Below, in pieces: positions 1-64,000 of a stretch of 64,000 nt of DNA. Position 1 is the stretch's first letter; each line of letters opens with the position of its first letter. Source of the stretch: Candidatus Hodarchaeum mangrovi (GTDB lineage: Archaea > Asgardarchaeota > Heimdallarchaeia > Hodarchaeales > Hodarchaeaceae). The position numbers and the translations under genes were made by a program. The stretch is from NCBI GenBank assembly GCA_016839515.1, contig JAEOUE010000197.1, positions 12,766 to 76,765 of the forward strand, written 5' to 3'. The notes under the pieces were generated by a model. It made no database searches and was not told the DNA's origin. It saw only the letters and a list, made by a program, of their open reading frames with translations.

Positions 1-2
1 GC

Positions 3-593
3 GAAAAAACCAAAAAGAAGTATAATCGTGAATTTCCGACATATTATATATCTTCAAGAGAGCGTCAAGGAACAAAAATATTTAGGAATGCAATCCCACG
101 ATATTTAAAAAAAAAGAAAGAAAATGTTTTATCCATAGTTGGAGTACCAAATACAGGAAAAAGTAGTTTATTAAATATTCTTCGTGGAAAGCATGTTGCA
201 GTTACAGGACAAAAACCAGGAGTAACTCGTAGTCCTCAGTTAATACGAATTTCACAACGGATCCTTATTTACGATACACCTGGAGTGATCCCTTTCGATT
301 ACCCTGAAGACGATCTACAAGTTTTTTTAGGAGCATATTCAATCGATAATTTAGATGATCCTATTGGTACAGTAAATTTTTTTATAGATCGAATCCGAGA
401 AAATTATAGCTCTGGGTTTGTCAATTATTACGGAATTACTTCAATAAACTTATCTAATGAGGAAATTCTAAAGCAAATTGCAGCTTTAAGGGGCATGAAA
501 TCCAAGGGAGGGTTATTAAATCTTTTAGAAACTGCAAAATTGGTAATGAGGGAATTTACAGCTGGAAAAATCCAATATTGGGAGGAAGTTTGA
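3..593 (+). CDS. Circularly permuted YlqF/RbgA-family ribosome biogenesis GTPase (5'-truncated by the window edge)
   Basis: The frame of ORF 285..593 is open back to position 3 and reads ...ISSRER...SIVGVPNTGKSSLLN...TGQKPGVTR...YDTPGV, giving the G5-G1-G2-G3 order typical of cpGTPases. Confidence 0.85.
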   Translation, partial: EKTKKKYNREFPTYYISSRERQGTKIFRNAIPRYLKKKKENVLSIVGVPNTGKSSLLNILRGKHVAVTGQKPGVTRSPQLIRISQRILIYDTPGVIPFDYPEDDLQVFLGAYSIDNLDDPIGTVNFFIDRIRENYSSGFVNYYGITSINLSNEEILKQIAALRGMKSKGGLLNLLETAKLVMREFTAGKIQYWEEV

Positions 594-772
594 CAATTAA
601 TCATAGATTAATTTTTTTCATCACAATTTATTTTGCATAAATGAAAGTAAGATTCCAAATAATTTGATCAAACCTAATTAAATTATTTGATGAATCACTC
701 CTTCCAATTAAATATAAATTAAATATCTAATTCAATTTAATACTAGAAGCTTGATAATTAAAGGCGATTTCC

Positions 773-2323
773 GTGGATATAGACAAAGAAATGAAACTTT
801 TTCTTGAAAAAATAATAGCCTATGCAAATAAAACTGGTATAGCACATTTGACTGGGAATATTTATGGAGGATTAGCAGGATTTTGGGATTATGGTCCTAT
901 AGGTGTGGAAATTAAAAACCGAATAAAGGAAGCTTGGTGGAACGATTTTGTAAGAAATCGAGAGGATATCGTGGGTTATGAAGGAGCTATTATAACTCAT
1001 CCGAAGGTTTGGGAAGCTTCAGGACATGTTTCCAGCTTTAATGATCCCTTAGTATTTTGTCAGGGTAAATGTATGAAGAAACATCGTTTGGATCATCTTA
1101 TTGAAGATCTATTAGATCTGAAAACTGAAAACTTAACTGTTGATCAGATGTGGGTGATTGCTAAGGAAAAGAAGTTATATTGCCCTGAATGCAAGGGAAC
1201 TTTAGGAGAGCCAGTTATTTTCAATCTAATGTTCAGTACACAGGTAGGTTCTACAGAAGACACTTCCTCAATCGCCTATTTAAGACCAGAAAACGCTCAG
1301 TTGATTTTTTCAGGATTTAAAAATGTTATTGATTCAACTAGGGTTAAAATGCCATTTGGAATAGCTCAATCAGGTATAGTTTTTAGAAATGAAATCTCAC
1401 CTAGAAATTTCTTATTTAGAGTACGAGAATATGAATTGATGGAATTTGAATATTTCACGAATCCAGATAAAATTAATGAGTGTCCTCAATTTGATGATAT
1501 TAAAGGAAGAGAAATCAATATTCGTGATAAAATTGCTCAAGAAAAAGGGGATAAAGTTGAATTCAAGCGCTTAAACGCCCAAAAGGCATGGGAAAAAAAG
1601 ATATTTAAAAATAAATGGCAAGCATATTGGCTCACAATATTTTTTGAATGGTTTGTCAATAATTTAGCTATTACAGAAGAAAAATTACGTTTAAGACAAC
1701 ACATGGAGTCAGAACTTAGCCATTATGCGTTAGATACATGGGATATTGAATATAGATATCCTTTTGGGTGGAAAGAACTTTTAGGCTGTGCAAATCGAAC
1801 TCAATATGATCTTCAACAACATAAGGAATATTCCAATGTTAAAATAGAATTCATGGAAGATACTGAAGAAGGAATGCAAAGATATATTCCTTATGTAGTA
1901 GCTGAACCATCAGTTGGTTTAGGTAGAATATTACTTACTCTAATTGCAGATGGTTATCAGGAAGATATTGTTAAAGGTAGGAAACGAATAGTTTTGAAAA
2001 TTCATCCAAGATTTGCTGCATATGATGTAGCAATCTTCCCATTACAAAAGAATGACAAAATTAATTTAATTGCACGAAAAATATATGAAAAACTAAAAGA
2101 AGAGCGATTCGTTGTATATTATGATGATAGCGGATCGATAGGGAAACGTTATCGTCGTCAAGACGAAATAGGAACCCCTTATTGTGTTACGATTGATTTT
2201 GACACATTAGATGACAATCAAATCACTATTAGGAACCGAGATTCAATGGAACAGAAACGAATACCGATTGCTAATCTTGTAAATGAGCTTAAGGATAATC
2301 GTGAGCATTATAATAGGCAATAA
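773..2323 (+). CDS. glyS: Glycine--tRNA ligase (alpha2, archaeal/eukaryotic type)
   Basis: IYGG-AGFWDYGP, LRPENAQ, FRNEISPR, ELLGCANRT and EPSVGLGR motifs; C-terminal anticodon-binding domain SIGKRYRRQDEIGTPY. Confidence 0.97.
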   Translation: MDIDKEMKLFLEKIIAYANKTGIAHLTGNIYGGLAGFWDYGPIGVEIKNRIKEAWWNDFVRNREDIVGYEGAIITHPKVWEASGHVSSFNDPLVFCQGKCMKKHRLDHLIEDLLDLKTENLTVDQMWVIAKEKKLYCPECKGTLGEPVIFNLMFSTQVGSTEDTSSIAYLRPENAQLIFSGFKNVIDSTRVKMPFGIAQSGIVFRNEISPRNFLFRVREYELMEFEYFTNPDKINECPQFDDIKGREINIRDKIAQEKGDKVEFKRLNAQKAWEKKIFKNKWQAYWLTIFFEWFVNNLAITEEKLRLRQHMESELSHYALDTWDIEYRYPFGWKELLGCANRTQYDLQQHKEYSNVKIEFMEDTEEGMQRYIPYVVAEPSVGLGRILLTLIADGYQEDIVKGRKRIVLKIHPRFAAYDVAIFPLQKNDKINLIARKIYEKLKEERFVVYYDDSGSIGKRYRRQDEIGTPYCVTIDFDTLDDNQITIRNRDSMEQKRIPIANLVNELKDNREHYNRQ

Positions 2324-2848
2324 TTTAATTAGTATAAGTGATCTTAGAAAAAATGATAATCAAAAAAAGATTGGAATCATAATAATTAAATTTCAAACAT
2401 GATAAAAACAATCATTATTTTATAATTATTTAATTCAAGAAAATAGAAGGGTTATACAGTGGAAAGAGATATTTTAAGGTTTTTCAGAAAGGATTATTTT
2501 ATTGCAGATTACTTTGAAGAAGAATCTTTCCACCAAGGTTACCATAAATTCCAAAAAATTTCCCAGATATTAGAATTAGAAAAAATCTTTTTACCAAAAA
2601 TTTCTGAGGATTCTTCAAAGGGATTTTTTCCAATCTATAAATGTATACCATGCTGATCGCAGTAAAAATAAAAAATTGTCAATTAAAGAACTTGAACAAT
2701 AAATAAAGGTGGATTCTATAAGTTAATGAAGATGATTCTTTAATAGGTAATAATTAAATAATCTAATGATCGAAATGAAGAATGTCTTAGATAGAAGTAA
2801 AAAAGCACTGGTTTATCAAATTAATACTTTTGAAAGGTGTATTAATTA

Positions 2849-4102
2849 ATGGTTACATGGAAAAGCGTATTTTCTCTAGGTGGTGTTGAGGATGAAATAA
2901 TAGAACTTTTTGATGTTGCCTCAATTGTTGATTGGGATCCAGAATTTAAAGGAAGATATATTAAAGGCTTTTTTGAGACAATTTATACATGGATTATAGC
3001 CTTGAAAGAGGTAACACGCAATGAAGTTAATTATTTGCCATCAAATTTCCTAATGGTTGTTGGAAGAAAATGGGGTGACCAAAAACAAAAATCAATACCC
3101 CTTGGAGTTTTATTCGAATTCTCTGAAGGTGATCTGAACTTACGTGCAATTGGACCAAAAAGTTTGTCTGAAAAGGCGGGAGAAGACAGTAATCTTCTGT
3201 TAACTTATATTGATGAGTTATTTGATAAACCAAACTTGTGGAGAAGTAAAATTATAATCTCCGCCAAAAGTAAAAGTGAATGGAAAATCTTAGCGGATAG
3301 CATCGAAGAAAGGCCATGGGATTTAATTGAACAGGGGAGAAAGCTTTCAGGAACAGATCCAAAAAGGGCTAGTGATAGTTTTAAGAAAGCGTTAAGTATT
3401 TTTGATGTTTTATCTGATAGCAATGGAAGATTCCACGCCATTTTTGCATTAGCTGAATTATATTTACAATTGAAGAATTATGATGCTTCAAAAGAACAGC
3501 TAGATAAAGCTTGGGAATTAGCATCTCAATTAGGAGATCCTATGCTTGAGGAAAATGTACTAAGTACAGAAGGAGTTCTTTTGTATGAACAGAAATTTTT
3601 TGAACAGGCATCATCTAAATTTATTCAAGCTTTAGAAAGGGCTAGGAAAGCAAATAAACATAATTTTGTGGTGAATGCTTATTCAAATATTGGAGAATGT
3701 TATTATCGAATGAATATGATAGAACGAGCAATGGAAAATTTCGAGAAATCTCATTCTCTTTCTGAAGAAAGGAATGACAGAAAAAATTTAGCTCGGTCAA
3801 AAATAAACCTTGCAAAAACATTAAAAATATACTTCAAACAAGGGGACAGTTCTAGCCAATCGCAAGCAGAATGGTATTTGAAGGAAGCTATTGACCTCTC
3901 AGAAGAGGTTGGTGATAATTTAGGGGTAATGTGTGCTAGTGGAGAAATCGGGGAGATAGAGGAAATCGCACAGAATTATGAGGGTGCTCTCATGTATTAT
4001 GAAGCTGCTGCTGAAAAAGCCCGACAAATAACTTCCCATCAATATCAGGAATATTATAGAAATAAGGCTCAACGAATGAAAAATATGCTATATGATGCAT
4101 AA
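2849..4102 (+). CDS. TPR-repeat protein with an uncharacterised N-terminal domain
   Basis: Repeated ~40-aa helical units (AYSNIGECYYRMNMIERAMENFEKS etc.) in the C-terminal two-thirds. Confidence 0.8.
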   Translation: MVTWKSVFSLGGVEDEIIELFDVASIVDWDPEFKGRYIKGFFETIYTWIIALKEVTRNEVNYLPSNFLMVVGRKWGDQKQKSIPLGVLFEFSEGDLNLRAIGPKSLSEKAGEDSNLLLTYIDELFDKPNLWRSKIIISAKSKSEWKILADSIEERPWDLIEQGRKLSGTDPKRASDSFKKALSIFDVLSDSNGRFHAIFALAELYLQLKNYDASKEQLDKAWELASQLGDPMLEENVLSTEGVLLYEQKFFEQASSKFIQALERARKANKHNFVVNAYSNIGECYYRMNMIERAMENFEKSHSLSEERNDRKNLARSKINLAKTLKIYFKQGDSSSQSQAEWYLKEAIDLSEEVGDNLGVMCASGEIGEIEEIAQNYEGALMYYEAAAEKARQITSHQYQEYYRNKAQRMKNMLYDA

Positions 4103-4128
4103 TAAAAACTTTGGATGATTAAGGAAAT

Positions 4129-4533
4129 TTATCCGAGAATTTCCCCTATTTTTCTTGCAGCTTCCTTTAAATCAAGGAACAATAATCCTAATTTGACAGT
4201 TCGATTTGCTGATGCAGTAAGGACAGCTTTTGTACCAGCTTGTACTGAAATCAAATAACCACTGTCTCCTTCAACTAATATCCTACTCATTTCTCCTTTA
4301 CCTGTTTCCATAACTGCTCTCTCTCCTAAACTCAATATAGCGGCAGTCATTGCTGCAATACGAACATCATCTAATCCTTGTGGTAATATGGGAGGGAATG
4401 AAGAAATTGGTAATCCTTCTAAAGAAACTACACTGGCAAAATCGATAGCTGGGAGTTTACTAACAAAAGCTTCCAGTACCTCAATGATTTCTTTATGAAT
4501 TTGGAGGTCTGTTTCAGAATCTGGGATATACAT
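4129..4533 (-). CDS. Roadblock/LC7 (MglB-like) domain protein
   Basis: ASVVSLEGLPISS, RIAAMTAAILSLGER and KLGLLFLDLK match the Roadblock pattern. Confidence 0.93.
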   Translation of the reverse strand: MYIPDSETDLQIHKEIIEVLEAFVSKLPAIDFASVVSLEGLPISSFPPILPQGLDDVRIAAMTAAILSLGERAVMETGKGEMSRILVEGDSGYLISVQAGTKAVLTASANRTVKLGLLFLDLKEAARKIGEILG

Positions 4534-4853
4534 CTTAATAACGCCTTTTAGTCAGATGGAAGTTCCTTTTTTACGTTTTAAAGGGTTTTATGAGTGATAA
4601 TCTGAATCGAATCAATAAATTGAGATATGCAACTGCATTTTTCTCAATCTTCTATTTAACTATATCCATTTTCACCTAGAAGACCCTGTATAAATTATAT
4701 ACCTCTAGAATAATAATATAAAATAGCTGTGGAATATACTAATAATATTTGAAGATTAATAATACCATGGGCATTTATACTTTAGGAAAGCTATAAAAAA
4801 GAGTAAATATTTTTAGTTAAAATTTGGAAGCAACTTCAAATATGGGATTGTAA

Positions 4854-5114
4854 TTGAAAGAGATTAAGAAAGAAAGGAAATCCGAATTTACACAAGAACC
4901 AGTTCTATTTCAAATCGGAAAGAAAGGAATTACTGAAAACTTGATAGAAGAGCTAGAAGATCAATTGAAACAAAAAAAATCAGTGAAAGTAAGATTCTTA
5001 AAAAATTCGCCCTATAATAATCGTGAGGAAGCATTCGAAGTATTAAGACAAAGCTTACCTGCAATGGCAAAGATAATTGAAATAAAAGGTTGGACCGCTA
5101 TAATCAATTCCTAG
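4854..5114 (+). CDS. YhbY/CRM-domain RNA-binding protein
   Basis: PVLFQIGKKGITENLIEEL...KKSVKVRF...GWTAII; 86 aa. Confidence 0.85.
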   Translation: MKEIKKERKSEFTQEPVLFQIGKKGITENLIEELEDQLKQKKSVKVRFLKNSPYNNREEAFEVLRQSLPAMAKIIEIKGWTAIINS

Positions 5115-5142
5115 GAAATTATCTGGATTTTTTTTAAATATT

Positions 5143-5733
5143 TTAATTTCCTTTTCTCTCAAAATAAATTTGTGTCATTAGAACTTCTCTTGCAAGAGAT
5201 TGAAATGCTCTTTTTATACCAATACCTGTCGTAGCAACGGTTTCATAAATCGGAAAATTGTTCAATTCAAGTTTTTTTATGAGCTCAGTTTTTGAGACTG
5301 CATCTGGGACATCTCTTTTATTTAAAGCTATAATTAATGGTATATTTTTGCCAAGCTGATCATTTAAATGCATTTTTAGTTCTCTGAAGGATTCTATATT
5401 CTCATTGAGTTGTGAAGCACTCGAATCTACAACGAAAAGGACTCCATCAACTCCTTGAAGCACAATTTTACGCTGGTTTTTATGTCTCTCTTGTCCAGCT
5501 GTCGTATATACATCAAATACAACTCCTTTAGTTGCTTGCATTGGCACAAAATCAAAAAACAGCGTTCTTCCCATTGGATCTTCGATTTTTGTGAATTTTC
5601 CCTTCTCTAATCCATCAACCATTTTATATAACCAAGCAAGTGTGGTAGTTTTTCCACAGAGAGAAGGTCCATAGAAAACAATTTTAAATCTCTGTCGACC
5701 TTCAGCATCTTTTCGCATCCAAGTCTTCTCCAT
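5143..5733 (-). CDS. MglA-family small GTPase
   Basis: KIVFYGPSLCGKTTTL, RTLFFDF (MglA signature), TAGQ, GVDGVLFVVDS, NKRD. Confidence 0.92.
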   Translation of the reverse strand: MEKTWMRKDAEGRQRFKIVFYGPSLCGKTTTLAWLYKMVDGLEKGKFTKIEDPMGRTLFFDFVPMQATKGVVFDVYTTAGQERHKNQRKIVLQGVDGVLFVVDSSASQLNENIESFRELKMHLNDQLGKNIPLIIALNKRDVPDAVSKTELIKKLELNNFPIYETVATTGIGIKRAFQSLAREVLMTQIYFERKGN

Positions 5734-5763
5734 TAAGAAAAGGAGTAGATTAAAGAAGATTTT

Positions 5764-6258
5764 TCAGAATTTTTCTAATTCACGCAATGCTGCTTCTAAT
5801 TCATCTTTTTCCAAGCTCGTACGAACCTCAGGAACAGCAGAGGGTGTTCCTGTTATCTTTCGTGTTGGTCTTCCAGCCAAAAATTCATCTAAAATTGAAC
5901 TTAGTTCCTCATTCGCCTTTCTCATTAGTAAGCGAATCATACCAATATTTACGTCTGCATCCGAAATGATTGTTAAAATACCCCTACCACATGCGCTAGC
6001 AAAGATTTTGCCTGTATCAAATTCAGACGTAACAATGTCTAATCCACCAATTGTTAGGTTTGATCCTTGTTCTGCTGAAGCCATAAATACTGCGGATGCG
6101 ATGGCTCCGATCCCGTCTACATCAACTGAAACATAGCTGAATTTCGAAACATGAGCGATAGTGAGACCAGTTCGATCAACAAGAATAACTTTCTTAATAC
6201 CTGGCTCGCTTTTTATGATCTTGCTTAGTACTGTGTCAAATCTCCTAGGATCAATCAA
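5764..6258 (-). CDS. MglB-like Roadblock protein with C-terminal extension
   Basis: Roadblock core (ILVDRTGLTIA, DVNIGMIRL), then a linker and an acidic terminal helix; directly upstream of the MglA-like gene. Confidence 0.9.
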   Translation of the reverse strand: MIDPRRFDTVLSKIIKSEPGIKKVILVDRTGLTIAHVSKFSYVSVDVDGIGAIASAVFMASAEQGSNLTIGGLDIVTSEFDTGKIFASACGRGILTIISDADVNIGMIRLLMRKANEELSSILDEFLAGRPTRKITGTPSAVPEVRTSLEKDELEAALRELEKF

Positions 6259-6431
6259 TAACTATAGCTCCTTGTAAATAACTTGCAAGTTAATTGTATA
6301 AACTCGCTTTTCATTTCCTTAAATTCATTTCAATATTGAATATTAATAAATCTAGCTCATTAACATTTAAGGTTAGTTAATTTTGATTTAAGACCTGTTT
6401 AAATGGTATTATAAATTCGATCATAGATTTC

Positions 6432-7250
6432 TTAAGGGATTAAATAACTCAAAGTAATAAATAAGATGTTTCCAATAAGAATTTCTGTGATGAAGCCAAG
6501 TGTAAGGATTAGAATAAAGGGGTAGGATGGTTGAACCCAGATAGTTTGTTTCTTTGTGTTTTTTATAGAAGTAATAATTAATTTTTTTCGTTTAAAATCA
6601 TTTTCAGGATTATCTAAACCTAATCGAAATTTTATTCTCCAACCAGTATCTTGATCATATTCTTCTAAAAAGTCAAAATGCCATGGCTTAGTTTCCATTT
6701 CAGTACTAATTTTAACCGTATTTCGTGGATATCCAATAAATAAAACAGCTATTTTGTTTTTCAGAGATTCTTGTTTAAACTTATATAAATCAGACTGAAT
6801 TAACAAATGAAAGCAATTATAGAAGAAAAGAATAAATGGTACCGGTACAGTAAGCAAGATAGCATTTGACAATAAAGAAAAACTACGGGGTACTATTTTT
6901 ATTAGTACTTCAACTCTATTATCACCTAGAATAAAAACAGGAACTGTCATTGGTGAACAAACAGCAATAGCTATTAATGCAAACATATCTGCACCTCCCC
7001 ATAACCCTCCCAAAAGAAGAATTAGAGCGATTATAATTGCAACGATTAAGTTTCCACTCCAGTTTATGAAATAATTAAAAAATGGTTCTTTATTAAGGAT
7101 AAATGTAAGTATCTGTATTAAATGAAGAATAATCCCTCCAAAAATCATTATTAACCAAACCCAGTCCGCAACTTCGCGATATTTGATGTCAAAATAGGAA
7201 GCAATAAGGAGAAGGAATAATGAAAAGGATATAAGTATAATACCAATCAT
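6432..7250 (-). CDS. Prepilin/prearchaellin peptidase, A24 family (PibD/FlaK-like)
   Basis: SYFDIKYREV and WGGAD aspartate motifs, multiple TM segments, C-terminal IWVQPSYPFI. Confidence 0.92.
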   Translation of the reverse strand: MIGIILISFSLFLLLIASYFDIKYREVADWVWLIMIFGGIILHLIQILTFILNKEPFFNYFINWSGNLIVAIIIALILLLGGLWGGADMFALIAIAVCSPMTVPVFILGDNRVEVLIKIVPRSFSLLSNAILLTVPVPFILFFYNCFHLLIQSDLYKFKQESLKNKIAVLFIGYPRNTVKISTEMETKPWHFDFLEEYDQDTGWRIKFRLGLDNPENDFKRKKLIITSIKNTKKQTIWVQPSYPFILILTLGFITEILIGNILFITLSYLIP

Positions 7251-7505
7251 CCGAGTTACCTTTTTAAAAAATTAAGAATAATTACCTTCCTTTACAATAT
7301 TCTTTTTATTTCTTTAGCTAATGGATTTACTTTAACATCCTTTTGTTCTCCTTATAATATTCGAGTAAAAAGAATTTAGAAGGACTAGAAAGAAGAGGAC
7401 ATAAGTTAAAGATTATTATTTAGTCACAATGGTTTTAAATGTGTAGGATGGGAGAGAGAATTAGAATAATTTTTACTAAAAAAGAATTTTTAGTACAGAA
7501 CTTTA

Positions 7506-7611
7506 GCCACCGTGGCTTAGCTAGGTTATAGCGCCTCCTTGGTATTTGTTCCTAGCTTGGTAATGGCAAACAATCAGGAGGATGTCGCGAGTTCAAATCT
7601 CGCCGGTGGCT
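7506..7611 (+). tRNA. tRNA-Thr(GGT) with a 31-nt intron at canonical position 37/38 (7545..7575)
   Basis: Acceptor stem GCCACCG/CGGTGGC with U discriminator; anticodon stem CCTCC/GGAGG, loop TT-GGT-A^A; T arm GCGAG-TTCAAAT-CTCGC; relaxed bulge-helix-bulge at the splice junctions; CCA not encoded. Confidence 0.92.
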
Positions 7612-7778
7612 TCACTTTATACAATCATCAAAGGTTATAAATTATCATAAAAAAAGGATAATGTCTTAATATCTTAAAATAGAAGTAAAATCCTTAATTC
7701 AATAAAGATTATAATGAAATCATTCTTTTACTAAATAATATTTTGAGGAGTCCTCTTTAATATTCTTGAAGTGATTGG

Positions 7779-8402
7779 ATGGATTATATCGATCTTTTAG
7801 ACCTATGGCGAAAGGAGAGGAAAAGCCATTCGCTTCAAAAAATCCCCTCTGATTTTTATATTTCCATAGATAGTGAATTAGCTAAGATTTATAGAACTTC
7901 CTCTGAGGTACAATGGAGAGAATTAAATGATCTAATTATTGAGCGATTCGAATTTTTACGTCAGGATCTTACCAAACTTAGACTTCAAAAAATATTAAAT
8001 TCGATTATTAATGAATTACCAATAGAGACAGCTTATTTAACTTGGGGAGAACAAAAATTAGTGGAGAATTTACAGAAATCGATTAATACATTAAGCATCG
8101 AGAAACCAAATTTTTATACTCAGGATATTTCTCTTAACATGAGTTTACAGGAAGATCCAGACCAAGATACAGATCAAATCGACAAAAATGGCGAGATTAA
8201 TAATAATACTGTCACATACATAACAGTGAGAATTCTCGCTGATACTGACCAATTTATTGGTACAGATAATAGGCGGTATGGACCCTTAAAAAAGCATAAT
8301 GTGGCATACCTACCATTAGAGAATGCAAAAGCATTAATTGCTAAATCTGTAGCTCGTATTATTGAAAATAACACAAGAACAACTTCAAGTGAAATACAAT
8401 GA
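7779..8402 (+). CDS. GINS complex subunit Gins15 (Gins51)
   Basis: WRKERKSHSLQKIPSDFY helical A domain, C-terminal B domain FIGTDNRRYGPL..LPLENAKALI; conserved position before eS27, aIF2a and Nop10. Confidence 0.88.
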   Translation: MDYIDLLDLWRKERKSHSLQKIPSDFYISIDSELAKIYRTSSEVQWRELNDLIIERFEFLRQDLTKLRLQKILNSIINELPIETAYLTWGEQKLVENLQKSINTLSIEKPNFYTQDISLNMSLQEDPDQDTDQIDKNGEINNNTVTYITVRILADTDQFIGTDNRRYGPLKKHNVAYLPLENAKALIAKSVARIIENNTRTTSSEIQ

Positions 8403-8587
8403 AGAAAAATTACGTCCCTCAACCTCGTAGTCGATTCTTTAAAATTCAATGTGAATGTGGAAATGTTCAAGAGATTTTTTCTCATGCAACAACTTCAGTA
8501 GATTGCCGTGTATGCGGAAAGAAATTAACACAACCTCGTAGTGGAAAAGTTGAAATATTTGCAGAAATAATTGAGGTATTAGAGTAG
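8399..8587 (+). CDS. rps27e: Ribosomal protein eS27
   Basis: PRSRFFKIQCECGNVQEIFSHA..CRVCG..L.QP.SGK. Confidence 0.96.
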   Translation: MKKNYVPQPRSRFFKIQCECGNVQEIFSHATTSVDCRVCGKKLTQPRSGKVEIFAEIIEVLE

Positions 8588-8602
8588 AATAGGCGATATC
8601 GA

Positions 8603-9388
8603 ATGGAAGTTAATTTTCCTGCTGTCGATGAGCTTGTAATCGGAACATGTACTAAATTAACTCCTCATGGAGCTTATTTTGAAATATTTGATTATGAAAA
8701 ATTAGGTTCAGAGGCAGGTTTTGTCCATATTTCTGAATTAAGTCGAACTTGGGTAAGAAATATTCGAAGTCACATACGAGAAGGACAAAAAGCAGTAGTT
8801 AAGATACTTCGGGTTGATGAAGCAAGGGGAGAGATTGATATGTCAATACGAAGAGTCTCAGAACCCCAAAAACGAGCTAAACTGAATGAGTTCAAGCAAG
8901 AAAACCGTGCAAGAGGAATCGTCGCTGTAGCCTGTGAAAAATCCAACATTAAAACTGAAGAGATTGAAAAGCTAATAATGACCGAGTATGGTTCTATTTA
9001 TGATGGTTTAATCAATGCCCGAGAAGGCAGTGTTGACATTTTAACCAAAATAGGGATTCCAAAGGAAGCTGCAGAAGAGATTTACCAACTTGCAGTGAAA
9101 GAATTGGAACCACCCAAAGTTGAATTATTTGGGTACATAGATATCACCTGTTACGAAGCTGATGGAGCGCTTCATATAAGAAATTTCTTCAAATCTTATG
9201 AAAAAAATTTCTCGAAAAAATTTAAAGGATCAAATTTCTTAATTCAAATTATTTCTCCACCTGAATATCGCTGTGTAATTGAAAGTAATGATTGGAAATC
9301 AGCTGAAACAATTTGGAAAGACCTCCAAGATGGGGCTACGGAATTCTTTAAACAATATGATGCTGAAGTTTCCTTTAAACGAAAATAA
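8603..9388 (+). CDS. eif2a: Translation initiation factor aIF2 alpha subunit
   Basis: S1 domain FVHISELSRTWVRNIR, KILRVD..RGEIDMSIRRV; genomic context. Confidence 0.95.
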   Translation: MEVNFPAVDELVIGTCTKLTPHGAYFEIFDYEKLGSEAGFVHISELSRTWVRNIRSHIREGQKAVVKILRVDEARGEIDMSIRRVSEPQKRAKLNEFKQENRARGIVAVACEKSNIKTEEIEKLIMTEYGSIYDGLINAREGSVDILTKIGIPKEAAEEIYQLAVKELEPPKVELFGYIDITCYEADGALHIRNFFKSYEKNFSKKFKGSNFLIQIISPPEYRCVIESNDWKSAETIWKDLQDGATEFFKQYDAEVSFKRK

Positions 9389-9414
9389 TCTAACTCGAAA
9401 CTAATGGGGTAAGA

Positions 9415-9591
9415 ATGCGACTCTTAAGAAAATGTGATTGCACATATACTATTAATCAATCAATAAAAATGTGTGAAAAATGCAAAACATATTTCAGAAG
9501 TGCATATCCCCCTAAATTTTCACTTCATGACAAATATGCTACTTATCGAAGGAAAATGAAAGAGATTGCTCGTGAAGGAGAAGAATTATGA
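9415..9591 (+). CDS. nop10: H/ACA RNP protein Nop10 (not in the ORF track)
   Basis: Manual translation MRLLRKCDCTYTINQSIKMCEKCKTYFRSAYPPKFSLHDKYATYRRKMKEIAREGEEL; PPKFS..DKY..YRR motif; follows aIF2a; ATGA overlap with the next gene. Confidence 0.92.
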   Translation: MRLLRKCDCTYTINQSIKMCEKCKTYFRSAYPPKFSLHDKYATYRRKMKEIAREGEEL

Positions 9592-10088
9592 CCGAACAGA
9601 CTCCAATACTGATTCAACAATTTCAGTTAAAAGATTTGGATCAAGTTATTGAGATTAATAGAGAATGCTTACCAGAAAATTATCCAGAAAGATTCTTTCG
9701 AACAATTTATTCAGAATTACCGTCAGCATTCATAGTAGCTAAAATTGGGGAACAAGTAATTGGGTACACAATGGCACGCGTTGAAACTGGTTTAAGTCAT
9801 TATTCGATTTTTCATAGGGGAAAAAAGGGGCATACTGTTAGTATAGCAGTTAAACCTGAATATCGTCGAAAAGGAATAGCAAAAATGCTTTTAAAGCGGT
9901 CAATTGAAGCTATGGTAGAACATGGTGTTAATGAATTATTTTTAGAAGTAAGAGTGTCAAATGATGCCGCAGTTAATCTTTATAAAAATTTTGGGTATGA
10001 AATTTTAAAAGAAATAAGAAATTATTATAGGGATTATGAATCTGCATATCTAATGGCCAAAAAAGTACCAAAAGATAAATTGATTTGA
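9588..10088 (+). CDS. N-terminal acetyltransferase, Ard1/RimI family
   Basis: INRECLPENY, GHTVSIAV.PEYRRKGIA, LEVRVSN.AAVNLY, YYRD.ESAY.M. Confidence 0.93.
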   Translation: MTEQTPILIQQFQLKDLDQVIEINRECLPENYPERFFRTIYSELPSAFIVAKIGEQVIGYTMARVETGLSHYSIFHRGKKGHTVSIAVKPEYRRKGIAKMLLKRSIEAMVEHGVNELFLEVRVSNDAAVNLYKNFGYEILKEIRNYYRDYESAYLMAKKVPKDKLI

Positions 10089-10397
10089 AATCTGAATAAA
10101 GAAATTAATTTATCTCTTCAAAAGAAATCAGATTTAGTGAAAAGATTAAAGCTCACTACTTATTATTCTAATTATCGATAGTTCTCTAAAATGATATTCT
10201 AGAACTTATGGGTTTTTTTTAAGTTTGCTGAATTCTAAAATCATTATTTTAGTAATAAATCTCTTAGGTTCAATTAGAAGGGACCTAAATATAAAGCTTT
10301 AAAAAGAACGAAACGTTACCAAAGGTAAAATAAACTTATCAGTAATAAAAACTTTTTAAATTATGCTGATAATTTCTGTTGTTCAATTTAATAAAAT

Positions 10398-11399
10398 ATG
10401 GTGATCATAAGAATGAAGGATTATCTGTTAAAGGCTAGTAATGCCTTAACTCAGTTAAATAATACTGTTTCTATTAATGCCCGAAGTATGGCTGACGTAG
10501 TTTTAAAGATTTATACTGAGTTCGAAGAATATAGGTATATTGCTGAAACTATTCCTGATTTTATAATTCGTCCAGATAATACAAAATCAAATCTTAAAGC
10601 AAGTGGTGAGATCCGAGTAGCACAGTTATTAACCTCTATTCTGTGTGATCGAATAACAGAATTGTCTTTAAAGTTATGTGAATCTCTTGAATTCAGAGAG
10701 GAAGAAGTTGATGTCAAATTAGAAATCAGGGAGATAAAAGATCAAGTATTCCGATTAGGTGAAGTGATCCATGTCCAACAAAAACTAGCTGATGGTGCTC
10801 CTGTATCAACAGAGGCGATTCAAGATTTAAGTAAACGTTACGAAGCTAGAATAATTCAGCTAGAACAAGAACTCCTTAAAAAAGAGGGACGCGCGTTAAC
10901 AATTACTGCATTAGATGCCGTTAAAAAGCCTAAAATATTTGGTAAAGAGAAATTCAAATCTTCACTAGGAGATCTTATTTTAAGTTTTGGAAAAAATCTT
11001 CGTGCTAGCTCTGGGGGGTATATATCTCTTGCAAATCTTTATACTGCCCTTAAAGAGCAAGTTCCAGACATTAATTTTTCAACAAAGGATCTAGAAGAAG
11101 TTTGTAAGATTCTAGCTAAACAAGACCTAATTTCGGGTCTTACAAAAAGATCTGGGGTTAAAATAGTAGAATTTATACCTGTTAATTTAGGAGAAGATGC
11201 AAAGAAAATATTTTCTTTAGCATCAAAAAAAGGGTTTGTAACATATGAGGAGGTTATCCTGGGAACAAAATGGGATCAACCACGTGTTGATCGTGTCCTT
11301 GAAAGCCTTGTAAATCAGAAAATAGCTCGAAAAGTATCTAGTCTTGATTCTGGGGATCAGTATTTCTTCCCTGGATTGTATGGAGAAGATAATTGGTAG
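10398..11399 (+). CDS. ESCRT-II Vps22/Vps36 (EAP30)-like tandem winged-helix protein with a long N-terminal helical region
   Basis: The C-terminal ~130 aa (GGYISLANLY...P.NLGED.KKIFSLA.KKGFVT...TKWDQPRV.RVLESL...YFFPGL) follows the Snf8/Vps22 pattern as I recall it. Confidence 0.8.
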   Translation: MVIIRMKDYLLKASNALTQLNNTVSINARSMADVVLKIYTEFEEYRYIAETIPDFIIRPDNTKSNLKASGEIRVAQLLTSILCDRITELSLKLCESLEFREEEVDVKLEIREIKDQVFRLGEVIHVQQKLADGAPVSTEAIQDLSKRYEARIIQLEQELLKKEGRALTITALDAVKKPKIFGKEKFKSSLGDLILSFGKNLRASSGGYISLANLYTALKEQVPDINFSTKDLEEVCKILAKQDLISGLTKRSGVKIVEFIPVNLGEDAKKIFSLASKKGFVTYEEVILGTKWDQPRVDRVLESLVNQKIARKVSSLDSGDQYFFPGLYGEDNW

Positions 11400-11409
11400 G
11401 TAATGAAAA

Positions 11410-12294
11410 ATGACTGAAGTTGATACAGAAAGATTTGGTGGATTATTTCGTAAAATCGGGGATGCAGTTCATATTGGTACAAAAACGTTCAAAGGAAAGA
11501 CAATTCTTGGCTCTCAATTTGGATCTGATGCTTTAATATGGAGGATAAAATCTGATGATGTAGAAAATTTTCGTAAAATAGACGGATTCATCGTAAAAGA
11601 TCCAGAAAATGCTATCCTCCTTCAATCAGGGACTCTCGTAGGCGTTGCTGGAAGCGGAATATATGAACTTGATAAAGATGCAAAAAAACCTGGTAGTGAA
11701 ATTATCTGGGTTACAAAACGAGAATTTGTTATTAAATGGGGTAGTCCTGGAGTTTATACAACTGATAATATTATGGTTGGATGTTTTGGCATCTCTCGTA
11801 TGAGAGTAGTAAATCCTCGGAATTTTATTATGAATATTGTATCACATAAACAATATTATACTAGTGAAGAATTAAGAAACTGGGTTAAACAGACAATTAC
11901 CTCTGCAGTTAAACATGTTATGTCACGTTATACCGTTCCTGAATTATTAAAGGAAAGAAGGACTTTAGCTATTCAAACGAAATCCGAACTAGCTCCTGAG
12001 ACATCTAGATGGGGTTTAGAACTTGTAGGATTAGATATTGGGGGTTTTAAAGTACCAGATGAGTACCAAGCCCTACTTTCATATGAGATTGAAAAACAGG
12101 TTTTAGAAACCCAAAAAGAATTGGATGAAGCACGTAAATCCATGAATGAAGTTTCTGAACTGATAAAGAAGTATGAACATATGATAGAACAAGCTGATGA
12201 AATGTTCTTATCAGGAAAATTATCAGAAGAACGATACAAAGAACTAACAGATAAATATTCAAAAAAATTAGCTAAACTAAAGGCTCAATTTTAA
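11410..12294 (+). CDS. SPFH/band-7 domain protein (YdjI-like) with C-terminal coiled coil
   Basis: LIWR, IKWG.P, FG..RMRV.NP..F, WGLEL..LDI.G..VP; C-terminal G.LSEERY..L motif. Confidence 0.85.
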   Translation: MTEVDTERFGGLFRKIGDAVHIGTKTFKGKTILGSQFGSDALIWRIKSDDVENFRKIDGFIVKDPENAILLQSGTLVGVAGSGIYELDKDAKKPGSEIIWVTKREFVIKWGSPGVYTTDNIMVGCFGISRMRVVNPRNFIMNIVSHKQYYTSEELRNWVKQTITSAVKHVMSRYTVPELLKERRTLAIQTKSELAPETSRWGLELVGLDIGGFKVPDEYQALLSYEIEKQVLETQKELDEARKSMNEVSELIKKYEHMIEQADEMFLSGKLSEERYKELTDKYSKKLAKLKAQF

Positions 12295-12304
12295 TAACCA
12301 GCCT

Positions 12305-14071
12305 TTACATTTTCCGAGTTTGGAGGGAACCTCCACAATCTGGACATGTAGTTACCCCTACAGCTTTGATTTCCTCATAACAATTAGCACAGATATTATT
12401 TCTGCATGATATGCACTGAAATCCAATTGCTGAATGATTAGCTAGATTACATATGCTACAATCGAACTTAAAACCAAGCTTTTCAAGAATGATAGAAGTA
12501 GATGGAATGTCAATATACCCATTTATCTCTCCATAAATAATTAAATCCTCAATTTCTCTTATTATATTAGATTCTGAATCTTTAATCTCTCTAAAAATCT
12601 CTTGAAGGGGAACTTTCCTTGTTTTTTTATCTTCTATTAAAAATTTTAAATTGAAATTCAAACTAGGGGGCGAGTCAATTTTTGAAAATTCATCTAAATA
12701 CCATCCATTTTTCAGTGGTCCTTTTTTGCAAAAATAACACTGCTCAGCACTAACAAGGTTGAAAGAATGTGTATATGTTATTCTACAGTCAGGACAATTC
12801 CTAGGAAGGTCTATAATAAATGCAGCGATATTCCCGCAAAATGGACATTCATGTTTACTATTTAAGGGTCTGCAATCAGAACATACAATCCTTCGGCAAT
12901 TTTGACACTCATAATAAAGATTTGGATCTGAATAAGAAGAAGTATCAATTTGACAAAATACTTCAAACTTCTTCACACCTCGAATGAGAAATGGAGAGGA
13001 ACTTTCACCAGCAATAATACGAAAACCAAGGACTAAGGATAAATTTATGATTACATTTAATAATAAATCAGTATCTAAATTAAGATTTCGTGCAATTGAT
13101 TCTACATCTATTCCTCTATCTAGCCAGATTTCTAATCGCGGAGAAATATAGACATTCTCTCTAATAATCCCATCTAAACTTTTATTTATTTTATTTAAAA
13201 ATGAAATAAACTCTAAATATTCAATATTAAAGCGTTGTAACCAGAATTCAATCGGAATATGACGATAAATATAGATATCAAAGAGTATTTGCGAAACCAT
13301 ATGGCTTATTGAGTATATATGTTGTTGATCAGAAGAAAAAAGGAAAGGTATTCCTTTACAATTTTCTTTTAACATTTTTTGGCATTTTTCAATATCAATT
13401 CTAAATAACCTGCTAAGAGTCTTTAGAGATATTTCTGGTTCAAGAATAAAGGTAGTATTGAGAAAACGTTCGAAAAACTTGATATCCTTCTCAATTTGGT
13501 TTGGAGTCGAAAAATCTAAAAAAGTTAGATTATATATACGATTATTTAATGGATCTATATATCCGTAAAAGGTTCCTTGTTGTGCCATTAAATCTAAAAT
13601 GGCTTCTAAGTGTTCTTCGGACCAATTGATTTGTTTTAAAAGAAATTTGAGGTCTATACTTCCTGTTTTTCCTAGTATATTCTGCAGAAAAATCATAGCT
13701 CCATTTGGTGTAAAAAAATATCTTCGAATCCGGTCAAAGAATCCATCATATTTCTGAAGTGATTGAAACATCACAATCTCTAGGATCTCTCCAGGTAAAT
13801 TGGTTGCATCAATCAAATCACAAATGTCTACATTTCCTTTTTGGGTTAAATTATGTTCAATTAATTCATTAATGTAAGAAAGCGGAATGTAAAAATCATC
13901 ATCTGGTGTTAAAATTCCATTCAACACTTTTTCACTAATGCTTTTTCTTATAAAGAGAGCGATTTTTTGAAGGTCTTCTGAGCTATCAAAAGATTGAAGA
14001 GACACAGGTTCTGTCAGTTTCTGAGCGAAATCTAGCCATTTATCCTCTTTTTTTCGAAACATATTATTCAT
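12305..14071 (-). CDS. Multi-winged-helix (UFL1-like/PCI) protein with Zn fingers and RING-like domains; candidate E3 ligase
   Basis: PCI-like WH motifs (G.FYGYID; IEDLII.GEINGYID), internal Cys cluster CQNC..CSDC..CPFC, a Zn ribbon and a C-terminal CSIC..CISC..CANC..CPDC; lies downstream of E1/Ubl on the same strand. Confidence 0.65.
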   Translation of the reverse strand: MNNMFRKKEDKWLDFAQKLTEPVSLQSFDSSEDLQKIALFIRKSISEKVLNGILTPDDDFYIPLSYINELIEHNLTQKGNVDICDLIDATNLPGEILEIVMFQSLQKYDGFFDRIRRYFFTPNGAMIFLQNILGKTGSIDLKFLLKQINWSEEHLEAILDLMAQQGTFYGYIDPLNNRIYNLTFLDFSTPNQIEKDIKFFERFLNTTFILEPEISLKTLSRLFRIDIEKCQKMLKENCKGIPFLFSSDQQHIYSISHMVSQILFDIYIYRHIPIEFWLQRFNIEYLEFISFLNKINKSLDGIIRENVYISPRLEIWLDRGIDVESIARNLNLDTDLLLNVIINLSLVLGFRIIAGESSSPFLIRGVKKFEVFCQIDTSSYSDPNLYYECQNCRRIVCSDCRPLNSKHECPFCGNIAAFIIDLPRNCPDCRITYTHSFNLVSAEQCYFCKKGPLKNGWYLDEFSKIDSPPSLNFNLKFLIEDKKTRKVPLQEIFREIKDSESNIIREIEDLIIYGEINGYIDIPSTSIILEKLGFKFDCSICNLANHSAIGFQCISCRNNICANCYEEIKAVGVTTCPDCGGSLQTRKM

Positions 14072-14236
14072 CCAATAAGCTCGAGAACATCTTCAAGCAA
14101 ATCGTCATCTATAATCATTTATATTTTGTTAATTAAATTCTAAATTATTCTGGATCAATTTTTTTGAATGAAGTTTTTATTTGAAATCTTTTATAAAACT
14201 GTAATACATTTTCAAGAATATCTTAGGTTTTGAAAT

Positions 14237-14557
14237 ATGAGTCATTCAGAATTTAGATGTATAAATTGTGGATATATTCCACATGAGTCTCCTGTATCAG
14301 GGAATTGGTATTGTCCCAAATGTGGAAAGCGATCAACGATAAAAATTGAACAGCCTCTCCACGTTCGAAGTTATTTACGGCATAAAAGTGTTCATCAACG
14401 AAGTAAAGATGAAATATATAATGATATTTATAAAAAACTTACTCTAGAAGAAAAACAAGAATTGGGTTATAAAGAACCTTATATAAATCCAGTTCTATCT
14501 TCAGTAGAACCCAAAAAGAGGGAAACCATTCGTCTTTTCTTACCCTCTGATAATTAA
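14237..14557 (+). CDS. Small Zn-ribbon protein
   Basis: CINCG...CPKCG; 106 aa. Confidence 0.6.
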   Translation: MSHSEFRCINCGYIPHESPVSGNWYCPKCGKRSTIKIEQPLHVRSYLRHKSVHQRSKDEIYNDIYKKLTLEEKQELGYKEPYINPVLSSVEPKKRETIRLFLPSDN

Positions 14558-15795
14558 TTATTTTTTTTCTCAAATATAACTTTAATTCTTTTGTCTTTTT
14601 CACCATATAAGGGTGAAAAAGTTATTCGATCCCCATTCGAGAGAATATCCTTTATTATATCTCCCTCATTCAGATGTTTATTTCCTCTAAATGCTAAGAA
14701 TTCATCTTCATATTTATTATTTACTTCCTGAACAATTTCTATGAATCTATTATCTGGATTTACATGGATCATTGATATTTGATCTGAATTTATTCCCCTA
14801 TTTCCACAAACAAAACAATCGGGATCTGCTAATAGTTTAAAAGTGGAAAAAGTGCCTGTAAGTCCTGAATAAATAGTTAAAGAAGGAATCTGGAACCTCT
14901 CCGATTTTCGTAATCTTCTCAAGATTTTTTGATCTTTTCTTTTAAGAGAAGACCTTTTTTCAAAAAAAAGTGTGTTAATTATCAATTGAGATTGAATACC
15001 ACTAATTACTGAATTGACAGTTATTATACTTGGAATATGAGTAAGTATGAGTTGTTTTAATTCTTTGATATCATAACTAGGAAATTTGTGATTTTTTGTG
15101 CAATTATTTGCAATTTTCTGAAGAAATTTCATATCTTTATTAGAATTTTCTCTGGGCTCTCGATTATATCTTGTATAAAAGGAATAAAGAGCCTTCCAAG
15201 CACAATGTTCACGAATTCTCGGAGTTCCAACCAATGTACATGGAGCTGTCCAAATATTTGTTTCATCTGGTGGGGGAGGATTGTCACATGCTAAACAAGA
15301 TGAAAAATTCTTCTGAATATATTGAACTTGTCCAATGTATCCATCAGTAGCAGAATCAATATATGGTTTAGATAATTCAATTGCTAATGAATTAATATAT
15401 TGACGAGCTAAAAAATTATCGACGCATCCAGCAATAATGTCAACTTCTTCAAAAATTTCAGTAGGGATGTCTTGGATTTTAATTGAAAATGCTTCAACAT
15501 TTACTTGTTTATTGAACATCGTACTAATTCTATCTTTCGCAACTTCTGCTTTACTCTTTCCAATATCTGTTTCTCGAAAGAGCATTTGACGATTTAGATT
15601 TGAATATTCAATTGTATCAACATCAACCAAAATTAATTTTCCAACGCCTAGGAGTGACAGATTTTTTATAACCTCACTTCCAGTGCCACCTATGCCCACA
15701 ACAAGAACTGAACTATTCTGGATTAATTTTTGATCCCATAAAACTAATCGTTCTTGTCTATCATACCGCAAGTTATATTGATCTTCTTGTGACAT
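14554..15795 (-). CDS. Ubiquitin-like activating enzyme E1 (UBA3/UBA2-like)
   Basis: RYDRQ, GIGGTG, DVDTIEYSNLNRQMLF, Zn pairs CLAC and CFVC, catalytic Cys motif PCTLVGTPRIREHC, and a probable C-terminal ubiquitin-fold domain. Confidence 0.93.
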   Translation of the reverse strand: MSQEDQYNLRYDRQERLVLWDQKLIQNSSVLVVGIGGTGSEVIKNLSLLGVGKLILVDVDTIEYSNLNRQMLFRETDIGKSKAEVAKDRISTMFNKQVNVEAFSIKIQDIPTEIFEEVDIIAGCVDNFLARQYINSLAIELSKPYIDSATDGYIGQVQYIQKNFSSCLACDNPPPPDETNIWTAPCTLVGTPRIREHCAWKALYSFYTRYNREPRENSNKDMKFLQKIANNCTKNHKFPSYDIKELKQLILTHIPSIITVNSVISGIQSQLIINTLFFEKRSSLKRKDQKILRRLRKSERFQIPSLTIYSGLTGTFSTFKLLADPDCFVCGNRGINSDQISMIHVNPDNRFIEIVQEVNNKYEDEFLAFRGNKHLNEGDIIKDILSNGDRITFSPLYGEKDKRIKVIFEKKNN

Positions 15796-15828
15796 TGAAA
15801 TAATCCTTTTAAATAAAAAGAAAAGGTA

Positions 15829-16158
15829 TTATCCACCCTTAATCTGATCAGGGACAATCATAAGCATTGCATTTTCTTCAATGTTGTAACTTGATAAGCT
15901 ATTTGATGGATTCATGCGTCTACCTTTGTATAATAGAGCAATTGGCACTACTTCAGGAATATTGAACGCATCACGAGCTGCTCCAATAGCTTGAAAAACG
16001 CTCCCATTCATATTGATATATTTTTCACGAACGTTTTGATCTGGAGGGAGCTGAGGATCTTTAAAACGTACTTTCACCATTTTTTCTATACTTGAATCGG
16101 AGGGACTTTTTCTGACTGAATTATCCCATATAACATCTTTTTTAGACAATATTATCAC
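15829..16158 (-). CDS. Ubiquitin-like modifier ending in Gly-Gly (UFM1-like features)
   Basis: Beta-grasp pattern LLYKGRRMNP..SLSSYNI, C-terminal KGG-stop, adjacent to E1. Confidence 0.9.
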   Translation of the reverse strand: MIILSKKDVIWDNSVRKSPSDSSIEKMVKVRFKDPQLPPDQNVREKYINMNGSVFQAIGAARDAFNIPEVVPIALLYKGRRMNPSNSLSSYNIEENAMLMIVPDQIKGG

Positions 16159-16169
16159 CTTTTATTAAA

Positions 16170-16970
16170 TTAGACATATAGTAAACGTTCAATTTCGGAT
16201 AGAGTTGTTAAAAGATCAATTCTACCTTTTGCATAATCCTCTAAAGGACCTTTAATGAGCGGATATGTGTTTAGTAGTTCACTTTCGAGCCCTATCGGAT
16301 AGTTCTTTTTTCTTTTGATAATTAAATTAATGATTTCCCCATCTTGTGCATAGAATTTTACAATAATATCTTTTGTACTAACCGTTGAATCATAGTTTGT
16401 AAGGATTTTTTTGATAAGTGGGTCTTTTTCATATTCAACTGTTGAAAATTCAGGTTTTTTTATGCTTACATCAACCTCCCCTAAGGCTTTTGGAATTTTA
16501 TCCTCCGCAAGCTTGTAGATTTCTTCTAATACGTTGAGAATGCTTGAAGAATTAGGAGTCCAAGATTTCATCGACGGTAAATCGTTGAGTTCACAATCTA
16601 GAATTTCTCGAAGTTGACTGGGTCCATCGATATATGGACGAGCAGGCAGATCATCTAAAACTACGAGCAATGGAAATGCATAGGCCCCTACTTGCATTTT
16701 GATTCTGATTTTTCCAATCTCATCCCCAATATATTCACCAGGAAAGTTTTCTAATACTTTTTGCCCTTCTTGGTAAATCAAATAGTAAGATTCAGCTTTT
16801 AATTCATCATCGACAATCGATTCATTTTCAGCTGTGAAAGAGGACCGTTTTATGTAATTTGTAAGATCACAATAATCACACTTCACAGGAAATTGAAAAA
16901 TGGGTTTTTGAGAGAGAGGAGCACCACAACCATTACACTGCGCAATATTACTCTGAATTTCGAAATCCAT
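16170..16970 (-). CDS. Zn-ribbon plus UEV/RWD-like (BRE/BABAM2-like) protein
   Basis: CNGC..CDYC, then FPLLVVLDDLPARP...LPSMKSWTPNSSSILNVLEEI, an E2-fold-like segment without the HPN/Cys motif; first gene of the Ubl-E1 run. Confidence 0.55.
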   Translation of the reverse strand: MDFEIQSNIAQCNGCGAPLSQKPIFQFPVKCDYCDLTNYIKRSSFTAENESIVDDELKAESYYLIYQEGQKVLENFPGEYIGDEIGKIRIKMQVGAYAFPLLVVLDDLPARPYIDGPSQLREILDCELNDLPSMKSWTPNSSSILNVLEEIYKLAEDKIPKALGEVDVSIKKPEFSTVEYEKDPLIKKILTNYDSTVSTKDIIVKFYAQDGEIINLIIKRKKNYPIGLESELLNTYPLIKGPLEDYAKGRIDLLTTLSEIERLLYV

Positions 16971-17218
16971 ACATTCTCACCAAAGATAATTTTATGTGTT
17001 TTTTACGGAAGCTAATTTTAAATCTTAATTAATTATGACTAAGATATTGTTTTATTTAACTTACAGATTATAGATAGGGTTGAAGGATTTATTAATTAAT
17101 TCATCTCGGATGAATACGATTCTTTGTATGATGACTTAGAATACAGACCTTAAAAAGATAGCTCATTCTGGTGCAATTCAACCATAAATAAGGCAACCTT
17201 TTAAATATTGAGGACTGA

Positions 17219-17818
17219 ATGAGTGTTTTAAGAGATCCATTATATCGAACTCTAAGTTATTACCGAAGTGAGATAGCTATGCAAGACCTGCATTCAAGAA
17301 GGTTAAGAGAAGAATTTAAGAGAATGTTAAAGATATTTCCACCAAAATCCAGTCATATTAAATGGAAAATAATCGATAATGACCTTCATCATTATCGTGC
17401 GACTATTTTTGGTAAAACTGGGACACCATTTGAAGGTGGAAAATGGGATATTACAGTAGATTTACCACCCGAGTATCCGTTCAAACCTCCCATTGTTAAC
17501 TTTATAACACCTATCTGGCATCCGAATATTGCTGTTGGAAAAACAAAATGGACTTGGGGATCTAATGTATGTTTAAGCTTGGTGAATTGGAATAATTTGG
17601 GGAAACCAGGCGGCTGGAAAGAAACGATTACTTTACCCAGTGTATTTGAACATATTGAAATGATGTTGGATATATATGAAAGTGTTGATAATGCTGACTT
17701 TCCTGAGTATCTTGTTGATCCAGAGGATCCATTTAATCCAGAAGCAGGAAAAGAGATGAAAGAAAACTTTCGGGCTTACTGGGAAAAAGCTTCCGATTGG
17801 ACAAAGAAGCATAGCTGA
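17219..17818 (+). CDS. Ubiquitin-conjugating enzyme E2 (UBC family)
   Basis: RRLREE, GTPFEGG, YPFKPP.V.F.TPIWHPNI, VCLSL catalytic Cys, DPFNPEA. Confidence 0.96.
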   Translation: MSVLRDPLYRTLSYYRSEIAMQDLHSRRLREEFKRMLKIFPPKSSHIKWKIIDNDLHHYRATIFGKTGTPFEGGKWDITVDLPPEYPFKPPIVNFITPIWHPNIAVGKTKWTWGSNVCLSLVNWNNLGKPGGWKETITLPSVFEHIEMMLDIYESVDNADFPEYLVDPEDPFNPEAGKEMKENFRAYWEKASDWTKKHS

Positions 17819-17834
17819 ACTAGAGGAAATTCGA

Positions 17835-18413
17835 ATGCCTTTAGAATCTAGCAACGAAAAAAATAATCAAAAAAATCATCTAAATGAGGTTAAGAAACCT
17901 TCATCAAAGAACAAAGACAAGAAAAAGATTGTTAAATTAGATATTAAAGTAAAATCGGTTTCGATCTACTGGAAACACATTCAGAAGATGACCGATTTTT
18001 CCGTACGATCTATACCTAACGAAGCTATCGGTCTTCTCGGAGGGAGAGAAATTAGGAAAGGTGAACTTTTGGTAGAAAAAGTAATTCATATATCCACTGG
18101 CGACGAAGTCTCAGTATCTTTTTCAGATGATGATTTCAAGTCTTTTGAGGATCTTCTTAATGAAAATAATCATTGCATTGGATGGTGGCATTCTCATCCA
18201 GGATATGGATTGTTTCTTTCTCCAACTGATTTAACAACTCATATTTATTCCTTTCAAGTTCATAATCCACTATCTGTGGCACTAGTTTTAGATCCAACAA
18301 GAATTAATAATCAATGTGCTGATTTTACATGTTATCAAGTAAAAGGAGAAAATGGGATTTCACCCTTTATTTATAACGAAATAGCTAGCTATATCATAAA
18401 ATCAAAAGACTAA
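17835..18413 (+). CDS. JAMM/MPN+ metalloprotease (Rpn11/CSN5-like deconjugase)
   Basis: EAIGLLGG, IGWWHSHPGYGLFLSPTD, VALVLDP. Confidence 0.95.
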   Translation: MPLESSNEKNNQKNHLNEVKKPSSKNKDKKKIVKLDIKVKSVSIYWKHIQKMTDFSVRSIPNEAIGLLGGREIRKGELLVEKVIHISTGDEVSVSFSDDDFKSFEDLLNENNHCIGWWHSHPGYGLFLSPTDLTTHIYSFQVHNPLSVALVLDPTRINNQCADFTCYQVKGENGISPFIYNEIASYIIKSKD

Positions 18414-18472
18414 TTTAGGTTAAATATAAGTTGTTTCGAGATATTAATTGTTTTTCAAAGGAATAATAAAAA

Positions 18473-19285
18473 ATGGTGTCCACATCATTATCTTTTAGTT
18501 TTTATAAGCGTATTAGTGGTCAAATAGCTCATTTTTTCCTTCAAAGCGGTTCAGCAACTGATTATACAATAATTGACTATTTTTTTGTTTTTTTAGGTCC
18601 AGCTGCAGTACTTTTCTTTACGTTCTACCTTTGGTGGTCAGGAAAAAGGAAGAATCGCAAGATTATGAGGATAACACAGGAGTCTTTAATCCAAGTATTC
18701 TCAAAAGAGTTCGAAGATCTCATTATGGAGCAGATGAGTTCAAATGGGGGCCTTTTATTTCCTAAATACAAAAAATCTACTGTAATTCCCTTTAAGGACT
18801 TTCGTGTTGTATTTGCTCTCGAAGAACGTCATTTAATGCTATCTGTTATTATTTCTTGGTTTTCAGGAGCTAAAGATTATATTGCATTAGAAGCTAATCC
18901 TAAACGTGGAAAAACATCAACCAAAATTCAAATAATTCCTAAGAAAGAAGAAGGACAAATTAAGAAACACCAAGATTTGCTATTTACTCTCGATGAAATA
19001 GAATTAGGGGTGAGACAGCTTGATGAGACATATATTTGGAAAGCATCATCAAGCCGATCAGGATTGTATTTTCTTTCAGATAAAACTCTCCTGAAAAATA
19101 TACATAAATTGCGAAACAATCTTGTTCGAATTTCTATAGATTCCTCAGATGATCCTTCTATTCGAATATACGTCAAGATAAATAAGGATTTAGACCTTGA
19201 ACAGTTATACATAACATTTATGGCTTTGTGTGAGAGGGTTGACCAAGTATTTGATAAAACTGTAATGAAAAAAACTCGAAATTAG
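18473..19285 (+). CDS. Single-pass membrane protein, CCDC47 (PAT complex)/DUF1682-like
   Basis: TM helix followed by GKRKNRKI....L...F and a later L..RH...SVI......KD.I segment, resembling CCDC47 as recalled. Confidence 0.6.
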   Translation: MVSTSLSFSFYKRISGQIAHFFLQSGSATDYTIIDYFFVFLGPAAVLFFTFYLWWSGKRKNRKIMRITQESLIQVFSKEFEDLIMEQMSSNGGLLFPKYKKSTVIPFKDFRVVFALEERHLMLSVIISWFSGAKDYIALEANPKRGKTSTKIQIIPKKEEGQIKKHQDLLFTLDEIELGVRQLDETYIWKASSSRSGLYFLSDKTLLKNIHKLRNNLVRISIDSSDDPSIRIYVKINKDLDLEQLYITFMALCERVDQVFDKTVMKKTRN

Positions 19286-19308
19286 ATCAGACGAGAAAAT
19301 TTTAAATT

Positions 19309-19872
19309 CTATAGGGTTTCTAATTTTTCAGTTACACGTTGTCGAAGCCACTCAAGTCCTTCTTCAACATTGAATCCAGTTTTCGCTGAAGTTGGTACAA
19401 TTGCATAAGAATGTGTGGTAACTTTGTGGAGATTGAGAGCTCGAGCTACTTCTCCTGCAGAACCAGCATTTTCTAAATCTTGTTTATTAGCTAAAACCAA
19501 TATAGGAATATTTTGAACGCGATCATTGTTAAGAACATACTTCCATAATTCCTTTCTTGCTTCTTCATATCGTGCTTTATCAGCTGAATCAATCACATAC
19601 ACTATTCCCATGGAACCTGCCATGTAACTTTCCCACAATGATTCACGGAATGCTTCTTGCCCTCCAATGTCCCACGAAATAAACCTTACATTTCCCGAGC
19701 TGAATTCATCAACATTCATTCCGAGAGTTCTAAATGTGCTACTGTCAAATTCACCCGATGTAATTCTTTTAACAATCGTTGTTTTACCTGCGTGATCTAG
19801 CCCTAACCATGCAATTTTGACTGTTAGACGTTCTTTGGCAAATTTTGCTCTAAGTTTGGTTAAAAAGCTCAT
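19309..19872 (-). CDS. Arf/Arl-family small GTPase with N-terminal amphipathic helix
   Basis: GLDHAGKTT, WDIGGQ, LW..Y, ANKQD, TSAKTG..V.EGL.WL. Confidence 0.93.
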   Translation of the reverse strand: MSFLTKLRAKFAKERLTVKIAWLGLDHAGKTTIVKRITSGEFDSSTFRTLGMNVDEFSSGNVRFISWDIGGQEAFRESLWESYMAGSMGIVYVIDSADKARYEEARKELWKYVLNNDRVQNIPILVLANKQDLENAGSAGEVARALNLHKVTTHSYAIVPTSAKTGFNVEEGLEWLRQRVTEKLETL

Positions 19873-19882
19873 TTTTGGGCAC

Positions 19883-20434
19883 CTATTTGTTCTTCCGTGT
19901 TATTATAATGCGAAATCTTTCACTCATCCACTGCCATGGTTCATCAACTCCTTCTCCTGTAAGTGCTGAACAAGGATATACTGCAAATGTCCTTGGTCGC
20001 ATACTAATTTCTCTTTCTAACCCTAATGATTCAATTATCTTCTCTAAAGGCATTGCTTCAGCTAAATCTTGTTTATTAGCTAGGAAAAGAAAAGCTGAGT
20101 CCTCTGGGGCCCATTTAATTACTTGTTGCAACCATTTCCCTGCTTCTTCAACTTTTGATTTATCTGCTGAATCAAAAACAAACACAATTCCTACTGACTT
20201 GGTTACGAAAGGTTCCCATAAACTAGTTGGATATGTAACCTGACCCCCCAGATCAGCAGCCATGACCTCAATATCTCCAATTTTTAGTGTTTCAATATTC
20301 ATACCCATCGTAGGAACAGTTTCTAGGTTATCTTGTCCTTTCAATCTTCTTACTAATGTTGTTTTCCCTGCATTAGCTAATCCAACGAAGGTCATCTGAT
20401 TTTCTATTTCACGACCGAATATTTTTGTTGGCAT
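19883..20434 (-). CDS. Arf/Arl-family small GTPase
   Basis: GLANAGKTT, TVPTMG.N, DLGGQ, ANKQD, CSALTGEGV...WQWM. Confidence 0.92.
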   Translation of the reverse strand: MPTKIFGREIENQMTFVGLANAGKTTLVRRLKGQDNLETVPTMGMNIETLKIGDIEVMAADLGGQVTYPTSLWEPFVTKSVGIVFVFDSADKSKVEEAGKWLQQVIKWAPEDSAFLFLANKQDLAEAMPLEKIIESLGLEREISMRPRTFAVYPCSALTGEGVDEPWQWMSERFRIIITRKNK

Positions 20435-20667
20435 ACAAAATCTCCTTTTTTAATCAAAATAATAAATTAATCGATGAATTATTAAAGTAATTAGGTGCTT
20501 TACATTGTAAATTTTAAGCGAAATAGGTCGTTTTCTTGATTTTTTCTTCAATGATTAATGAATTAATCATTAAATAAAGTAAGAGTTTTGACTTAGTTTG
20601 TAATTAAGAAATTAAGTCCATCATTAAAAACTGTTTGTTTTAAAACTAGAAATTCTATCCTTATTTT

Positions 20668-22554
20668 TTATACCTCTCTGGTAAAAATCGGTTGTTTTGA
20701 AACCAATTTTGGGAAGACTCTTGCAATAATCGGTTTATCCTTCACTTGTTCTTTAATTTGCACTTCTAATGCCTTTAATGAAAGTGTTTCTTGTTTTTTC
20801 TTTTGACGAGATCTAACATTAACAGTTTTATCTTCAAATTCCTTTTTTCCAATAACAATTACATAAGGGGTCCAAAGCTTTTCCGCTGCTCTAATTTTTT
20901 TATTTAAAGAAAGATCTCTATCATCTATTTCAATACGAATCCCTCGACTTTCAAGATACTCTGAGATCTCTAATGCATAAGAAGTAAGATCATCAGTCAC
21001 AGGAATGATTCTAACTTGAATAGGTGCTAGCCACAAAGGAAATTGTGGTTTTTGGCCTTTTTCTATTCGTTTAATTTGTTCTTCAAGAATAGCATAAATA
21101 ACTCGTTCTGTTGAACCAGATAATGAACAATGGAGTAGTAGAGGATAACTATCCTGCCCCTGATCATTTATATATTTGATATTGAACCTTTCAGCATTTT
21201 CAACATCGATCTGAACTGTTGATAATGCTGCTGCCTTTTTTTGTGCATCTACAACATTAAATTCAAACTTTAGAATAAAATAAGCATACCTAATGTTAAA
21301 TAGCTCAAGTAATACTGGTTTATTCAGGCTTTGAACCATTGCTTTAATCCAATCATGGTTTTCTTCATAGAAATCGTAAGTCATACGAAAGGCAGTCTCA
21401 AAAGTAATGTCAATGTCTTTCATATACTTAAAAGCCATTTTAAATTGTGTCTCGAATTCAGCTTTTGCCATGTCAATGTCTAAAGCGACCGTATGAAGAT
21501 CAGGCATCGTGAAGGCCCGAAGACGGCGAATTCCCGCTAATTCTCCACGTTGTTCTCGTCTGAAAGATTGTGCAAGTTCAAAAATTTTAACAGGAAGCTG
21601 ACGATAACTTATCAGAGCATCTGACAAAGTTAAGAATTGACCAAAACAAGCAGCAAAACGTAGGAAGTAATCTTTATCACCAGATTTAACTACATATTGA
21701 CGTGCAGGGAATCTTTCTAAATATTTTTTAAGAGAAGGATGTTCATAAGAGTACATTAAAGGTGTTTCAACAATCATAGCTCCATATTGAGCTGCTATCT
21801 TCAAAACTTGGTCTTCTATCAATCTTTTTACAACAAATCCTCTTGGAAGAATTCGAAAGTTTCCCGAATCACTTCCTGATTCATAATCGATTAATTCAAG
21901 TTTCTTCATCAGGTCCACATGTTTTGGAGGAGTACTTATTGACCTATCTTTAGCAGTTTCATATTTCACAAAAACATCAAGTTCTTTATGTTGGTTATAA
22001 TTAAAATCTCTGAAATTTACTTTTTCCCCAAATTCAGTAAGTATAAAAAATTCTGATTTTGTTTGATCTTCAGCTTCCAAAGCTTTGGTAACTTCAATTG
22101 AAGATTTAATATCTATATCGCCCAAAATCTCTTTTGAACGTTCTGCAAGGGCGTGTCCTTTGCAATTTATTGAAAAACTTTTATAGTAACCAAATGGAGC
22201 ACGAATAATGTTCAGTTTTCGGTTTTTTATTTTTATATTTGTAGTTAGTTCCCTTAACATCTCCAAAGCTTCTGATGACCTGGCTGGATTAGTTTTAGTT
22301 AGATGCACCCAAGGATAAATAATAACATTAGTTTCTTTTATATCGTTTAACGCATGTATGATCTCATCTGAACCTTGTAGAATTACTTTATCTCTATTTT
22401 TAGTGTCTTCGACTTCAACTGATATAAAGACAATTAAAACAGAACTCTCTGTACTGTATTCGCCTAAAACTTCATCTAATGGTTCAGGATCTTTGATAGC
22501 TTTTTCATTTATTTTCCAAGCAAAACCATGTGAATGGATAAGTAAAAGTTGCAT
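20668..22554 (-). CDS. thrS: Threonine--tRNA ligase, archaeal type
   Basis: MQLLLIH N-terminal editing domain, RAPFGYYK.F.I.CKGH, LRFAACFGQF, RLRAFTMPDLH, PLWLAP.QVR. Confidence 0.97.
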   Translation of the reverse strand: MQLLLIHSHGFAWKINEKAIKDPEPLDEVLGEYSTESSVLIVFISVEVEDTKNRDKVILQGSDEIIHALNDIKETNVIIYPWVHLTKTNPARSSEALEMLRELTTNIKIKNRKLNIIRAPFGYYKSFSINCKGHALAERSKEILGDIDIKSSIEVTKALEAEDQTKSEFFILTEFGEKVNFRDFNYNQHKELDVFVKYETAKDRSISTPPKHVDLMKKLELIDYESGSDSGNFRILPRGFVVKRLIEDQVLKIAAQYGAMIVETPLMYSYEHPSLKKYLERFPARQYVVKSGDKDYFLRFAACFGQFLTLSDALISYRQLPVKIFELAQSFRREQRGELAGIRRLRAFTMPDLHTVALDIDMAKAEFETQFKMAFKYMKDIDITFETAFRMTYDFYEENHDWIKAMVQSLNKPVLLELFNIRYAYFILKFEFNVVDAQKKAAALSTVQIDVENAERFNIKYINDQGQDSYPLLLHCSLSGSTERVIYAILEEQIKRIEKGQKPQFPLWLAPIQVRIIPVTDDLTSYALEISEYLESRGIRIEIDDRDLSLNKKIRAAEKLWTPYVIVIGKKEFEDKTVNVRSRQKKKQETLSLKALEVQIKEQVKDKPIIARVFPKLVSKQPIFTREV

Positions 22555-22654
22555 AAGATCAACCCTAAATGGATTTATGAGGTATTTATAGTCATTTTAT
22601 ACTTATTTGTCAAATATTCAAAAGCTCTTGTCTCGTAAGATTACTAAGTTTCCC

Positions 22655-23254
22655 TCACAGAAAATTTTCAACAAAAAAGTTAACAGAAGAATCTGGGATT
22701 CCCAGTTCAAGAAATGTTGCCCATGCCCGAGTCTTATCATATTGTTCAGAAAGTGTTCGTTCTGTCATAAATTCATAATATTCATGTGGAAAAACAACCC
22801 ATTCAGTGGATTCCTCTACAAAATAGTCTGGTTTTATCTTGGACCAAGGTTTATATAAAAGAGTGGCAATTCTTATTTCTTTTGGACTTTTAAGCTTTAA
22901 ATATTCCAATGCAATTTCAAGACTTTCACCTGTATCTGCTAAATCATCAACCAATAAGATTTTTTTATTATAAATATCAACACCAACATCTTGTGCTATT
23001 ACAGGGCGAGTATGTGTTTCTGCTATTGCAGTATAAAATCTAATCTGCATTGTTGCTAGAATTGAAGTGCCTGTTTTTTTCTGGAGAGGAACCTCTGCTT
23101 CGAACATATCACTTAGTAATCTAGCTGGTATCCATCCCCCTCTACTAATACCAATGATTATTTCTGGGTTGTATCCATCTTTTTTTATCAAATGAAAACA
23201 CGTTCTTGCTAGTCTATCTATATCTTGCCACTTTAATACTTTAAATTTCATCAT
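22655..23254 (-). CDS. Purine phosphoribosyltransferase (type I PRTase)
   Basis: ISRGGWIPARLLSD, ILLVDDLADTGES, WVVFP. Confidence 0.92.
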   Translation of the reverse strand: MMKFKVLKWQDIDRLARTCFHLIKKDGYNPEIIIGISRGGWIPARLLSDMFEAEVPLQKKTGTSILATMQIRFYTAIAETHTRPVIAQDVGVDIYNKKILLVDDLADTGESLEIALEYLKLKSPKEIRIATLLYKPWSKIKPDYFVEESTEWVVFPHEYYEFMTERTLSEQYDKTRAWATFLELGIPDSSVNFFVENFL

Positions 23255-23384
23255 GAGTTAAACCAGTGGTATATCTTAATTAATTTTGAAATACGTTTAC
23301 TTATTTAATTGAATTTAAAATTGTGTTACATGATAAATTTCCACCTGAAAGTCCTGGAGTGGGTTAATTATAGCTTTATATATT

Positions 23385-23930
23385 TTGAAAAAAATACAAA
23401 CATATTCAGTGCTAATTTTTGAAGGAGAATTGAAGTCCAAGATTGAGTTATATTCATTGGGACAAAAACTCAAGGAATTAAGCGACAATAACTCTCTTGT
23501 TGCAATCCAAATGCTGGATTCTTTAAATATTTGGAGCTTGGCGCACATTGAGTCAGCAGTTTGGCATTCGATAAATGCGCTTAAAAATAATCATCTAATT
23601 TCTAATACATTGGCAATTGAGTTATTATTATACCTCGCTGGTGAGAGGCAAATAAGTAAAGCTATTGAGGAGTATGGACTGAAGGAACGTACAAGAAAAG
23701 TACTAGGAATTATAATAGGTTCAAATCATCATAATATCCATTTAGCTTTTAATGAATTATTATCTTTATATAGTCTAGAATTAAATAAAAAAATCCTTAA
23801 TCCCACAGCAGAAAAATATGAATACTTTTCAAAGAAATTCATCCAAGAAGGTTATATTAAGGATAATTTATCTTATCAGGGAATTGAAACTGTGTTATTG
23901 CAAAGAATAGCACTGTTAGCACTGGGATAA
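23385..23930 (+). CDS. cgi121: KEOPS complex subunit Cgi121
   Basis: H..SA..H...A......ISNTL.IELLLYLAGERQISKAI..YG. Confidence 0.88.
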   Translation: MKKIQTYSVLIFEGELKSKIELYSLGQKLKELSDNNSLVAIQMLDSLNIWSLAHIESAVWHSINALKNNHLISNTLAIELLLYLAGERQISKAIEEYGLKERTRKVLGIIIGSNHHNIHLAFNELLSLYSLELNKKILNPTAEKYEYFSKKFIQEGYIKDNLSYQGIETVLLQRIALLALG

Positions 23931-23942
23931 AGCCTTTTTATA

Positions 23943-24482
23943 CTAGATTCTTCTCAGATAATCTGAAGTCTTGATTTCTGTTTTTGGCTTCATCACACTT
24001 ATTCCAGATAAATCTCGAATGATTTCTATTCGGATTTCATAATCGGGGTCGGTAAGTTTAACAGTTCCCCATGTTATTTTATCAGCAACAGCTGAAATAA
24101 CTTCCTTTGATCTAAGATTAGTTTGTCGCTTACGTAATACGATTGCCCAAGTATTTTCTCTTGTAACTTTCTTTTGGACTAATTCATAAGCATGATTAGT
24201 GATCTGTAAGATATCAGTCTTAAATAAATGTTCTAACGGAGTTATTCTTAAACAGGCAATGAGTGGACCATTTTCTTCAATATATTCACGGATTTTTAAA
24301 ACTACCTGAAATGGATGGATTTCCTCATCTTGAAGCGTGAGTAGCGATAAACCTGGTACACGTGATTTTAGAGGTTTTGTTTTATAATCTAAGACATCAG
24401 TAATCACATAATAGAGTTCCGAGAGCGCATCACGTTCTTGGTTTCTTTGTGAGCTAATTAAAAAGCTCATATTCGACACCAC
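23943..24482 (-). CDS. THUMP-domain RNA-binding protein (Tan1-like)
   Basis: E..A.SEL, LRITPLE, TW.I.LRKR, V.L.DPD..IRIEII....GISV. Confidence 0.85.
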   Translation of the reverse strand: MVSNMSFLISSQRNQERDALSELYYVITDVLDYKTKPLKSRVPGLSLLTLQDEEIHPFQVVLKIREYIEENGPLIACLRITPLEHLFKTDILQITNHAYELVQKKVTRENTWAIVLRKRQTNLRSKEVISAVADKITWGTVKLTDPDYEIRIEIIRDLSGISVMKPKTEIKTSDYLRRI

Positions 24483-24488
24483 CCTAGG

Positions 24489-24659
24489 TTATTCACGAAT
24501 TAACCAAGCAGAAGATATAAGATCTGTGGATCCACATTTTGGGCATGAAGGTTTGGTAATATAGATACCATCTTCCTCTAATGTTATAAATTCAGCTTTC
24601 TGGAATCTATTTTCACAATTTTTATTCTGACAAATATAAACATCAGGTTTTTCTACCAT
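24489..24659 (-). CDS. Small Zn-ribbon protein, 56 aa (not in the ORF track)
   Basis: Manual translation MVEKPDVYICQNKNCENRFQKAEFITLEEDGIYITKPSCPKCGSTDLISSAWLIRE; fills the gap between the GTPase and THUMP genes; GGTGG upstream of the start. Confidence 0.75.
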   Translation of the reverse strand: MVEKPDVYICQNKNCENRFQKAEFITLEEDGIYITKPSCPKCGSTDLISSAWLIRE

Positions 24660-24676
24660 TTTTCCACCAACAATAT

Positions 24677-25378
24677 TTAGATTTGTTTATGACCAAATTC
24701 GAGAATATCTGTGATGTTAGCAACTCCTTTAGGTAAATTAAATATTTGATTATCCCAATCAGCAAGAATAAGACGCCTCCAAGAGGCGAATTGAAGCTGG
24801 GAAAGTACTTTATCTTCTGATTGCCGTAGATTTTGAGCTATATCTTTGAGATTGCCTGTTGAATGTTTAACTGCAAGAAGAACATCATAGTATTGTTTTA
24901 TTGCATTTAAGACTATCATTCCTAGAGCACGTTCAATATTTTCTCCAGATTTCGCAGAAGTTCCAATTACTGTAATTTTATCGGAATTTTTACCTAAAAC
25001 AGCATTAGCTACTTCATCGGGAGTCTTAGCACCAATTATATCTTGTTTGTTTGCACATAAAATTATAGGAACACTTGGAAGGATTTGATTTACCTCTAGT
25101 AATAATTTACTTGCCTCTTCAAAGGAGGCCACATTTACTGAATCGACTACAAATAAAACTCCATCTGCCCCCTTACTCAAGATCTTTCGAATTACTTCAA
25201 AACGCTGTAGTCCTGGTGTCCCAAATAAAAAGACTTTTACACCATAAATTTCGGTTTTACAGTGATCTAATGCAACAGTTGTACCACCATAATCAATAGA
25301 AATAGCTGATCCACCGCAAATCTGGTGTACTGTTGTTGATTTTCCACTGTTATAAGGACCTAATAGAACTATCTTCAT
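24677..25378 (-). CDS. MglA-related small GTPase with C-terminal winged-helix-like extension
   Basis: GPYNSGKST, TTVALD, FGTPGLQRF, ANKQD, TSAK; tail LKDIAQNLRQSEDKVLSQL. Confidence 0.85.
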   Translation of the reverse strand: MKIVLLGPYNSGKSTTVHQICGGSAISIDYGGTTVALDHCKTEIYGVKVFLFGTPGLQRFEVIRKILSKGADGVLFVVDSVNVASFEEASKLLLEVNQILPSVPIILCANKQDIIGAKTPDEVANAVLGKNSDKITVIGTSAKSGENIERALGMIVLNAIKQYYDVLLAVKHSTGNLKDIAQNLRQSEDKVLSQLQFASWRRLILADWDNQIFNLPKGVANITDILEFGHKQI

Positions 25379-25900
25379 TTTTCAGGGCCACGCAAATTTG
25401 ACTGCATACGGAGATTTTTATATTCTAAGATCGTTACTCTCTATAGCTAAGCAAGATTATTCATAGGGATTAAAGTAAATTAAATATACCTTTCCGATCA
25501 AAGACAAAAAGGAGGTCTTTGCTAAGCTTTGCCTATTGACTAGTATTTCAATTACTTATAAAGATTCGCTTTCTTTCTTTATTTGCTTCCTTAATTCTTA
25601 TTGTACCAAGTTTTAAAGGATTTAAGTTTCAAGTTTAGGATTTTGTATTTTAAAAATTCTGTTTAAAAATATTTTAAGGAATAAAACGTTATATTTTGGC
25701 AATACTTTTTGGAATCTGTTTTAATAAGATGGAAAAATCTTCCTTTAGGGGAATTAAACTTATTTTTAATAAAATTCTACAAAAAGATTTTAGTAAAAAT
25801 AAAGTATTCGAGAAAACACAAAAGGTACATTCTAAAGTCGTCCATTATAGGCTCTTTTAATCTGAATGAGAAAATTTTCTTTTAAGAGGACAAGTATAAG

Positions 25901-26323
25901 ATGAAAGTTCTTTATCGAAATCTATGGGCTTCTAGAGATGCACGCACACTGATTCTGTCCAGTTTAATACTTACAATGTGTGTATTATTTGAATTTTCAT
26001 TTCTTTTTTTTCCAGATATTCTTGAAAATACGATTTTCCAATTTATAATGGTGGAAATAATCCTTTTCGAAGGAAATTTTCAGCCATTGCTTGTTCTTCT
26101 TCATTTAGCTATTTGGGGAATAATGTTCTTCTCTACTCTTCTGGTCTATACAAGTGTTAAAGAATATAGTGGGCGAAGAACAGGACTTTTAGAAATTGGG
26201 GCTATTCTAATAGCATTTTTAGTAACTTCGATTCTGATCTATGATCTATGGTTTACATTATTCCTGCTTTGTCTAAATGGTTTAATTCTTTTGTATTTAT
26301 ACATATTAATGCAGAATGAGTAG
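25901..26323 (+). CDS. Hypothetical multi-pass membrane protein
   Basis: About four hydrophobic segments in 140 aa. Confidence 0.7.
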   Translation: MKVLYRNLWASRDARTLILSSLILTMCVLFEFSFLFFPDILENTIFQFIMVEIILFEGNFQPLLVLLHLAIWGIMFFSTLLVYTSVKEYSGRRTGLLEIGAILIAFLVTSILIYDLWFTLFLLCLNGLILLYLYILMQNE

Positions 26324-26502
26324 TATTTGCCAAATTCTCAATAATTCAAGGGCAAAATTAAGAAATCTTTTATCTTTAAATCATGAATAATGTAGATTCA
26401 TCTTTTTCAGGTTTTGTGGTTAACAATCTTAATTTAAAAATTAGATATACGGACTAAATTAAGTATAAATTTCTTTAAATTTAAGAATTTCCCTCAAAAC
26501 AC

Positions 26503-26549
26503 TCAGTCTGGGACGGTGTCATCAAAATCAGATTAGTAAGAATCATCAT
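26503..26549 (-). ncRNA. Box C/D methylation guide sRNA
   Basis: The minus strand reads ATGATGA (C) TTCTTACTAAT CTGA (D') TT TTGATGA (C') CACCGTCCCAGA CTGA (D), with canonical spacing. Confidence 0.88.
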
Positions 26550-26934
26550 TGTGTTTTAAGGGTTCTTCTTGTGTGAGAAGGAGTTCTCGAAGGTTTGAAT
26601 ATATTATTTGGCTTTTAGGATTCTTTAAATATTCTTTACATTTTTTTAATGTTCCAGAAACATAATCTGAGAATGCATAAAGGTAACGATTATTATAATT
26701 GTGGATATAACAAAGTCCTACACGAACATGAGGTATACAATTATGAGATGATCGAAAGATTCCAGTTTGAAGGTCAAAATCATAATACGATAGATAAAGT
26801 CCTACTCTAGCTGCGCCATAAACTCCATAAAGTTTCCGAATTTCTGAGGAAACTGCTTTCCATGCGTCCCGTTCATTCATAAGGCTGGAACTAATGAATC
26901 TGATAACAATGTAACGGGTACGTTCTTTTATCAC
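26533..26934 (-). CDS. rnp2: RNase P protein Pop5/Rpp14
   Basis: ER.RYI, LYG.YG, GIFR, VSGTLKK; in an operon with Rpp30 and eL15. Confidence 0.88.
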   Translation of the reverse strand: MIKERTRYIVIRFISSSLMNERDAWKAVSSEIRKLYGVYGAARVGLYLSYYDFDLQTGIFRSSHNCIPHVRVGLCYIHNYNNRYLYAFSDYVSGTLKKCKEYLKNPKSQIIYSNLRELLLTQEEPLKHNDDSY

Positions 26935-26937
26935 GAT

Positions 26938-27681
26938 TTATTCTTCCTCGTTTTGATCAATATTAAAACGAAAAACACCTGGCATGATGTAATTTGAATC
27001 AATTTTTTTTAGATTGTGCTCTAAAAGCGTGTTTGGTATAGTACTTATGCCATCTAAAGCTTTCTGAGAGTCTAGACAAAGAATATGCCCCAAAGCGGCT
27101 AATTCAAGTGGATTTCGTTGATCAGTTGGTTTAGAACCTGATGAATTAAATATAATAGGTATACCTTTTTTAACAGCTCTACTGAGCGCAAATCTTGTTT
27201 CGCGTATTATAGGGATATAAGTTCTTTCAGATGAGGCATATAAAGTTGATAGTGGTACTTCTAAAAATTTATTGAATTTTTGCATTAAATTTCCAACAGA
27301 AAGTGAAAAAAGTTTATTAAATTGAAGAACTGGAAATTTTAATATATCAATACGATTGTCTTGAGCTGCCCAAGCTGCAATATCTGGAGTTGTACATTCA
27401 ATACCAATAATAGGATATTTCCTTCTATTTTGCCTTAATAAATGGACAATATCCTCTTTATTTTCTTTTCTTGTGTCTAGATCAAGTCTTGGATAAATTA
27501 AAAAGTTCTTAGTTTGGTAATTTTTTTTGATTTGATCAAATAGAGAAGTGGGTAAATTACTTAACCAAATCACTGAAAAATTAAATGCTCTAACCAATTT
27601 CACACAAGTAAGTAGTTCAGTTTCTGATGTATATTGGTTTGGATTTAAAGTGTCAACGAATACGCGAACCATTTTATACAC
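26938..27681 (-). CDS. rnp3: RNase P protein Rpp30
   Basis: AAQDNRIDIL, SSG.....QRNPLEL, YIMPGV; genomic context. Confidence 0.85.
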   Translation of the reverse strand: MYKMVRVFVDTLNPNQYTSETELLTCVKLVRAFNFSVIWLSNLPTSLFDQIKKNYQTKNFLIYPRLDLDTRKENKEDIVHLLRQNRRKYPIIGIECTTPDIAAWAAQDNRIDILKFPVLQFNKLFSLSVGNLMQKFNKFLEVPLSTLYASSERTYIPIIRETRFALSRAVKKGIPIIFNSSGSKPTDQRNPLELAALGHILCLDSQKALDGISTIPNTLLEHNLKKIDSNYIMPGVFRFNIDQNEEE

Positions 27682-27796
27682 TTTAATTAATGATCTTTCA
27701 GGGATCTTTTAAAAAAATTGACAACTATTTTTAATTATATTTTTTAATTAAATGCTTTTACCTAAGTAATAGCTCGATAAAGAGTTATTTCTATAA

Positions 27797-28360
27797 TCAA
27801 CGATCATAAGATGGTCTTAAATGTTCTGATCCTTTTCCTCTTCGCCTTAAACCTCGAGATTTTTTACCTGCAGAGGTTTTCCCTCGAAACACTCGCCCTT
27901 TATGACTCGAATTACATATCCAATTGATTTTAGAATCTGAAATTATTTCTGGAGCATTCGGATCTACCATTATTACTTCAAACCATCGTGAAAGACCATC
28001 TTCATGTACTGGATAGCTGTTTAAAACTCTTAGATTTCTAAAACGACGTGCAGCTCTTTCTTCAGCAATCCATTGTCTTGATTTTTTTGGAGTAAGGCGC
28101 TTAACACCCATTCGCTTTGAACGTCTTCCCATTACAGGACGTGGTTTTCTTCTTCCACCTCTTGGAACTCGAGTACGAACCAAGATGAAACCTTTTTTCC
28201 GACGATATCCTAATGCACGAGCACGATCAACTCGTGTTGGGTGGTCAATTCTAACCAGACTTGGTTCCCTACGCCATTCGATTAGTCTTGCTATTCGTAA
28301 TTGTTTAAAATCTTCTTTTTGTTCTTTCCAAAATTTTGACACATATTTATAAGCATTCAT
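27797..28360 (-). CDS. rpl15e: Ribosomal protein eL15 (start moved to MNAYKY, downstream of a GGAGG SD)
   Basis: [44 protein letters not shown]. Confidence 0.97.
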
Positions 28361-28376
28361 TGAAAATCCTCCTTTA

Positions 28377-28427
28377 GGTTCTGCGAAAATGAGATTTGTG
28401 TTCTCTCCGCAACATTCCAAAGTGGAG
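28377..28427 (-). promoter_or_regulatory. Structured 5' leader of rpl15e (putative eL15 autoregulatory leader)
   Basis: mRNA sense: TCCA-CTT-TGGA hairpin, ATG linker, TGCG..GAGA..TCTC..CGCA hairpin, then GAACC and the SD; TTTAAAA TATA-like box about 30 nt upstream. Confidence 0.5.
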
Positions 28428-28661
28428 ATACTTTAAACTGGCGTTGTTTTGTAGTGTTTTAAACGCTTACTAAGTTTAATTAAAATTTATTATTTAATGA
28501 TGGATAATGAATATATTTTGAATAAATACGAACAGATTTCTTTCAAGCTTTAAAAAGATTAAATAACGTAGAAATATAAATGATTTAAGTTCTTTCTCGA
28601 AATCAGATAATTACAATATAAATAACTGTTAAAAAGATCTGCTCTTATAGGAGATATTAAA

Positions 28662-29609
28662 ATGAAGATATTAATAGCAGATGAAATCGCTAACTCTGCA
28701 GTAAAACTTCTTAAAGCTGATTATGACGTAGTAGTCCATCATTATTCTCCAAATGAATTAATAGATGAAATTTCTAAATTTCATGCACTAATTGTACGAA
28801 GCGCAACTAAAGTACCTCGGTTAGTAATTGAAAAAGGAACTAACCTAAAAGCTATAGGAAGAGCTGGTGTAGGAATAGACAATATCGATGTTGTAGCTGC
28901 TACAGAAAGGAAAATTGCTGTAGTTAATTCACCTCACGCCTCAACGATTTCTGTTGCTGAAATGTCCCTTGGTTTTATGCTTGCATTAAGTCGTAAATTA
29001 GTTGATGCTAATTATCAAACAAAGCTTGGAAGATGGCCAAAAAATGCTTTAATGGGCACAGAATTATATGCAAAAACATTAGGATTTATAGGCTGTGGTA
29101 GGATTGGAGCTGAAGTTGCAAAACGGGCACAATCTTTTGGGATGAGATGTATTGCCTATGATCCTTATCTCCCTAAAGAAATAGCTAAATCAATTAATGT
29201 TGAACTTTTTGATGACCTCAATTATGTTCTTGCAACTTCTGACTTTGTTTCAATCCATGCTCTATTGACTGATGAAACATACGGAATGATTGGTGAAAAA
29301 GAATTATCTATTATGAAATCCTCCTCTTTTATCATAAATTGCGCTCGTGGAGGTATAATTGACGAAAAAGCTTTATATGAAGCTTTAATTGAGCGAAGAA
29401 TAAAAGGAGTAGCTTTGGACGTATTTGAAATTGAACCTGCCAAAGAAAATAAATTATTTGAGTTAGAAAATGTTTATGTATCTCCTCACATTGCTGCTTC
29501 AACCATAGAGGCTCAAGAAAGAGCTGGTGAAATTATTGCTGAACAGATAAGATTTGTTCTACAAGGAAATCGTCCTGTATTTTGTGTTAATAATGAAATA
29601 TTTGATTAA
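28662..29609 (+). CDS. D-3-phosphoglycerate dehydrogenase / D-2-hydroxyacid dehydrogenase (no ACT domain)
   Basis: IVRSATKV, GRAGVGIDNID, GCGRIG, INCARGG, DVFE.EP, SPHIAAST.EAQ. Confidence 0.9.
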   Translation: MKILIADEIANSAVKLLKADYDVVVHHYSPNELIDEISKFHALIVRSATKVPRLVIEKGTNLKAIGRAGVGIDNIDVVAATERKIAVVNSPHASTISVAEMSLGFMLALSRKLVDANYQTKLGRWPKNALMGTELYAKTLGFIGCGRIGAEVAKRAQSFGMRCIAYDPYLPKEIAKSINVELFDDLNYVLATSDFVSIHALLTDETYGMIGEKELSIMKSSSFIINCARGGIIDEKALYEALIERRIKGVALDVFEIEPAKENKLFELENVYVSPHIAASTIEAQERAGEIIAEQIRFVLQGNRPVFCVNNEIFD

Positions 29610-29630
29610 ATAATAATTGGAAGGATTTAA

Positions 29631-30131
29631 ATGGGAAGATCTCCTAAAAAAAAGGATTTCATAGAGAAAACGAATGAAAAAGATGACCTGGAGTTTGAAA
29701 CTCTATCATTTGAACAAAAAATTCCTCTTGAAAAACTCAAGGAGCATTTTCCTGCTCTTTATCAAGAAATCAATAAAGAAGTAATGAAAATAAAGATTGA
29801 TGAACAAAGTGTTGAAACTAATGGCTTCAAAACTCAAAATGATTCAACATTTGATCCTTTTACTAATTACGAACCAGATATATTTGATTATTTGGCCAGA
29901 GCAAAAACAGAAGCTGAAGGAAACGAGTTAGTTGACTTTCTAGAAAACCAAAAGAAAATTACTTCTCAAATTGCTACCGAAATAAGGGAAAAAATAAAAA
30001 AAGATGGAATTAGAAGCTTTGGACCTTTGAGAGGACCTAATTATTATTTTCAGAAAGCAGGGGAAATATCTACCAAACATGTAATTAAAAAAAGATACTC
30101 TTTATCTAGAGACTTAGAAGAATTTGATTGA
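29631..30131 (+). CDS. DUF2095-like conserved archaeal protein
   Basis: FP.L..E, Y.P...DYL.RA.T..E..E.VDFL, GIRSFG..R...YY. Confidence 0.75.
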   Translation: MGRSPKKKDFIEKTNEKDDLEFETLSFEQKIPLEKLKEHFPALYQEINKEVMKIKIDEQSVETNGFKTQNDSTFDPFTNYEPDIFDYLARAKTEAEGNELVDFLENQKKITSQIATEIREKIKKDGIRSFGPLRGPNYYFQKAGEISTKHVIKKRYSLSRDLEEFD

Positions 30132-30141
30132 ATTTTTTTTG

Positions 30142-31341
30142 TTATACTGCTGCAACAATACGAATTACATCTCCAAATTTAATCACAGATTTATCAGATA
30201 ATTTTCTGTTTGTTTTAGCATCGACTCCGTAAATGAAGTTTTTGAACAAGTCTTGATGAATAATACCAGCAAGTTCCTTAACAGTCGTACCCTCTTTTAC
30301 TAAAAAAACTTCCGGAAGGATACGGCCATCTTGATCACTATAATGCGTGCTATCTGCCACAGGATAGACTGGGATTAATTTTAAAACATCAAAAACAGCC
30401 CTGTTAAGAGTCTCAAAAACACCTGTTGTTTTATAAGGAAGTAATATTTCTTTCTCAATCTTTAATATAATCTGCTGTTCTTTAGTAGATAATTCATCAA
30501 TAATTTCTAATTTTCCACTTTCAGAGATGTAATTTATCTTTCTTTGCGTATTTAAATTCTTTAAAACTAGATCAGTTAGAGCAGTAGTTGGAATAACAAA
30601 ATTTCCAAACATATTTTGCAGATTTTCAAGATGAGACTTGGAAGTTGGTTTATCTATTTTATTTGCTGCAATAAGTATTGGTTTTCCAATTTTTTGAACA
30701 GAATTACAAAGTTTAAGAATTTCTTCATCGGTCCAATTCTGAACGTTCTTTAAGTCTAAATTTGATTCATTAACTGCGTGTAAAATGTCCGATTTGGTAA
30801 TTTTTAACCCCGTGAATTTTTCAGTGATAAAATCTATTATATTCTTTTGTTCAGTTTGAGCCTTTCTAATAGCCCGATTCCAATCTTTTTTGAGTATTCC
30901 GTTCATCCATTGGGTGATTTCATCTTCCAAAAAAGAAATATCAATCATTGGATCGTGACTTCCTGGTTCTACATTTTCTCCTTCTTCATTAAGAGAACCT
31001 GAAGCATCTACTACATGAATTAGGATATCAGCTTGAGCAAGATCTGCAAGAAACTGATTACCCATCCCCCTTCCTTTATAAGCACCTGGAACTAATCCTG
31101 CTACGTCAATAAGTTTTATTGGAATTTTTCGAATTCTGTCTATACATTCAGAATTTCTAGGTTGACAAGTAACATTTAATTCATTACATACACAGGGTGT
31201 TGTGACAAAACCAACTCCTTGGTTTGGATCAATCGTCGTAAAGGGGTAATCTCCTGTTTTTGCTGATGTCCCACATAATGCATTTAAAAAAGTCGTTTTT
31301 CCACTAGACGGTTTTCCTACTATCCCTATTAAGACACCCAT
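30142..31341 (-). CDS. ychF: YchF/Obg-family translation-associated NTPase with TGS domain
   Basis: GKPSSGKTT, YPFTTIDPN, DVAGLVPGA..GRGMGNQFL, ANK.D, C-terminal TGS. Confidence 0.93.
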   Translation of the reverse strand: MGVLIGIVGKPSSGKTTFLNALCGTSAKTGDYPFTTIDPNQGVGFVTTPCVCNELNVTCQPRNSECIDRIRKIPIKLIDVAGLVPGAYKGRGMGNQFLADLAQADILIHVVDASGSLNEEGENVEPGSHDPMIDISFLEDEITQWMNGILKKDWNRAIRKAQTEQKNIIDFITEKFTGLKITKSDILHAVNESNLDLKNVQNWTDEEILKLCNSVQKIGKPILIAANKIDKPTSKSHLENLQNMFGNFVIPTTALTDLVLKNLNTQRKINYISESGKLEIIDELSTKEQQIILKIEKEILLPYKTTGVFETLNRAVFDVLKLIPVYPVADSTHYSDQDGRILPEVFLVKEGTTVKELAGIIHQDLFKNFIYGVDAKTNRKLSDKSVIKFGDVIRIVAAV

Positions 31342-31492
31342 TAGAATTAGTTCTCCTTTTACTTTTTTTTTTCTAAATTATTTTGAAGCTAATATTTTAC
31401 TTTTTAAATACCCTTTATTCGATACAATTTAACTCAATGTAAAAAATAAAAAAATTATACTGAATTCACTTTACATTGATAGATACGTATAA

Positions 31493-33268
31493 TTGTACGT
31501 TAAGGTTTATATTTATTCTCTCATAACGGAAATTGTGAAAAGTTCTCAAGAAATACCATCTGAAATAGCTCTCATCTTAAATCGATTAACCGATAAGTGG
31601 AAAAAAACATTATTGAATAAGAATCGAGAATATTTCAAGAATGAAATAAAAAATGATTTACTTTCGTGGTATAAATTCCTAAATTACCTAATTTTTAATC
31701 ATGATTCTTTACCACAAGAGATATGGGCAGCATTAATCAAAACTGCGTGGTTGTTTGCTGATATTGAATTTTTCAAAGAATATGGGCAAAAAATTAATAC
31801 AGAATTAACTGATTCAATATCCTTAATTTATTATGGGATTGCACAAACTGAATTTTTCAATTTCCAAGATGGGTTTACGTTAATTGAGCAAAATATTGAC
31901 GTTTTAAATGAAAAAAATGATTGGTTAGGGCTACTCGAAGTTTCGACGGCTTATGCATTAATTCTCAATAATTCAGAAAAGATTGATCAATTAATTTCAT
32001 TCAAAAACCAAATAGATGAAATTTTTCTTCAAAAATTTCATGGAAATAAAATTTATCAACATTTAACAATCCCAATCACCCAATTTATGCATAAAAAGGA
32101 TAAAAAAATAATAATCGATGAAGAATTGGATTACTTGACCATTGCTATTGAAGGAAAGGACAATTTAATTATTGGATTGACATATATATACTATGCAAAT
32201 CTCCATGAGGATACCAATTATATAGATAATATGAAAAAAGCAATATATCACTTTAATAAAATTAATGCAAAGCAGCGATTACTAATTGCTTATACAAACT
32301 TGGCAAGTCATTACTCGACGAAGCAGTCTCTAGAAATGTTACAAGAATATACTAACAAAGCTATAAATTTAGCAGATGAGATTTCACCTGAAGAAAAGAG
32401 GTCTCAGCATCTCTATCCGTATTTAATGAAAGGTTACATTGAATTAAGAATGGGTCATTTACATAGTTCAGAAGCTTTATTCAAAACAGTTATCATCATT
32501 GCTGAAAAATGTTCAAGTAAAATATACCTGGTAAAATCATATCATGGATTAGCTCAAGTTTATTTTCTATTAAACCAAAATAAATTAGCAATTGATCAGG
32601 CAGAGACTGCTTTTTCTTATTGTACAAATTTTAAAGACGGTCATTTCTATAAATATTATTTAATTGAGCATATCGATCTTTTAATTGAACTAAATCATTT
32701 GGACAATATCAATAACTACCTGAATGAAATTAATCTTTATATCTCTGATTTAGATTCTTGTATCCAGATTTACTTTAATTTTGTAAAATCGAAATTTGAA
32801 CTGAAGAAACGAAATATTGGAACAGCTAAAGAAATAATTTCTACTTTAATACCTGAATTAAATAAGTGTAAAAAATTACATTCAACAATATTATTAGAAT
32901 ATGGTGAAATATTATTACATGAATTTCGACTCTCTGAAGATCATGATTTATTATTAGAGGCACAAAAAGTTATTGAAAGGGGTTTAGAGAGAATTGAAGA
33001 TATACCAAGTCGTATTAAGGGAGAATATTTGTCTGCTATCCTATTTACTGCTCAAAAAAGATATGATGAAGCAGAAGATTTATTAGAATCACTTATTTCT
33101 AATACAAAGGAATCTGTGCCAAGGTTTTTAATTCTTGCAGAGAAATTATTGGATAATATTCGTGATACCCGTTCTGCAGGAACACCGGTTTCCCCAATGA
33201 GTAATCTCAAAGAGGTAATTCAATATCTTCAAGATGCTAAATCTGTAACTGAATCACAACCTAGATAG
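31493..33268 (+). CDS. TPR-repeat protein
   Basis: Helical repeats such as AYTNLASHY and SYHGLAQVYF.LNQNKLA. Confidence 0.75.
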   Translation: MYVKVYIYSLITEIVKSSQEIPSEIALILNRLTDKWKKTLLNKNREYFKNEIKNDLLSWYKFLNYLIFNHDSLPQEIWAALIKTAWLFADIEFFKEYGQKINTELTDSISLIYYGIAQTEFFNFQDGFTLIEQNIDVLNEKNDWLGLLEVSTAYALILNNSEKIDQLISFKNQIDEIFLQKFHGNKIYQHLTIPITQFMHKKDKKIIIDEELDYLTIAIEGKDNLIIGLTYIYYANLHEDTNYIDNMKKAIYHFNKINAKQRLLIAYTNLASHYSTKQSLEMLQEYTNKAINLADEISPEEKRSQHLYPYLMKGYIELRMGHLHSSEALFKTVIIIAEKCSSKIYLVKSYHGLAQVYFLLNQNKLAIDQAETAFSYCTNFKDGHFYKYYLIEHIDLLIELNHLDNINNYLNEINLYISDLDSCIQIYFNFVKSKFELKKRNIGTAKEIISTLIPELNKCKKLHSTILLEYGEILLHEFRLSEDHDLLLEAQKVIERGLERIEDIPSRIKGEYLSAILFTAQKRYDEAEDLLESLISNTKESVPRFLILAEKLLDNIRDTRSAGTPVSPMSNLKEVIQYLQDAKSVTESQPR

Positions 33269-33282
33269 CAAGAAAAGATTTT

Positions 33283-34764
33283 TTATTTTTGATAATTTGA
33301 TTTAAAAAACTCTATAGGGTTACCTTTAAGGATCTTTTTCCATGATTGAAGAGTGCCACCATTATTAGCTACTGAAGATAATATTGGTGTCAATTCTGGA
33401 CCTCCTAAAGATAAAATTGCTTGGATTGTAGCCCATTCGATTGGAAATGTTTTAAATTGATGTTTAGATTTTAACTTTAATTTTAGATACTCAAGACCCT
33501 CTTGAATTGAAGAATAATTAACTGGATGTGAACTAAGTTTTGTCCCTAATTTAGGAATTAATGGATTAACTGATAATTTGAATCTAATAGAAGGAAAAAG
33601 ATCCACGAGTTCTTGTGTAAAATCTGCTATTTGTTGTCCCTCTATTACTGGGTCTTCCGATAATCCTATAATATAATAAAATTTTAGTTCTCTTATTCCA
33701 TTGCGTTCAGCATTCGTTATAAAATCTTTGATCTGCTGATTCGACAGATTTTTTCCTATTTTTTTTCGTAATATTTCAGAACCTGTTTCAGGAGCAACAG
33801 AAAGATTTTTTTGGCCTGAATAATTTAATTTTTCTAAAAGTTTTATTCCTGAATCCATTCTAATACTTGGTAAAGTAAATTTTAACTTTTTAGAAGAAAA
33901 AAAATCAATTAATTGGTCAATTTTGCTATATTCCGCTGTACTTGATCCAATAAGAGAAAAAAAATTAGTTTGTGTTTCTATACTTCCTTTATTAATAATT
34001 AATTCAAGATTTGCTAAAGAACGTTCTCTCATTGGACGAAAAGCTTTTCCAATTAAACAGAAATGACATCCATGCGGACAACCCCTTGTTATTTGCAAAA
34101 AAAACCCATTTAAACTACCTTTCTTCTTCTCTTTTACTAAAGGTCTAACTTGAGCTGTAGGAAAGGGTACTTTATCAAGATCAGGTGTAATTACTGGAAA
34201 CCATTTCTCAAATTTAATATCAGGGTAATAAAAACCAGATATAGAGGAAATTGAATCCCTTAAACTTTTAAATTTGCTGTTAACAATTGTTTGAAGAAAT
34301 TCAAGGACAACACTTTCAATTTCCCCTATAAAGAAAAGATCAAAAATTTTAAGCAGTGGTCCTGGATTTATGGTAACCGTGGGTCCTCCTGCAATAAGAA
34401 TAGGATAAGATGAAGATCTATCATGTAACAGAATTGGTATTTTAGACTGTTGAAGCATTCGTATTGCATTAATATAATCCAATTCAAACTGAAACGTGAA
34501 AGCAAGGATATCAAATTGATGAAGGTTTTTTTTCGTTTCTAAGGAAGTGGGCAATCTTGGATCCTTAGCTGAGTAAAATATTCTTTCTGTACTAATATTT
34601 GGGTGTTGATTAAGTAAAGAATAAAGTAGCTTAATCGTTAGTCCTGACATTCCAACTTGATACGAATTTGGATATACTAGCCCTATTCGCCATTGTATTG
34701 ATGATTTGGGTTTTTGAATTACATTTATTTCTTTAATTTTACTTGTCATTTCTGCTCTTACCAA
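33283..34764 (-). CDS. Radical SAM protein with N-terminal B12-binding-like domain
   Basis: YPNSYQVGMS, IAGGP...NP, RGCPHGCHFC, APETGS. Confidence 0.9.
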   Translation of the reverse strand: MVRAEMTSKIKEINVIQKPKSSIQWRIGLVYPNSYQVGMSGLTIKLLYSLLNQHPNISTERIFYSAKDPRLPTSLETKKNLHQFDILAFTFQFELDYINAIRMLQQSKIPILLHDRSSSYPILIAGGPTVTINPGPLLKIFDLFFIGEIESVVLEFLQTIVNSKFKSLRDSISSISGFYYPDIKFEKWFPVITPDLDKVPFPTAQVRPLVKEKKKGSLNGFFLQITRGCPHGCHFCLIGKAFRPMRERSLANLELIINKGSIETQTNFFSLIGSSTAEYSKIDQLIDFFSSKKLKFTLPSIRMDSGIKLLEKLNYSGQKNLSVAPETGSEILRKKIGKNLSNQQIKDFITNAERNGIRELKFYYIIGLSEDPVIEGQQIADFTQELVDLFPSIRFKLSVNPLIPKLGTKLSSHPVNYSSIQEGLEYLKLKLKSKHQFKTFPIEWATIQAILSLGGPELTPILSSVANNGGTLQSWKKILKGNPIEFFKSNYQK

Positions 34765-36028
34765 GTTTTTTTATCATTAAACCCTTTTTCGTATCAAAAT
34801 AATAAATGGTATTTGCTGGAACATCAGTAGTAACGAGTGTATGAGCTCCAATCTGAGAATTTTCTCCTAAAATAACACCAGGCATTAGGGAGGCATTGAT
34901 TCCAGTACTAACCCCGTCACCCATGATAATACCTAGTTTTCTATGACCAGTTTGAAGTCTTTCCCCTTTTATATTCATTTTAATTTCGTTTTTTTCAAGC
35001 TTTAAATTTGCCACCTTAGTTCCAGCACCAAAATTGCAATTTCGACCAATAACCGAATCTCCAATATAGGTGAGATGTCCAATAGTTGTATTATCAAGAA
35101 TAATACTATTTTTTATTTCTACAGCGTTACCAATTTTTACATGCTTTCCAATGTAAGAATACGGTCTAATATAACAATTAGGGCCAATAAAGGCACCTTC
35201 GTCAATGCATACAGGCCCTTGAATGTAGACACCAGGTTTTAAATCGACATGATTCTTGATTTCAACTGGACCTTCGATATTTACTCCATTCAATTTAGGT
35301 TCGAGAGTTCTTTGAACTAATTCTTTCATAGAAGCTTCATTAGCTTCTAAAATATGCCAGGGGTATCCAATATCAGTCCAATGCTCTTTGATAAGGAACA
35401 CTGAAAACTCAAATCCTTTTAAAATGGCCATATTAACTATATCAGGTAATTCAATTTCCCCTCTTGGAGAAACTGCAATTCTGGGATATAAATCGAAAAT
35501 AGCTCTAGGAAGGGTCATAATTCCTGCATTGATCATGTTACTAATAGGTTTTGGACTTTTTTCATGTATTTTAACTAATAAATCGTTCTTAAACTCAAGA
35601 CACCCATAAATTTCTGGATTGGGGACTTTAGCCGCAGCAAATGTTCCAAGTTTAGGCGCATTTTTTACTGATACTTCAAGGAAGGAAGAAATATCTTTTG
35701 AAAGTGCAAAAATATCCCCATAAAACATAAAAAACATTTCTGAATTTATTAAATTTTTACATATTTGTACTGCATGTCCTGTACCAAGTTGTTCTTTCTG
35801 ATTAACCCATTCGATTTTAAATGGGAAATCGTACTTTTCCACTCTTCTTTGAATTTGATCTGCCTCAAACCCAATGACTAATATTACCTTATCAACATGG
35901 TTTTTGAGATTGTCAAGAATGTGAAATAGAATTGGTTTCCCACCAATGGGTATCAATGGTTTAGGAAATTTATTTGTGATTGGATTTAATCTCGTCCCTT
36001 TCCCCGCTGTAAGGATTAATGCTTCCAA
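34739..36028 (-). CDS. glmU: Bifunctional sugar-1-phosphate nucleotidyltransferase/acetyltransferase (archaeal GlmU)
   Basis: AGKGTRL.P.T...PKPL, LGTGHA, RGEIEL.D, hexapeptide repeats, HLTYIGDS, NFGAGT. Confidence 0.92.
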   Translation of the reverse strand: MEALILTAGKGTRLNPITNKFPKPLIPIGGKPILFHILDNLKNHVDKVILVIGFEADQIQRRVEKYDFPFKIEWVNQKEQLGTGHAVQICKNLINSEMFFMFYGDIFALSKDISSFLEVSVKNAPKLGTFAAAKVPNPEIYGCLEFKNDLLVKIHEKSPKPISNMINAGIMTLPRAIFDLYPRIAVSPRGEIELPDIVNMAILKGFEFSVFLIKEHWTDIGYPWHILEANEASMKELVQRTLEPKLNGVNIEGPVEIKNHVDLKPGVYIQGPVCIDEGAFIGPNCYIRPYSYIGKHVKIGNAVEIKNSIILDNTTIGHLTYIGDSVIGRNCNFGAGTKVANLKLEKNEIKMNIKGERLQTGHRKLGIIMGDGVSTGINASLMPGVILGENSQIGAHTLVTTDVPANTIYYFDTKKGLMIKKLGKSRNDK

Positions 36029-36637
36029 TTTTTCAGCCTCAGAACTATTTTACTAATAATCTGAAAGTAGAATTAGTATTGTATTAGTAAAGTTGATCAA
36101 ATTTTGTAATTCTTTTCTACTACTTCTTTGCTAGATTTTAGATATAAAGAAATCGTTCATTCAGTTTAATTGTTAAGAATTAAATAATGAAGATTTAGGA
36201 GGTATTTTTAGATTGGAAAACAAATTTCTTAGAATAGAACAAAACATTCTATTTTTTTGATTGAAAATATTTTGGAAAATCATTCCACAATATTAGTTAA
36301 AATATTATTTAGAGGAGAAAGAAAAAGATTTAGTAGGATTTAGAGTTTTTTTACAATTTTAAGGATTTCAGTGTCTCTTTTCTAATTTAAAAGTAGATAT
36401 GTAGAGAAACAATGAAGAAGATCTATTGTTTTAAAATGAATTTAGCTGGTTAAAAGAATATAAATTGTAATTATCAGTTTCGTTTTAGAAAGTTTTTTAT
36501 GTGAACATGATTCAATATTACATGCATATATCACGGTGTTATAGTCTTTTCAGATATTTTATGCTAAATAAACTTTGATTCAAATTACTGGTCATCCAGT
36601 CTTTCGACATATAACAAACCAATAGGAGTGCTTTGGA

Positions 36638-37165
36638 TTGAACAACACCGAATATCGTACCTCTACTTCTGTATCATCCGAAATAAATCGGTTGGTACGC
36701 GATATAGATAAACATCGTGCCATTGCTTCCGATTTTTATGAGGAATTACTAGGGCACGCTTCCTTCTTTAAATCATCCAAAGAAGGTTCAAATGACTCCG
36801 ATGAAAGAAAACGTCGTTTTAAACGCATGGGAGTGATTTTAGAAGAATTAAAAGAAGAATATTGGGAAATCTGTGATTTAATACTTGAATTAAATGGTGT
36901 TGAATTGTTTGAGAGCAAATCAACGGAAGAAGGGCTACGAATCTCACGAGAATTAATTGAATTTCTTACACAACTTGAACCAACTGTAAGAAATGCTCAT
37001 AAAACATTACGATCTAATGAACTGGGAACAGTTGGTTCTGATCTATTATCTAGTATCAAAAATCAGAAATTCTTCACATTAAATGAGGTTCTGCAAAATA
37101 TATTTACTGAAATAAATGCCTTAAGCGAACAATTCAAAGATTTACGACAAAAGAGAATAATGTAA
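36638..37165 (+). CDS. Hypothetical alpha-helical protein
   Basis: 175-aa ORF with a GGAG upstream and a terminator-like hairpin at its end; no recognised motif. Confidence 0.65.
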   Translation: MNNTEYRTSTSVSSEINRLVRDIDKHRAIASDFYEELLGHASFFKSSKEGSNDSDERKRRFKRMGVILEELKEEYWEICDLILELNGVELFESKSTEEGLRISRELIEFLTQLEPTVRNAHKTLRSNELGTVGSDLLSSIKNQKFFTLNEVLQNIFTEINALSEQFKDLRQKRIM

Positions 37166-37187
37166 AAGGGGAAATCCCCTTTTTTTT
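37164..37187. terminator. Hairpin with A and T tracts between convergent genes
   Basis: AAAAGGGG-AAAT-CCCCTTTTTTTT. Confidence 0.65.
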
Positions 37188-37189
37188 AT

Positions 37190-37786
37190 TTATTCTATAA
37201 CCAGTTCTCCACATTTAGGACAAGAGAAAGCTCCAGGAGGTATTTTTTCACCACATTTATTACAAATCCATATCTTCTTTGTACTATCCGTTGACCAAAT
37301 TTTCCGTGTTGGGACTGATTTTGGTACTGGCTTTTTAACTTTTGTTGCAGAACCTGTTGCATAAGCTGTTATTGTTGCAACAATAGCACATGAAATTGTT
37401 CCAAATATAAACTCTGATATTGCACCTAATTCAATTGTTGGAACATTTACAATTAAAAGAAATGCTGCTCCTAGTATAGTACCAAAGAATCCAGCGAATC
37501 CTCCCCAAAACCCTGATTTAGCCCTTATACCAGCAATCAAGCCTGAAATGGCCCAAGCAACGAGAACAGCCCAAAATGAATATAATGTAGTAGCATTTAA
37601 GTTCATGCCATAAAACATTTGTTGAATTACGGCATTAAAGTCTAAGGCTGTAAGGGAAGCGGCATGACTTGGATCAAATATTAACTGAGTAAGTTCTAAT
37701 GCTGATAATCCTATGCTCAACACCAATATTGTGTTTATTATTGGATTTGTAGTTTTATTTGACGAATTTTGTGACATTAATGACAT
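37190..37786 (-). CDS. Membrane protein with C-terminal Zn ribbon
   Basis: About four TM helices; WICNKCG..CPKCG. Confidence 0.75.
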   Translation of the reverse strand: MSLMSQNSSNKTTNPIINTILVLSIGLSALELTQLIFDPSHAASLTALDFNAVIQQMFYGMNLNATTLYSFWAVLVAWAISGLIAGIRAKSGFWGGFAGFFGTILGAAFLLIVNVPTIELGAISEFIFGTISCAIVATITAYATGSATKVKKPVPKSVPTRKIWSTDSTKKIWICNKCGEKIPPGAFSCPKCGELVIE

Positions 37787-38015
37787 CCTTCTATTAAATT
37801 AATGAATTTAGAGGGGAAATTAAAAAGCAAGTTTACAGATTAAAGCTTTCTATGACAATTATTAAATTATATTGAATTAAGGTTAATATTTAGATAGAAG
37901 TAAATTTACTGTGATTAGACTAGAATAGTCCAAAATTAGAGTTTAAAACCCAATGTCTACAAATAAAACAGTTAAGATCTTTTGATTTGATTTATCAAAG
38001 AGTTGTCATACAAAA

Positions 38016-40040
38016 ATGAATAAAATGTCAAATTTAGATGTATATGCGATTTCAAAGGAACTCCAAGCTCTTGTTGGATATAGAGTAGATAATATTTATC
38101 GTGATTCATCGGATAGTTTTTATTTGTTTAAATTTAAAGGAACTGGGAGTTTTAAAAATCCAATATTATTGATAGAACCAGGAGTCCGTTTTCATTTAAC
38201 AGAATACAAACATGAAGTACCTCAGCGTCCAACGGAGAAGATTATGGCAGTAAGAAAACATTTAAAGGGTTCAGAATTAGTTAAAATTTGTCAAGTTGAA
38301 TTTGATAGAATTATAGAGATGACATTGGTAGGAAAGCAGAAGTATCGAGTTTATGTTGAGCTTTTTGGGACAAAACCAAATTTTGTTATTGTGGGAGAGG
38401 AGAATAAGGTAATTTCAGCTTTGTGGTATAGAAAAATGCGTCATCGCGATCTTTTACCAGGTAAGGAGTTTGAATTACCTCCAAGTAGTGGAAAGTCAAT
38501 ATTTCAACTTAGTCTTGAGGAATTAAAATCAAACCTAGCTTCCAGTGAATATCAAAACGAGGAAATTGTTAGAGTATTAGTACGTAAATTTGGGGGAGGA
38601 GGGGGCCTTATGGAAGAAATTTTATACAGAGCTGGGATTTTAAAATCAATTCACTGCTCTGAAATAACAGAAAAAGAAATTATGACTTTTTTATCTATTT
38701 TCAAAGAAATAGAAATAGAATTAATCAACTTAAATCCTTCTGTAATTCTTGATAAAGACAATAAACCAGTTTTATATCAACCAATAACTCTAAGATCAAT
38801 AGATGGTTTTTTAAGAAAGTTTGATACTTTTTCTGCTGCTATGGACTATTATTACTCTTCTACTCTTCCTCAGATTTCCACAAGTATAATATCAATTGAT
38901 CGAAAGCGGAAAAAGATACTAGCAATAAAGGAGAAACAGGAAAAAGCAATTAAAGAGTTTACAGCGAAGGAAATGAGATACAAATTGCTTGGAGACCGAA
39001 TTTACGAGAATTTTCATTTAATTGATGATTTATTAAGTACAATAATGCAGGCACGTAAAAAGAATATATCCTGGGAGGAGATTATGAAAAAATTTGAAAG
39101 TGCAGGAACTCACAGCTTTCCTTCTTTGAAAATTCTCAAAGAAATAGTTCCCGAAAAAGGAAAAATTATTCTAATATTGGATTCAGAAGAAGTTGAAATC
39201 GATTTTCGAAAATCTGCTTCAAATATAGCTAATGATTTCTATGAAAATGCCAAAAAAGTATCAAGGAAAATTGTACCAGCCCAAGAAGCTCTTGAAAAAA
39301 CAATTGAGAGACTAAATAACCTATCAGAGGAACTTACTATTCAAAAAGAAGCTGCATCGTTGAATTTAAAGAGACGAAAAAGAAAATGGTATGAAAAATT
39401 TCATTGGACTTATTCAAAAAATAATTTTCTAATTATTGGAGGAAAAGATATTTCAGGAAATGAAGAGTTAGCTAAACGGCGATTAAATGAGACTGACCTA
39501 TTTTTTCATGCTGAGCTTCAAGGTGCTCCTTATACTATATTGAAACGAGAATCCAATGATTTGGATCCTTCAGAAGAAGACATTAAAACTGCTGCTCAAT
39601 TAGCTGCTTGTTTTTCAAGTGGTTGGAAAGTTGGATATGGTGCAGTAGATGTCTATTATGTAACTGGTTCAAATGTGAGTTTTTCAGCACCAAGTGGTGA
39701 ATATATACCAAAGGGGGGAATAATGATTAAAGGAACTAGGAATTATATCAGGGGAGTTGAATTAATTCTAGCAATCGGTATAGAATTTGATGAATATTCC
39801 GCTAGAATAATTTATGGAAATGAAGAAAAAATAAAACTAGTAAGCCAAAATTACATTTTGATCAAACCTGGTTCCGAACCAAAAGGAAAATTAGCAAAAA
39901 AAATCCAAAAAGTCTTTATTGAGAATGCTAACTCATCTGAAGAGCAAGCAAAAATACGTGCGATAGATTTGAACGAATTTGTTCACGCCATACCACATAA
40001 TTCAGTGATCTATAATGTTTTCTTTTCTAAATCAGTCTAA
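38016..40040 (+). CDS. rqcH: Ribosome quality-control factor Rqc2/NEMF (RqcH, NFACT)
   Basis: MSNLDV, RKHL, FDRI, VELFG..PN, WYEKFHW, IGGKD...NE, FFHAELQGAP, APSGEYI.KG...IKG.RNY. Confidence 0.93.
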   Translation: MNKMSNLDVYAISKELQALVGYRVDNIYRDSSDSFYLFKFKGTGSFKNPILLIEPGVRFHLTEYKHEVPQRPTEKIMAVRKHLKGSELVKICQVEFDRIIEMTLVGKQKYRVYVELFGTKPNFVIVGEENKVISALWYRKMRHRDLLPGKEFELPPSSGKSIFQLSLEELKSNLASSEYQNEEIVRVLVRKFGGGGGLMEEILYRAGILKSIHCSEITEKEIMTFLSIFKEIEIELINLNPSVILDKDNKPVLYQPITLRSIDGFLRKFDTFSAAMDYYYSSTLPQISTSIISIDRKRKKILAIKEKQEKAIKEFTAKEMRYKLLGDRIYENFHLIDDLLSTIMQARKKNISWEEIMKKFESAGTHSFPSLKILKEIVPEKGKIILILDSEEVEIDFRKSASNIANDFYENAKKVSRKIVPAQEALEKTIERLNNLSEELTIQKEAASLNLKRRKRKWYEKFHWTYSKNNFLIIGGKDISGNEELAKRRLNETDLFFHAELQGAPYTILKRESNDLDPSEEDIKTAAQLAACFSSGWKVGYGAVDVYYVTGSNVSFSAPSGEYIPKGGIMIKGTRNYIRGVELILAIGIEFDEYSARIIYGNEEKIKLVSQNYILIKPGSEPKGKLAKKIQKVFIENANSSEEQAKIRAIDLNEFVHAIPHNSVIYNVFFSKSV

Positions 40041-40664
40041 ATCTTCATTAGAGGTGTCATCCTCAAGATTTGCTTTTATACAATCCGAACATAATGTATA
40101 ACCATTAGTTACATTTAGAAATTCGGAATAATTACCACAATCATCACAAAAGCCTTTAAGTTTTGGGTATTCTAATTCATTTGTTGTATTTTCTATTAAA
40201 AGTTGTTCTAGTCTAATTCTCATAAGACCAGGTGCAAATTTTAAAATATCATTAGTTGACACTATTCCAAGTGGTTTGGATAAATCATTGTTTTCAACAA
40301 CAAGAATTCGTTCAATATTTCGTTTAGCCATATATAACATACAATTCTCCAATGTTTCATCAGATGAAACATAAGCAATTGGATGGGTCATCACATCTTC
40401 AACTAAAATTATGCCAGGATCAAGAGCACAGCCAACAACTCGATTTATAATATCACCTTTGGTAATAATTCCTAGGATCTGTTCATTTTTTATGACTACT
40501 GATCCTACATTATGTTCTTTCATTAGTTTAGCAGCTTCTGCAACGGGTTGATTTCTTGGCATTGAAATAATCCTAGATTCTTTTTTTAGTAAATGCTTAA
40601 TTATTACCTCATTTTCTCTTTGAATCACAGTATAAAGACACTCCTTGATTTCATGATAACTCAT
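40032..40664 (-). CDS. CBS-pair protein with C-terminal Zn ribbon
   Basis: Two CBS repeats; GFCDDCG...LCSDC. Confidence 0.88.
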   Translation of the reverse strand: MSYHEIKECLYTVIQRENEVIIKHLLKKESRIISMPRNQPVAEAAKLMKEHNVGSVVIKNEQILGIITKGDIINRVVGCALDPGIILVEDVMTHPIAYVSSDETLENCMLYMAKRNIERILVVENNDLSKPLGIVSTNDILKFAPGLMRIRLEQLLIENTTNELEYPKLKGFCDDCGNYSEFLNVTNGYTLCSDCIKANLEDDTSNEDLD

Positions 40665-41060
40665 CGTAAAAATATAATAGTTTTAATCCCAAAAAAAGGT
40701 TTGCATCTATTGTCAACATCTGGACTAATTTTGGTTATTTGATATAATACTATTGTAATACTTAAAATATTTGAATTATTAATGTTCACAATATAAAGAA
40801 AGACATAAAGAAGGTAAAAAGTTGAAAATTTAATCAAAGAAGGGTCAAAACTATGTGAAGTACCATTTAAATACTGTATTTTAAAATAAGATATTATTTT
40901 TATTCAAAAAATAAACGAAAATGTATTAAATTTATCATTTTTAATAATATGGTAAAAAAAATATCTTCATGAATGAAATGACCCATTAGATTATTAAAAA
41001 CTATTCTCATTTGCTATTATAACTTGATTGATATGATATTTAATTTTAAGATTTCATCAG

Positions 41061-44000
41061 TTAGAAAAGAGTTGTAGGACGTAATCCAATCTCAAATACC
41101 TGACGCTTATTTATTTCTAGTAATTTTATCCAAGAGTCTAAATATTGCGAAATACTTGAAGCATAATTTTCTTCTAGTTGCGTTATAATTTGTGTGTATC
41201 GCAATACCCAGCCTTCAGAAAGAGTTAACCCGATCTTTTCTTGTCCACAGGATGAACATTTACCTGATAGAGGGATACGTCGGAAGTTTCGGTTACATCT
41301 TAGACATCTAAAAGGTTGAGAGAAGAATTTTTCTAAAGAAGAGTTATATTTTTCTAAAAAATCGTTTTCTAATATTTTTTCAACAAACTCACTCTCTTGA
41401 GTACCCTGAATTTTTTTAAGGATTGAAAGACTTGATTGAATCTTTGAAATAAGTTTACTCTGTTTAAGCGGATTACTAATATTAAATCCTGAGATGTTGT
41501 CAATCTTATGAATTTTTGGATAAGAGTAATTTAAATTAGAAATTTTGTAGACCAGAAGATCTTTTTTGGTAGGATTACTTTTTAATTCTCTGAAAAATAG
41601 TAGATTCATAGGAATGGATTCACTCATTGCATAGAATGACAAATCTTCCCAAGAATCTGGCATATTCAAAACCATAGGGACATCCATTGTTCCCCCTCTA
41701 GTAGTGGGAATAAATTCTTCAGAAAAATTAATTAAAACATCAAGTAGAAGAGTAAACGAGTCTATGTCTCCATTACAGTTACGTCCCTTTAATTTATGCC
41801 AAACTGGATGTGCATAAAGAACATCAGTTGTGGTAGAACCAATAATTCGTCCGATCACTCCAACCTTAGAAAAAGGGGAAATTCCGACAATCAAAGAACC
41901 CATTAGATCTTGGAAGGATTTTAATCTGAAATAGGCTGGCAAATCGTAAAATTCAGTTAATTCATCATCAATAAATTTAGTTAGTTTTAAAAGAAATTTT
42001 TCAGATGACTTACTAATAATAACATCATATGGAAAGAGTTCTATTAATTGATTTTCATTTTCTAGCTGCTTTCCTTCAATATCATGGTCATAACCAAGAC
42101 GGATAAGATCTTCAATCGATGTTCCTACTTCCAGAGGTTTGAAACATAATAAGGGGGCATTTGTAGTATCAAACCGACTAGTTCCATCTTTATAGACATA
42201 TATATCATGTCTTGCTCTCAAAACACCTTTGTTGAGATTCTCTGGAATTTTATTTTTAGTATTAAGATAAGAAACCGCTTTAAATTTTTCTAAATTTGAA
42301 ATATCACTTTTATTTACCTTTAGCAGTTCCTCAAAGGCTACAGAATGTGGTTTAGAAGGAACACCATAATTTCCACATACAGGACAATTTTTTGTTTCAA
42401 AAGTATGGTTATTTCTGCACAAAAGTTTTTGAGTTGTTTCTTGATTACAGTCTGGGCAGTAAACATAATAAACTGTTTTTTGACAGGACGAACAGTATCG
42501 GTTCGAAAGGTTAAGAATTACTGCCTTTTCTTTTATTACTTTTAATAAATTTCTTTGAGACCCTCCTAAGGATCCGATGGGAAAAAGAACGTGAGATGGA
42601 GGATTTATATGACGAGGTTCAGCTTTTTCTACTCGAACTATCTGAGTACCAAGTCTACGTTTTGATTTTGATCTTATTGGTACTCCGATTAATTTAGATA
42701 CAATTTCCTCAGTCTCATCCTCAATGGAGAGATTATTTATTATTTGATCTAAATCAAGATTTTCATCTTTTAAACGAGTTAAAATGTGCTGAAAATTATC
42801 AAATTCAATCCTTTCATTACTAACAGAAAAAGGAACACCTAAAAAACTTAGAATCCTTTTCATTTCATCATTATTGGGAATTTTTGGTTCTTCATTCTTA
42901 ATAATATGGTCTAATAAAAGAATTAAATCACTAATAGCTATATTATTCCAATTAAAAGAAAATTTAGGGTGCAAAGGCACTTTTGTTAATTTAGATATCA
43001 AATAAACTTTTTCAGGATTCAATTTAAAGACTGATGGATTATCAAGACAACTTTTTAAAATATTGAAGTCAACAGATAAAGCTCGTGCTAAATTTTGAAT
43101 CGAACCAAATTTCCTTATTGAGGCATTAATCACCTCCATTGCCCACCATTCCTCGGTCCAGGAAGATATATCAAAAGCTTCCTGATCAGGAATATCATCA
43201 GGACAAAGTAATAATTCTCCTAATTCCCAGATTTGTATGATTCTATTTTCATATTCTTTAAATGTTTCAATATTGTCAATCCGTACTAAAGAGCCATCTT
43301 CAATTGTTACTAAAGGACCTGTTAAACTAGAAACAGGAAGTGTTATTAAATTTCGTTCTATTAAGTCAATTTTTATTGACGTTCCTGGCGAAATGATTTT
43401 TAAAAGCATCATTGTCGCTGGATTTACACCAACTGAACCAAATCCAGTATTACGTGTGCGTCCATACCTTAATTGAAACCCCCCTGGACCAGATGATTTT
43501 GATAACAATGGTTGAGTACCTCGAATTTCTCGATCACCAAAAACTAGTTTATTCTTTTTTACAAAATGAAAACTTCTATCTAACCAGTTCCATTCTGGAA
43601 TTTCAGCTAAAATTTTATATCGAGTAATCAGGTTTATATTATCCATAAAACGTTCTAATGCTACACACATTCCCATTCTTAATTGGTTTGATAGAGGTGG
43701 AAGATTTCTATATTTAACAACCTCAATTCTTTCATAGGATTCACCTGAGATTTCAATACCAATATTTTGGAGTATTAATTTCGCTAAATCCTTTTTCAAA
43801 TCAGGAATTCGATCACTTAGCTCATAATAAAGCTCTAATTCCTCAATATATCTTCCTATCATTTCAGGTGTAGCGTTAAATCGATTTAGATGCAAGATTC
43901 TGCGTAGGTAATCCGCAATTAGAACAACTAATCCTATTACTTCCCCAGGGACATAACGAATAGTATTGGAAAAAAAAATTGTCAAATGTGAAGTCTTTTC

Positions 44001-44381
44001 TGAAATAGCTATTTTTGGAATAGCCTCTTCGGGAACAGAAATCAATCCTTGACTTAAGATAACACATGCGCTTTGGAGTGCAATTAGAATTAGCTCCTCT
44101 CGAGGCAATTTTAAATAATAACCGTTTACTATCTGTTTGGCTATTTCTGCTGCAAGTAAAAGTGAGTTCTCATGGAAAACGATGTTTGATGGCAAATTTT
44201 CTTCTAAACCAGCAATATTTATGATTGAGGAAATTCTTAACTTTACAGAATATGTTATTATCGATTCTACGTTACATCTTGGGTCATATTTCCGATTTCG
44301 TGCTTGTTGTGCTAAAGAAAATTGATTGTTCAATGATTTTTTTATCTGTGTAACATAATTGGTGAATTCTGGAAAAATCAT
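41061..44381 (-). CDS. polC: DNA polymerase D large subunit (DP2) homolog, divergent and possibly inactive
   Basis: GGFQLRYGRTRNTG, W.EEWW, VPLHP, HVLFPIG..GG.QR, KGVLRA.H...YKDGT.RFD, RGG.MD.P and the C-terminal FRC..C...RR.PL.GKC are retained, but the catalytic motif reads GRNCNGDID. Confidence 0.9.
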   Translation of the reverse strand: MIFPEFTNYVTQIKKSLNNQFSLAQQARNRKYDPRCNVESIITYSVKLRISSIINIAGLEENLPSNIVFHENSLLLAAEIAKQIVNGYYLKLPREELILIALQSACVILSQGLISVPEEAIPKIAISEKTSHLTIFFSNTIRYVPGEVIGLVVLIADYLRRILHLNRFNATPEMIGRYIEELELYYELSDRIPDLKKDLAKLILQNIGIEISGESYERIEVVKYRNLPPLSNQLRMGMCVALERFMDNINLITRYKILAEIPEWNWLDRSFHFVKKNKLVFGDREIRGTQPLLSKSSGPGGFQLRYGRTRNTGFGSVGVNPATMMLLKIISPGTSIKIDLIERNLITLPVSSLTGPLVTIEDGSLVRIDNIETFKEYENRIIQIWELGELLLCPDDIPDQEAFDISSWTEEWWAMEVINASIRKFGSIQNLARALSVDFNILKSCLDNPSVFKLNPEKVYLISKLTKVPLHPKFSFNWNNIAISDLILLLDHIIKNEEPKIPNNDEMKRILSFLGVPFSVSNERIEFDNFQHILTRLKDENLDLDQIINNLSIEDETEEIVSKLIGVPIRSKSKRRLGTQIVRVEKAEPRHINPPSHVLFPIGSLGGSQRNLLKVIKEKAVILNLSNRYCSSCQKTVYYVYCPDCNQETTQKLLCRNNHTFETKNCPVCGNYGVPSKPHSVAFEELLKVNKSDISNLEKFKAVSYLNTKNKIPENLNKGVLRARHDIYVYKDGTSRFDTTNAPLLCFKPLEVGTSIEDLIRLGYDHDIEGKQLENENQLIELFPYDVIISKSSEKFLLKLTKFIDDELTEFYDLPAYFRLKSFQDLMGSLIVGISPFSKVGVIGRIIGSTTTDVLYAHPVWHKLKGRNCNGDIDSFTLLLDVLINFSEEFIPTTRGGTMDVPMVLNMPDSWEDLSFYAMSESIPMNLLFFRELKSNPTKKDLLVYKISNLNYSYPKIHKIDNISGFNISNPLKQSKLISKIQSSLSILKKIQGTQESEFVEKILENDFLEKYNSSLEKFFSQPFRCLRCNRNFRRIPLSGKCSSCGQEKIGLTLSEGWVLRYTQIITQLEENYASSISQYLDSWIKLLEINKRQVFEIGLRPTTLF

Positions 44382-45085
44382 GAAAGAATCCTAATCCCAT
44401 TAGGTAAAGTTACGTTAAGTATACCAATATTATTTATTGAAGTAAGTTTATCGAAATAGAACACTCCAGTTTGGTTTAAATATGGATTGGGTATCAATGG
44501 TATAGTTCCATTTAAAATAAAGATACTATAGGGATTTGTTGGCTGAAAAGATTCTCTTCGTTTACTAAAAATAAAGATCTGATTATCAAATACTTCAACA
44601 CGAGCATGGAATACTAAATTAAATATCTCTTCTATAGTTAGGGAAGTCGTCAAGCTTGTTAATTTTAATTTAAAGTTTGCTGAAACTTCACTAGAATAAA
44701 TATTTCCATTGGTCACATTTGTATATGGTGGTTGTTTTGCATTCATTTGAAAAGTTTCTTCAATAAATGAGAATTCCGCTAGTATACCTCTGGTTATTGC
44801 CAAATATTCTAAATTTTTCAAAAAATCTTTAATAGACAGTTTAGCATTTTCTTGAGACATTCCTGAGTTATTTTGCGTGTATTTGGATAAAATATATTCT
44901 AAAAAGTTTTGAATTTCCCTTTTAGAGTCGAAATATGGTTCTGAGAGAGATTCTCTATTAAATTCAAGTTGATTTACTTGTATGTTCATTAAAGCTGCAG
45001 CCATTGAAACAATATAAATCGCTATAAGCATTGTTGCTAAAATAAACATTTGCCCCTGTCTTGATTTATTAAATAACTTCTGCAT
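44378..45085 (-). CDS. Pilin-like protein with class III signal peptide
   Basis: KSRQG|QMFILATMLIAIYIV. Confidence 0.8.
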   Translation of the reverse strand: MQKLFNKSRQGQMFILATMLIAIYIVSMAAALMNIQVNQLEFNRESLSEPYFDSKREIQNFLEYILSKYTQNNSGMSQENAKLSIKDFLKNLEYLAITRGILAEFSFIEETFQMNAKQPPYTNVTNGNIYSSEVSANFKLKLTSLTTSLTIEEIFNLVFHARVEVFDNQIFIFSKRRESFQPTNPYSIFILNGTIPLIPNPYLNQTGVFYFDKLTSINNIGILNVTLPNGIRILS

Positions 45086-45607
45086 CTATATTTTCTCCCA
45101 TAAATAAAGTTTAACTAAATAGCCATTCTGAAATTGACCATATTCTGCAGATGTGTATGATCCAAGATGATAATTAATAATTACTCCCTCTCCTCCAGTT
45201 TGAAGTGCTGCAATATCTGCAGCTGAGCCTAAAATCGTGTTATATGAATCAGAAGGCACTCCATTGACTAAATCATGAGCAATAAGTATAAAACCATAAT
45301 TATCACTCAAAATAGAAGTAATATAGGCATCTAGAAGACTAAGAAAATAGGTTGCTTCATCTGAATAAATAGGATTGAATTTAAGATAAATAGAAGGTCT
45401 AAGATAGCCTGCTTCGTCAGCTGTGCTTAAAATGTCATAGCCAGTTCGATCTAGAAATTTATATGATTGAGGAGGATTTAAGCTTTGGTCCGCAGCATTA
45501 ATAAGCAATAGAGCGAGAACTAACATTAAAGAAACAGCTACCAATGTTTCAGCAATTTGTAACTGACCACGCTGTCTCCTTTTTTTTAAATATTTCATTT
45601 TACTCAC
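45086..45607 (-). CDS. Pilin-like protein with class III signal peptide
   Basis: KKRRQRG|QLQIAETLVAVSLMLV. Confidence 0.82.
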   Translation of the reverse strand: MSKMKYLKKRRQRGQLQIAETLVAVSLMLVLALLLINAADQSLNPPQSYKFLDRTGYDILSTADEAGYLRPSIYLKFNPIYSDEATYFLSLLDAYITSILSDNYGFILIAHDLVNGVPSDSYNTILGSAADIAALQTGGEGVIINYHLGSYTSAEYGQFQNGYLVKLYLWEKI

Positions 45608-46772
45608 TCCAAAGAGTTATTTGACATCGCATTAATAAACCACGGACAATCACAGGATAAGTTTTACTCAATAAAGCTTTGATTCTAATATTATCACTTA
45701 TATGACCCAAAGTATTATAATACTGTCCTTGTTCCTCTGTTTTATCCAAAATAGCTGGATAAGTTCCAATACCAACTCTATAATAATCCGTATATTGTGA
45801 AATACTAAGAAGTATGACAAGGCCAGTTTCTGGTAGTAATATTGTTTCATTTCCATCCCAAGATATAGACCCTAAATCTAGAAAATGTGATGAATATGAA
45901 TGTAATGTATCTTTGTAGATTATCGAAATGAAATGATTAACAGGTGTATCTGTTGTAGGTAAAGTATCGCTTACAAGCAAAGCTGAAGAATTAATGCCAC
46001 CTCCCCAAATAGTCGTACTTGAAGAAGATCCGATAAAAGCTTGAGGAAAAACAGAGTCTATGCTTCCCCAATTTACACCCCAAAGAACACCTGTCTCGGC
46101 TACTACCAAGATGACATGTTGTCCATCTGGATCATTAAAATGCGGAATCTCATACGTATAAGAACTCCCTCCAGTAGAATTCGTGAGTAGATCCTCTCCG
46201 TATAGCAATTGTGCATCTTTTAAGTTAACAACTATTACTTTAGAATTAGCTTTAGGGATTGGAGTATTGTAAGGATTTGTAACAACAAATTCTACTCTAT
46301 TATGGGTTTGATTTACACTGATTAGAGTAAGAGATATCTTTAGGCTTTGTTGAAGGGAGATTTGAAATTCTCTCTTTCCAGATAATTTTATAACATCTTT
46401 CAAAGTTTCATAATCATAATTATTCATTCCAGAGATAGTAGAAATTCCCGTTCCACTAATAAGACGAGCAATTTTGGCAGCATCCAGAGCAAAATATCCA
46501 TAATAATGACTAGTGGCTAAACCGAAATTATTAGGTAAATTTTTTAGATATCCCCAATCATCTGTTCCTGATTCCTGTAATATCATACGGCTAAAATTGT
46601 CGAGATCATCATATGAGATTGTCCCTACATCAGTACGATTAATATTAGATTGAATGTTAATTATAATAAGGAGTAATTGTGAAAGCATTAACAAGAAAAG
46701 GAAAAGACTGATGACAAAGTCCACAGCTCTCATTTGTCCTTTTCGTTTTTTGTTTAAAAGTTGAAATATCAT
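45600..46772 (-). CDS. Large pilin/adhesin-like protein with class III signal peptide
   Basis: KKRKG|QMRAVDFVISLFLFLL; G..DWG and FGLA motifs, Ig-like insert. Confidence 0.82.
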   Translation of the reverse strand: MIFQLLNKKRKGQMRAVDFVISLFLFLLMLSQLLLIIINIQSNINRTDVGTISYDDLDNFSRMILQESGTDDWGYLKNLPNNFGLATSHYYGYFALDAAKIARLISGTGISTISGMNNYDYETLKDVIKLSGKREFQISLQQSLKISLTLISVNQTHNRVEFVVTNPYNTPIPKANSKVIVVNLKDAQLLYGEDLLTNSTGGSSYTYEIPHFNDPDGQHVILVVAETGVLWGVNWGSIDSVFPQAFIGSSSSTTIWGGGINSSALLVSDTLPTTDTPVNHFISIIYKDTLHSYSSHFLDLGSISWDGNETILLPETGLVILLSISQYTDYYRVGIGTYPAILDKTEEQGQYYNTLGHISDNIRIKALLSKTYPVIVRGLLMRCQITLWSE

Positions 46773-46814
46773 TTATGCTTCCCATCATATTGTGATAATT
46801 TGTTAATTAACATC

Positions 46815-47261
46815 CTAAGAAATATCATCGGTTGATCCAACATTAGAAACTTCTAGCTGAATTACAATTTCCTCCAATTTATCCTTTAATTCAAGTAAGG
46901 TGGTTTCTAATTCAGTTAGCTGTAATCCTTTCTCTAAAAGAGTTGTTGCTTGAGCAATTAACTCATCTGCTTTTTCAGCTTTCTCTGATCTTATATTTGA
47001 AGTGATCTCTGATAGTGTATTCACTTTTAAAGTTAATTCAGAGATATTTTTTTCCATAATTCCTAATCTTCCTTCAATTGGTGCAAAATCGACTTCTACA
47101 GGGCCAACTGCAACATTAGGAGCTGAAGAAGAGATTGGTTTTGGTAATGAACCCCCTGAACCCATGCCTTGGACAAGTAGAAATTCCATATTAGTAAGTT
47201 TGTCTTCCAAACTAGATATTTTTTCTAATATTTCTGTTAATACCTTTTCATCTTTACCCAT
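46815..47261 (-). CDS. Cytoplasmic coiled-coil protein within the pilus operon
   Basis: Heptad-rich with a G/S/P linker and no TM segment. Confidence 0.7.
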   Translation of the reverse strand: MGKDEKVLTEILEKISSLEDKLTNMEFLLVQGMGSGGSLPKPISSSAPNVAVGPVEVDFAPIEGRLGIMEKNISELTLKVNTLSEITSNIRSEKAEKADELIAQATTLLEKGLQLTELETTLLELKDKLEEIVIQLEVSNVGSTDDIS

Positions 47262-47277
47262 TATATCACCATTTATC

Positions 47278-48234
47278 CTAGAAAAGCAGAACAGTTATTT
47301 TAAAGAAAGCATAGGAGATAATCAATAGAATACATGAATGTCTCAAGCCTATTTTAGCATCTCCTTCACCCATTTTTCCTGAAATTAATCCAGCAAATAT
47401 TGCTTCAATAATCATAAGGTGGAAAAAGAGTAATTGAAGTCCTGCAACATTCGATGGGAGTTTTGCAGTTGCTACTTGTCCAGCTGAAACAGCATCAACT
47501 ATTTGAACTGCAAGGGTTTGGAAGAAGGAATAAAGTAAGATAATCATTACAATCGCAAATACAATGAAAGAGGCATATATTATCCAAGTATAAGGTTTCA
47601 TTGCTGAAAGTCTTTCCCGTTTTAAACCTAAAATCTCAGAAACATGGTTATGTGCAGATTCAAATACATCTTCAATGGCTCCACCTGATCGTTCAGCCTC
47701 TAAAATCAACAGCGAGGTTCGCTTCATTAAAGGAGTGTCTGCAGTTTCAGTTAAACTTCGAAGAGCTTTGCTAAAAGGTATTCCCCAACTTATTTTAGCG
47801 GCCATTTTTTTTAATTCTGGTGTAAGAGCTCCATATTGATGCTTTGAGGATTCCATTATTGCTCTAGGTAATGGTAAACCTGTTTTTTGAGCATCAGAAA
47901 TCTCTCTAAGAAGAGAAGGAATGTGGTCATCAATATTATCCCGCCATTTTTGATTCGAATGATAAGCTAGAGCAGGTATTAAAAGGAGAGCTAGAGCTAG
48001 TAATACTGTAATATCTAAAACATCAAAAAACTTGAAGATAGGATCTAAAGAGACCTCACGTATAGTGAATAAGTAAGGATCATTTTCAATAGGAGGATAA
48101 ACAGGTTCTGTTCTTTCAACAATATGCTGAATAACTGGACTATAGAAAAATAATGAAATCACTAATGTAACAAGAAACAAAAATATTGAGAGTATCCAAA
48201 TCCTTTGTTCACCTTTTGTAGTAAGTTTTCCCAT
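47278..48234 (-). CDS. Type IV pilus membrane platform protein (TadC/PilC-like)
   Basis: IP.LLREISDAQKTG, YGALTPEL, AERSGG, GLISGKMGEG....GL.H. Confidence 0.92.
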   Translation of the reverse strand: MGKLTTKGEQRIWILSIFLFLVTLVISLFFYSPVIQHIVERTEPVYPPIENDPYLFTIREVSLDPIFKFFDVLDITVLLALALLLIPALAYHSNQKWRDNIDDHIPSLLREISDAQKTGLPLPRAIMESSKHQYGALTPELKKMAAKISWGIPFSKALRSLTETADTPLMKRTSLLILEAERSGGAIEDVFESAHNHVSEILGLKRERLSAMKPYTWIIYASFIVFAIVMIILLYSFFQTLAVQIVDAVSAGQVATAKLPSNVAGLQLLFFHLMIIEAIFAGLISGKMGEGDAKIGLRHSCILLIISYAFFKITVLLF

Positions 48235-48250
48235 TCTTTCTTGCCTCCAT

Positions 48251-49174
48251 TTAAATTTCTCGTGATATTGTTGAAATTAGTAAAAGCATCACTGTTAATA
48301 GGATTGGCATCAAAAAATAGGTAAGTAGAACCATAATTATTCCACCTACAGTTGCATCCTTAGTGATAACAGCTAAAATAGCAATAATAACAACAAAGAA
48401 AAGAGGTGAAACTACTCCGATGATCATAAAAATTTCTGATAAAACCCCTAATTGTTCAATAAACTCTTTTGTTTCTTCTTCTTTAAGTTTCATTAGCGCT
48501 TTACTCTCAGCTGTTAAGAAAAAAGTTAAATCACCACCGCTAGTCACTGTTGCAGACATACCATCAAGAAATTTGGAGAATCTTTCTGAAGGAGACCGTT
48601 CGCTCGCAGTTCTAAGTGCTTTTAAAATATCATAACCAAAAATTTCAATATCACGTGTTATACGTTTACTCTCCTTGGAAATTTCAGGAGCGACTGATTC
48701 TTCACCTGCAAGTGAGTAGAATAATCTATCTGGGGGAACTCCAGAACTTGACATAGCAGACAGATAAGAAGCGGTTGATGGTAAACCAGCTTCAATAAGA
48801 ATTTTACGATCAGCAGCCTTCATTTGAGGCCAATATATGAATGGAATATAGGTTATTATGGCAAAAAATATTCCTAGTATTATGCCTATAATAATACTCA
48901 ATAATAATTGTCCATTGGCGTTGATTTGAGGAGTTAATGATTGAACAAGTATTAATACTAATCCTGTACTAAAAAATAAGACTAATAATCCAACAATAAT
49001 TGAACTGAGTATTGCACTTCCAAGATATGCACGAACAGAAATGTCTATTCCTGCTTTTTTTAAACTTCGACCTAATCGCTTAAACTTTCCCCCTTCAATC
49101 CATGGTTCTAGATACCTCCCAAAACGGAGATAACCAACTCGCCTTATAAACTTACTCAAAGTAAAACGCTCCAC
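48251..49174 (-). CDS. Type IV pilus membrane platform protein (TadB/PilC-like)
   Basis: LKKAGI, LP...SYL.AMSSSG, FGYDIL.AL, SPS..F..FL, SGGDL..FL. Confidence 0.92.
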   Translation of the reverse strand: MERFTLSKFIRRVGYLRFGRYLEPWIEGGKFKRLGRSLKKAGIDISVRAYLGSAILSSIIVGLLVLFFSTGLVLILVQSLTPQINANGQLLLSIIIGIILGIFFAIITYIPFIYWPQMKAADRKILIEAGLPSTASYLSAMSSSGVPPDRLFYSLAGEESVAPEISKESKRITRDIEIFGYDILKALRTASERSPSERFSKFLDGMSATVTSGGDLTFFLTAESKALMKLKEEETKEFIEQLGVLSEIFMIIGVVSPLFFVVIIAILAVITKDATVGGIIMVLLTYFLMPILLTVMLLLISTISREI

Positions 49175-49182
49175 AACGATTT

Positions 49183-50691
49183 TTAGACAGCTTTTAGTTC
49201 TCTTTTTGCTCGATCTACAGTTTCTAAAGGATTTTGATAATAATTGTTAATAACTTCAGCAACTTGTGTGTAATGGGCCAATTTTTTCTTTACTTGCCAT
49301 CTTAAAATGGTTTTTCGCCTCTCAATTTCTTCATAAACTTGGGAATCTGTCAATCCTTGGCCTTCTTGTATTCCTTCAAGAATATAAGACCTTCCATAAT
49401 TGATAAAGGCGTCTTCGCGTGCATTCCAACCAAAAACTTTATTTGTTATTAACTCTGTGGTTACCGGATCAATTCCCACGATTTCTGTCGCCTCAATAAC
49501 CCTTCTTACTTGCTTATCCCCACGTCGAACCTTTCGAAGGACAATAAGCAGATTTAGAGTTTGAATTAATGTTCGAGGAATATTCATGGGTTCATTTTCA
49601 AGTCGACGTATAGTTCCTGTAACACTATCTCCGTGTATTGTACCCATTCCTGTATGTCCTGTTGCCATGGCTTGGAAAAGGTTATAAGCTTCCGAACCAC
49701 GAACTTCACCAACAAATAAATAATCAGGCCTTTGTCGCAATGCAGCACGAAGTAGATCATACATTGATACTTCCCCACGTCTAGATCCATCTATTTCTCG
49801 TCCACCATATCCTTCTCGAGCCACGGCTGGAATCCAATTTTCATGTGGTAAATGAAGTTCTGCAGTATCTTCAATAGATACTATTTTCATTCCTGGTCGA
49901 ATAAACATTGCTAAACTATTAAGAAGTGAAGTTTTACCTGCAGCTGTACCTCCAGCGATAACTACTGAATTTCTATTCTCTAAAGCATACCAAAGAAACG
50001 CTGCAAGATCTTCATCAATTGTATTGAATGTTATCATATCAGTTATGGTTAGTGGATCAGAACGAAATTTTCTGATTGTAAAAGTACTACCCCTTTGAGT
50101 AACTTCTCTACCATATGTTAACTGCAGACGACTCCCATCAGCAAGAGCTGCATCTAATAAAGGTCGTGCAACACTAATATGACGTCCTGAACGCTGAGCA
50201 AGCTTAATAATAAAGGCATCCAGATCATCTTCGTTATCAAATTTTATATTAGTTTGAATACTTTCAAATTTTCGGTGCCAGATATAAACAGGAATTCCAA
50301 CCCCATCACACGAAATGTCTTCAACATTATGGTCCTTTAGCATTGCATCTATAGGTCCAAATCCCACAAAATCTCGTGTTATATGATAATTGATTTTGTC
50401 AAATGTTTTCTCATCTAATTTTAAACCGTAATTTTTAGCAATACCGATGACTTTCTGTCTTAAGTAATCTCGAGCAACCTCAGGGTTTTTAAGAACATTA
50501 AAGTCGACATCTAATTCTTCTTCTAATGTACTCTTGATCATATCCAAAATTTCTTTCTCTTTAGCACTAAGAGGAACTTCAACGACGGTATATTTAGTTT
50601 GTTTTGATTCTGGGTCAGTTGCAACTAGTGCGTAACTAAATGGGGGGATTAAAGGATATGTTTCACGAATTAAACTACTCGATTCGGACAT
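49183..50691 (-). CDS. Type IV pilus assembly ATPase (archaeal PilB/FlaI/VirB11 family)
   Basis: VEDISCDG, FTIRKF, GGTAAGKTS, SIEDTAE, ALRQRPD...VGEVRG.EA, AMATGH. Confidence 0.96.
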   Translation of the reverse strand: MSESSSLIRETYPLIPPFSYALVATDPESKQTKYTVVEVPLSAKEKEILDMIKSTLEEELDVDFNVLKNPEVARDYLRQKVIGIAKNYGLKLDEKTFDKINYHITRDFVGFGPIDAMLKDHNVEDISCDGVGIPVYIWHRKFESIQTNIKFDNEDDLDAFIIKLAQRSGRHISVARPLLDAALADGSRLQLTYGREVTQRGSTFTIRKFRSDPLTITDMITFNTIDEDLAAFLWYALENRNSVVIAGGTAAGKTSLLNSLAMFIRPGMKIVSIEDTAELHLPHENWIPAVAREGYGGREIDGSRRGEVSMYDLLRAALRQRPDYLFVGEVRGSEAYNLFQAMATGHTGMGTIHGDSVTGTIRRLENEPMNIPRTLIQTLNLLIVLRKVRRGDKQVRRVIEATEIVGIDPVTTELITNKVFGWNAREDAFINYGRSYILEGIQEGQGLTDSQVYEEIERRKTILRWQVKKKLAHYTQVAEVINNYYQNPLETVDRAKRELKAV

Positions 50692-50835
50692 TTATTCCTA
50701 ACCTTCTATTTATTAATTAATTAATGGAGTTAAAAATTTCTCATTAGGTTAACAATTTTATTTAGATTTTAATTTAATTATTTATGTATTTGATTTTTTA
50801 GATGTGATTATTAGGATTATGTAATATCTCAAATA

Positions 50836-51288
50836 TTAAGTTATCTGGATATTAAGATCCAGCCCAATCTTTCCTATAGATAAAATAAGTATCTCATTGA
50901 CGCTTTGAAAAGCTGTATTTGCCACAATAAGGTTGAATTTACTGTTGATCATGAACGATTGTATACGATTTACTTCATATTTCGTGGTAAAGCCATGAAG
51001 TTGGATTTCATTATTAGATACATTAGTTATTTCAATAGAATAACGAAGTCCTTGACCAAGTAGCGATGGGAGATTTATATATTGGTTTATTGTAATATTT
51101 CCAGAGTCACAAAGTTGCAATGATTGCTGGATTTGACTTTGCAGAAATTCGAGAATTTCTCGCATTTCTAGATTAGCTAAATTATCCCGAAATTCTTCAC
51201 TTAAAGTAAGAAACATTGAATTAGTCAAAATCACTAAGCTTAAACCTAGAGTAAAAATCATCATAAAAGTAATATATTGAGACGCCAT
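50836..51288 (-). CDS. Pilin-like protein (N-terminal hydrophobic helix)
   Basis: MASQYITFMMIFTLGLSLVIL followed by an amphipathic helix and a beta-rich body; operon position. Confidence 0.65.
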   Translation of the reverse strand: MASQYITFMMIFTLGLSLVILTNSMFLTLSEEFRDNLANLEMREILEFLQSQIQQSLQLCDSGNITINQYINLPSLLGQGLRYSIEITNVSNNEIQLHGFTTKYEVNRIQSFMINSKFNLIVANTAFQSVNEILILSIGKIGLDLNIQIT

Positions 51289-51303
51289 ATTATTTTACTC
51301 TCA

Positions 51304-52248
51304 TTATGTGCTTAAACCAATTTCATAGACAATTTTTTGAACAACAATATTGAAATAACTTATTTGAGTAAGCCCTCTTATATTTTGTGTGCTCCAAAGA
51401 TCATAAGAAACGGTACCTGTATCACGAATATCTTCCCATAATAAATTTAACTGAGAGATTGCAGGGTTACTTGGAAGGGTTATTGGGGAAGATGTAAGTT
51501 GAGTAGAATGAACTTTTATTTGAGTGGATGAAGAATGGATAACATCAAAATTTGCTGAAAGGGAAATAAAGAAAACTTGGAATTTTATTTCAGGCTCAGG
51601 AGACGTAGAGACAGTTAAATGAATAGAAGTCCTGTAATTCAAGATGATATGATGCCTTCGATCATTCAAGTGACTTAGAGTCAAATTTGTCAATTCTTGA
51701 TATTCAGTACTAGCAAAAGCACCTGTTAAAAAAACTGGATCACGATGTTGATATGGATCAGGGCCTAACAGGTATTTTGATGTCCCTCGTGGTACTATTG
51801 TTCTTGGACTGTTATAAACCCAATCAAGTGATTTGACTGGATGTCCTGAATCAATATTTGTGAAATTATAAACGATTTCCGAATCTTGATCAACTAGTTT
51901 TAAGGAAATATAGGCTGATGCAGGAGAAAATACTAATTTACCAGCAGATTTTTGAAAGAGTGTGGTTCGAAAGCCACCTGGGTCACCACTTTCACTGATT
52001 AAAGTTTTAATCGTTGTATCTAGATCAAGAAGGCTATTTTTTACCGTAGAAATAGCCTCCTCACTTTGAGCTCTTTCGATAAATGGTACAACCTGTATAA
52101 AGGTCATCATAACCCCTGTGATAATCAAGCCAAAGATTATTACAGTGGCTAAGATAGGAGATACAGCTTTTCTTTTATTGGATAGAAGTCTTACAATCTG
52201 CAAATAAAGAGGACCTAGGTAATGAGTAACCAAATTTAATCCCTGCAA
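51304..52248 (-). CDS. Pilin-like protein with class III signal peptide (exact start uncertain)
   Basis: KRKA|VSPILATVIIFGLII...VPFI. Confidence 0.85.
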   Translation of the reverse strand: MQGLNLVTHYLGPLYLQIVRLLSNKRKAVSPILATVIIFGLIITGVMMTFIQVVPFIERAQSEEAISTVKNSLLDLDTTIKTLISESGDPGGFRTTLFQKSAGKLVFSPASAYISLKLVDQDSEIVYNFTNIDSGHPVKSLDWVYNSPRTIVPRGTSKYLLGPDPYQHRDPVFLTGAFASTEYQELTNLTLSHLNDRRHHIILNYRTSIHLTVSTSPEPEIKFQVFFISLSANFDVIHSSSTQIKVHSTQLTSSPITLPSNPAISQLNLLWEDIRDTGTVSYDLWSTQNIRGLTQISYFNIVVQKIVYEIGLST

Positions 52249-52429
52249 TTGAAATATAAGTCTAATATATATTTTAGGGTTGTTAAATCCTGTATAGTTA
52301 TTACCCTAAAATATTAGATATAAGCATTTTTGTAATCCCTAAAACTCATGAATAAAATAAATTATAATTTAGTATATTGTTTATAAATTTTCTAAATAGT
52401 GTTTCCTAAAGATCAGGAGAGAAGTAAAA

Positions 52430-52500
52430 AAATCCCTGGGATTTATTTATCTATCCAAATTTCTAGGGAACTATCTTTATTTGAAGAAATCACTAGGGAA
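52430..52500. repeat. Palindrome plus direct repeats in the pilus/radA divergent promoter region
   Basis: AAATCCC-T-GGGATTT at 52430-52444; CTAGGGAA at 52463-52470 and 52493-52500. Confidence 0.45.
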
Positions 52501-52653
52501 ATATTTATTGAAGTATAAACTAAAGAACAAGAAGAATCTCACTTCCAATCAGAGTTTAATTTGACAAAATTATTTTAAGAAGAACATATAATCAGAAGGA
52601 ATGTTCTGGACTTAACAGTAAGAAAGAATAGAAATCTCAGGAAAGGGAATAAA

Positions 52654-53697
52654 ATGTCCCCAAAGAAAAAAATCGAAAATTCAGAGGACGTAGAAGAAGA
52701 GAAGTCAGAAGATAAGAGCAGAAAAACCTCTAAACTAACTAGCATTACAGATCTTCCAGGAGTTGGGCCATCGACTGCTCAAAAACTAATAGAAGCAGGA
52801 TTTTCCACATTAGAAGCCATAGCAACGGTTTCTGTTGGAGAATTAGCCTCAATTGCTAATATGGGGGAGAAAACAGTGACTAAAATAATCGAGTCAGCGA
52901 GGGAGGCCTTAGATATAGATTTTGAGACTGCTAAATCAGTCTTAAATCGAAGAAGAGAATTAGCTAAAATAACTACTGGAAGTAAACAATTAGATGAATT
53001 ATTTGGAGGAGGAATTGAAACTGGAGCTATAACTGAGCTTTATGGAGAATTTAGAACAGGTAAAACCCAAATTGCGCATCAATTATGTGTTACAGTTCAA
53101 TTGCCAAGAGAAAGAGGTGGTTTAAAAGAAGGAGATAATTTACCTAAAGTTGTATATATTGATACTGAAGGAACTTTTAGACCTGAAAGGATCGTGGCTA
53201 TGGCTGAACGATGGAAAGATGTATTAGAGGTAGATATAGCTCTTGAGAATATTCTACATGGAAGAGCTCACAATAGTGATCATCAAATGGTATTAGTGGA
53301 AAAGATGATTAAAGAATATATTCCTGTTCAGAATGTTCGATTACTAATTGTAGATTCGTTAATTTCGCATTTCCGTGCAGAGTATGTAGGAAGAGGAACA
53401 CTAGCATCTCGTCAACAAAAACTCAATCAACACATTCATACAATTCTACGTGCTGCTGAGGTTGGTAATATCGCAGTAATTGTGACTAATCAAGTACATG
53501 CAAAACCTGATCAATTTTTTGGCGATCCAACAGCTCCAGTAGGAGGGCATATTGTAGCTCATGCAGCACAAACCCGTGTTTATCTCCGAAAATCAAAAGG
53601 AGAAAGAAGAATTGCACGAATCGTTGATAGTCCCCTCTTACCAGAGAGTGAAGCAATTTTTGGGGTAACTGCAGAGGGAATAATTGATGTTGAATAG
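52654..53697 (+). CDS. radA: DNA repair and recombination protein RadA
   Basis: N-terminal Hh[51 protein letters not shown]. Confidence 0.98.
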
Positions 53698-53716
53698 GGA
53701 AAATACTGGATATATC

Positions 53717-53899
53717 ATGCCAAAAGATTGGTGGCGCTGTAGTGTATGTGGATATGTCTATAAACCTGAGATAGGTGATGCTGTATCAAAAATTCATTCA
53801 GGGACCCTATTCGAAGAAATTCCTAACACATGGGTATGTCCAGTATGTTTTGCAGAAAAAAAAATGTTTTTCAAGTTTAACACCTCAAAAAAAAGATAG
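53717..53899 (+). CDS. Rubredoxin
   Basis: CSVCGYVY.P..GD...GT.FEEIP..WVCPVC; start moved to the ATG at 53717. Confidence 0.93.
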   Translation: MPKDWWRCSVCGYVYKPEIGDAVSKIHSGTLFEEIPNTWVCPVCFAEKKMFFKFNTSKKR

Positions 53900-53943
53900 G
53901 ATTAAAAATTAAATTGTATAAAGTAAATTTTCTTTAATCAAAT

Positions 53944-54366
53944 ATGGAAATACAAGATTTGAATAAAACTACTGATATTCTAATAATCCTTTTCTGTGTT
54001 TTAGTCACTCTAATCGATTTAAATAGGTTGGGTTTAGATATTGTTTTGTTATTGGTTGTTTATTTGATCTTTCTTATTTGGGCAGTAATTTTAACATTTA
54101 ATTTGAGTAATATAGCAATAGAATATGCTTTTCCAGATGAAATTTATGTATTAAGTGGTCAACGATCACGTCGTGTCATTAGAACCACTGTATTAGTTGC
54201 ATCAGTTGGATTACTATTAATATTTACTGTATTATTGGTTAATCAAGTCTCAGAAGCGAAGGGTTTAGCAGTGGCTATTAATATTATAGCATTAAGAGTA
54301 GCTTTTCTAGTATTATCTCCAGAAGAGAATCCATACTTCTTTATTCATCCCCATAATTATTCTTAA
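53944..54366 (+). CDS. Hypothetical membrane protein
   Basis: About four hydrophobic helices. Confidence 0.65.
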   Translation: MEIQDLNKTTDILIILFCVLVTLIDLNRLGLDIVLLLVVYLIFLIWAVILTFNLSNIAIEYAFPDEIYVLSGQRSRRVIRTTVLVASVGLLLIFTVLLVNQVSEAKGLAVAINIIALRVAFLVLSPEENPYFFIHPHNYS

Positions 54367-54514
54367 AATTTACTCTGGAAAGTTTACATATTTTCATTAG
54401 TAGAAGACTAAAGAGATTATTTGATAAAAAAATTATTCTGAATAGGTACCACCTCAAATAAATGAAAACTTTTCATTAGTAAAAACCACTCAGCAAACAA
54501 AGAGATGATTAAAT

Positions 54515-55327
54515 ATGCGAAGATTTTTAATAGGCGGAAATTGGAAAATGCAAGTTTTAACTGTTGATGATGCTGAAAAAAAGGCTCAAACAATTGCCTC
54601 TACAATAGAAAATATTAAACGGGTAGAGGTGTTTATTGCTCCCCCATTTAACAGTTTATTTAATGTAAAACAGATTATTGCTAAAACCAAATTAAGAATA
54701 GCAGGTCAGAACATGCATTATATTGAACAGGGGGCTTTTACAGGTCAAATTTCGGTATTATCTTTATTAGATGCAGGGTGTAATTATGTGATTCTTGGCC
54801 ATAGTGAACCACGAAGAATTTTCGGGGAGTCCAATCAAACAATTAACTTGAAAGTGCTTAAAGCATTACAACATGGGCTTAAAGTTGTCTTATGTATTGG
54901 TGAAACAGCTAAAGAACGCGAAGAAGGACTAACAAGAGAAATTAATAGTTCACAGCTAAGCGAATGTTTATTTGGAGTTTCTGATGAAGAACTTAAGAAA
55001 ATTATTATCGCTTATGAACCTGTTTGGGCGATTAATAATCCTTATTTGAATCCTGGTATTGAAATAAAGCCTGCTACTCCTACTCAAGCCGCTTCTGCTC
55101 ATAAAATGATAAGAGATTGGATTAGGAAAGAATTTGGTAATCCAATTGGAGAGTGGATACGTATTATCTATGGGGGTTCAATGAGCCAAAGTAATGCACG
55201 AGAACTGTTGGAGATTACAGATATTGATGGAGGTCTTATTGGAGGAGCCTCTTTAACAGCTGAAAGTTTTACTCCAATTATACAAATTGCTGAAGAACTT
55301 TCTAAAGATATTGAAGAGCTTCGTTAG
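54515..55327 (+). CDS. tpiA: Triosephosphate isomerase, bacterial/eukaryotic type
   Basis: GGNWKM, GAFTG, GHSE, AYEPVWAI, YGGS, GGLIGGASL. Confidence 0.95.
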   Translation: MRRFLIGGNWKMQVLTVDDAEKKAQTIASTIENIKRVEVFIAPPFNSLFNVKQIIAKTKLRIAGQNMHYIEQGAFTGQISVLSLLDAGCNYVILGHSEPRRIFGESNQTINLKVLKALQHGLKVVLCIGETAKEREEGLTREINSSQLSECLFGVSDEELKKIIIAYEPVWAINNPYLNPGIEIKPATPTQAASAHKMIRDWIRKEFGNPIGEWIRIIYGGSMSQSNARELLEITDIDGGLIGGASLTAESFTPIIQIAEELSKDIEELR

Positions 55328-55383
55328 AATTATAATATTTCAAATATTAAATAAAGAAGTTCCAAGTCACTCGGGTGTAGAGA

Positions 55384-56055
55384 TTGAGTATACAAACTGA
55401 TAAACTTCCTCAAATTATTGTTGCTGAATATGCTGTTCATAAATTAAAGGATCAATTTAAATTTAAACTAGGTTTTCGGCCCTCACGATCAAAAGATGAT
55501 TTAGAAGAAATTTTAAGAAAATGCGAGGCAGCATTGATGATCCTCAAGTATTCATATCTGTCTCTAAAGGATCTCCATGAACATAAAGATGTTATTTTAA
55601 TTCAAAAAATGGCACAAGAATTACGAGAAGCTATTAATCCTGCTTTACAAACTCCATCAACTCATAAGTTAAGTTACGCAATATTAAACTGGGGAGTACA
55701 GCTTCTTGAAGGTTTTCAAAACAGATTACAAAAGGAAGGATTTGAAATAGGGGTAGGAATAGATATTAAAGCAGTAAGGATTCGGAATGTTCAAAAAATC
55801 GGAGAATTTGTTAAAGCTCGTGTATCTGATAGTCAAGGAGAATATACAGTAATGACTAACCTCACTACGATAAAACCAAACCTAAAATTAGCTGTTTCTT
55901 TTCTTCCACCAACTGAAGTTGCCGGAGAGATTTCAGAAGCTATGTTTTTAGGTTTAGAAGAACGAATTGAACCTGTAGGATCATTTTTAAATCCTAAGGA
56001 ATTTGATCTTAAGGATATTAATGCAATACTCTTCAAGCTGATAAAAAAGAAATAA
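55384..56055 (+). CDS. tRNA-binding OB-fold protein (Trbp111-like C-terminus, helical N-terminus)
   Basis: LKYSY, VMTN, AVSFLPP.EV.G.ISEAMFLG. Confidence 0.8.
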   Translation: MSIQTDKLPQIIVAEYAVHKLKDQFKFKLGFRPSRSKDDLEEILRKCEAALMILKYSYLSLKDLHEHKDVILIQKMAQELREAINPALQTPSTHKLSYAILNWGVQLLEGFQNRLQKEGFEIGVGIDIKAVRIRNVQKIGEFVKARVSDSQGEYTVMTNLTTIKPNLKLAVSFLPPTEVAGEISEAMFLGLEERIEPVGSFLNPKEFDLKDINAILFKLIKKK

Positions 56056-56063
56056 ATAAAAGT

Positions 56064-56735
56064 TTATTCAAAGAAAGAAATTATTTCTCTCAGATCTTTT
56101 CCTTGACAAACAAAATCAGCAGCTTTCGCTACTTCTTCTGAACTAGGTTCAATAGCAATTGAAATACCTGCAGCTTCAAACATCTCGATGTCCGCGGATG
56201 CATCTCCAATAGCTAAACAATTATTCTTATCAATATTGTATTTTTTAAGTATTGATTGTAAAATTGTACCTTTCTTTTTCCATCCTATGTTAATTTTCAC
56301 TTCTCCTGTAATTTGATTGTTGATCCGAACTATATCATTGGCAATCCAATAATCAAATTTATATTTTCGTGCAATTTGATCTACAACAGTAAAAAGCCCC
56401 ATTGATAAGATAGCAAGAGTAAATCCTTTTTCCTTTAGAAAAGTGACTAAATCGGATAGTCCATCCCTTAATACAATTGTTTCGAGAGCTTTGTAGTAAT
56501 CACTCTCTAAATATCCTTTCCATGTTTTAGCATCTAGGCGACAAAATTCATAATAAGAAATTTCTCCTTTTAGGAATTTTGCCAAAATAGCTTTACCGTG
56601 AGACTCCCATGTGCCAAAATAATCGTGCACTGTTTTCCATGAGGATGAATCAGATTTTAAAGATAGAGTTCCGTCAAAATCAAAAACAGCAAGGGAATGG
56701 GAGGTAACATGAATTTTTCCATTTTTAATTAACAT
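56064..56735 (-). CDS. HAD-superfamily phosphatase (phosphoserine phosphatase-like)
   Basis: FDFDGTL, ILSMG, K, IGDASADIEMF..AG. Confidence 0.88.
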   Translation of the reverse strand: MLIKNGKIHVTSHSLAVFDFDGTLSLKSDSSSWKTVHDYFGTWESHGKAILAKFLKGEISYYEFCRLDAKTWKGYLESDYYKALETIVLRDGLSDLVTFLKEKGFTLAILSMGLFTVVDQIARKYKFDYWIANDIVRINNQITGEVKINIGWKKKGTILQSILKKYNIDKNNCLAIGDASADIEMFEAAGISIAIEPSSEEVAKAADFVCQGKDLREIISFFE

Positions 56736-56889
56736 ACAATAGGATAAATAATGGAAGCGAAAAATAATTTTGGTTAATTAGAAAAGCTTAATTATAAAAA
56801 CTCTGAAGTAAGCTGAAGATTTGAAATTTGACTTTAAAAATGAGGATTCAATATAGAACTTGCAATAATTAAATAGGTAGGAAAACTAG

Positions 56890-57933
56890 GTGCGCGTTAT
56901 AGTTAGTGGAATTTCTGGGTCTGGACGATCTGACGCTGTTCGTGATTTAGAAGAATATATTAAACAAAATCACCCGAAGAAGAAATTAATAATCATGAAT
57001 ACCAATCGTATGATGCTCGAGGCTGCAGAAGAACTGAGGATGTATGTAAAACGTGAAAAGATGTTAGATCTTTCACCTTCAACTCTTCAAGCATTAAGAT
57101 CAACTGTTTTTGAACGAATAATTCGGGAAGTGAAAGAGTATGAATCCCAAAATGAAGATGTTGCCGTGATTATCAACACTCATGCAACCTTTAGATGGCG
57201 TGAGCATCTGATGCAAGGATGGGATTTTTTTTATTTAACAAAATTGAAACCAGATATTTTCATAACAATTATTAATGTGATTAATGATATTTATAATACA
57301 TTAGAAGCCAATCCGCTTTGGGGAGGTATGAATAATCGACTACAATTAGGAATTTGGCAAGAAGAGGAAGCATTCACTACTAAACTTATGGCGGAAATAT
57401 TGAAAAAGCCTTTCTATATAATAGCAAGAAAACAACCTCCTGAAACTTTATATTTACTCATTTTTAAACATGAGATTTCCGAAAAAGTCTATCTCTCTTA
57501 TCCTATGACACATATCAAAGATGAGGAAAAAAAAAAGGAAATACAAATCTTAGCAAACAAACTTAGAAATCTTGGAATGGTTGTATTTGATCCTGGAACC
57601 ATGGAACTCGAAAAAGTCTATGAAGACATTCCTGATGACATTCGTATTTATGATTTTTATCAAACTGTCTATCGTGACTTCCAGTTAATAGATCAAGGAA
57701 CTATGGTTGTTGTATTTTATCCAGAAATTGTCCATTCATCTGGTGTGGTTAATGAACAAGCTTATGGATTCCGTAATAATAAATATGTTTTTGCTGTTTT
57801 TCCAGCAGAAAATTATAGCCCGTTTACAAGTTTTTTTGCAGATAAAACCTTTATCTCAGTAGCTGATTTGGTTAAATTCCTGAAAGAAGAGTTCATCCCC
57901 TCACGTAATAAAGAAAAGAAGAATTTAGACTGA
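56890..57933 (+). CDS. Archaeal adenylate-kinase-like P-loop domain fused to a nucleoside deoxyribosyltransferase-like domain
   Basis: N-terminal SGISGSGRS and IINTHA; C-terminal VYLSYPMT..VFDP..RDFQLID..SSGVVNE..Y. Confidence 0.7.
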   Translation: MRVIVSGISGSGRSDAVRDLEEYIKQNHPKKKLIIMNTNRMMLEAAEELRMYVKREKMLDLSPSTLQALRSTVFERIIREVKEYESQNEDVAVIINTHATFRWREHLMQGWDFFYLTKLKPDIFITIINVINDIYNTLEANPLWGGMNNRLQLGIWQEEEAFTTKLMAEILKKPFYIIARKQPPETLYLLIFKHEISEKVYLSYPMTHIKDEEKKKEIQILANKLRNLGMVVFDPGTMELEKVYEDIPDDIRIYDFYQTVYRDFQLIDQGTMVVVFYPEIVHSSGVVNEQAYGFRNNKYVFAVFPAENYSPFTSFFADKTFISVADLVKFLKEEFIPSRNKEKKNLD

Positions 57934-58102
57934 ATCAATGGGCTCTTTATATCTATTTTTTTCCATACTAATAATATAGAGAAGCTTAGAACATTAATAT
58001 ATGTTATTAAATCTCCTGAAATGACCCCATTAGCTGATAAATCATACCTATTTAAATCTATTAAACTTTAGATAGTTTAATTAATTGAAGGGGTGATATC
58101 TT

Positions 58103-58423
58103 TCAATCCTCAGTTGCAATAATAGTTAAAAATCCAATTAACACGAAAAAGACTAATGGGATTAATAGGATAAATATTTCTGGGATTTTCATTGCTCTAA
58201 ACTCTGTGTTAAAAAGTATTAAATATAATGGATACGCTAGGAGTTTAATGATCATTATAAAAAGATTTACAAATGAATAACCTGCAATTTCAGCAATGAT
58301 TAACCAAGCCACAATAAAAATAATAGCACTTTTATATTCTATGATATAAGCTGGTAAATCTTTCAAGAATCTAATTATTTTCTTTGAATATTGTGATCGA
58401 TTTGGGGGTTGTTCAACTGACAT
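58103..58423 (-). CDS. Small membrane protein downstream of the ABC permease
   Basis: Two to three TM helices; probable start MSVEQ at 58423, just after the permease stop. Confidence 0.65.
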   Translation of the reverse strand: MSVEQPPNRSQYSKKIIRFLKDLPAYIIEYKSAIIFIVAWLIIAEIAGYSFVNLFIMIIKLLAYPLYLILFNTEFRAMKIPEIFILLIPLVFFVLIGFLTIIATED

Positions 58424-58427
58424 TTTT

Positions 58428-60494
58428 TCATCCGCCAAATGCTGTTCCTGTTTTTTCACCAAGTAATTTTTGTGTAATTGTCATTCCTATTGCTGCTACA
58501 ATCAATTGAATCAATCCCATAACACCAGCAGGGGCTATAGGATATCCCCCACGATTTATTTCATCATAAATTCCTTTTGTCAATGGGTCTGATAAACTAG
58601 TGAAGGGAAAAAATGGTTTAAAAGGTTCATTTATAGGCGTAATCATGATAGAGGTCGAAACTTCTGTAAAACTCGTTATTAGAGTCAAAATCCCCCCTGC
58701 TAACACACCACTCGCCATTAAAGGTATTGTTACCTTCCTAAGTGTAGTTAATGTGGATGCACCCAAATTATGTGCGACTTCTTCTAGAGATTCATGAATT
58801 TGACGAAGAACAGCGGTTGATGACTGCACAGCATAAGGCATCCTTCTAACAGAATAAGAAACAACAAAGATAAACCAAAAAGAGGTGAATCTAAATTCTA
58901 ATGGTGAATTAGGGGTAGAAAGGAATATTTCTCGAATTAAACTAGTTATATTTCCAATAATCGGTATAAGATCAAATTCTGCGGGTAAAAGACCCCATAA
59001 AGAAGTAGTTGAACTAAAGAATGAAATATATCCTGATGCTAAAACAATGCCTGGGACGGCAAAGGGCATGGTCGAAAAAATTTCTAATGATCGAAGATTT
59101 AATAATTTACCAATAAAAAAGAAGATAAGAGCAGTTACAATTGCAAATGCAAACATAGTTAGAACTTTCTCTGTTGATCCTATAGAGAGCCTTGATGCTG
59201 CTTTTGCTCCTAGAATAAGTCCTGCATAGCCTCCGATAATCGCCATAATAGTAGTTATTCCATTTAGCTTCTTCTTTCGGACAATAAGATATGCAACGGT
59301 TATTCCAATAAAAATTGTTATAAACATTGCTAAGATCGAGTAAACTAGGGAATTAATGATCATATCTATAACCTTTTCTTTGCTTAATGTTGTTGTTACT
59401 CCTTCCAAAGTCCAAAGGGTGGGTATTATTTCCCCAATATTGATTTTTTCAACAAAGGCTACAAAAATGATCCCAAGATGGGGAAGAAGCGATATAATCA
59501 ATAGAAATGAAAGAATAAAATAAACAAGAATTAATTTAGATTTTGATGGAGTTTGCATCATTCGATCTAATTTCATTCCTGAAACTTTTTCTGGAGCATA
59601 ATCTTTCATCCCAACAAGTTTAGAGGCAAATAATAGCGCAAGAACACTAATTATAAGTAAAATAATCACAAGTGCATAAGCTTCATAAAGATGTGTCTGT
59701 CTTTCATCTCTAATATCTTTAAAAACAACAAAAGGAGCAAATTTTGGGAATTCTAAAACAATTGGAGTACCTAAATCGCTAATTGACCAAATAAATACGA
59801 GTACAGCTCCTGCAACAAATCCTGGTGTTATTAAAGGTAGGATAATCTTTCGGTACAAGTTTAATCCCCAACTTCCTAAATTTCTAGCTTGCTCTTCTTG
59901 AGCAGGATCAATCTTACTATATGAAGCAGAAGCATTGAAGAAGATAAGGGGCCAGAGATGAATAGATTGCATGAAGATGATTCCCCAAAGTGAAGAACCA
60001 AGTAAATCGGGCAAACCAGGAATGAATAGCTGAAGAAAATTACTAACAATACCATTACGATCTAATAGACGACTTAATCCAAATGTTCCTACAAAAGGAG
60101 GGGATACTAAAGGAAGGATAGCTAATATCTGGAAAAATCTTTTACCAGCAAAATGATATCTAGCAAAAATAATAGTTACCGTCAAACCAATAATACAACA
60201 GATAAAAGTGGTCGTGAAACCTGTGAAAACTGTATTGAATAAGCTTGTTCGATAAACAGTGTCATTGAATACGAAAATAAAGTTGTCAAAGAAATTATTT
60301 GGTTCTGAAAAGTTAAAAGCTGCAATTGAGACATTTAAAATTGGTAATAACATATAAAAACTGAATATAAACATTAGGATTGAGAATATACCTAAGGATT
60401 TGAATTCATAATTGGCAAATAAAGATTTTGTCTTTTTTTTTGTCTTAGGAGCTATTTCTTCTTTGAACTTTTTTGTTAAGGTAGCTGGTATCAT
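58428..60494 (-). CDS. ABC transporter permease, FbpB/ThiP-type (duplicated domains)
   Basis: Two EAA-like loops (EEQARNLG, EEVAHNLGA); PLVSPPFVG and PFAVPGIV. Confidence 0.93.
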   Translation of the reverse strand: MIPATLTKKFKEEIAPKTKKKTKSLFANYEFKSLGIFSILMFIFSFYMLLPILNVSIAAFNFSEPNNFFDNFIFVFNDTVYRTSLFNTVFTGFTTTFICCIIGLTVTIIFARYHFAGKRFFQILAILPLVSPPFVGTFGLSRLLDRNGIVSNFLQLFIPGLPDLLGSSLWGIIFMQSIHLWPLIFFNASASYSKIDPAQEEQARNLGSWGLNLYRKIILPLITPGFVAGAVLVFIWSISDLGTPIVLEFPKFAPFVVFKDIRDERQTHLYEAYALVIILLIISVLALLFASKLVGMKDYAPEKVSGMKLDRMMQTPSKSKLILVYFILSFLLIISLLPHLGIIFVAFVEKINIGEIIPTLWTLEGVTTTLSKEKVIDMIINSLVYSILAMFITIFIGITVAYLIVRKKKLNGITTIMAIIGGYAGLILGAKAASRLSIGSTEKVLTMFAFAIVTALIFFFIGKLLNLRSLEIFSTMPFAVPGIVLASGYISFFSSTTSLWGLLPAEFDLIPIIGNITSLIREIFLSTPNSPLEFRFTSFWFIFVVSYSVRRMPYAVQSSTAVLRQIHESLEEVAHNLGASTLTTLRKVTIPLMASGVLAGGILTLITSFTEVSTSIMITPINEPFKPFFPFTSLSDPLTKGIYDEINRGGYPIAPAGVMGLIQLIVAAIGMTITQKLLGEKTGTAFGG

Positions 60495-60597
60495 TTTCGA
60501 TCCTTCTAATCAGGAAGATTCCTTTTTATTTAATTTTATATGCTCCTTTAAAAATATCTTGGCAAAATTAAAATAGAGTTTTTTTCAGATGGTTAGT

Positions 60598-60639
60598 AAA
60601 AAAAAAAGAGAAAGATCAGATTTTAAAAAATCTTGATCT
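60598..60639 (-). terminator. Hairpin plus U-tract between the binding-protein and permease genes
   Basis: Inverted repeat AGATCAGATTTT/AAAATCTTGATCT at 60613-60639, followed on the minus strand by a run of T. Confidence 0.55.
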
Positions 60640-60657
60640 AAAGGGTATTTTTCAGTT

Positions 60658-62079
60658 CTATTCCTTTTTACGTAAAAGAGGAATCAAAACTACTAGACTT
60701 CCAAGGATTATTAAAAGTTCAAATCCGGGAATTGCTCCTCCTTTTCCAGCAATTTCTAATGCTTCAGCGAATTGTGCTGCGCCGTGAGCGGTCCAATTTC
60801 CAGTAACTGCAGAGTCTTTGTATTTAAGGGCTACTAAACCTGCCATTGTACCATTGAAGTCAGCAGGTAATTTGACAAGAGCTGCAATCGCATCATCTTT
60901 CTGGCTTCCATCATTTAATGAAATAATTTTCTCCCATGCAGCTTTCAAGTCATCATGGTTTTCTACAATCCAATAGTGGAAAAGAGTCTCAGCTCGTGAA
61001 TGAATCGCACCATCAATTGCTGGATTAAATGGACTGATGATCGGGAATGCTGCTGTATTTGGGGCTCCTGTGGTAGTGAAAGCTTTTGGAATATGGCTGG
61101 CAGTTCCTGCTTTAAAGTTAGCTGGCGTACGATAATCACCAACAAGAGTTTGCCCTGCAGTTCCAGTTAAGAAGTCCATAAACTTCTGTGCTGGGGCTAA
61201 ATTAGCAGCTCCCTTAATAATTCCTGCAGGATCAGGACTGACAGTTGTAGCTCCACCATATGTAAACCCAATGTCAGTATTATTTACCATAATATCTAAT
61301 GCATAATAATCAATGCAAAGACCAATTCCTGCATTTCCTTCCGAAACATCAGCAGGTACTTTTGAACTACTTGTTGAAAAAGTTCCTATATTACCAGAGA
61401 TTTTTACCCATAATTCCCAAGCTGAAGTAACATTTGCTGCAAATGTTATTTCTGAACCAGAATGCTCATCTGCCATAAATTGTAAAAGTTGTTTTACAAT
61501 AGCAACCGTTGATCCACTTAAATCAGGATCAGTCATTGCGACATGACCAAAATATTGAGGATCAGCTAGACTAGCCCAAGTTGTTGGCACATCTAATCCT
61601 TCTGCTGTAAGATAAGCAGTATTGTAAATTATTCCAAATCCACTCATTGCTGCAGCGTACCAAGTGGGGGTAGTATCCGAGTCATCTTTTAAATGCCATC
61701 CACCTAAATATGCTGAGATATTGCCATCTTCAACTACCTCATATGGCTCTAAAAGATTTGCTTTTCGTGCTTCTTCGAAATAAAATTCACCACCACCCCA
61801 CCAAACGTCAGCTTCTGGATTTGTGCCATTCCATGTCACAACATCAGCGTAACAATCACCAGAATATTTTACTGATGTAGTGACTGTAATATCATTACCA
61901 GTTTCTGTTGTATACCAAACCTTAAAGGCATCAATAACATGATCTGCAAATTCACTGCTATGAGGGTGTAAAATTACTAAAGTATCAGTGATTTGGGGAG
62001 CAGCCATGTTTTCAATAGTTGGAATAAATGCTCCAAGGAGCAAAAATCCCAAGAAAATTCCTAGAAGATATTTTTTCAT
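60658..62079 (-). CDS. ABC substrate-binding protein (Fe3+/thiamine/phosphonate cluster) with a PGF-CTERM-like anchor
   Basis: Signal peptide, ADVWWGG, GIIYN, P.TW..L.DP, AQKFMDFL; C-terminal IPGF-TM-RKKE. Confidence 0.9.
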   Translation of the reverse strand: MKKYLLGIFLGFLLLGAFIPTIENMAAPQITDTLVILHPHSSEFADHVIDAFKVWYTTETGNDITVTTSVKYSGDCYADVVTWNGTNPEADVWWGGGEFYFEEARKANLLEPYEVVEDGNISAYLGGWHLKDDSDTTPTWYAAAMSGFGIIYNTAYLTAEGLDVPTTWASLADPQYFGHVAMTDPDLSGSTVAIVKQLLQFMADEHSGSEITFAANVTSAWELWVKISGNIGTFSTSSSKVPADVSEGNAGIGLCIDYYALDIMVNNTDIGFTYGGATTVSPDPAGIIKGAANLAPAQKFMDFLTGTAGQTLVGDYRTPANFKAGTASHIPKAFTTTGAPNTAAFPIISPFNPAIDGAIHSRAETLFHYWIVENHDDLKAAWEKIISLNDGSQKDDAIAALVKLPADFNGTMAGLVALKYKDSAVTGNWTAHGAAQFAEALEIAGKGGAIPGFELLIILGSLVVLIPLLRKKE

Positions 62080-62495
62080 ATATTCTTTCTCCTAAATTTG
62101 AATTAATGTCTAATATTTCACATTAACCTATCATAAGTGTAGAAAAATTGATATAGGTCAGGAATTATCTGTGCTAGGAGTTAGTTTTTAAGGTTTATTT
62201 GTATTATTTAAATATAGTTAATTGTGTTCAAACAATCAAAAGATTTACAGACAATACGATAGTACAATATATAATTCTTTACTAGAATCCCATTTAGGAG
62301 AAAAAATCCTAGAATTTCTCATTAAAAAGATTTAGTTAAATTTTGAAATCCCTTGCATTTCTCTAAACAACATCTTTTAAGATAAACTTTAAAATAAACC
62401 TTTTACAACAGATTACAGAATCATTTAAACCACAAAAGTTTAAAAAAGAAACGAAGGTCTAAATTTATGGAATAAAGTATAATGAGGTCTGAGTT

Positions 62496-63629
62496 TTGAG
62501 CAAAAAGACTCCTATTCTTATCTTAGAGAATCTTACAAAGAAGTTTGGTGACGTTATTGCGGTTGATAATGTTAATTTAGAAATCTATGAAGGAGAAATT
62601 ATTACATTACTCGGACCATCTGGCTGCGGAAAATCAACCACTTTACGGTCTATTGCTGGCTTAGAAAAAGTTGATGGGGGAGAAATATACTTTAAAGATC
62701 GCAACGATGGACAAATGAAGCCAATCACAAATCTAGCTGTTCGAAAAAGAGATATGGCGATGGTTTTCCAATCATATGCTCTATGGCCTCATATGACTGT
62801 TTTCAAGAATGTAGAATTTGGTATGACCGTTGGATCTAGGCAGATACCTAAAGAAGAACGAAAGGAACGAATATTAAAAGCTTTAAAGATGGTTCAAGCC
62901 GAAAAATTGGCAGAAAGAAAACCTTCGGAGCTTTCGGGAGGACAACAGCAGAGAATTGCAGTAGCTCGAGCAATTGTTGTCAATCCTTCTATTTTACTTC
63001 TTGATGAACCTTTTTCAAATCTTGATGCTAAACTAAGGATCGAAACAAGATCAGAAATTCGAACATTAATAAAGAAAATAGGTCTAACAGCTATATTTGT
63101 AACACATGACCAAAGTGAGGCTTTATCCATCTCAGATAGGATTGCAGTAATGAATAAAGGAATAGTAGAACAAGTAGGGTCACCATTAGAAATTTGGCAA
63201 CACCCCTTTAATTCCTTTGTAGGAGCATTTATTGGTGAAGCCAACCTTATCAAATGTCAAGTACTTAATTTAGAAAACAATAGTGCGGTTTTATGCTTAT
63301 TAAATTCAAATGACTGTTTCAAGTCAAACCAAATAAAAGGTTTAAAAGTTAAAGAAAATGTTCATGTGATTCTGAGACCACAAATGATCGAAATATCTCA
63401 TGATAAATCAGAAACAAAAAATCAGATAACAGCAAAAATTTTGGAATCAATGTTTATGGGAACTTTGGAGTATGTAAAAGTAGAGTTATCAAATAAAACA
63501 ATATTAACAATTCATCGTAAAATTATAAAAGAAGTCCCATTAGAGCGAGGAGAAAAGGTATTTCTAGAAATAGATCCAGATCAAGCATTTGCTTATGGTG
63601 GAGAATTTCAAACTCCAGCTGTTTATTAA
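62496..63629 (+). CDS. ABC transporter ATP-binding subunit (FbpC/PotA family)
   Basis: GPSGCGKST, FQSYALWPH, LSGGQQQR, LLDEP, VTHDQ, TOBE-like tail. Confidence 0.95.
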   Translation: MSKKTPILILENLTKKFGDVIAVDNVNLEIYEGEIITLLGPSGCGKSTTLRSIAGLEKVDGGEIYFKDRNDGQMKPITNLAVRKRDMAMVFQSYALWPHMTVFKNVEFGMTVGSRQIPKEERKERILKALKMVQAEKLAERKPSELSGGQQQRIAVARAIVVNPSILLLDEPFSNLDAKLRIETRSEIRTLIKKIGLTAIFVTHDQSEALSISDRIAVMNKGIVEQVGSPLEIWQHPFNSFVGAFIGEANLIKCQVLNLENNSAVLCLLNSNDCFKSNQIKGLKVKENVHVILRPQMIEISHDKSETKNQITAKILESMFMGTLEYVKVELSNKTILTIHRKIIKEVPLERGEKVFLEIDPDQAFAYGGEFQTPAVY

Positions 63630-63785
63630 AGAACGACCATTTTATCTTTTTTGTTTTATAAATTTTTTTCAATGTTACTATATACTCCATGTTTAAGGAT
63701 TCAGAGTAAAAATAAGATTTAATAAACTGATTCTATTAAGTGTTTAATGACACAAGAAAGGGTTAAATGAAACATTTTTTCCCTT

Positions 63786-63866
63786 ATGATGAGAAAGACG
63801 GTCTACGGAGGTCTTGAATCAGCTTTTTCTGTATTCTTGACTAATGATGACAGTTGCACTTACTGA
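63786..63866 (+). ncRNA. Box C/D guide sRNA with a long hairpin between D' and C'
   Basis: ATGATGA (C) GAAAGACGGTCTA CGGA (D') [GGTC-TT-GAAT-CAG..CTG-T-ATTC-TT-GACT stem] ATGATGA (C') CAGTTGCACTTA CTGA (D). Confidence 0.8.
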
Positions 63867-63967
63867 CCGACTTAATTTGGGTAGTATATATGCCATTGAA
63901 GATATTAGACATTTTTCGGGATCTGAATAAATTTCAATTCCAATTATTATCTTTAATTGAGGTGAAT

Positions 63968-64000
63968 ATGGCATATTATGAAATTGTTCCAGTCGAAATG
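63968..64000 (+). CDS. Start of a CDS truncated by the window end
   Basis: GAGGTGA SD followed by ATG, reading MAYYEIVPVEM. Confidence 0.55.
   Translation, partial: MAYYEIVPVEM

Follow-up and report, generated by a model that had tools for sequence, protein, structure and literature searches.

Outside the Crenarchaeota, PolD is usually regarded as the essential archaeal replicase. Hodarchaeales have been put forward, along with other lineages, as the closest relatives of eukaryotes. Papers from 2025 still record PolD in Asgard archaea with a plain 'present' (PMC12770985). The stretch of Candidatus Hodarchaeum mangrovi DNA analysed here (the window, 64 000 nt, to which all coordinates refer) encodes a PolD large subunit, DP2, whose catalytic motif is altered, raising the question of whether this subunit still polymerises and, if not, what it has been kept for. 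The original prediction regarded it as an inactivated or neofunctionalised paralog. The gene and the motif at issue are as follows:

41061..44381, minus strand: DP2 gene (PolD large subunit), an intact ORF of 1106 aa and the sole DP2 found in the genome
41760..41786, minus strand: acidic (a-) motif, degenerate, G866-R-N-C-N870-G-D872-I-D874 where canonical DP2 has R-R-N-C-D-G-D-E-D, from alignment to P. abyssi DP2

The family assignment is clear. Pfam models for PolC_DP2_N and the central and catalytic domains (PF03833, PF24844, PF24846) match the ORF with E values of 2e-38 to 2e-79, all above cut-off, and the NCBIfam model TIGR00354 returns 710 bits (cut-off 702) in an alignment with query residues 5–1097; the equivalog level of PRK04023 was missed (790 bits, cut-off 1269). 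P. abyssi DP2 (6hms_B) is collinear with the ORF over its full length (HMMER alignment, E value 4e-160). An AlphaFold2 model of the protein, built from 17 aligned genus sequences, was of low quality (mean pLDDT 50.3, pTM 0.32) and was set aside.

Read on the minus strand, 41760..41783 is CGT AAC TGT AAT GGA GAC ATA GAC, or RNCNGDID, within HKLKGRNCNGDID, which corresponds to residues 862–874 of the ORF and faces h-a-a-k-r-r-n-c-d-g-d-e-d of 6hms_B in the HMMER alignment. Counting along this alignment to Pyrococcus DP2, which had been proposed with the original prediction, places N870, D872 and D874 opposite Pab D956, D958 and D960, so the claim that the first Asp has become Asn was borne out; the NxDGD signature with both catalytic Asp is replaced by N-C-N-G-D in the query. 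D956 and D958 are the two invariant Asp of P. abyssi DP2, and their Ala mutants abolish PolD activity (PMC4996933, in excerpt). Across 67 canonical DP2, R866 and D870 are 100 and 99 % conserved, respectively, whereas 18 Hodarchaeales DP2 have G/T/S and N/S. In a wider comparison by phmmer alignment, 141 of the 149 aligned cluster representatives (151 examined) have D as the first Asp; Asn occurs only in the query and five Hodarchaeales-like clusters, P0088 has G, and P0062 is unaligned there. The matching clusters are named Candidatus Hodarchaeales. The letters of the a-motif are identical in contigs from four public runs of four studies (one possibly the source sample), and the altered motif is neither chance nor sequencing error.

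Further substitutions were mapped to other active-site and template-handling elements:

41868..41876, minus strand: selectivity (s-) motif P836-F-S838 instead of PHT, with loss of the steric-gate His
43353..43373, minus strand: basic (b-) motif region K337-I-D-L340-I-E-R343 (canonical K-T-E-R-P-G-K), from alignment to P. abyssi DP2
43941..43964, minus strand: KH-like template-guiding motif T140-I-R-Y-V-P-G-E147 (canonical PIRxxGGT), degenerate by comparison of conserved columns
43509..43517, minus strand: T289-Q-P instead of the conserved G-R-P, from column comparison
42624..42644, minus strand: Q580-I-V-R-V-E-K instead of R-x-G-R-P-E-K, with R580, G582 and P584 lost and R583 and E585 kept

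The additional motif changes that had been read from the window are real (IRYVPGE at residues 141–147, QLRMG at 233–237 in the RxRGG site, TQP at 289–291 and QIVRVEK at 580–586). The s-motif His, present in 67/67 canonical DP2 and part of a PHT described as invariable across PolDs (PMC7708050, in excerpt), is F (13), T (4) or I (1) in the 18 Hodarchaeales DP2. In the b-motif, conservation among canonical DP2 reaches at least 96 % for P341, G342 and K343, none of which survives in Hodarchaeales; the critical Lys (9°N K398; K in 66/67 canonical DP2) is R343 in the query. G289 and R290 are shared by 99 % of canonical DP2, and T and Q stand there in 16 of the 18 Hodarchaeales sequences. The role of the KH-like template motif has been described (PMC6355029). 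When the 91 columns that are at least 95 % conserved in the 67 canonical DP2 were scored, 60 proved to be retained in the 18 Hodarchaeales DP2, 24 lost and 7 retained in part, with D870, R866, H837, K343 (to R), P341/G342, G145/T147 and G289/R290 among the losses; the query itself keeps 65/91, against 86 or more (median 90) in canonical sequences of full length. Two other low scorers (60 and 70 of 91) were considered as further dead DP2s and rejected, as P0151 is truncated and P0148 runs into non-DP2 residues within the a-motif, which we read as an intein junction.

The degenerate site is a property of the lineage. Relatives were gathered by a contig search with a multiple alignment, which returned 20 loci where a single-protein query gave none. 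Of 21 genus genomes, 20 have N and one has S in place of the first Asp, leaving the site degenerate in 21/21; 15 retain the second Asp and six do not. Canonical DP2 vary at the position of D874, yet all 21 genomes have D there, which suggests a possible role for it. In the sister family, the site is degenerate in both genomes, one (G023) reading T-A-N-G-D-I-D and the other (G022) lacking any Asp. CDGDED was found in 8/9 loci read from three other Heimdallarchaeia families. The locus of genome G032 (L027) gave no motif read-out with the pattern used. The possibility that the N variant is simply usual in single-copy Asgard DP2, raised at the outset as grounds against the original prediction, holds in a narrow sense, for Hodarchaeales (21/21 genus genomes), where it is the rule, and not for other Heimdallarchaeia or other archaea. 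In a DP2 tree (FastTree), used for clade membership and not for rooting or the order of events, the Hodarchaeales DP2 form one clade with very long sister-family branches; B3_Heim, at 46 % identity, is among the relatives. Judged from these residues, the same or a more eroded active-site state is fixed across the order Hodarchaeales.

The suggestion of a paralog found no support. Each of two Pfam models (DP2 catalytic and DP2 central) matches a single locus in the genome, and each relative has one DP2, including the one-contig 4.9-Mb genome G009; the double matches seen in some relatives are halves of one gene split across contigs. The assembly is 91 % complete in 348 contigs, and a canonical DP2 could lie in its unassembled part, so that a second copy in this genome is nearly, rather than strictly, excluded. 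However, no DP2 with canonical motifs was found in the 22 Hodarchaeales genomes with a match, and we reject the extra-paralog explanation as very improbable.

Nor does the gene behave as a relic. Nei–Gojobori dN/dS for DP2 is 0.09–0.14 (three pairs, dS 0.36–0.96) and lies between 0.05 and 0.18 in every domain, with the lowest values in the catalytic domain (0.065–0.087); DP1 returns 0.14–0.21. These values are read on their own, dS being saturated in the canonical Heimdallarchaeial control pair. DP2 is under purifying selection in all domains. A functionless pseudogene in the making would account for the progressive erosion of catalytic residues across the order, for the in-frame TGA of one relative (G015) and for the 'hypothetical protein' label given to relatives by NCBI. 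However, 17 genus sequences align at full length with intact frames, G015 being the only interrupted gene among the loci read, dN/dS is ~0.1 in all domains, and 60/91 family-wide conserved columns and all Zn ligands are kept. We therefore reject decay as scarcely credible, and the original arguments against a pseudogene (an intact 1106-aa frame, and Zn fingers preserved in the Cys clusters and Zn-III) hold up.

The sequence shows Asn in place of one essential Asp and substitutions in four further active-site or template-handling elements, from which a loss of catalysis is predicted. Inactivation, as originally proposed, is well supported at the level of residues: changes affect the mutagenesis-critical Asp, the Lys of the b-motif, one of the two Arg in the a-motif that contact phosphate, the His of the steric gate and the KH-like motif. 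Our preferred reading, to which we assign a probability of about 0.68, is that this is the orthologous, single-copy Hodarchaeales DP2, which appears to have lost polymerase catalysis and to have been kept as a non-polymerising subunit.

D872 and D874 remain in the query and the catalytic domain is the most constrained; these observations count against catalytic loss and would fit a retained or changed activity too. A DNA (or RNA) polymerase could in principle persist through a rearranged metal site, with D872 and D874 (a DxD shifted by two) acting alongside N868 and N870, and loss of the steric-gate His could relax its sugar selectivity. Two Asp are left in the query and in 15/21 genus genomes, and 9°N PolD carrying H931A stays active and incorporates rNTPs (PMC7708050, in excerpt). 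The same excerpted text, however, reports that bulky replacements of H931 abolish activity, that D964A alone abolishes activity and extension, as does D966A, that K398A severely reduces extension and that transcription is abolished when the corresponding Lys of E. coli beta is changed to R. R866, the PG of the b-motif and the GG of the KH-like motif are also gone, and the gene has been kept in the six genus genomes and in G022 that lack the second Asp. A surviving polymerase is, on this evidence, distinctly unlikely.

What a non-polymerising DP2 would be kept for is suggested by the elements that it retains:

42375..42494, minus strand: central Cys clusters C630, C633, C642, C645 and C655, H659, C666, C669, all kept and invariant in 17/17 genus sequences
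41247..41309, minus strand: Zn-III finger and R1034-R1035-x-P1037 loop of the C-terminal domain (DP1-binding element), retained

Across the 18 Hodarchaeales DP2, C630, C633, C642 and C645 are kept in every sequence, as are C1026, C1029, C1042, C1045, R1035 and P1037; KxRRxP is located at the DP1 interface (PMC6355029). The partner gene, encoding a DP1 of 528 aa, lies on another contig, and DP1 is present in 20/21 genus relatives. Searches with the protein and with PF04042 did not find it in G006 (71 % complete) or in either genome of the sister family (85 and 80 %), from which absence is not implied. The complex predicted between DP1 and the DP2 C-terminus scored 0.79 (best of three controls, 0.00), a mark reached in calibration by 58/80 solved complexes and 2/110 mismatched pairs. 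Runs agreed in at least 68 % of contacts, which are centred on residues 1034–1043, and partner pLDDT was at least 66; PolD complexes have already been solved, so this pass may reflect likeness to those structures. Under our preferred reading, the DP2–DP1 pair would survive as a structural module, possibly as a platform for the DP1 nuclease, and may use the contacts known for PolD, namely GINS/CMG, primase and clamp.

A different weighting of the same pair would make it a dedicated nuclease, with DP2 serving as the DNA-holding clamp of the Mre11-like 3′–5′ exonuclease DP1, for example in trans proofreading or end processing. All 19 genus DP1 sequences have intact motifs I, II, IV and V/VI, and 18 of them read GEHD at motif III (G010 alone lacks the His); purifying selection acts on DP1, its motifs persist even in five genomes whose DP2 has lost both Asp, and the DP1–DP2 interface is retained. 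Keeping 6/7 metal ligands, DP1 may make the complex an active nuclease rather than a pure scaffold. Against this, all genus members have Glu where GNHD supplies a metal-ligand Asn (Pab N453), DP2 has a degenerate template-guiding KH motif, DP1 escaped detection in the two sister-family genomes, and Kazlauskas et al. hold the DP1 of LC3 to be inactive, with only that of B3 possibly active (PMC7544198, in excerpt). We consider a dedicated nuclease unlikely.

The extreme C-terminus of DP2 has been remodelled:

41064..41108, minus strand: conserved C-terminal peptide (K1092 ... G-L-R-P-T-T-L-F) where canonical DP2 end in the PIP-like QxxLxxF[FMI], from comparison of C-termini

K1092, F1096, G1099, T1103 and L1105 are invariant in 17/17 genus DP2, and the comparison of C-termini found no canonical PIP-like box in the query. 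The C-terminal PIP box of PolD has a dual PCNA/primase role (PMC7101311); with the canonical box missing, clamp or primase binding via the usual peptide is unsupported here.

DNA synthesis would then fall to other enzymes. The genome has four PolB genes, one of which encodes a 1440-aa protein with a C-terminal CxxC...CxxC, a single Zn finger without the RRxP loop, and has Pol epsilon catalytic subunits as its best solved relatives (E value 1e-59, vs ~1e-14 for archaeal PolB). This Pol-epsilon-like PolB (group B10) occurs in 20/21 genomes of family f1, 2/2 of f2 and 0/17 of f3–f5, that is, in 22/23 Hodarchaeales relatives and 0/17 others, matching the distribution of degenerate DP2; the match represents one phylogenetic event and not independent replicates. 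Bulk DNA synthesis would, in our preferred reading, be carried out by the B-family polymerases, above all B10. A more elaborate version would make the dead DP2–DP1 pair the docking module of a split Pol-epsilon-like holoenzyme in which B10 synthesises: the pair would tether B10 to the CMG helicase, primase and clamp via the new conserved C-terminal peptide, with DP1 kept as a working trans-proofreader. If true, Hodarchaeales would preserve an intermediate between PolD- and PolB-based replisomes leading to the eukaryotic polymerases. Feng et al. (2025) found no two-hybrid interaction of the C-terminus of a Hodarchaeal Pol-epsilon-like PolB with DP1 (PMC12680538, in excerpt), which leaves physical contact between the two polymerases without support. 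We regard the split holoenzyme in all its parts as rather improbable.

Upstream of DP2 lies a pilus-like operon, with a 4-base overlap and conserved gene order. A functional link between the two was considered and rejected as the main reading, since this order does not extend beyond a single, closely related genus, whereas DP2 follows DP1 and the PolB set in its distribution.

The finding stands, but most of it was known before. Kazlauskas et al. (2020, NAR 48:10142; PMC7544198, in excerpt) described Heimdall LC3 and B3 as lacking an active DP2, on the basis of two MAGs and with the DP2 evidence in Supplementary Figure S16. They considered the DP1 divergent too, and possibly active in B3 but not in LC3. 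The likeness to inactivated polymerase modules drawn in the original prediction is reasonable, but was already in print there for this lineage. As the core fact was printed in 2020 for two related genomes, the window adds breadth and detail rather than discovery: over 23 Hodarchaeales species genomes, it documents graded erosion with losses in each of the three catalytic motifs, purifying selection on the gene, an N-to-E change that is fixed in DP1 and the replacement of the DP2 C-terminal peptide. A long-dead PolD site in Hodarchaeales, in a protein conserved beside a Pol-epsilon-like PolB, would bear on the eukaryotic replisome, in which DP2 has been lost while its C-terminal domain and DP1 were kept, and would offer a natural system for probing the non-catalytic functions of PolD.

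The closest known system is the Heimdall_B3/LC3-like group (PMC7544198, in excerpt), which belongs to the same lineage and combines the lack of an active DP2 with a divergent DP1 and a co-occurring B10 PolB (Zn-finger-tailed, Pol-epsilon-N-like). The query DP2 is less eroded, having lost one Asp rather than two, and the DP1 of its genus has the five PDE motifs, with GEHD for GNHD. Canonical PolD DP2 (P. abyssi and T. kodakarensis; PDB 5IJL, 6HMS, 6T8H and 6KNB) shares with the query its collinear domains, Zn fingers and DP1-binding Zn-III loop, whereas the a-, b-, s- and KH-like motifs of the query are substituted, the PIP-like box is missing and the PRK04023 score is 790 vs 1269 bits. Aenigmatarchaeota and Baldrarchaeia (PMC7544198 and PMC12680538, in excerpt) have likewise ceded PolD synthesis to PolB and kept DP1; there, however, DP2 no longer has a gene of its own and only its C-terminal domain survives, fused to PolB, whereas in Hodarchaeales the whole DP2 is a separate protein. 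The Zn finger of the Hodarchaeales Pol-epsilon-like PolB is unrelated to the DP2 C-terminal domain of those fused PolBs. In eukaryotes, the inactivated C-terminal half of Pol epsilon associates with the B-subunit. The PDE of B-subunits is inactivated as well. Inactivation is mentioned in PMC7544198 and PMC10721889 (both in excerpt). The dead polymerase module of eukaryotes has a PolB fold and DP2 is a two-barrel protein; the resemblance is one of logic and not of homology: a dead fold would likewise be kept for assembly with a DP1-type subunit.

The DP2 gene, encoding the large subunit of PolD, and its acidic motif lie on the reverse strand of the window:

41061–44381, − strand: DP2 gene, an ORF of 1106 aa containing the acidic motif
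41760–41783, − strand: acidic motif, codons CGT AAC TGT AAT GGA GAC ATA GAC (R-N-C-N-G-D-I-D)

All three Pfam DP2 domains were matched by this ORF (E values 2e-38 to 2e-79), and it aligned with Pyrococcus abyssi DP2 (6hms_B, E value 4e-160); it is a full-length DP2. TIGR00354 scored barely above its cut-off (710 bits vs 702), while the PRK04023 equivalog model returned 790 bits, below its cut-off of 1269. Hodarchaeales DP2 (cluster of P0002) is labelled ‘hypothetical protein’ at NCBI, which fits a score below the NCBIfam equivalog cut-off, and ‘DNA polymerase II large subunit’ at IMG. In the 6hms_B alignment, Hodarchaeum h-k-l-k-g-r-n-c-n-g-d-i-d stands opposite P. abyssi h-a-a-k-r-r-n-c-d-g-d-e-d, and counting along it equates N870, D872 and D874 with P. 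abyssi D956, D958 and D960. The altered RNCNGDID motif of the original prediction is real: it was read from the reverse-strand codons and recurs letter for letter in contigs of four public runs, each belonging to a different study, and one of these is possibly the source sample.

Two invariant Asp residues, D956 and D958, proved critical by alanine scan (Sauguet et al. 2016, PMC4996933). The acidic motif is NxDGD, preceded by two conserved Arg residues, and extension is abolished by D964A or D966A; in the basic motif K398A is severe, a K-to-R change at the equivalent E. coli RNAP position gives an inactive enzyme, and the PHT selectivity motif with its steric-gate His is termed ‘invariable across all PolDs’ (Zatopek et al. 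2020, PMC7708050). A KH-like PIRxxGGT motif adjoins the template, and the DP1 interface holds the Zn-III KxRRxP loop (Raia et al. 2019, PMC6355029). The Hodarchaeum acidic motif, G-R-N-C-N-G-D, lacks the first Arg and the first Asp, the critical Lys of the basic motif (K...L...R) is Arg, PHT has become P-F-S and PIRxxGGT has become T-I-R-Y-V-P-G-E; RRxP and all Zn-III cysteines are unchanged. With the first acidic Asp, first Arg, critical Lys, PHT and KH-like motif all substituted, the proposed inactivation of the polymerase site is well supported at the level of sequence. The position of the third Asp, earlier counted as a metal ligand, is free to vary in canonical DP2, where A, T, L, N, S and further residues occur.

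Of 91 columns with conservation of 95 % or more among 67 canonical DP2 sequences, 18 Hodarchaeales DP2 kept 60, lost 24 and partly kept 7. Canonical sequences individually retained a median of 90/91, all full-length ones scoring at least 86; the two lower scorers were a truncated protein and a sequence breaking off inside the acidic motif, which we read as intein-cut. Hodarchaeales sequences retained 60–67 (Hodarchaeum mangrovi, 65). The lost columns are concentrated in the acidic, basic, selectivity and KH-like motifs plus GRP and RxGRPE; all Zn ligands, KDGTxRFD, GYxHD, GGxMDxP and RRxP are kept.

In all, 1.84 billion cluster representatives were searched in full with HMMER, and the best 150 matches plus the query (151 proteins) were examined, the motif segment being aligned in 149. 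At the first Asp position, 141 of these have D, 6 have N (the query with five Hodarchaeales-like clusters) and 1 has G (P0088), P0062 being unaligned there; at the second, 143 have D, 4 have E and 2 have V. The altered acidic motif is not due to chance. Two Pfam models found one DP2 in the Hodarchaeum mangrovi genome (4.0 Mb, 348 contigs, 91 % complete), and a protein search of 41 genomes gave a match in 39, one gene per genome, so that ‘paralog’ was the wrong term. The two genomes lacking a match are 71 and 64 % complete, double rows were gene halves split over contigs or parts flanking an intein, and the one-contig genome G009 holds a single DP2 gene.

Separately, P0088, a 1152-aa DP2 of JGI/IMG source from outside the window, has the acidic motif C-G-G-E-V-D, Arg for the critical Lys, P-K-A for PHT and His for the first Arg, keeps 65/91 conserved columns and falls in the DP2 tree with canonical sequences, not with Hodarchaeales. 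Its degenerate site looks independent, and PolD is possibly dead in this second lineage too.

Relatives were placed in Hodarchaeota or Hodarchaeales by record titles and cluster names, B3_Heim being among them. Within the genus (21 genomes including our own), the first Asp is N in 20 and S in 1, the second is kept in 15 and lost in 6 (to A, V or N), and the third is kept in all 21. In the sister family, G023 reads T-A-N-G-D-I-D, its GGxMD motif farther downstream being degenerate, and the G022 segment has no Asp at all. Three other families of the class carry CDGDED in 8/9 loci, five of which have an intein separating RN from CDGDED; the ninth locus yielded no reading. A FastTree of 61 DP2 split 18 genus-type and 2 sister-family sequences from 41 canonical ones (branch support 100, length 0.7); because the sister-family branches are very long, we took no order or rooting from it. 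Hodarchaeum mangrovi DP2 branches deeply within the genus, with at most 55 % identity to any other.

Three pairs from the genus whose dS was not saturated (0.36–0.96) were used to calculate Nei–Gojobori dN/dS. DP2 overall gave 0.09–0.14, a value that stands without a like-for-like canonical one since the canonical control pair was saturated. By domain, the three pairs gave:

N-terminal domain: dN/dS 0.05–0.13
Central domain: dN/dS 0.12–0.18
‘Catalytic’ domain: dN/dS 0.065–0.087
C-terminal domain: dN/dS 0.064–0.10

The gene is maintained despite its broken site. One in-frame TGA occurs in DP2 of the one-contig relative G015 (locus L007, G015:C1:2667766–2671077), which may reflect either faulty assembly or a genuinely broken gene.

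DP2 ends a run of same-strand genes, and its neighbourhood comprises:

38016–40040, + strand: archaeal RqcH ribosome-rescue gene, flanking DP2 downstream together with a CBS-domain gene
44378–51288, − strand: gene run of which DP2 is the last gene
47278–48234 and 48251–49174, − strand: two T2SSF-type membrane proteins
49183–50691, − strand: T2SSE-type ATPase
52654–53697, + strand: RadA (Rad51 family, E value 3e-92), divergent from the run

The DP2 ATG overlaps the upstream stop by 4 bases. Four small ORFs of the run had no Pfam match above cut-off (weak DUF7261 only), and the set resembles a type IV pilus-like cluster. In 18/19 genus loci (the 19th is cut) the first upstream ORF is found immediately 5′ of DP2, the ORFs beyond it are kept wherever the flanks reach, and a CBS-domain gene follows DP2 in 17/19. 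This shared order is probably inherited synteny, not a functional unit.

The partner subunit is encoded elsewhere in the genome:

G000:C295 (locus L033:694–2280), + strand: DP1, 528 aa (E value 1e-45 to solved DP1)

Judged by eye, the adjoining ORF looks like an Orc1/Cdc6-type AAA+ protein. DP1 was found in 20/21 genus relatives. In 19 genus sequences (our own and loci L063–L080), PDE motifs I, II, IV and V/VI are unbroken and motif III reads GEHD in 18 and GERD in 1 (G010, whose DP2 also has an odd motif, C-S-G-N-I-D); 11/11 other Heimdallarchaeia have GNHD, the Asn of which, Glu in the genus, is one of seven metal ligands in P. abyssi DP1. DP1 dN/dS is 0.14–0.21. A predicted complex of DP1 (120–517) with the DP2 C-terminal region (960–1106) scored 0.79 (best of three controls 0.00), a mark reached in calibration by 58/80 solved complexes and 2/110 mismatched pairs; contact agreement between runs was at least 68 %, partner pLDDT at least 66, and the contacts centred on DP2 residues 1034–1043. 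The model supports DP1–DP2 C-terminal binding in Hodarchaeum, although, as PolD complexes are already solved, it shows likeness to those complexes rather than proof of binding.

Canonical DP2 ends in a PIP-like box, QxxLxxF[FMI], which binds PCNA and primase in P. abyssi (PMC7101311). Genus DP2 ends in another conserved peptide, ...LLFDxGPRPTTL[IF], and tail-mediated partner binding therefore appears changed rather than vanished.

The genome encodes four PolBs (two YGDTDS, one intein-bearing B2-like and one of 1440 aa with DTDG), the last being:

G000:C34:28247–32629, − strand: Pol-epsilon-like PolB, 1440 aa, DTDG, C-terminal CxxC...CxxC

Its best solved relatives are Pol epsilon catalytic subunits (E value 1e-59, vs about 1e-14 for archaeal PolB). 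The polymerase domain has a Cys-rich insert, and several relatives carry an insertion, with open frames of 1900–2020 aa matched in two parts. Unlike DP2 Zn-III, its single C-terminal CxxC-x13-CxxC finger lacks an RRxP loop. At an E value of 1e-20 or better, it is present in 20/21 genus relatives, 2/2 sister-family genomes and 0/17 of the other three families, a distribution identical to that of degenerate DP2; this is one evolutionary event and no statistical replicate.

Our data show a broken DP2 active site alongside conserved Zn fingers, DP1-binding loop, protein and DP1. DP2–DP1 most probably persists as a non-polymerising pair, serving either a structural role or as the platform on which the DP1 nuclease works, and DNA synthesis would fall to the PolBs, chiefly the Pol-epsilon-like one; residual activity is a less probable alternative.

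Our full-text literature search found no paper on DP2 inactivation besides Kazlauskas et al. 2020 (PMC7544198). The hodarchaeal Pol-epsilon-like PolB is treated by Feng et al. 2025 (PMC12680538), who report that its C-terminus made no two-hybrid contact with DP1; we found no mention of the DP2 active site in the accessible portion of that paper. As far as its accessible text goes, Kazlauskas et al. describe a Heimdall_B3/LC3-like group with inactive DP1, lacking active DP2, or with co-occurring Zn-finger PolBs, and other Heimdallarchaea encoding active DP2 and DP1; they consider the loss probably made possible by gain of PolB group B10, with residue-level evidence in their Supplementary Figures S15 and S16. 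Hodarchaeum mangrovi DP2 is a new, comparatively little-eroded case of this known inactivation, to which we add its extent across the order, evidence that the gene is under selection, the N-to-E change in DP1 and the replacement of the C-terminal peptide.
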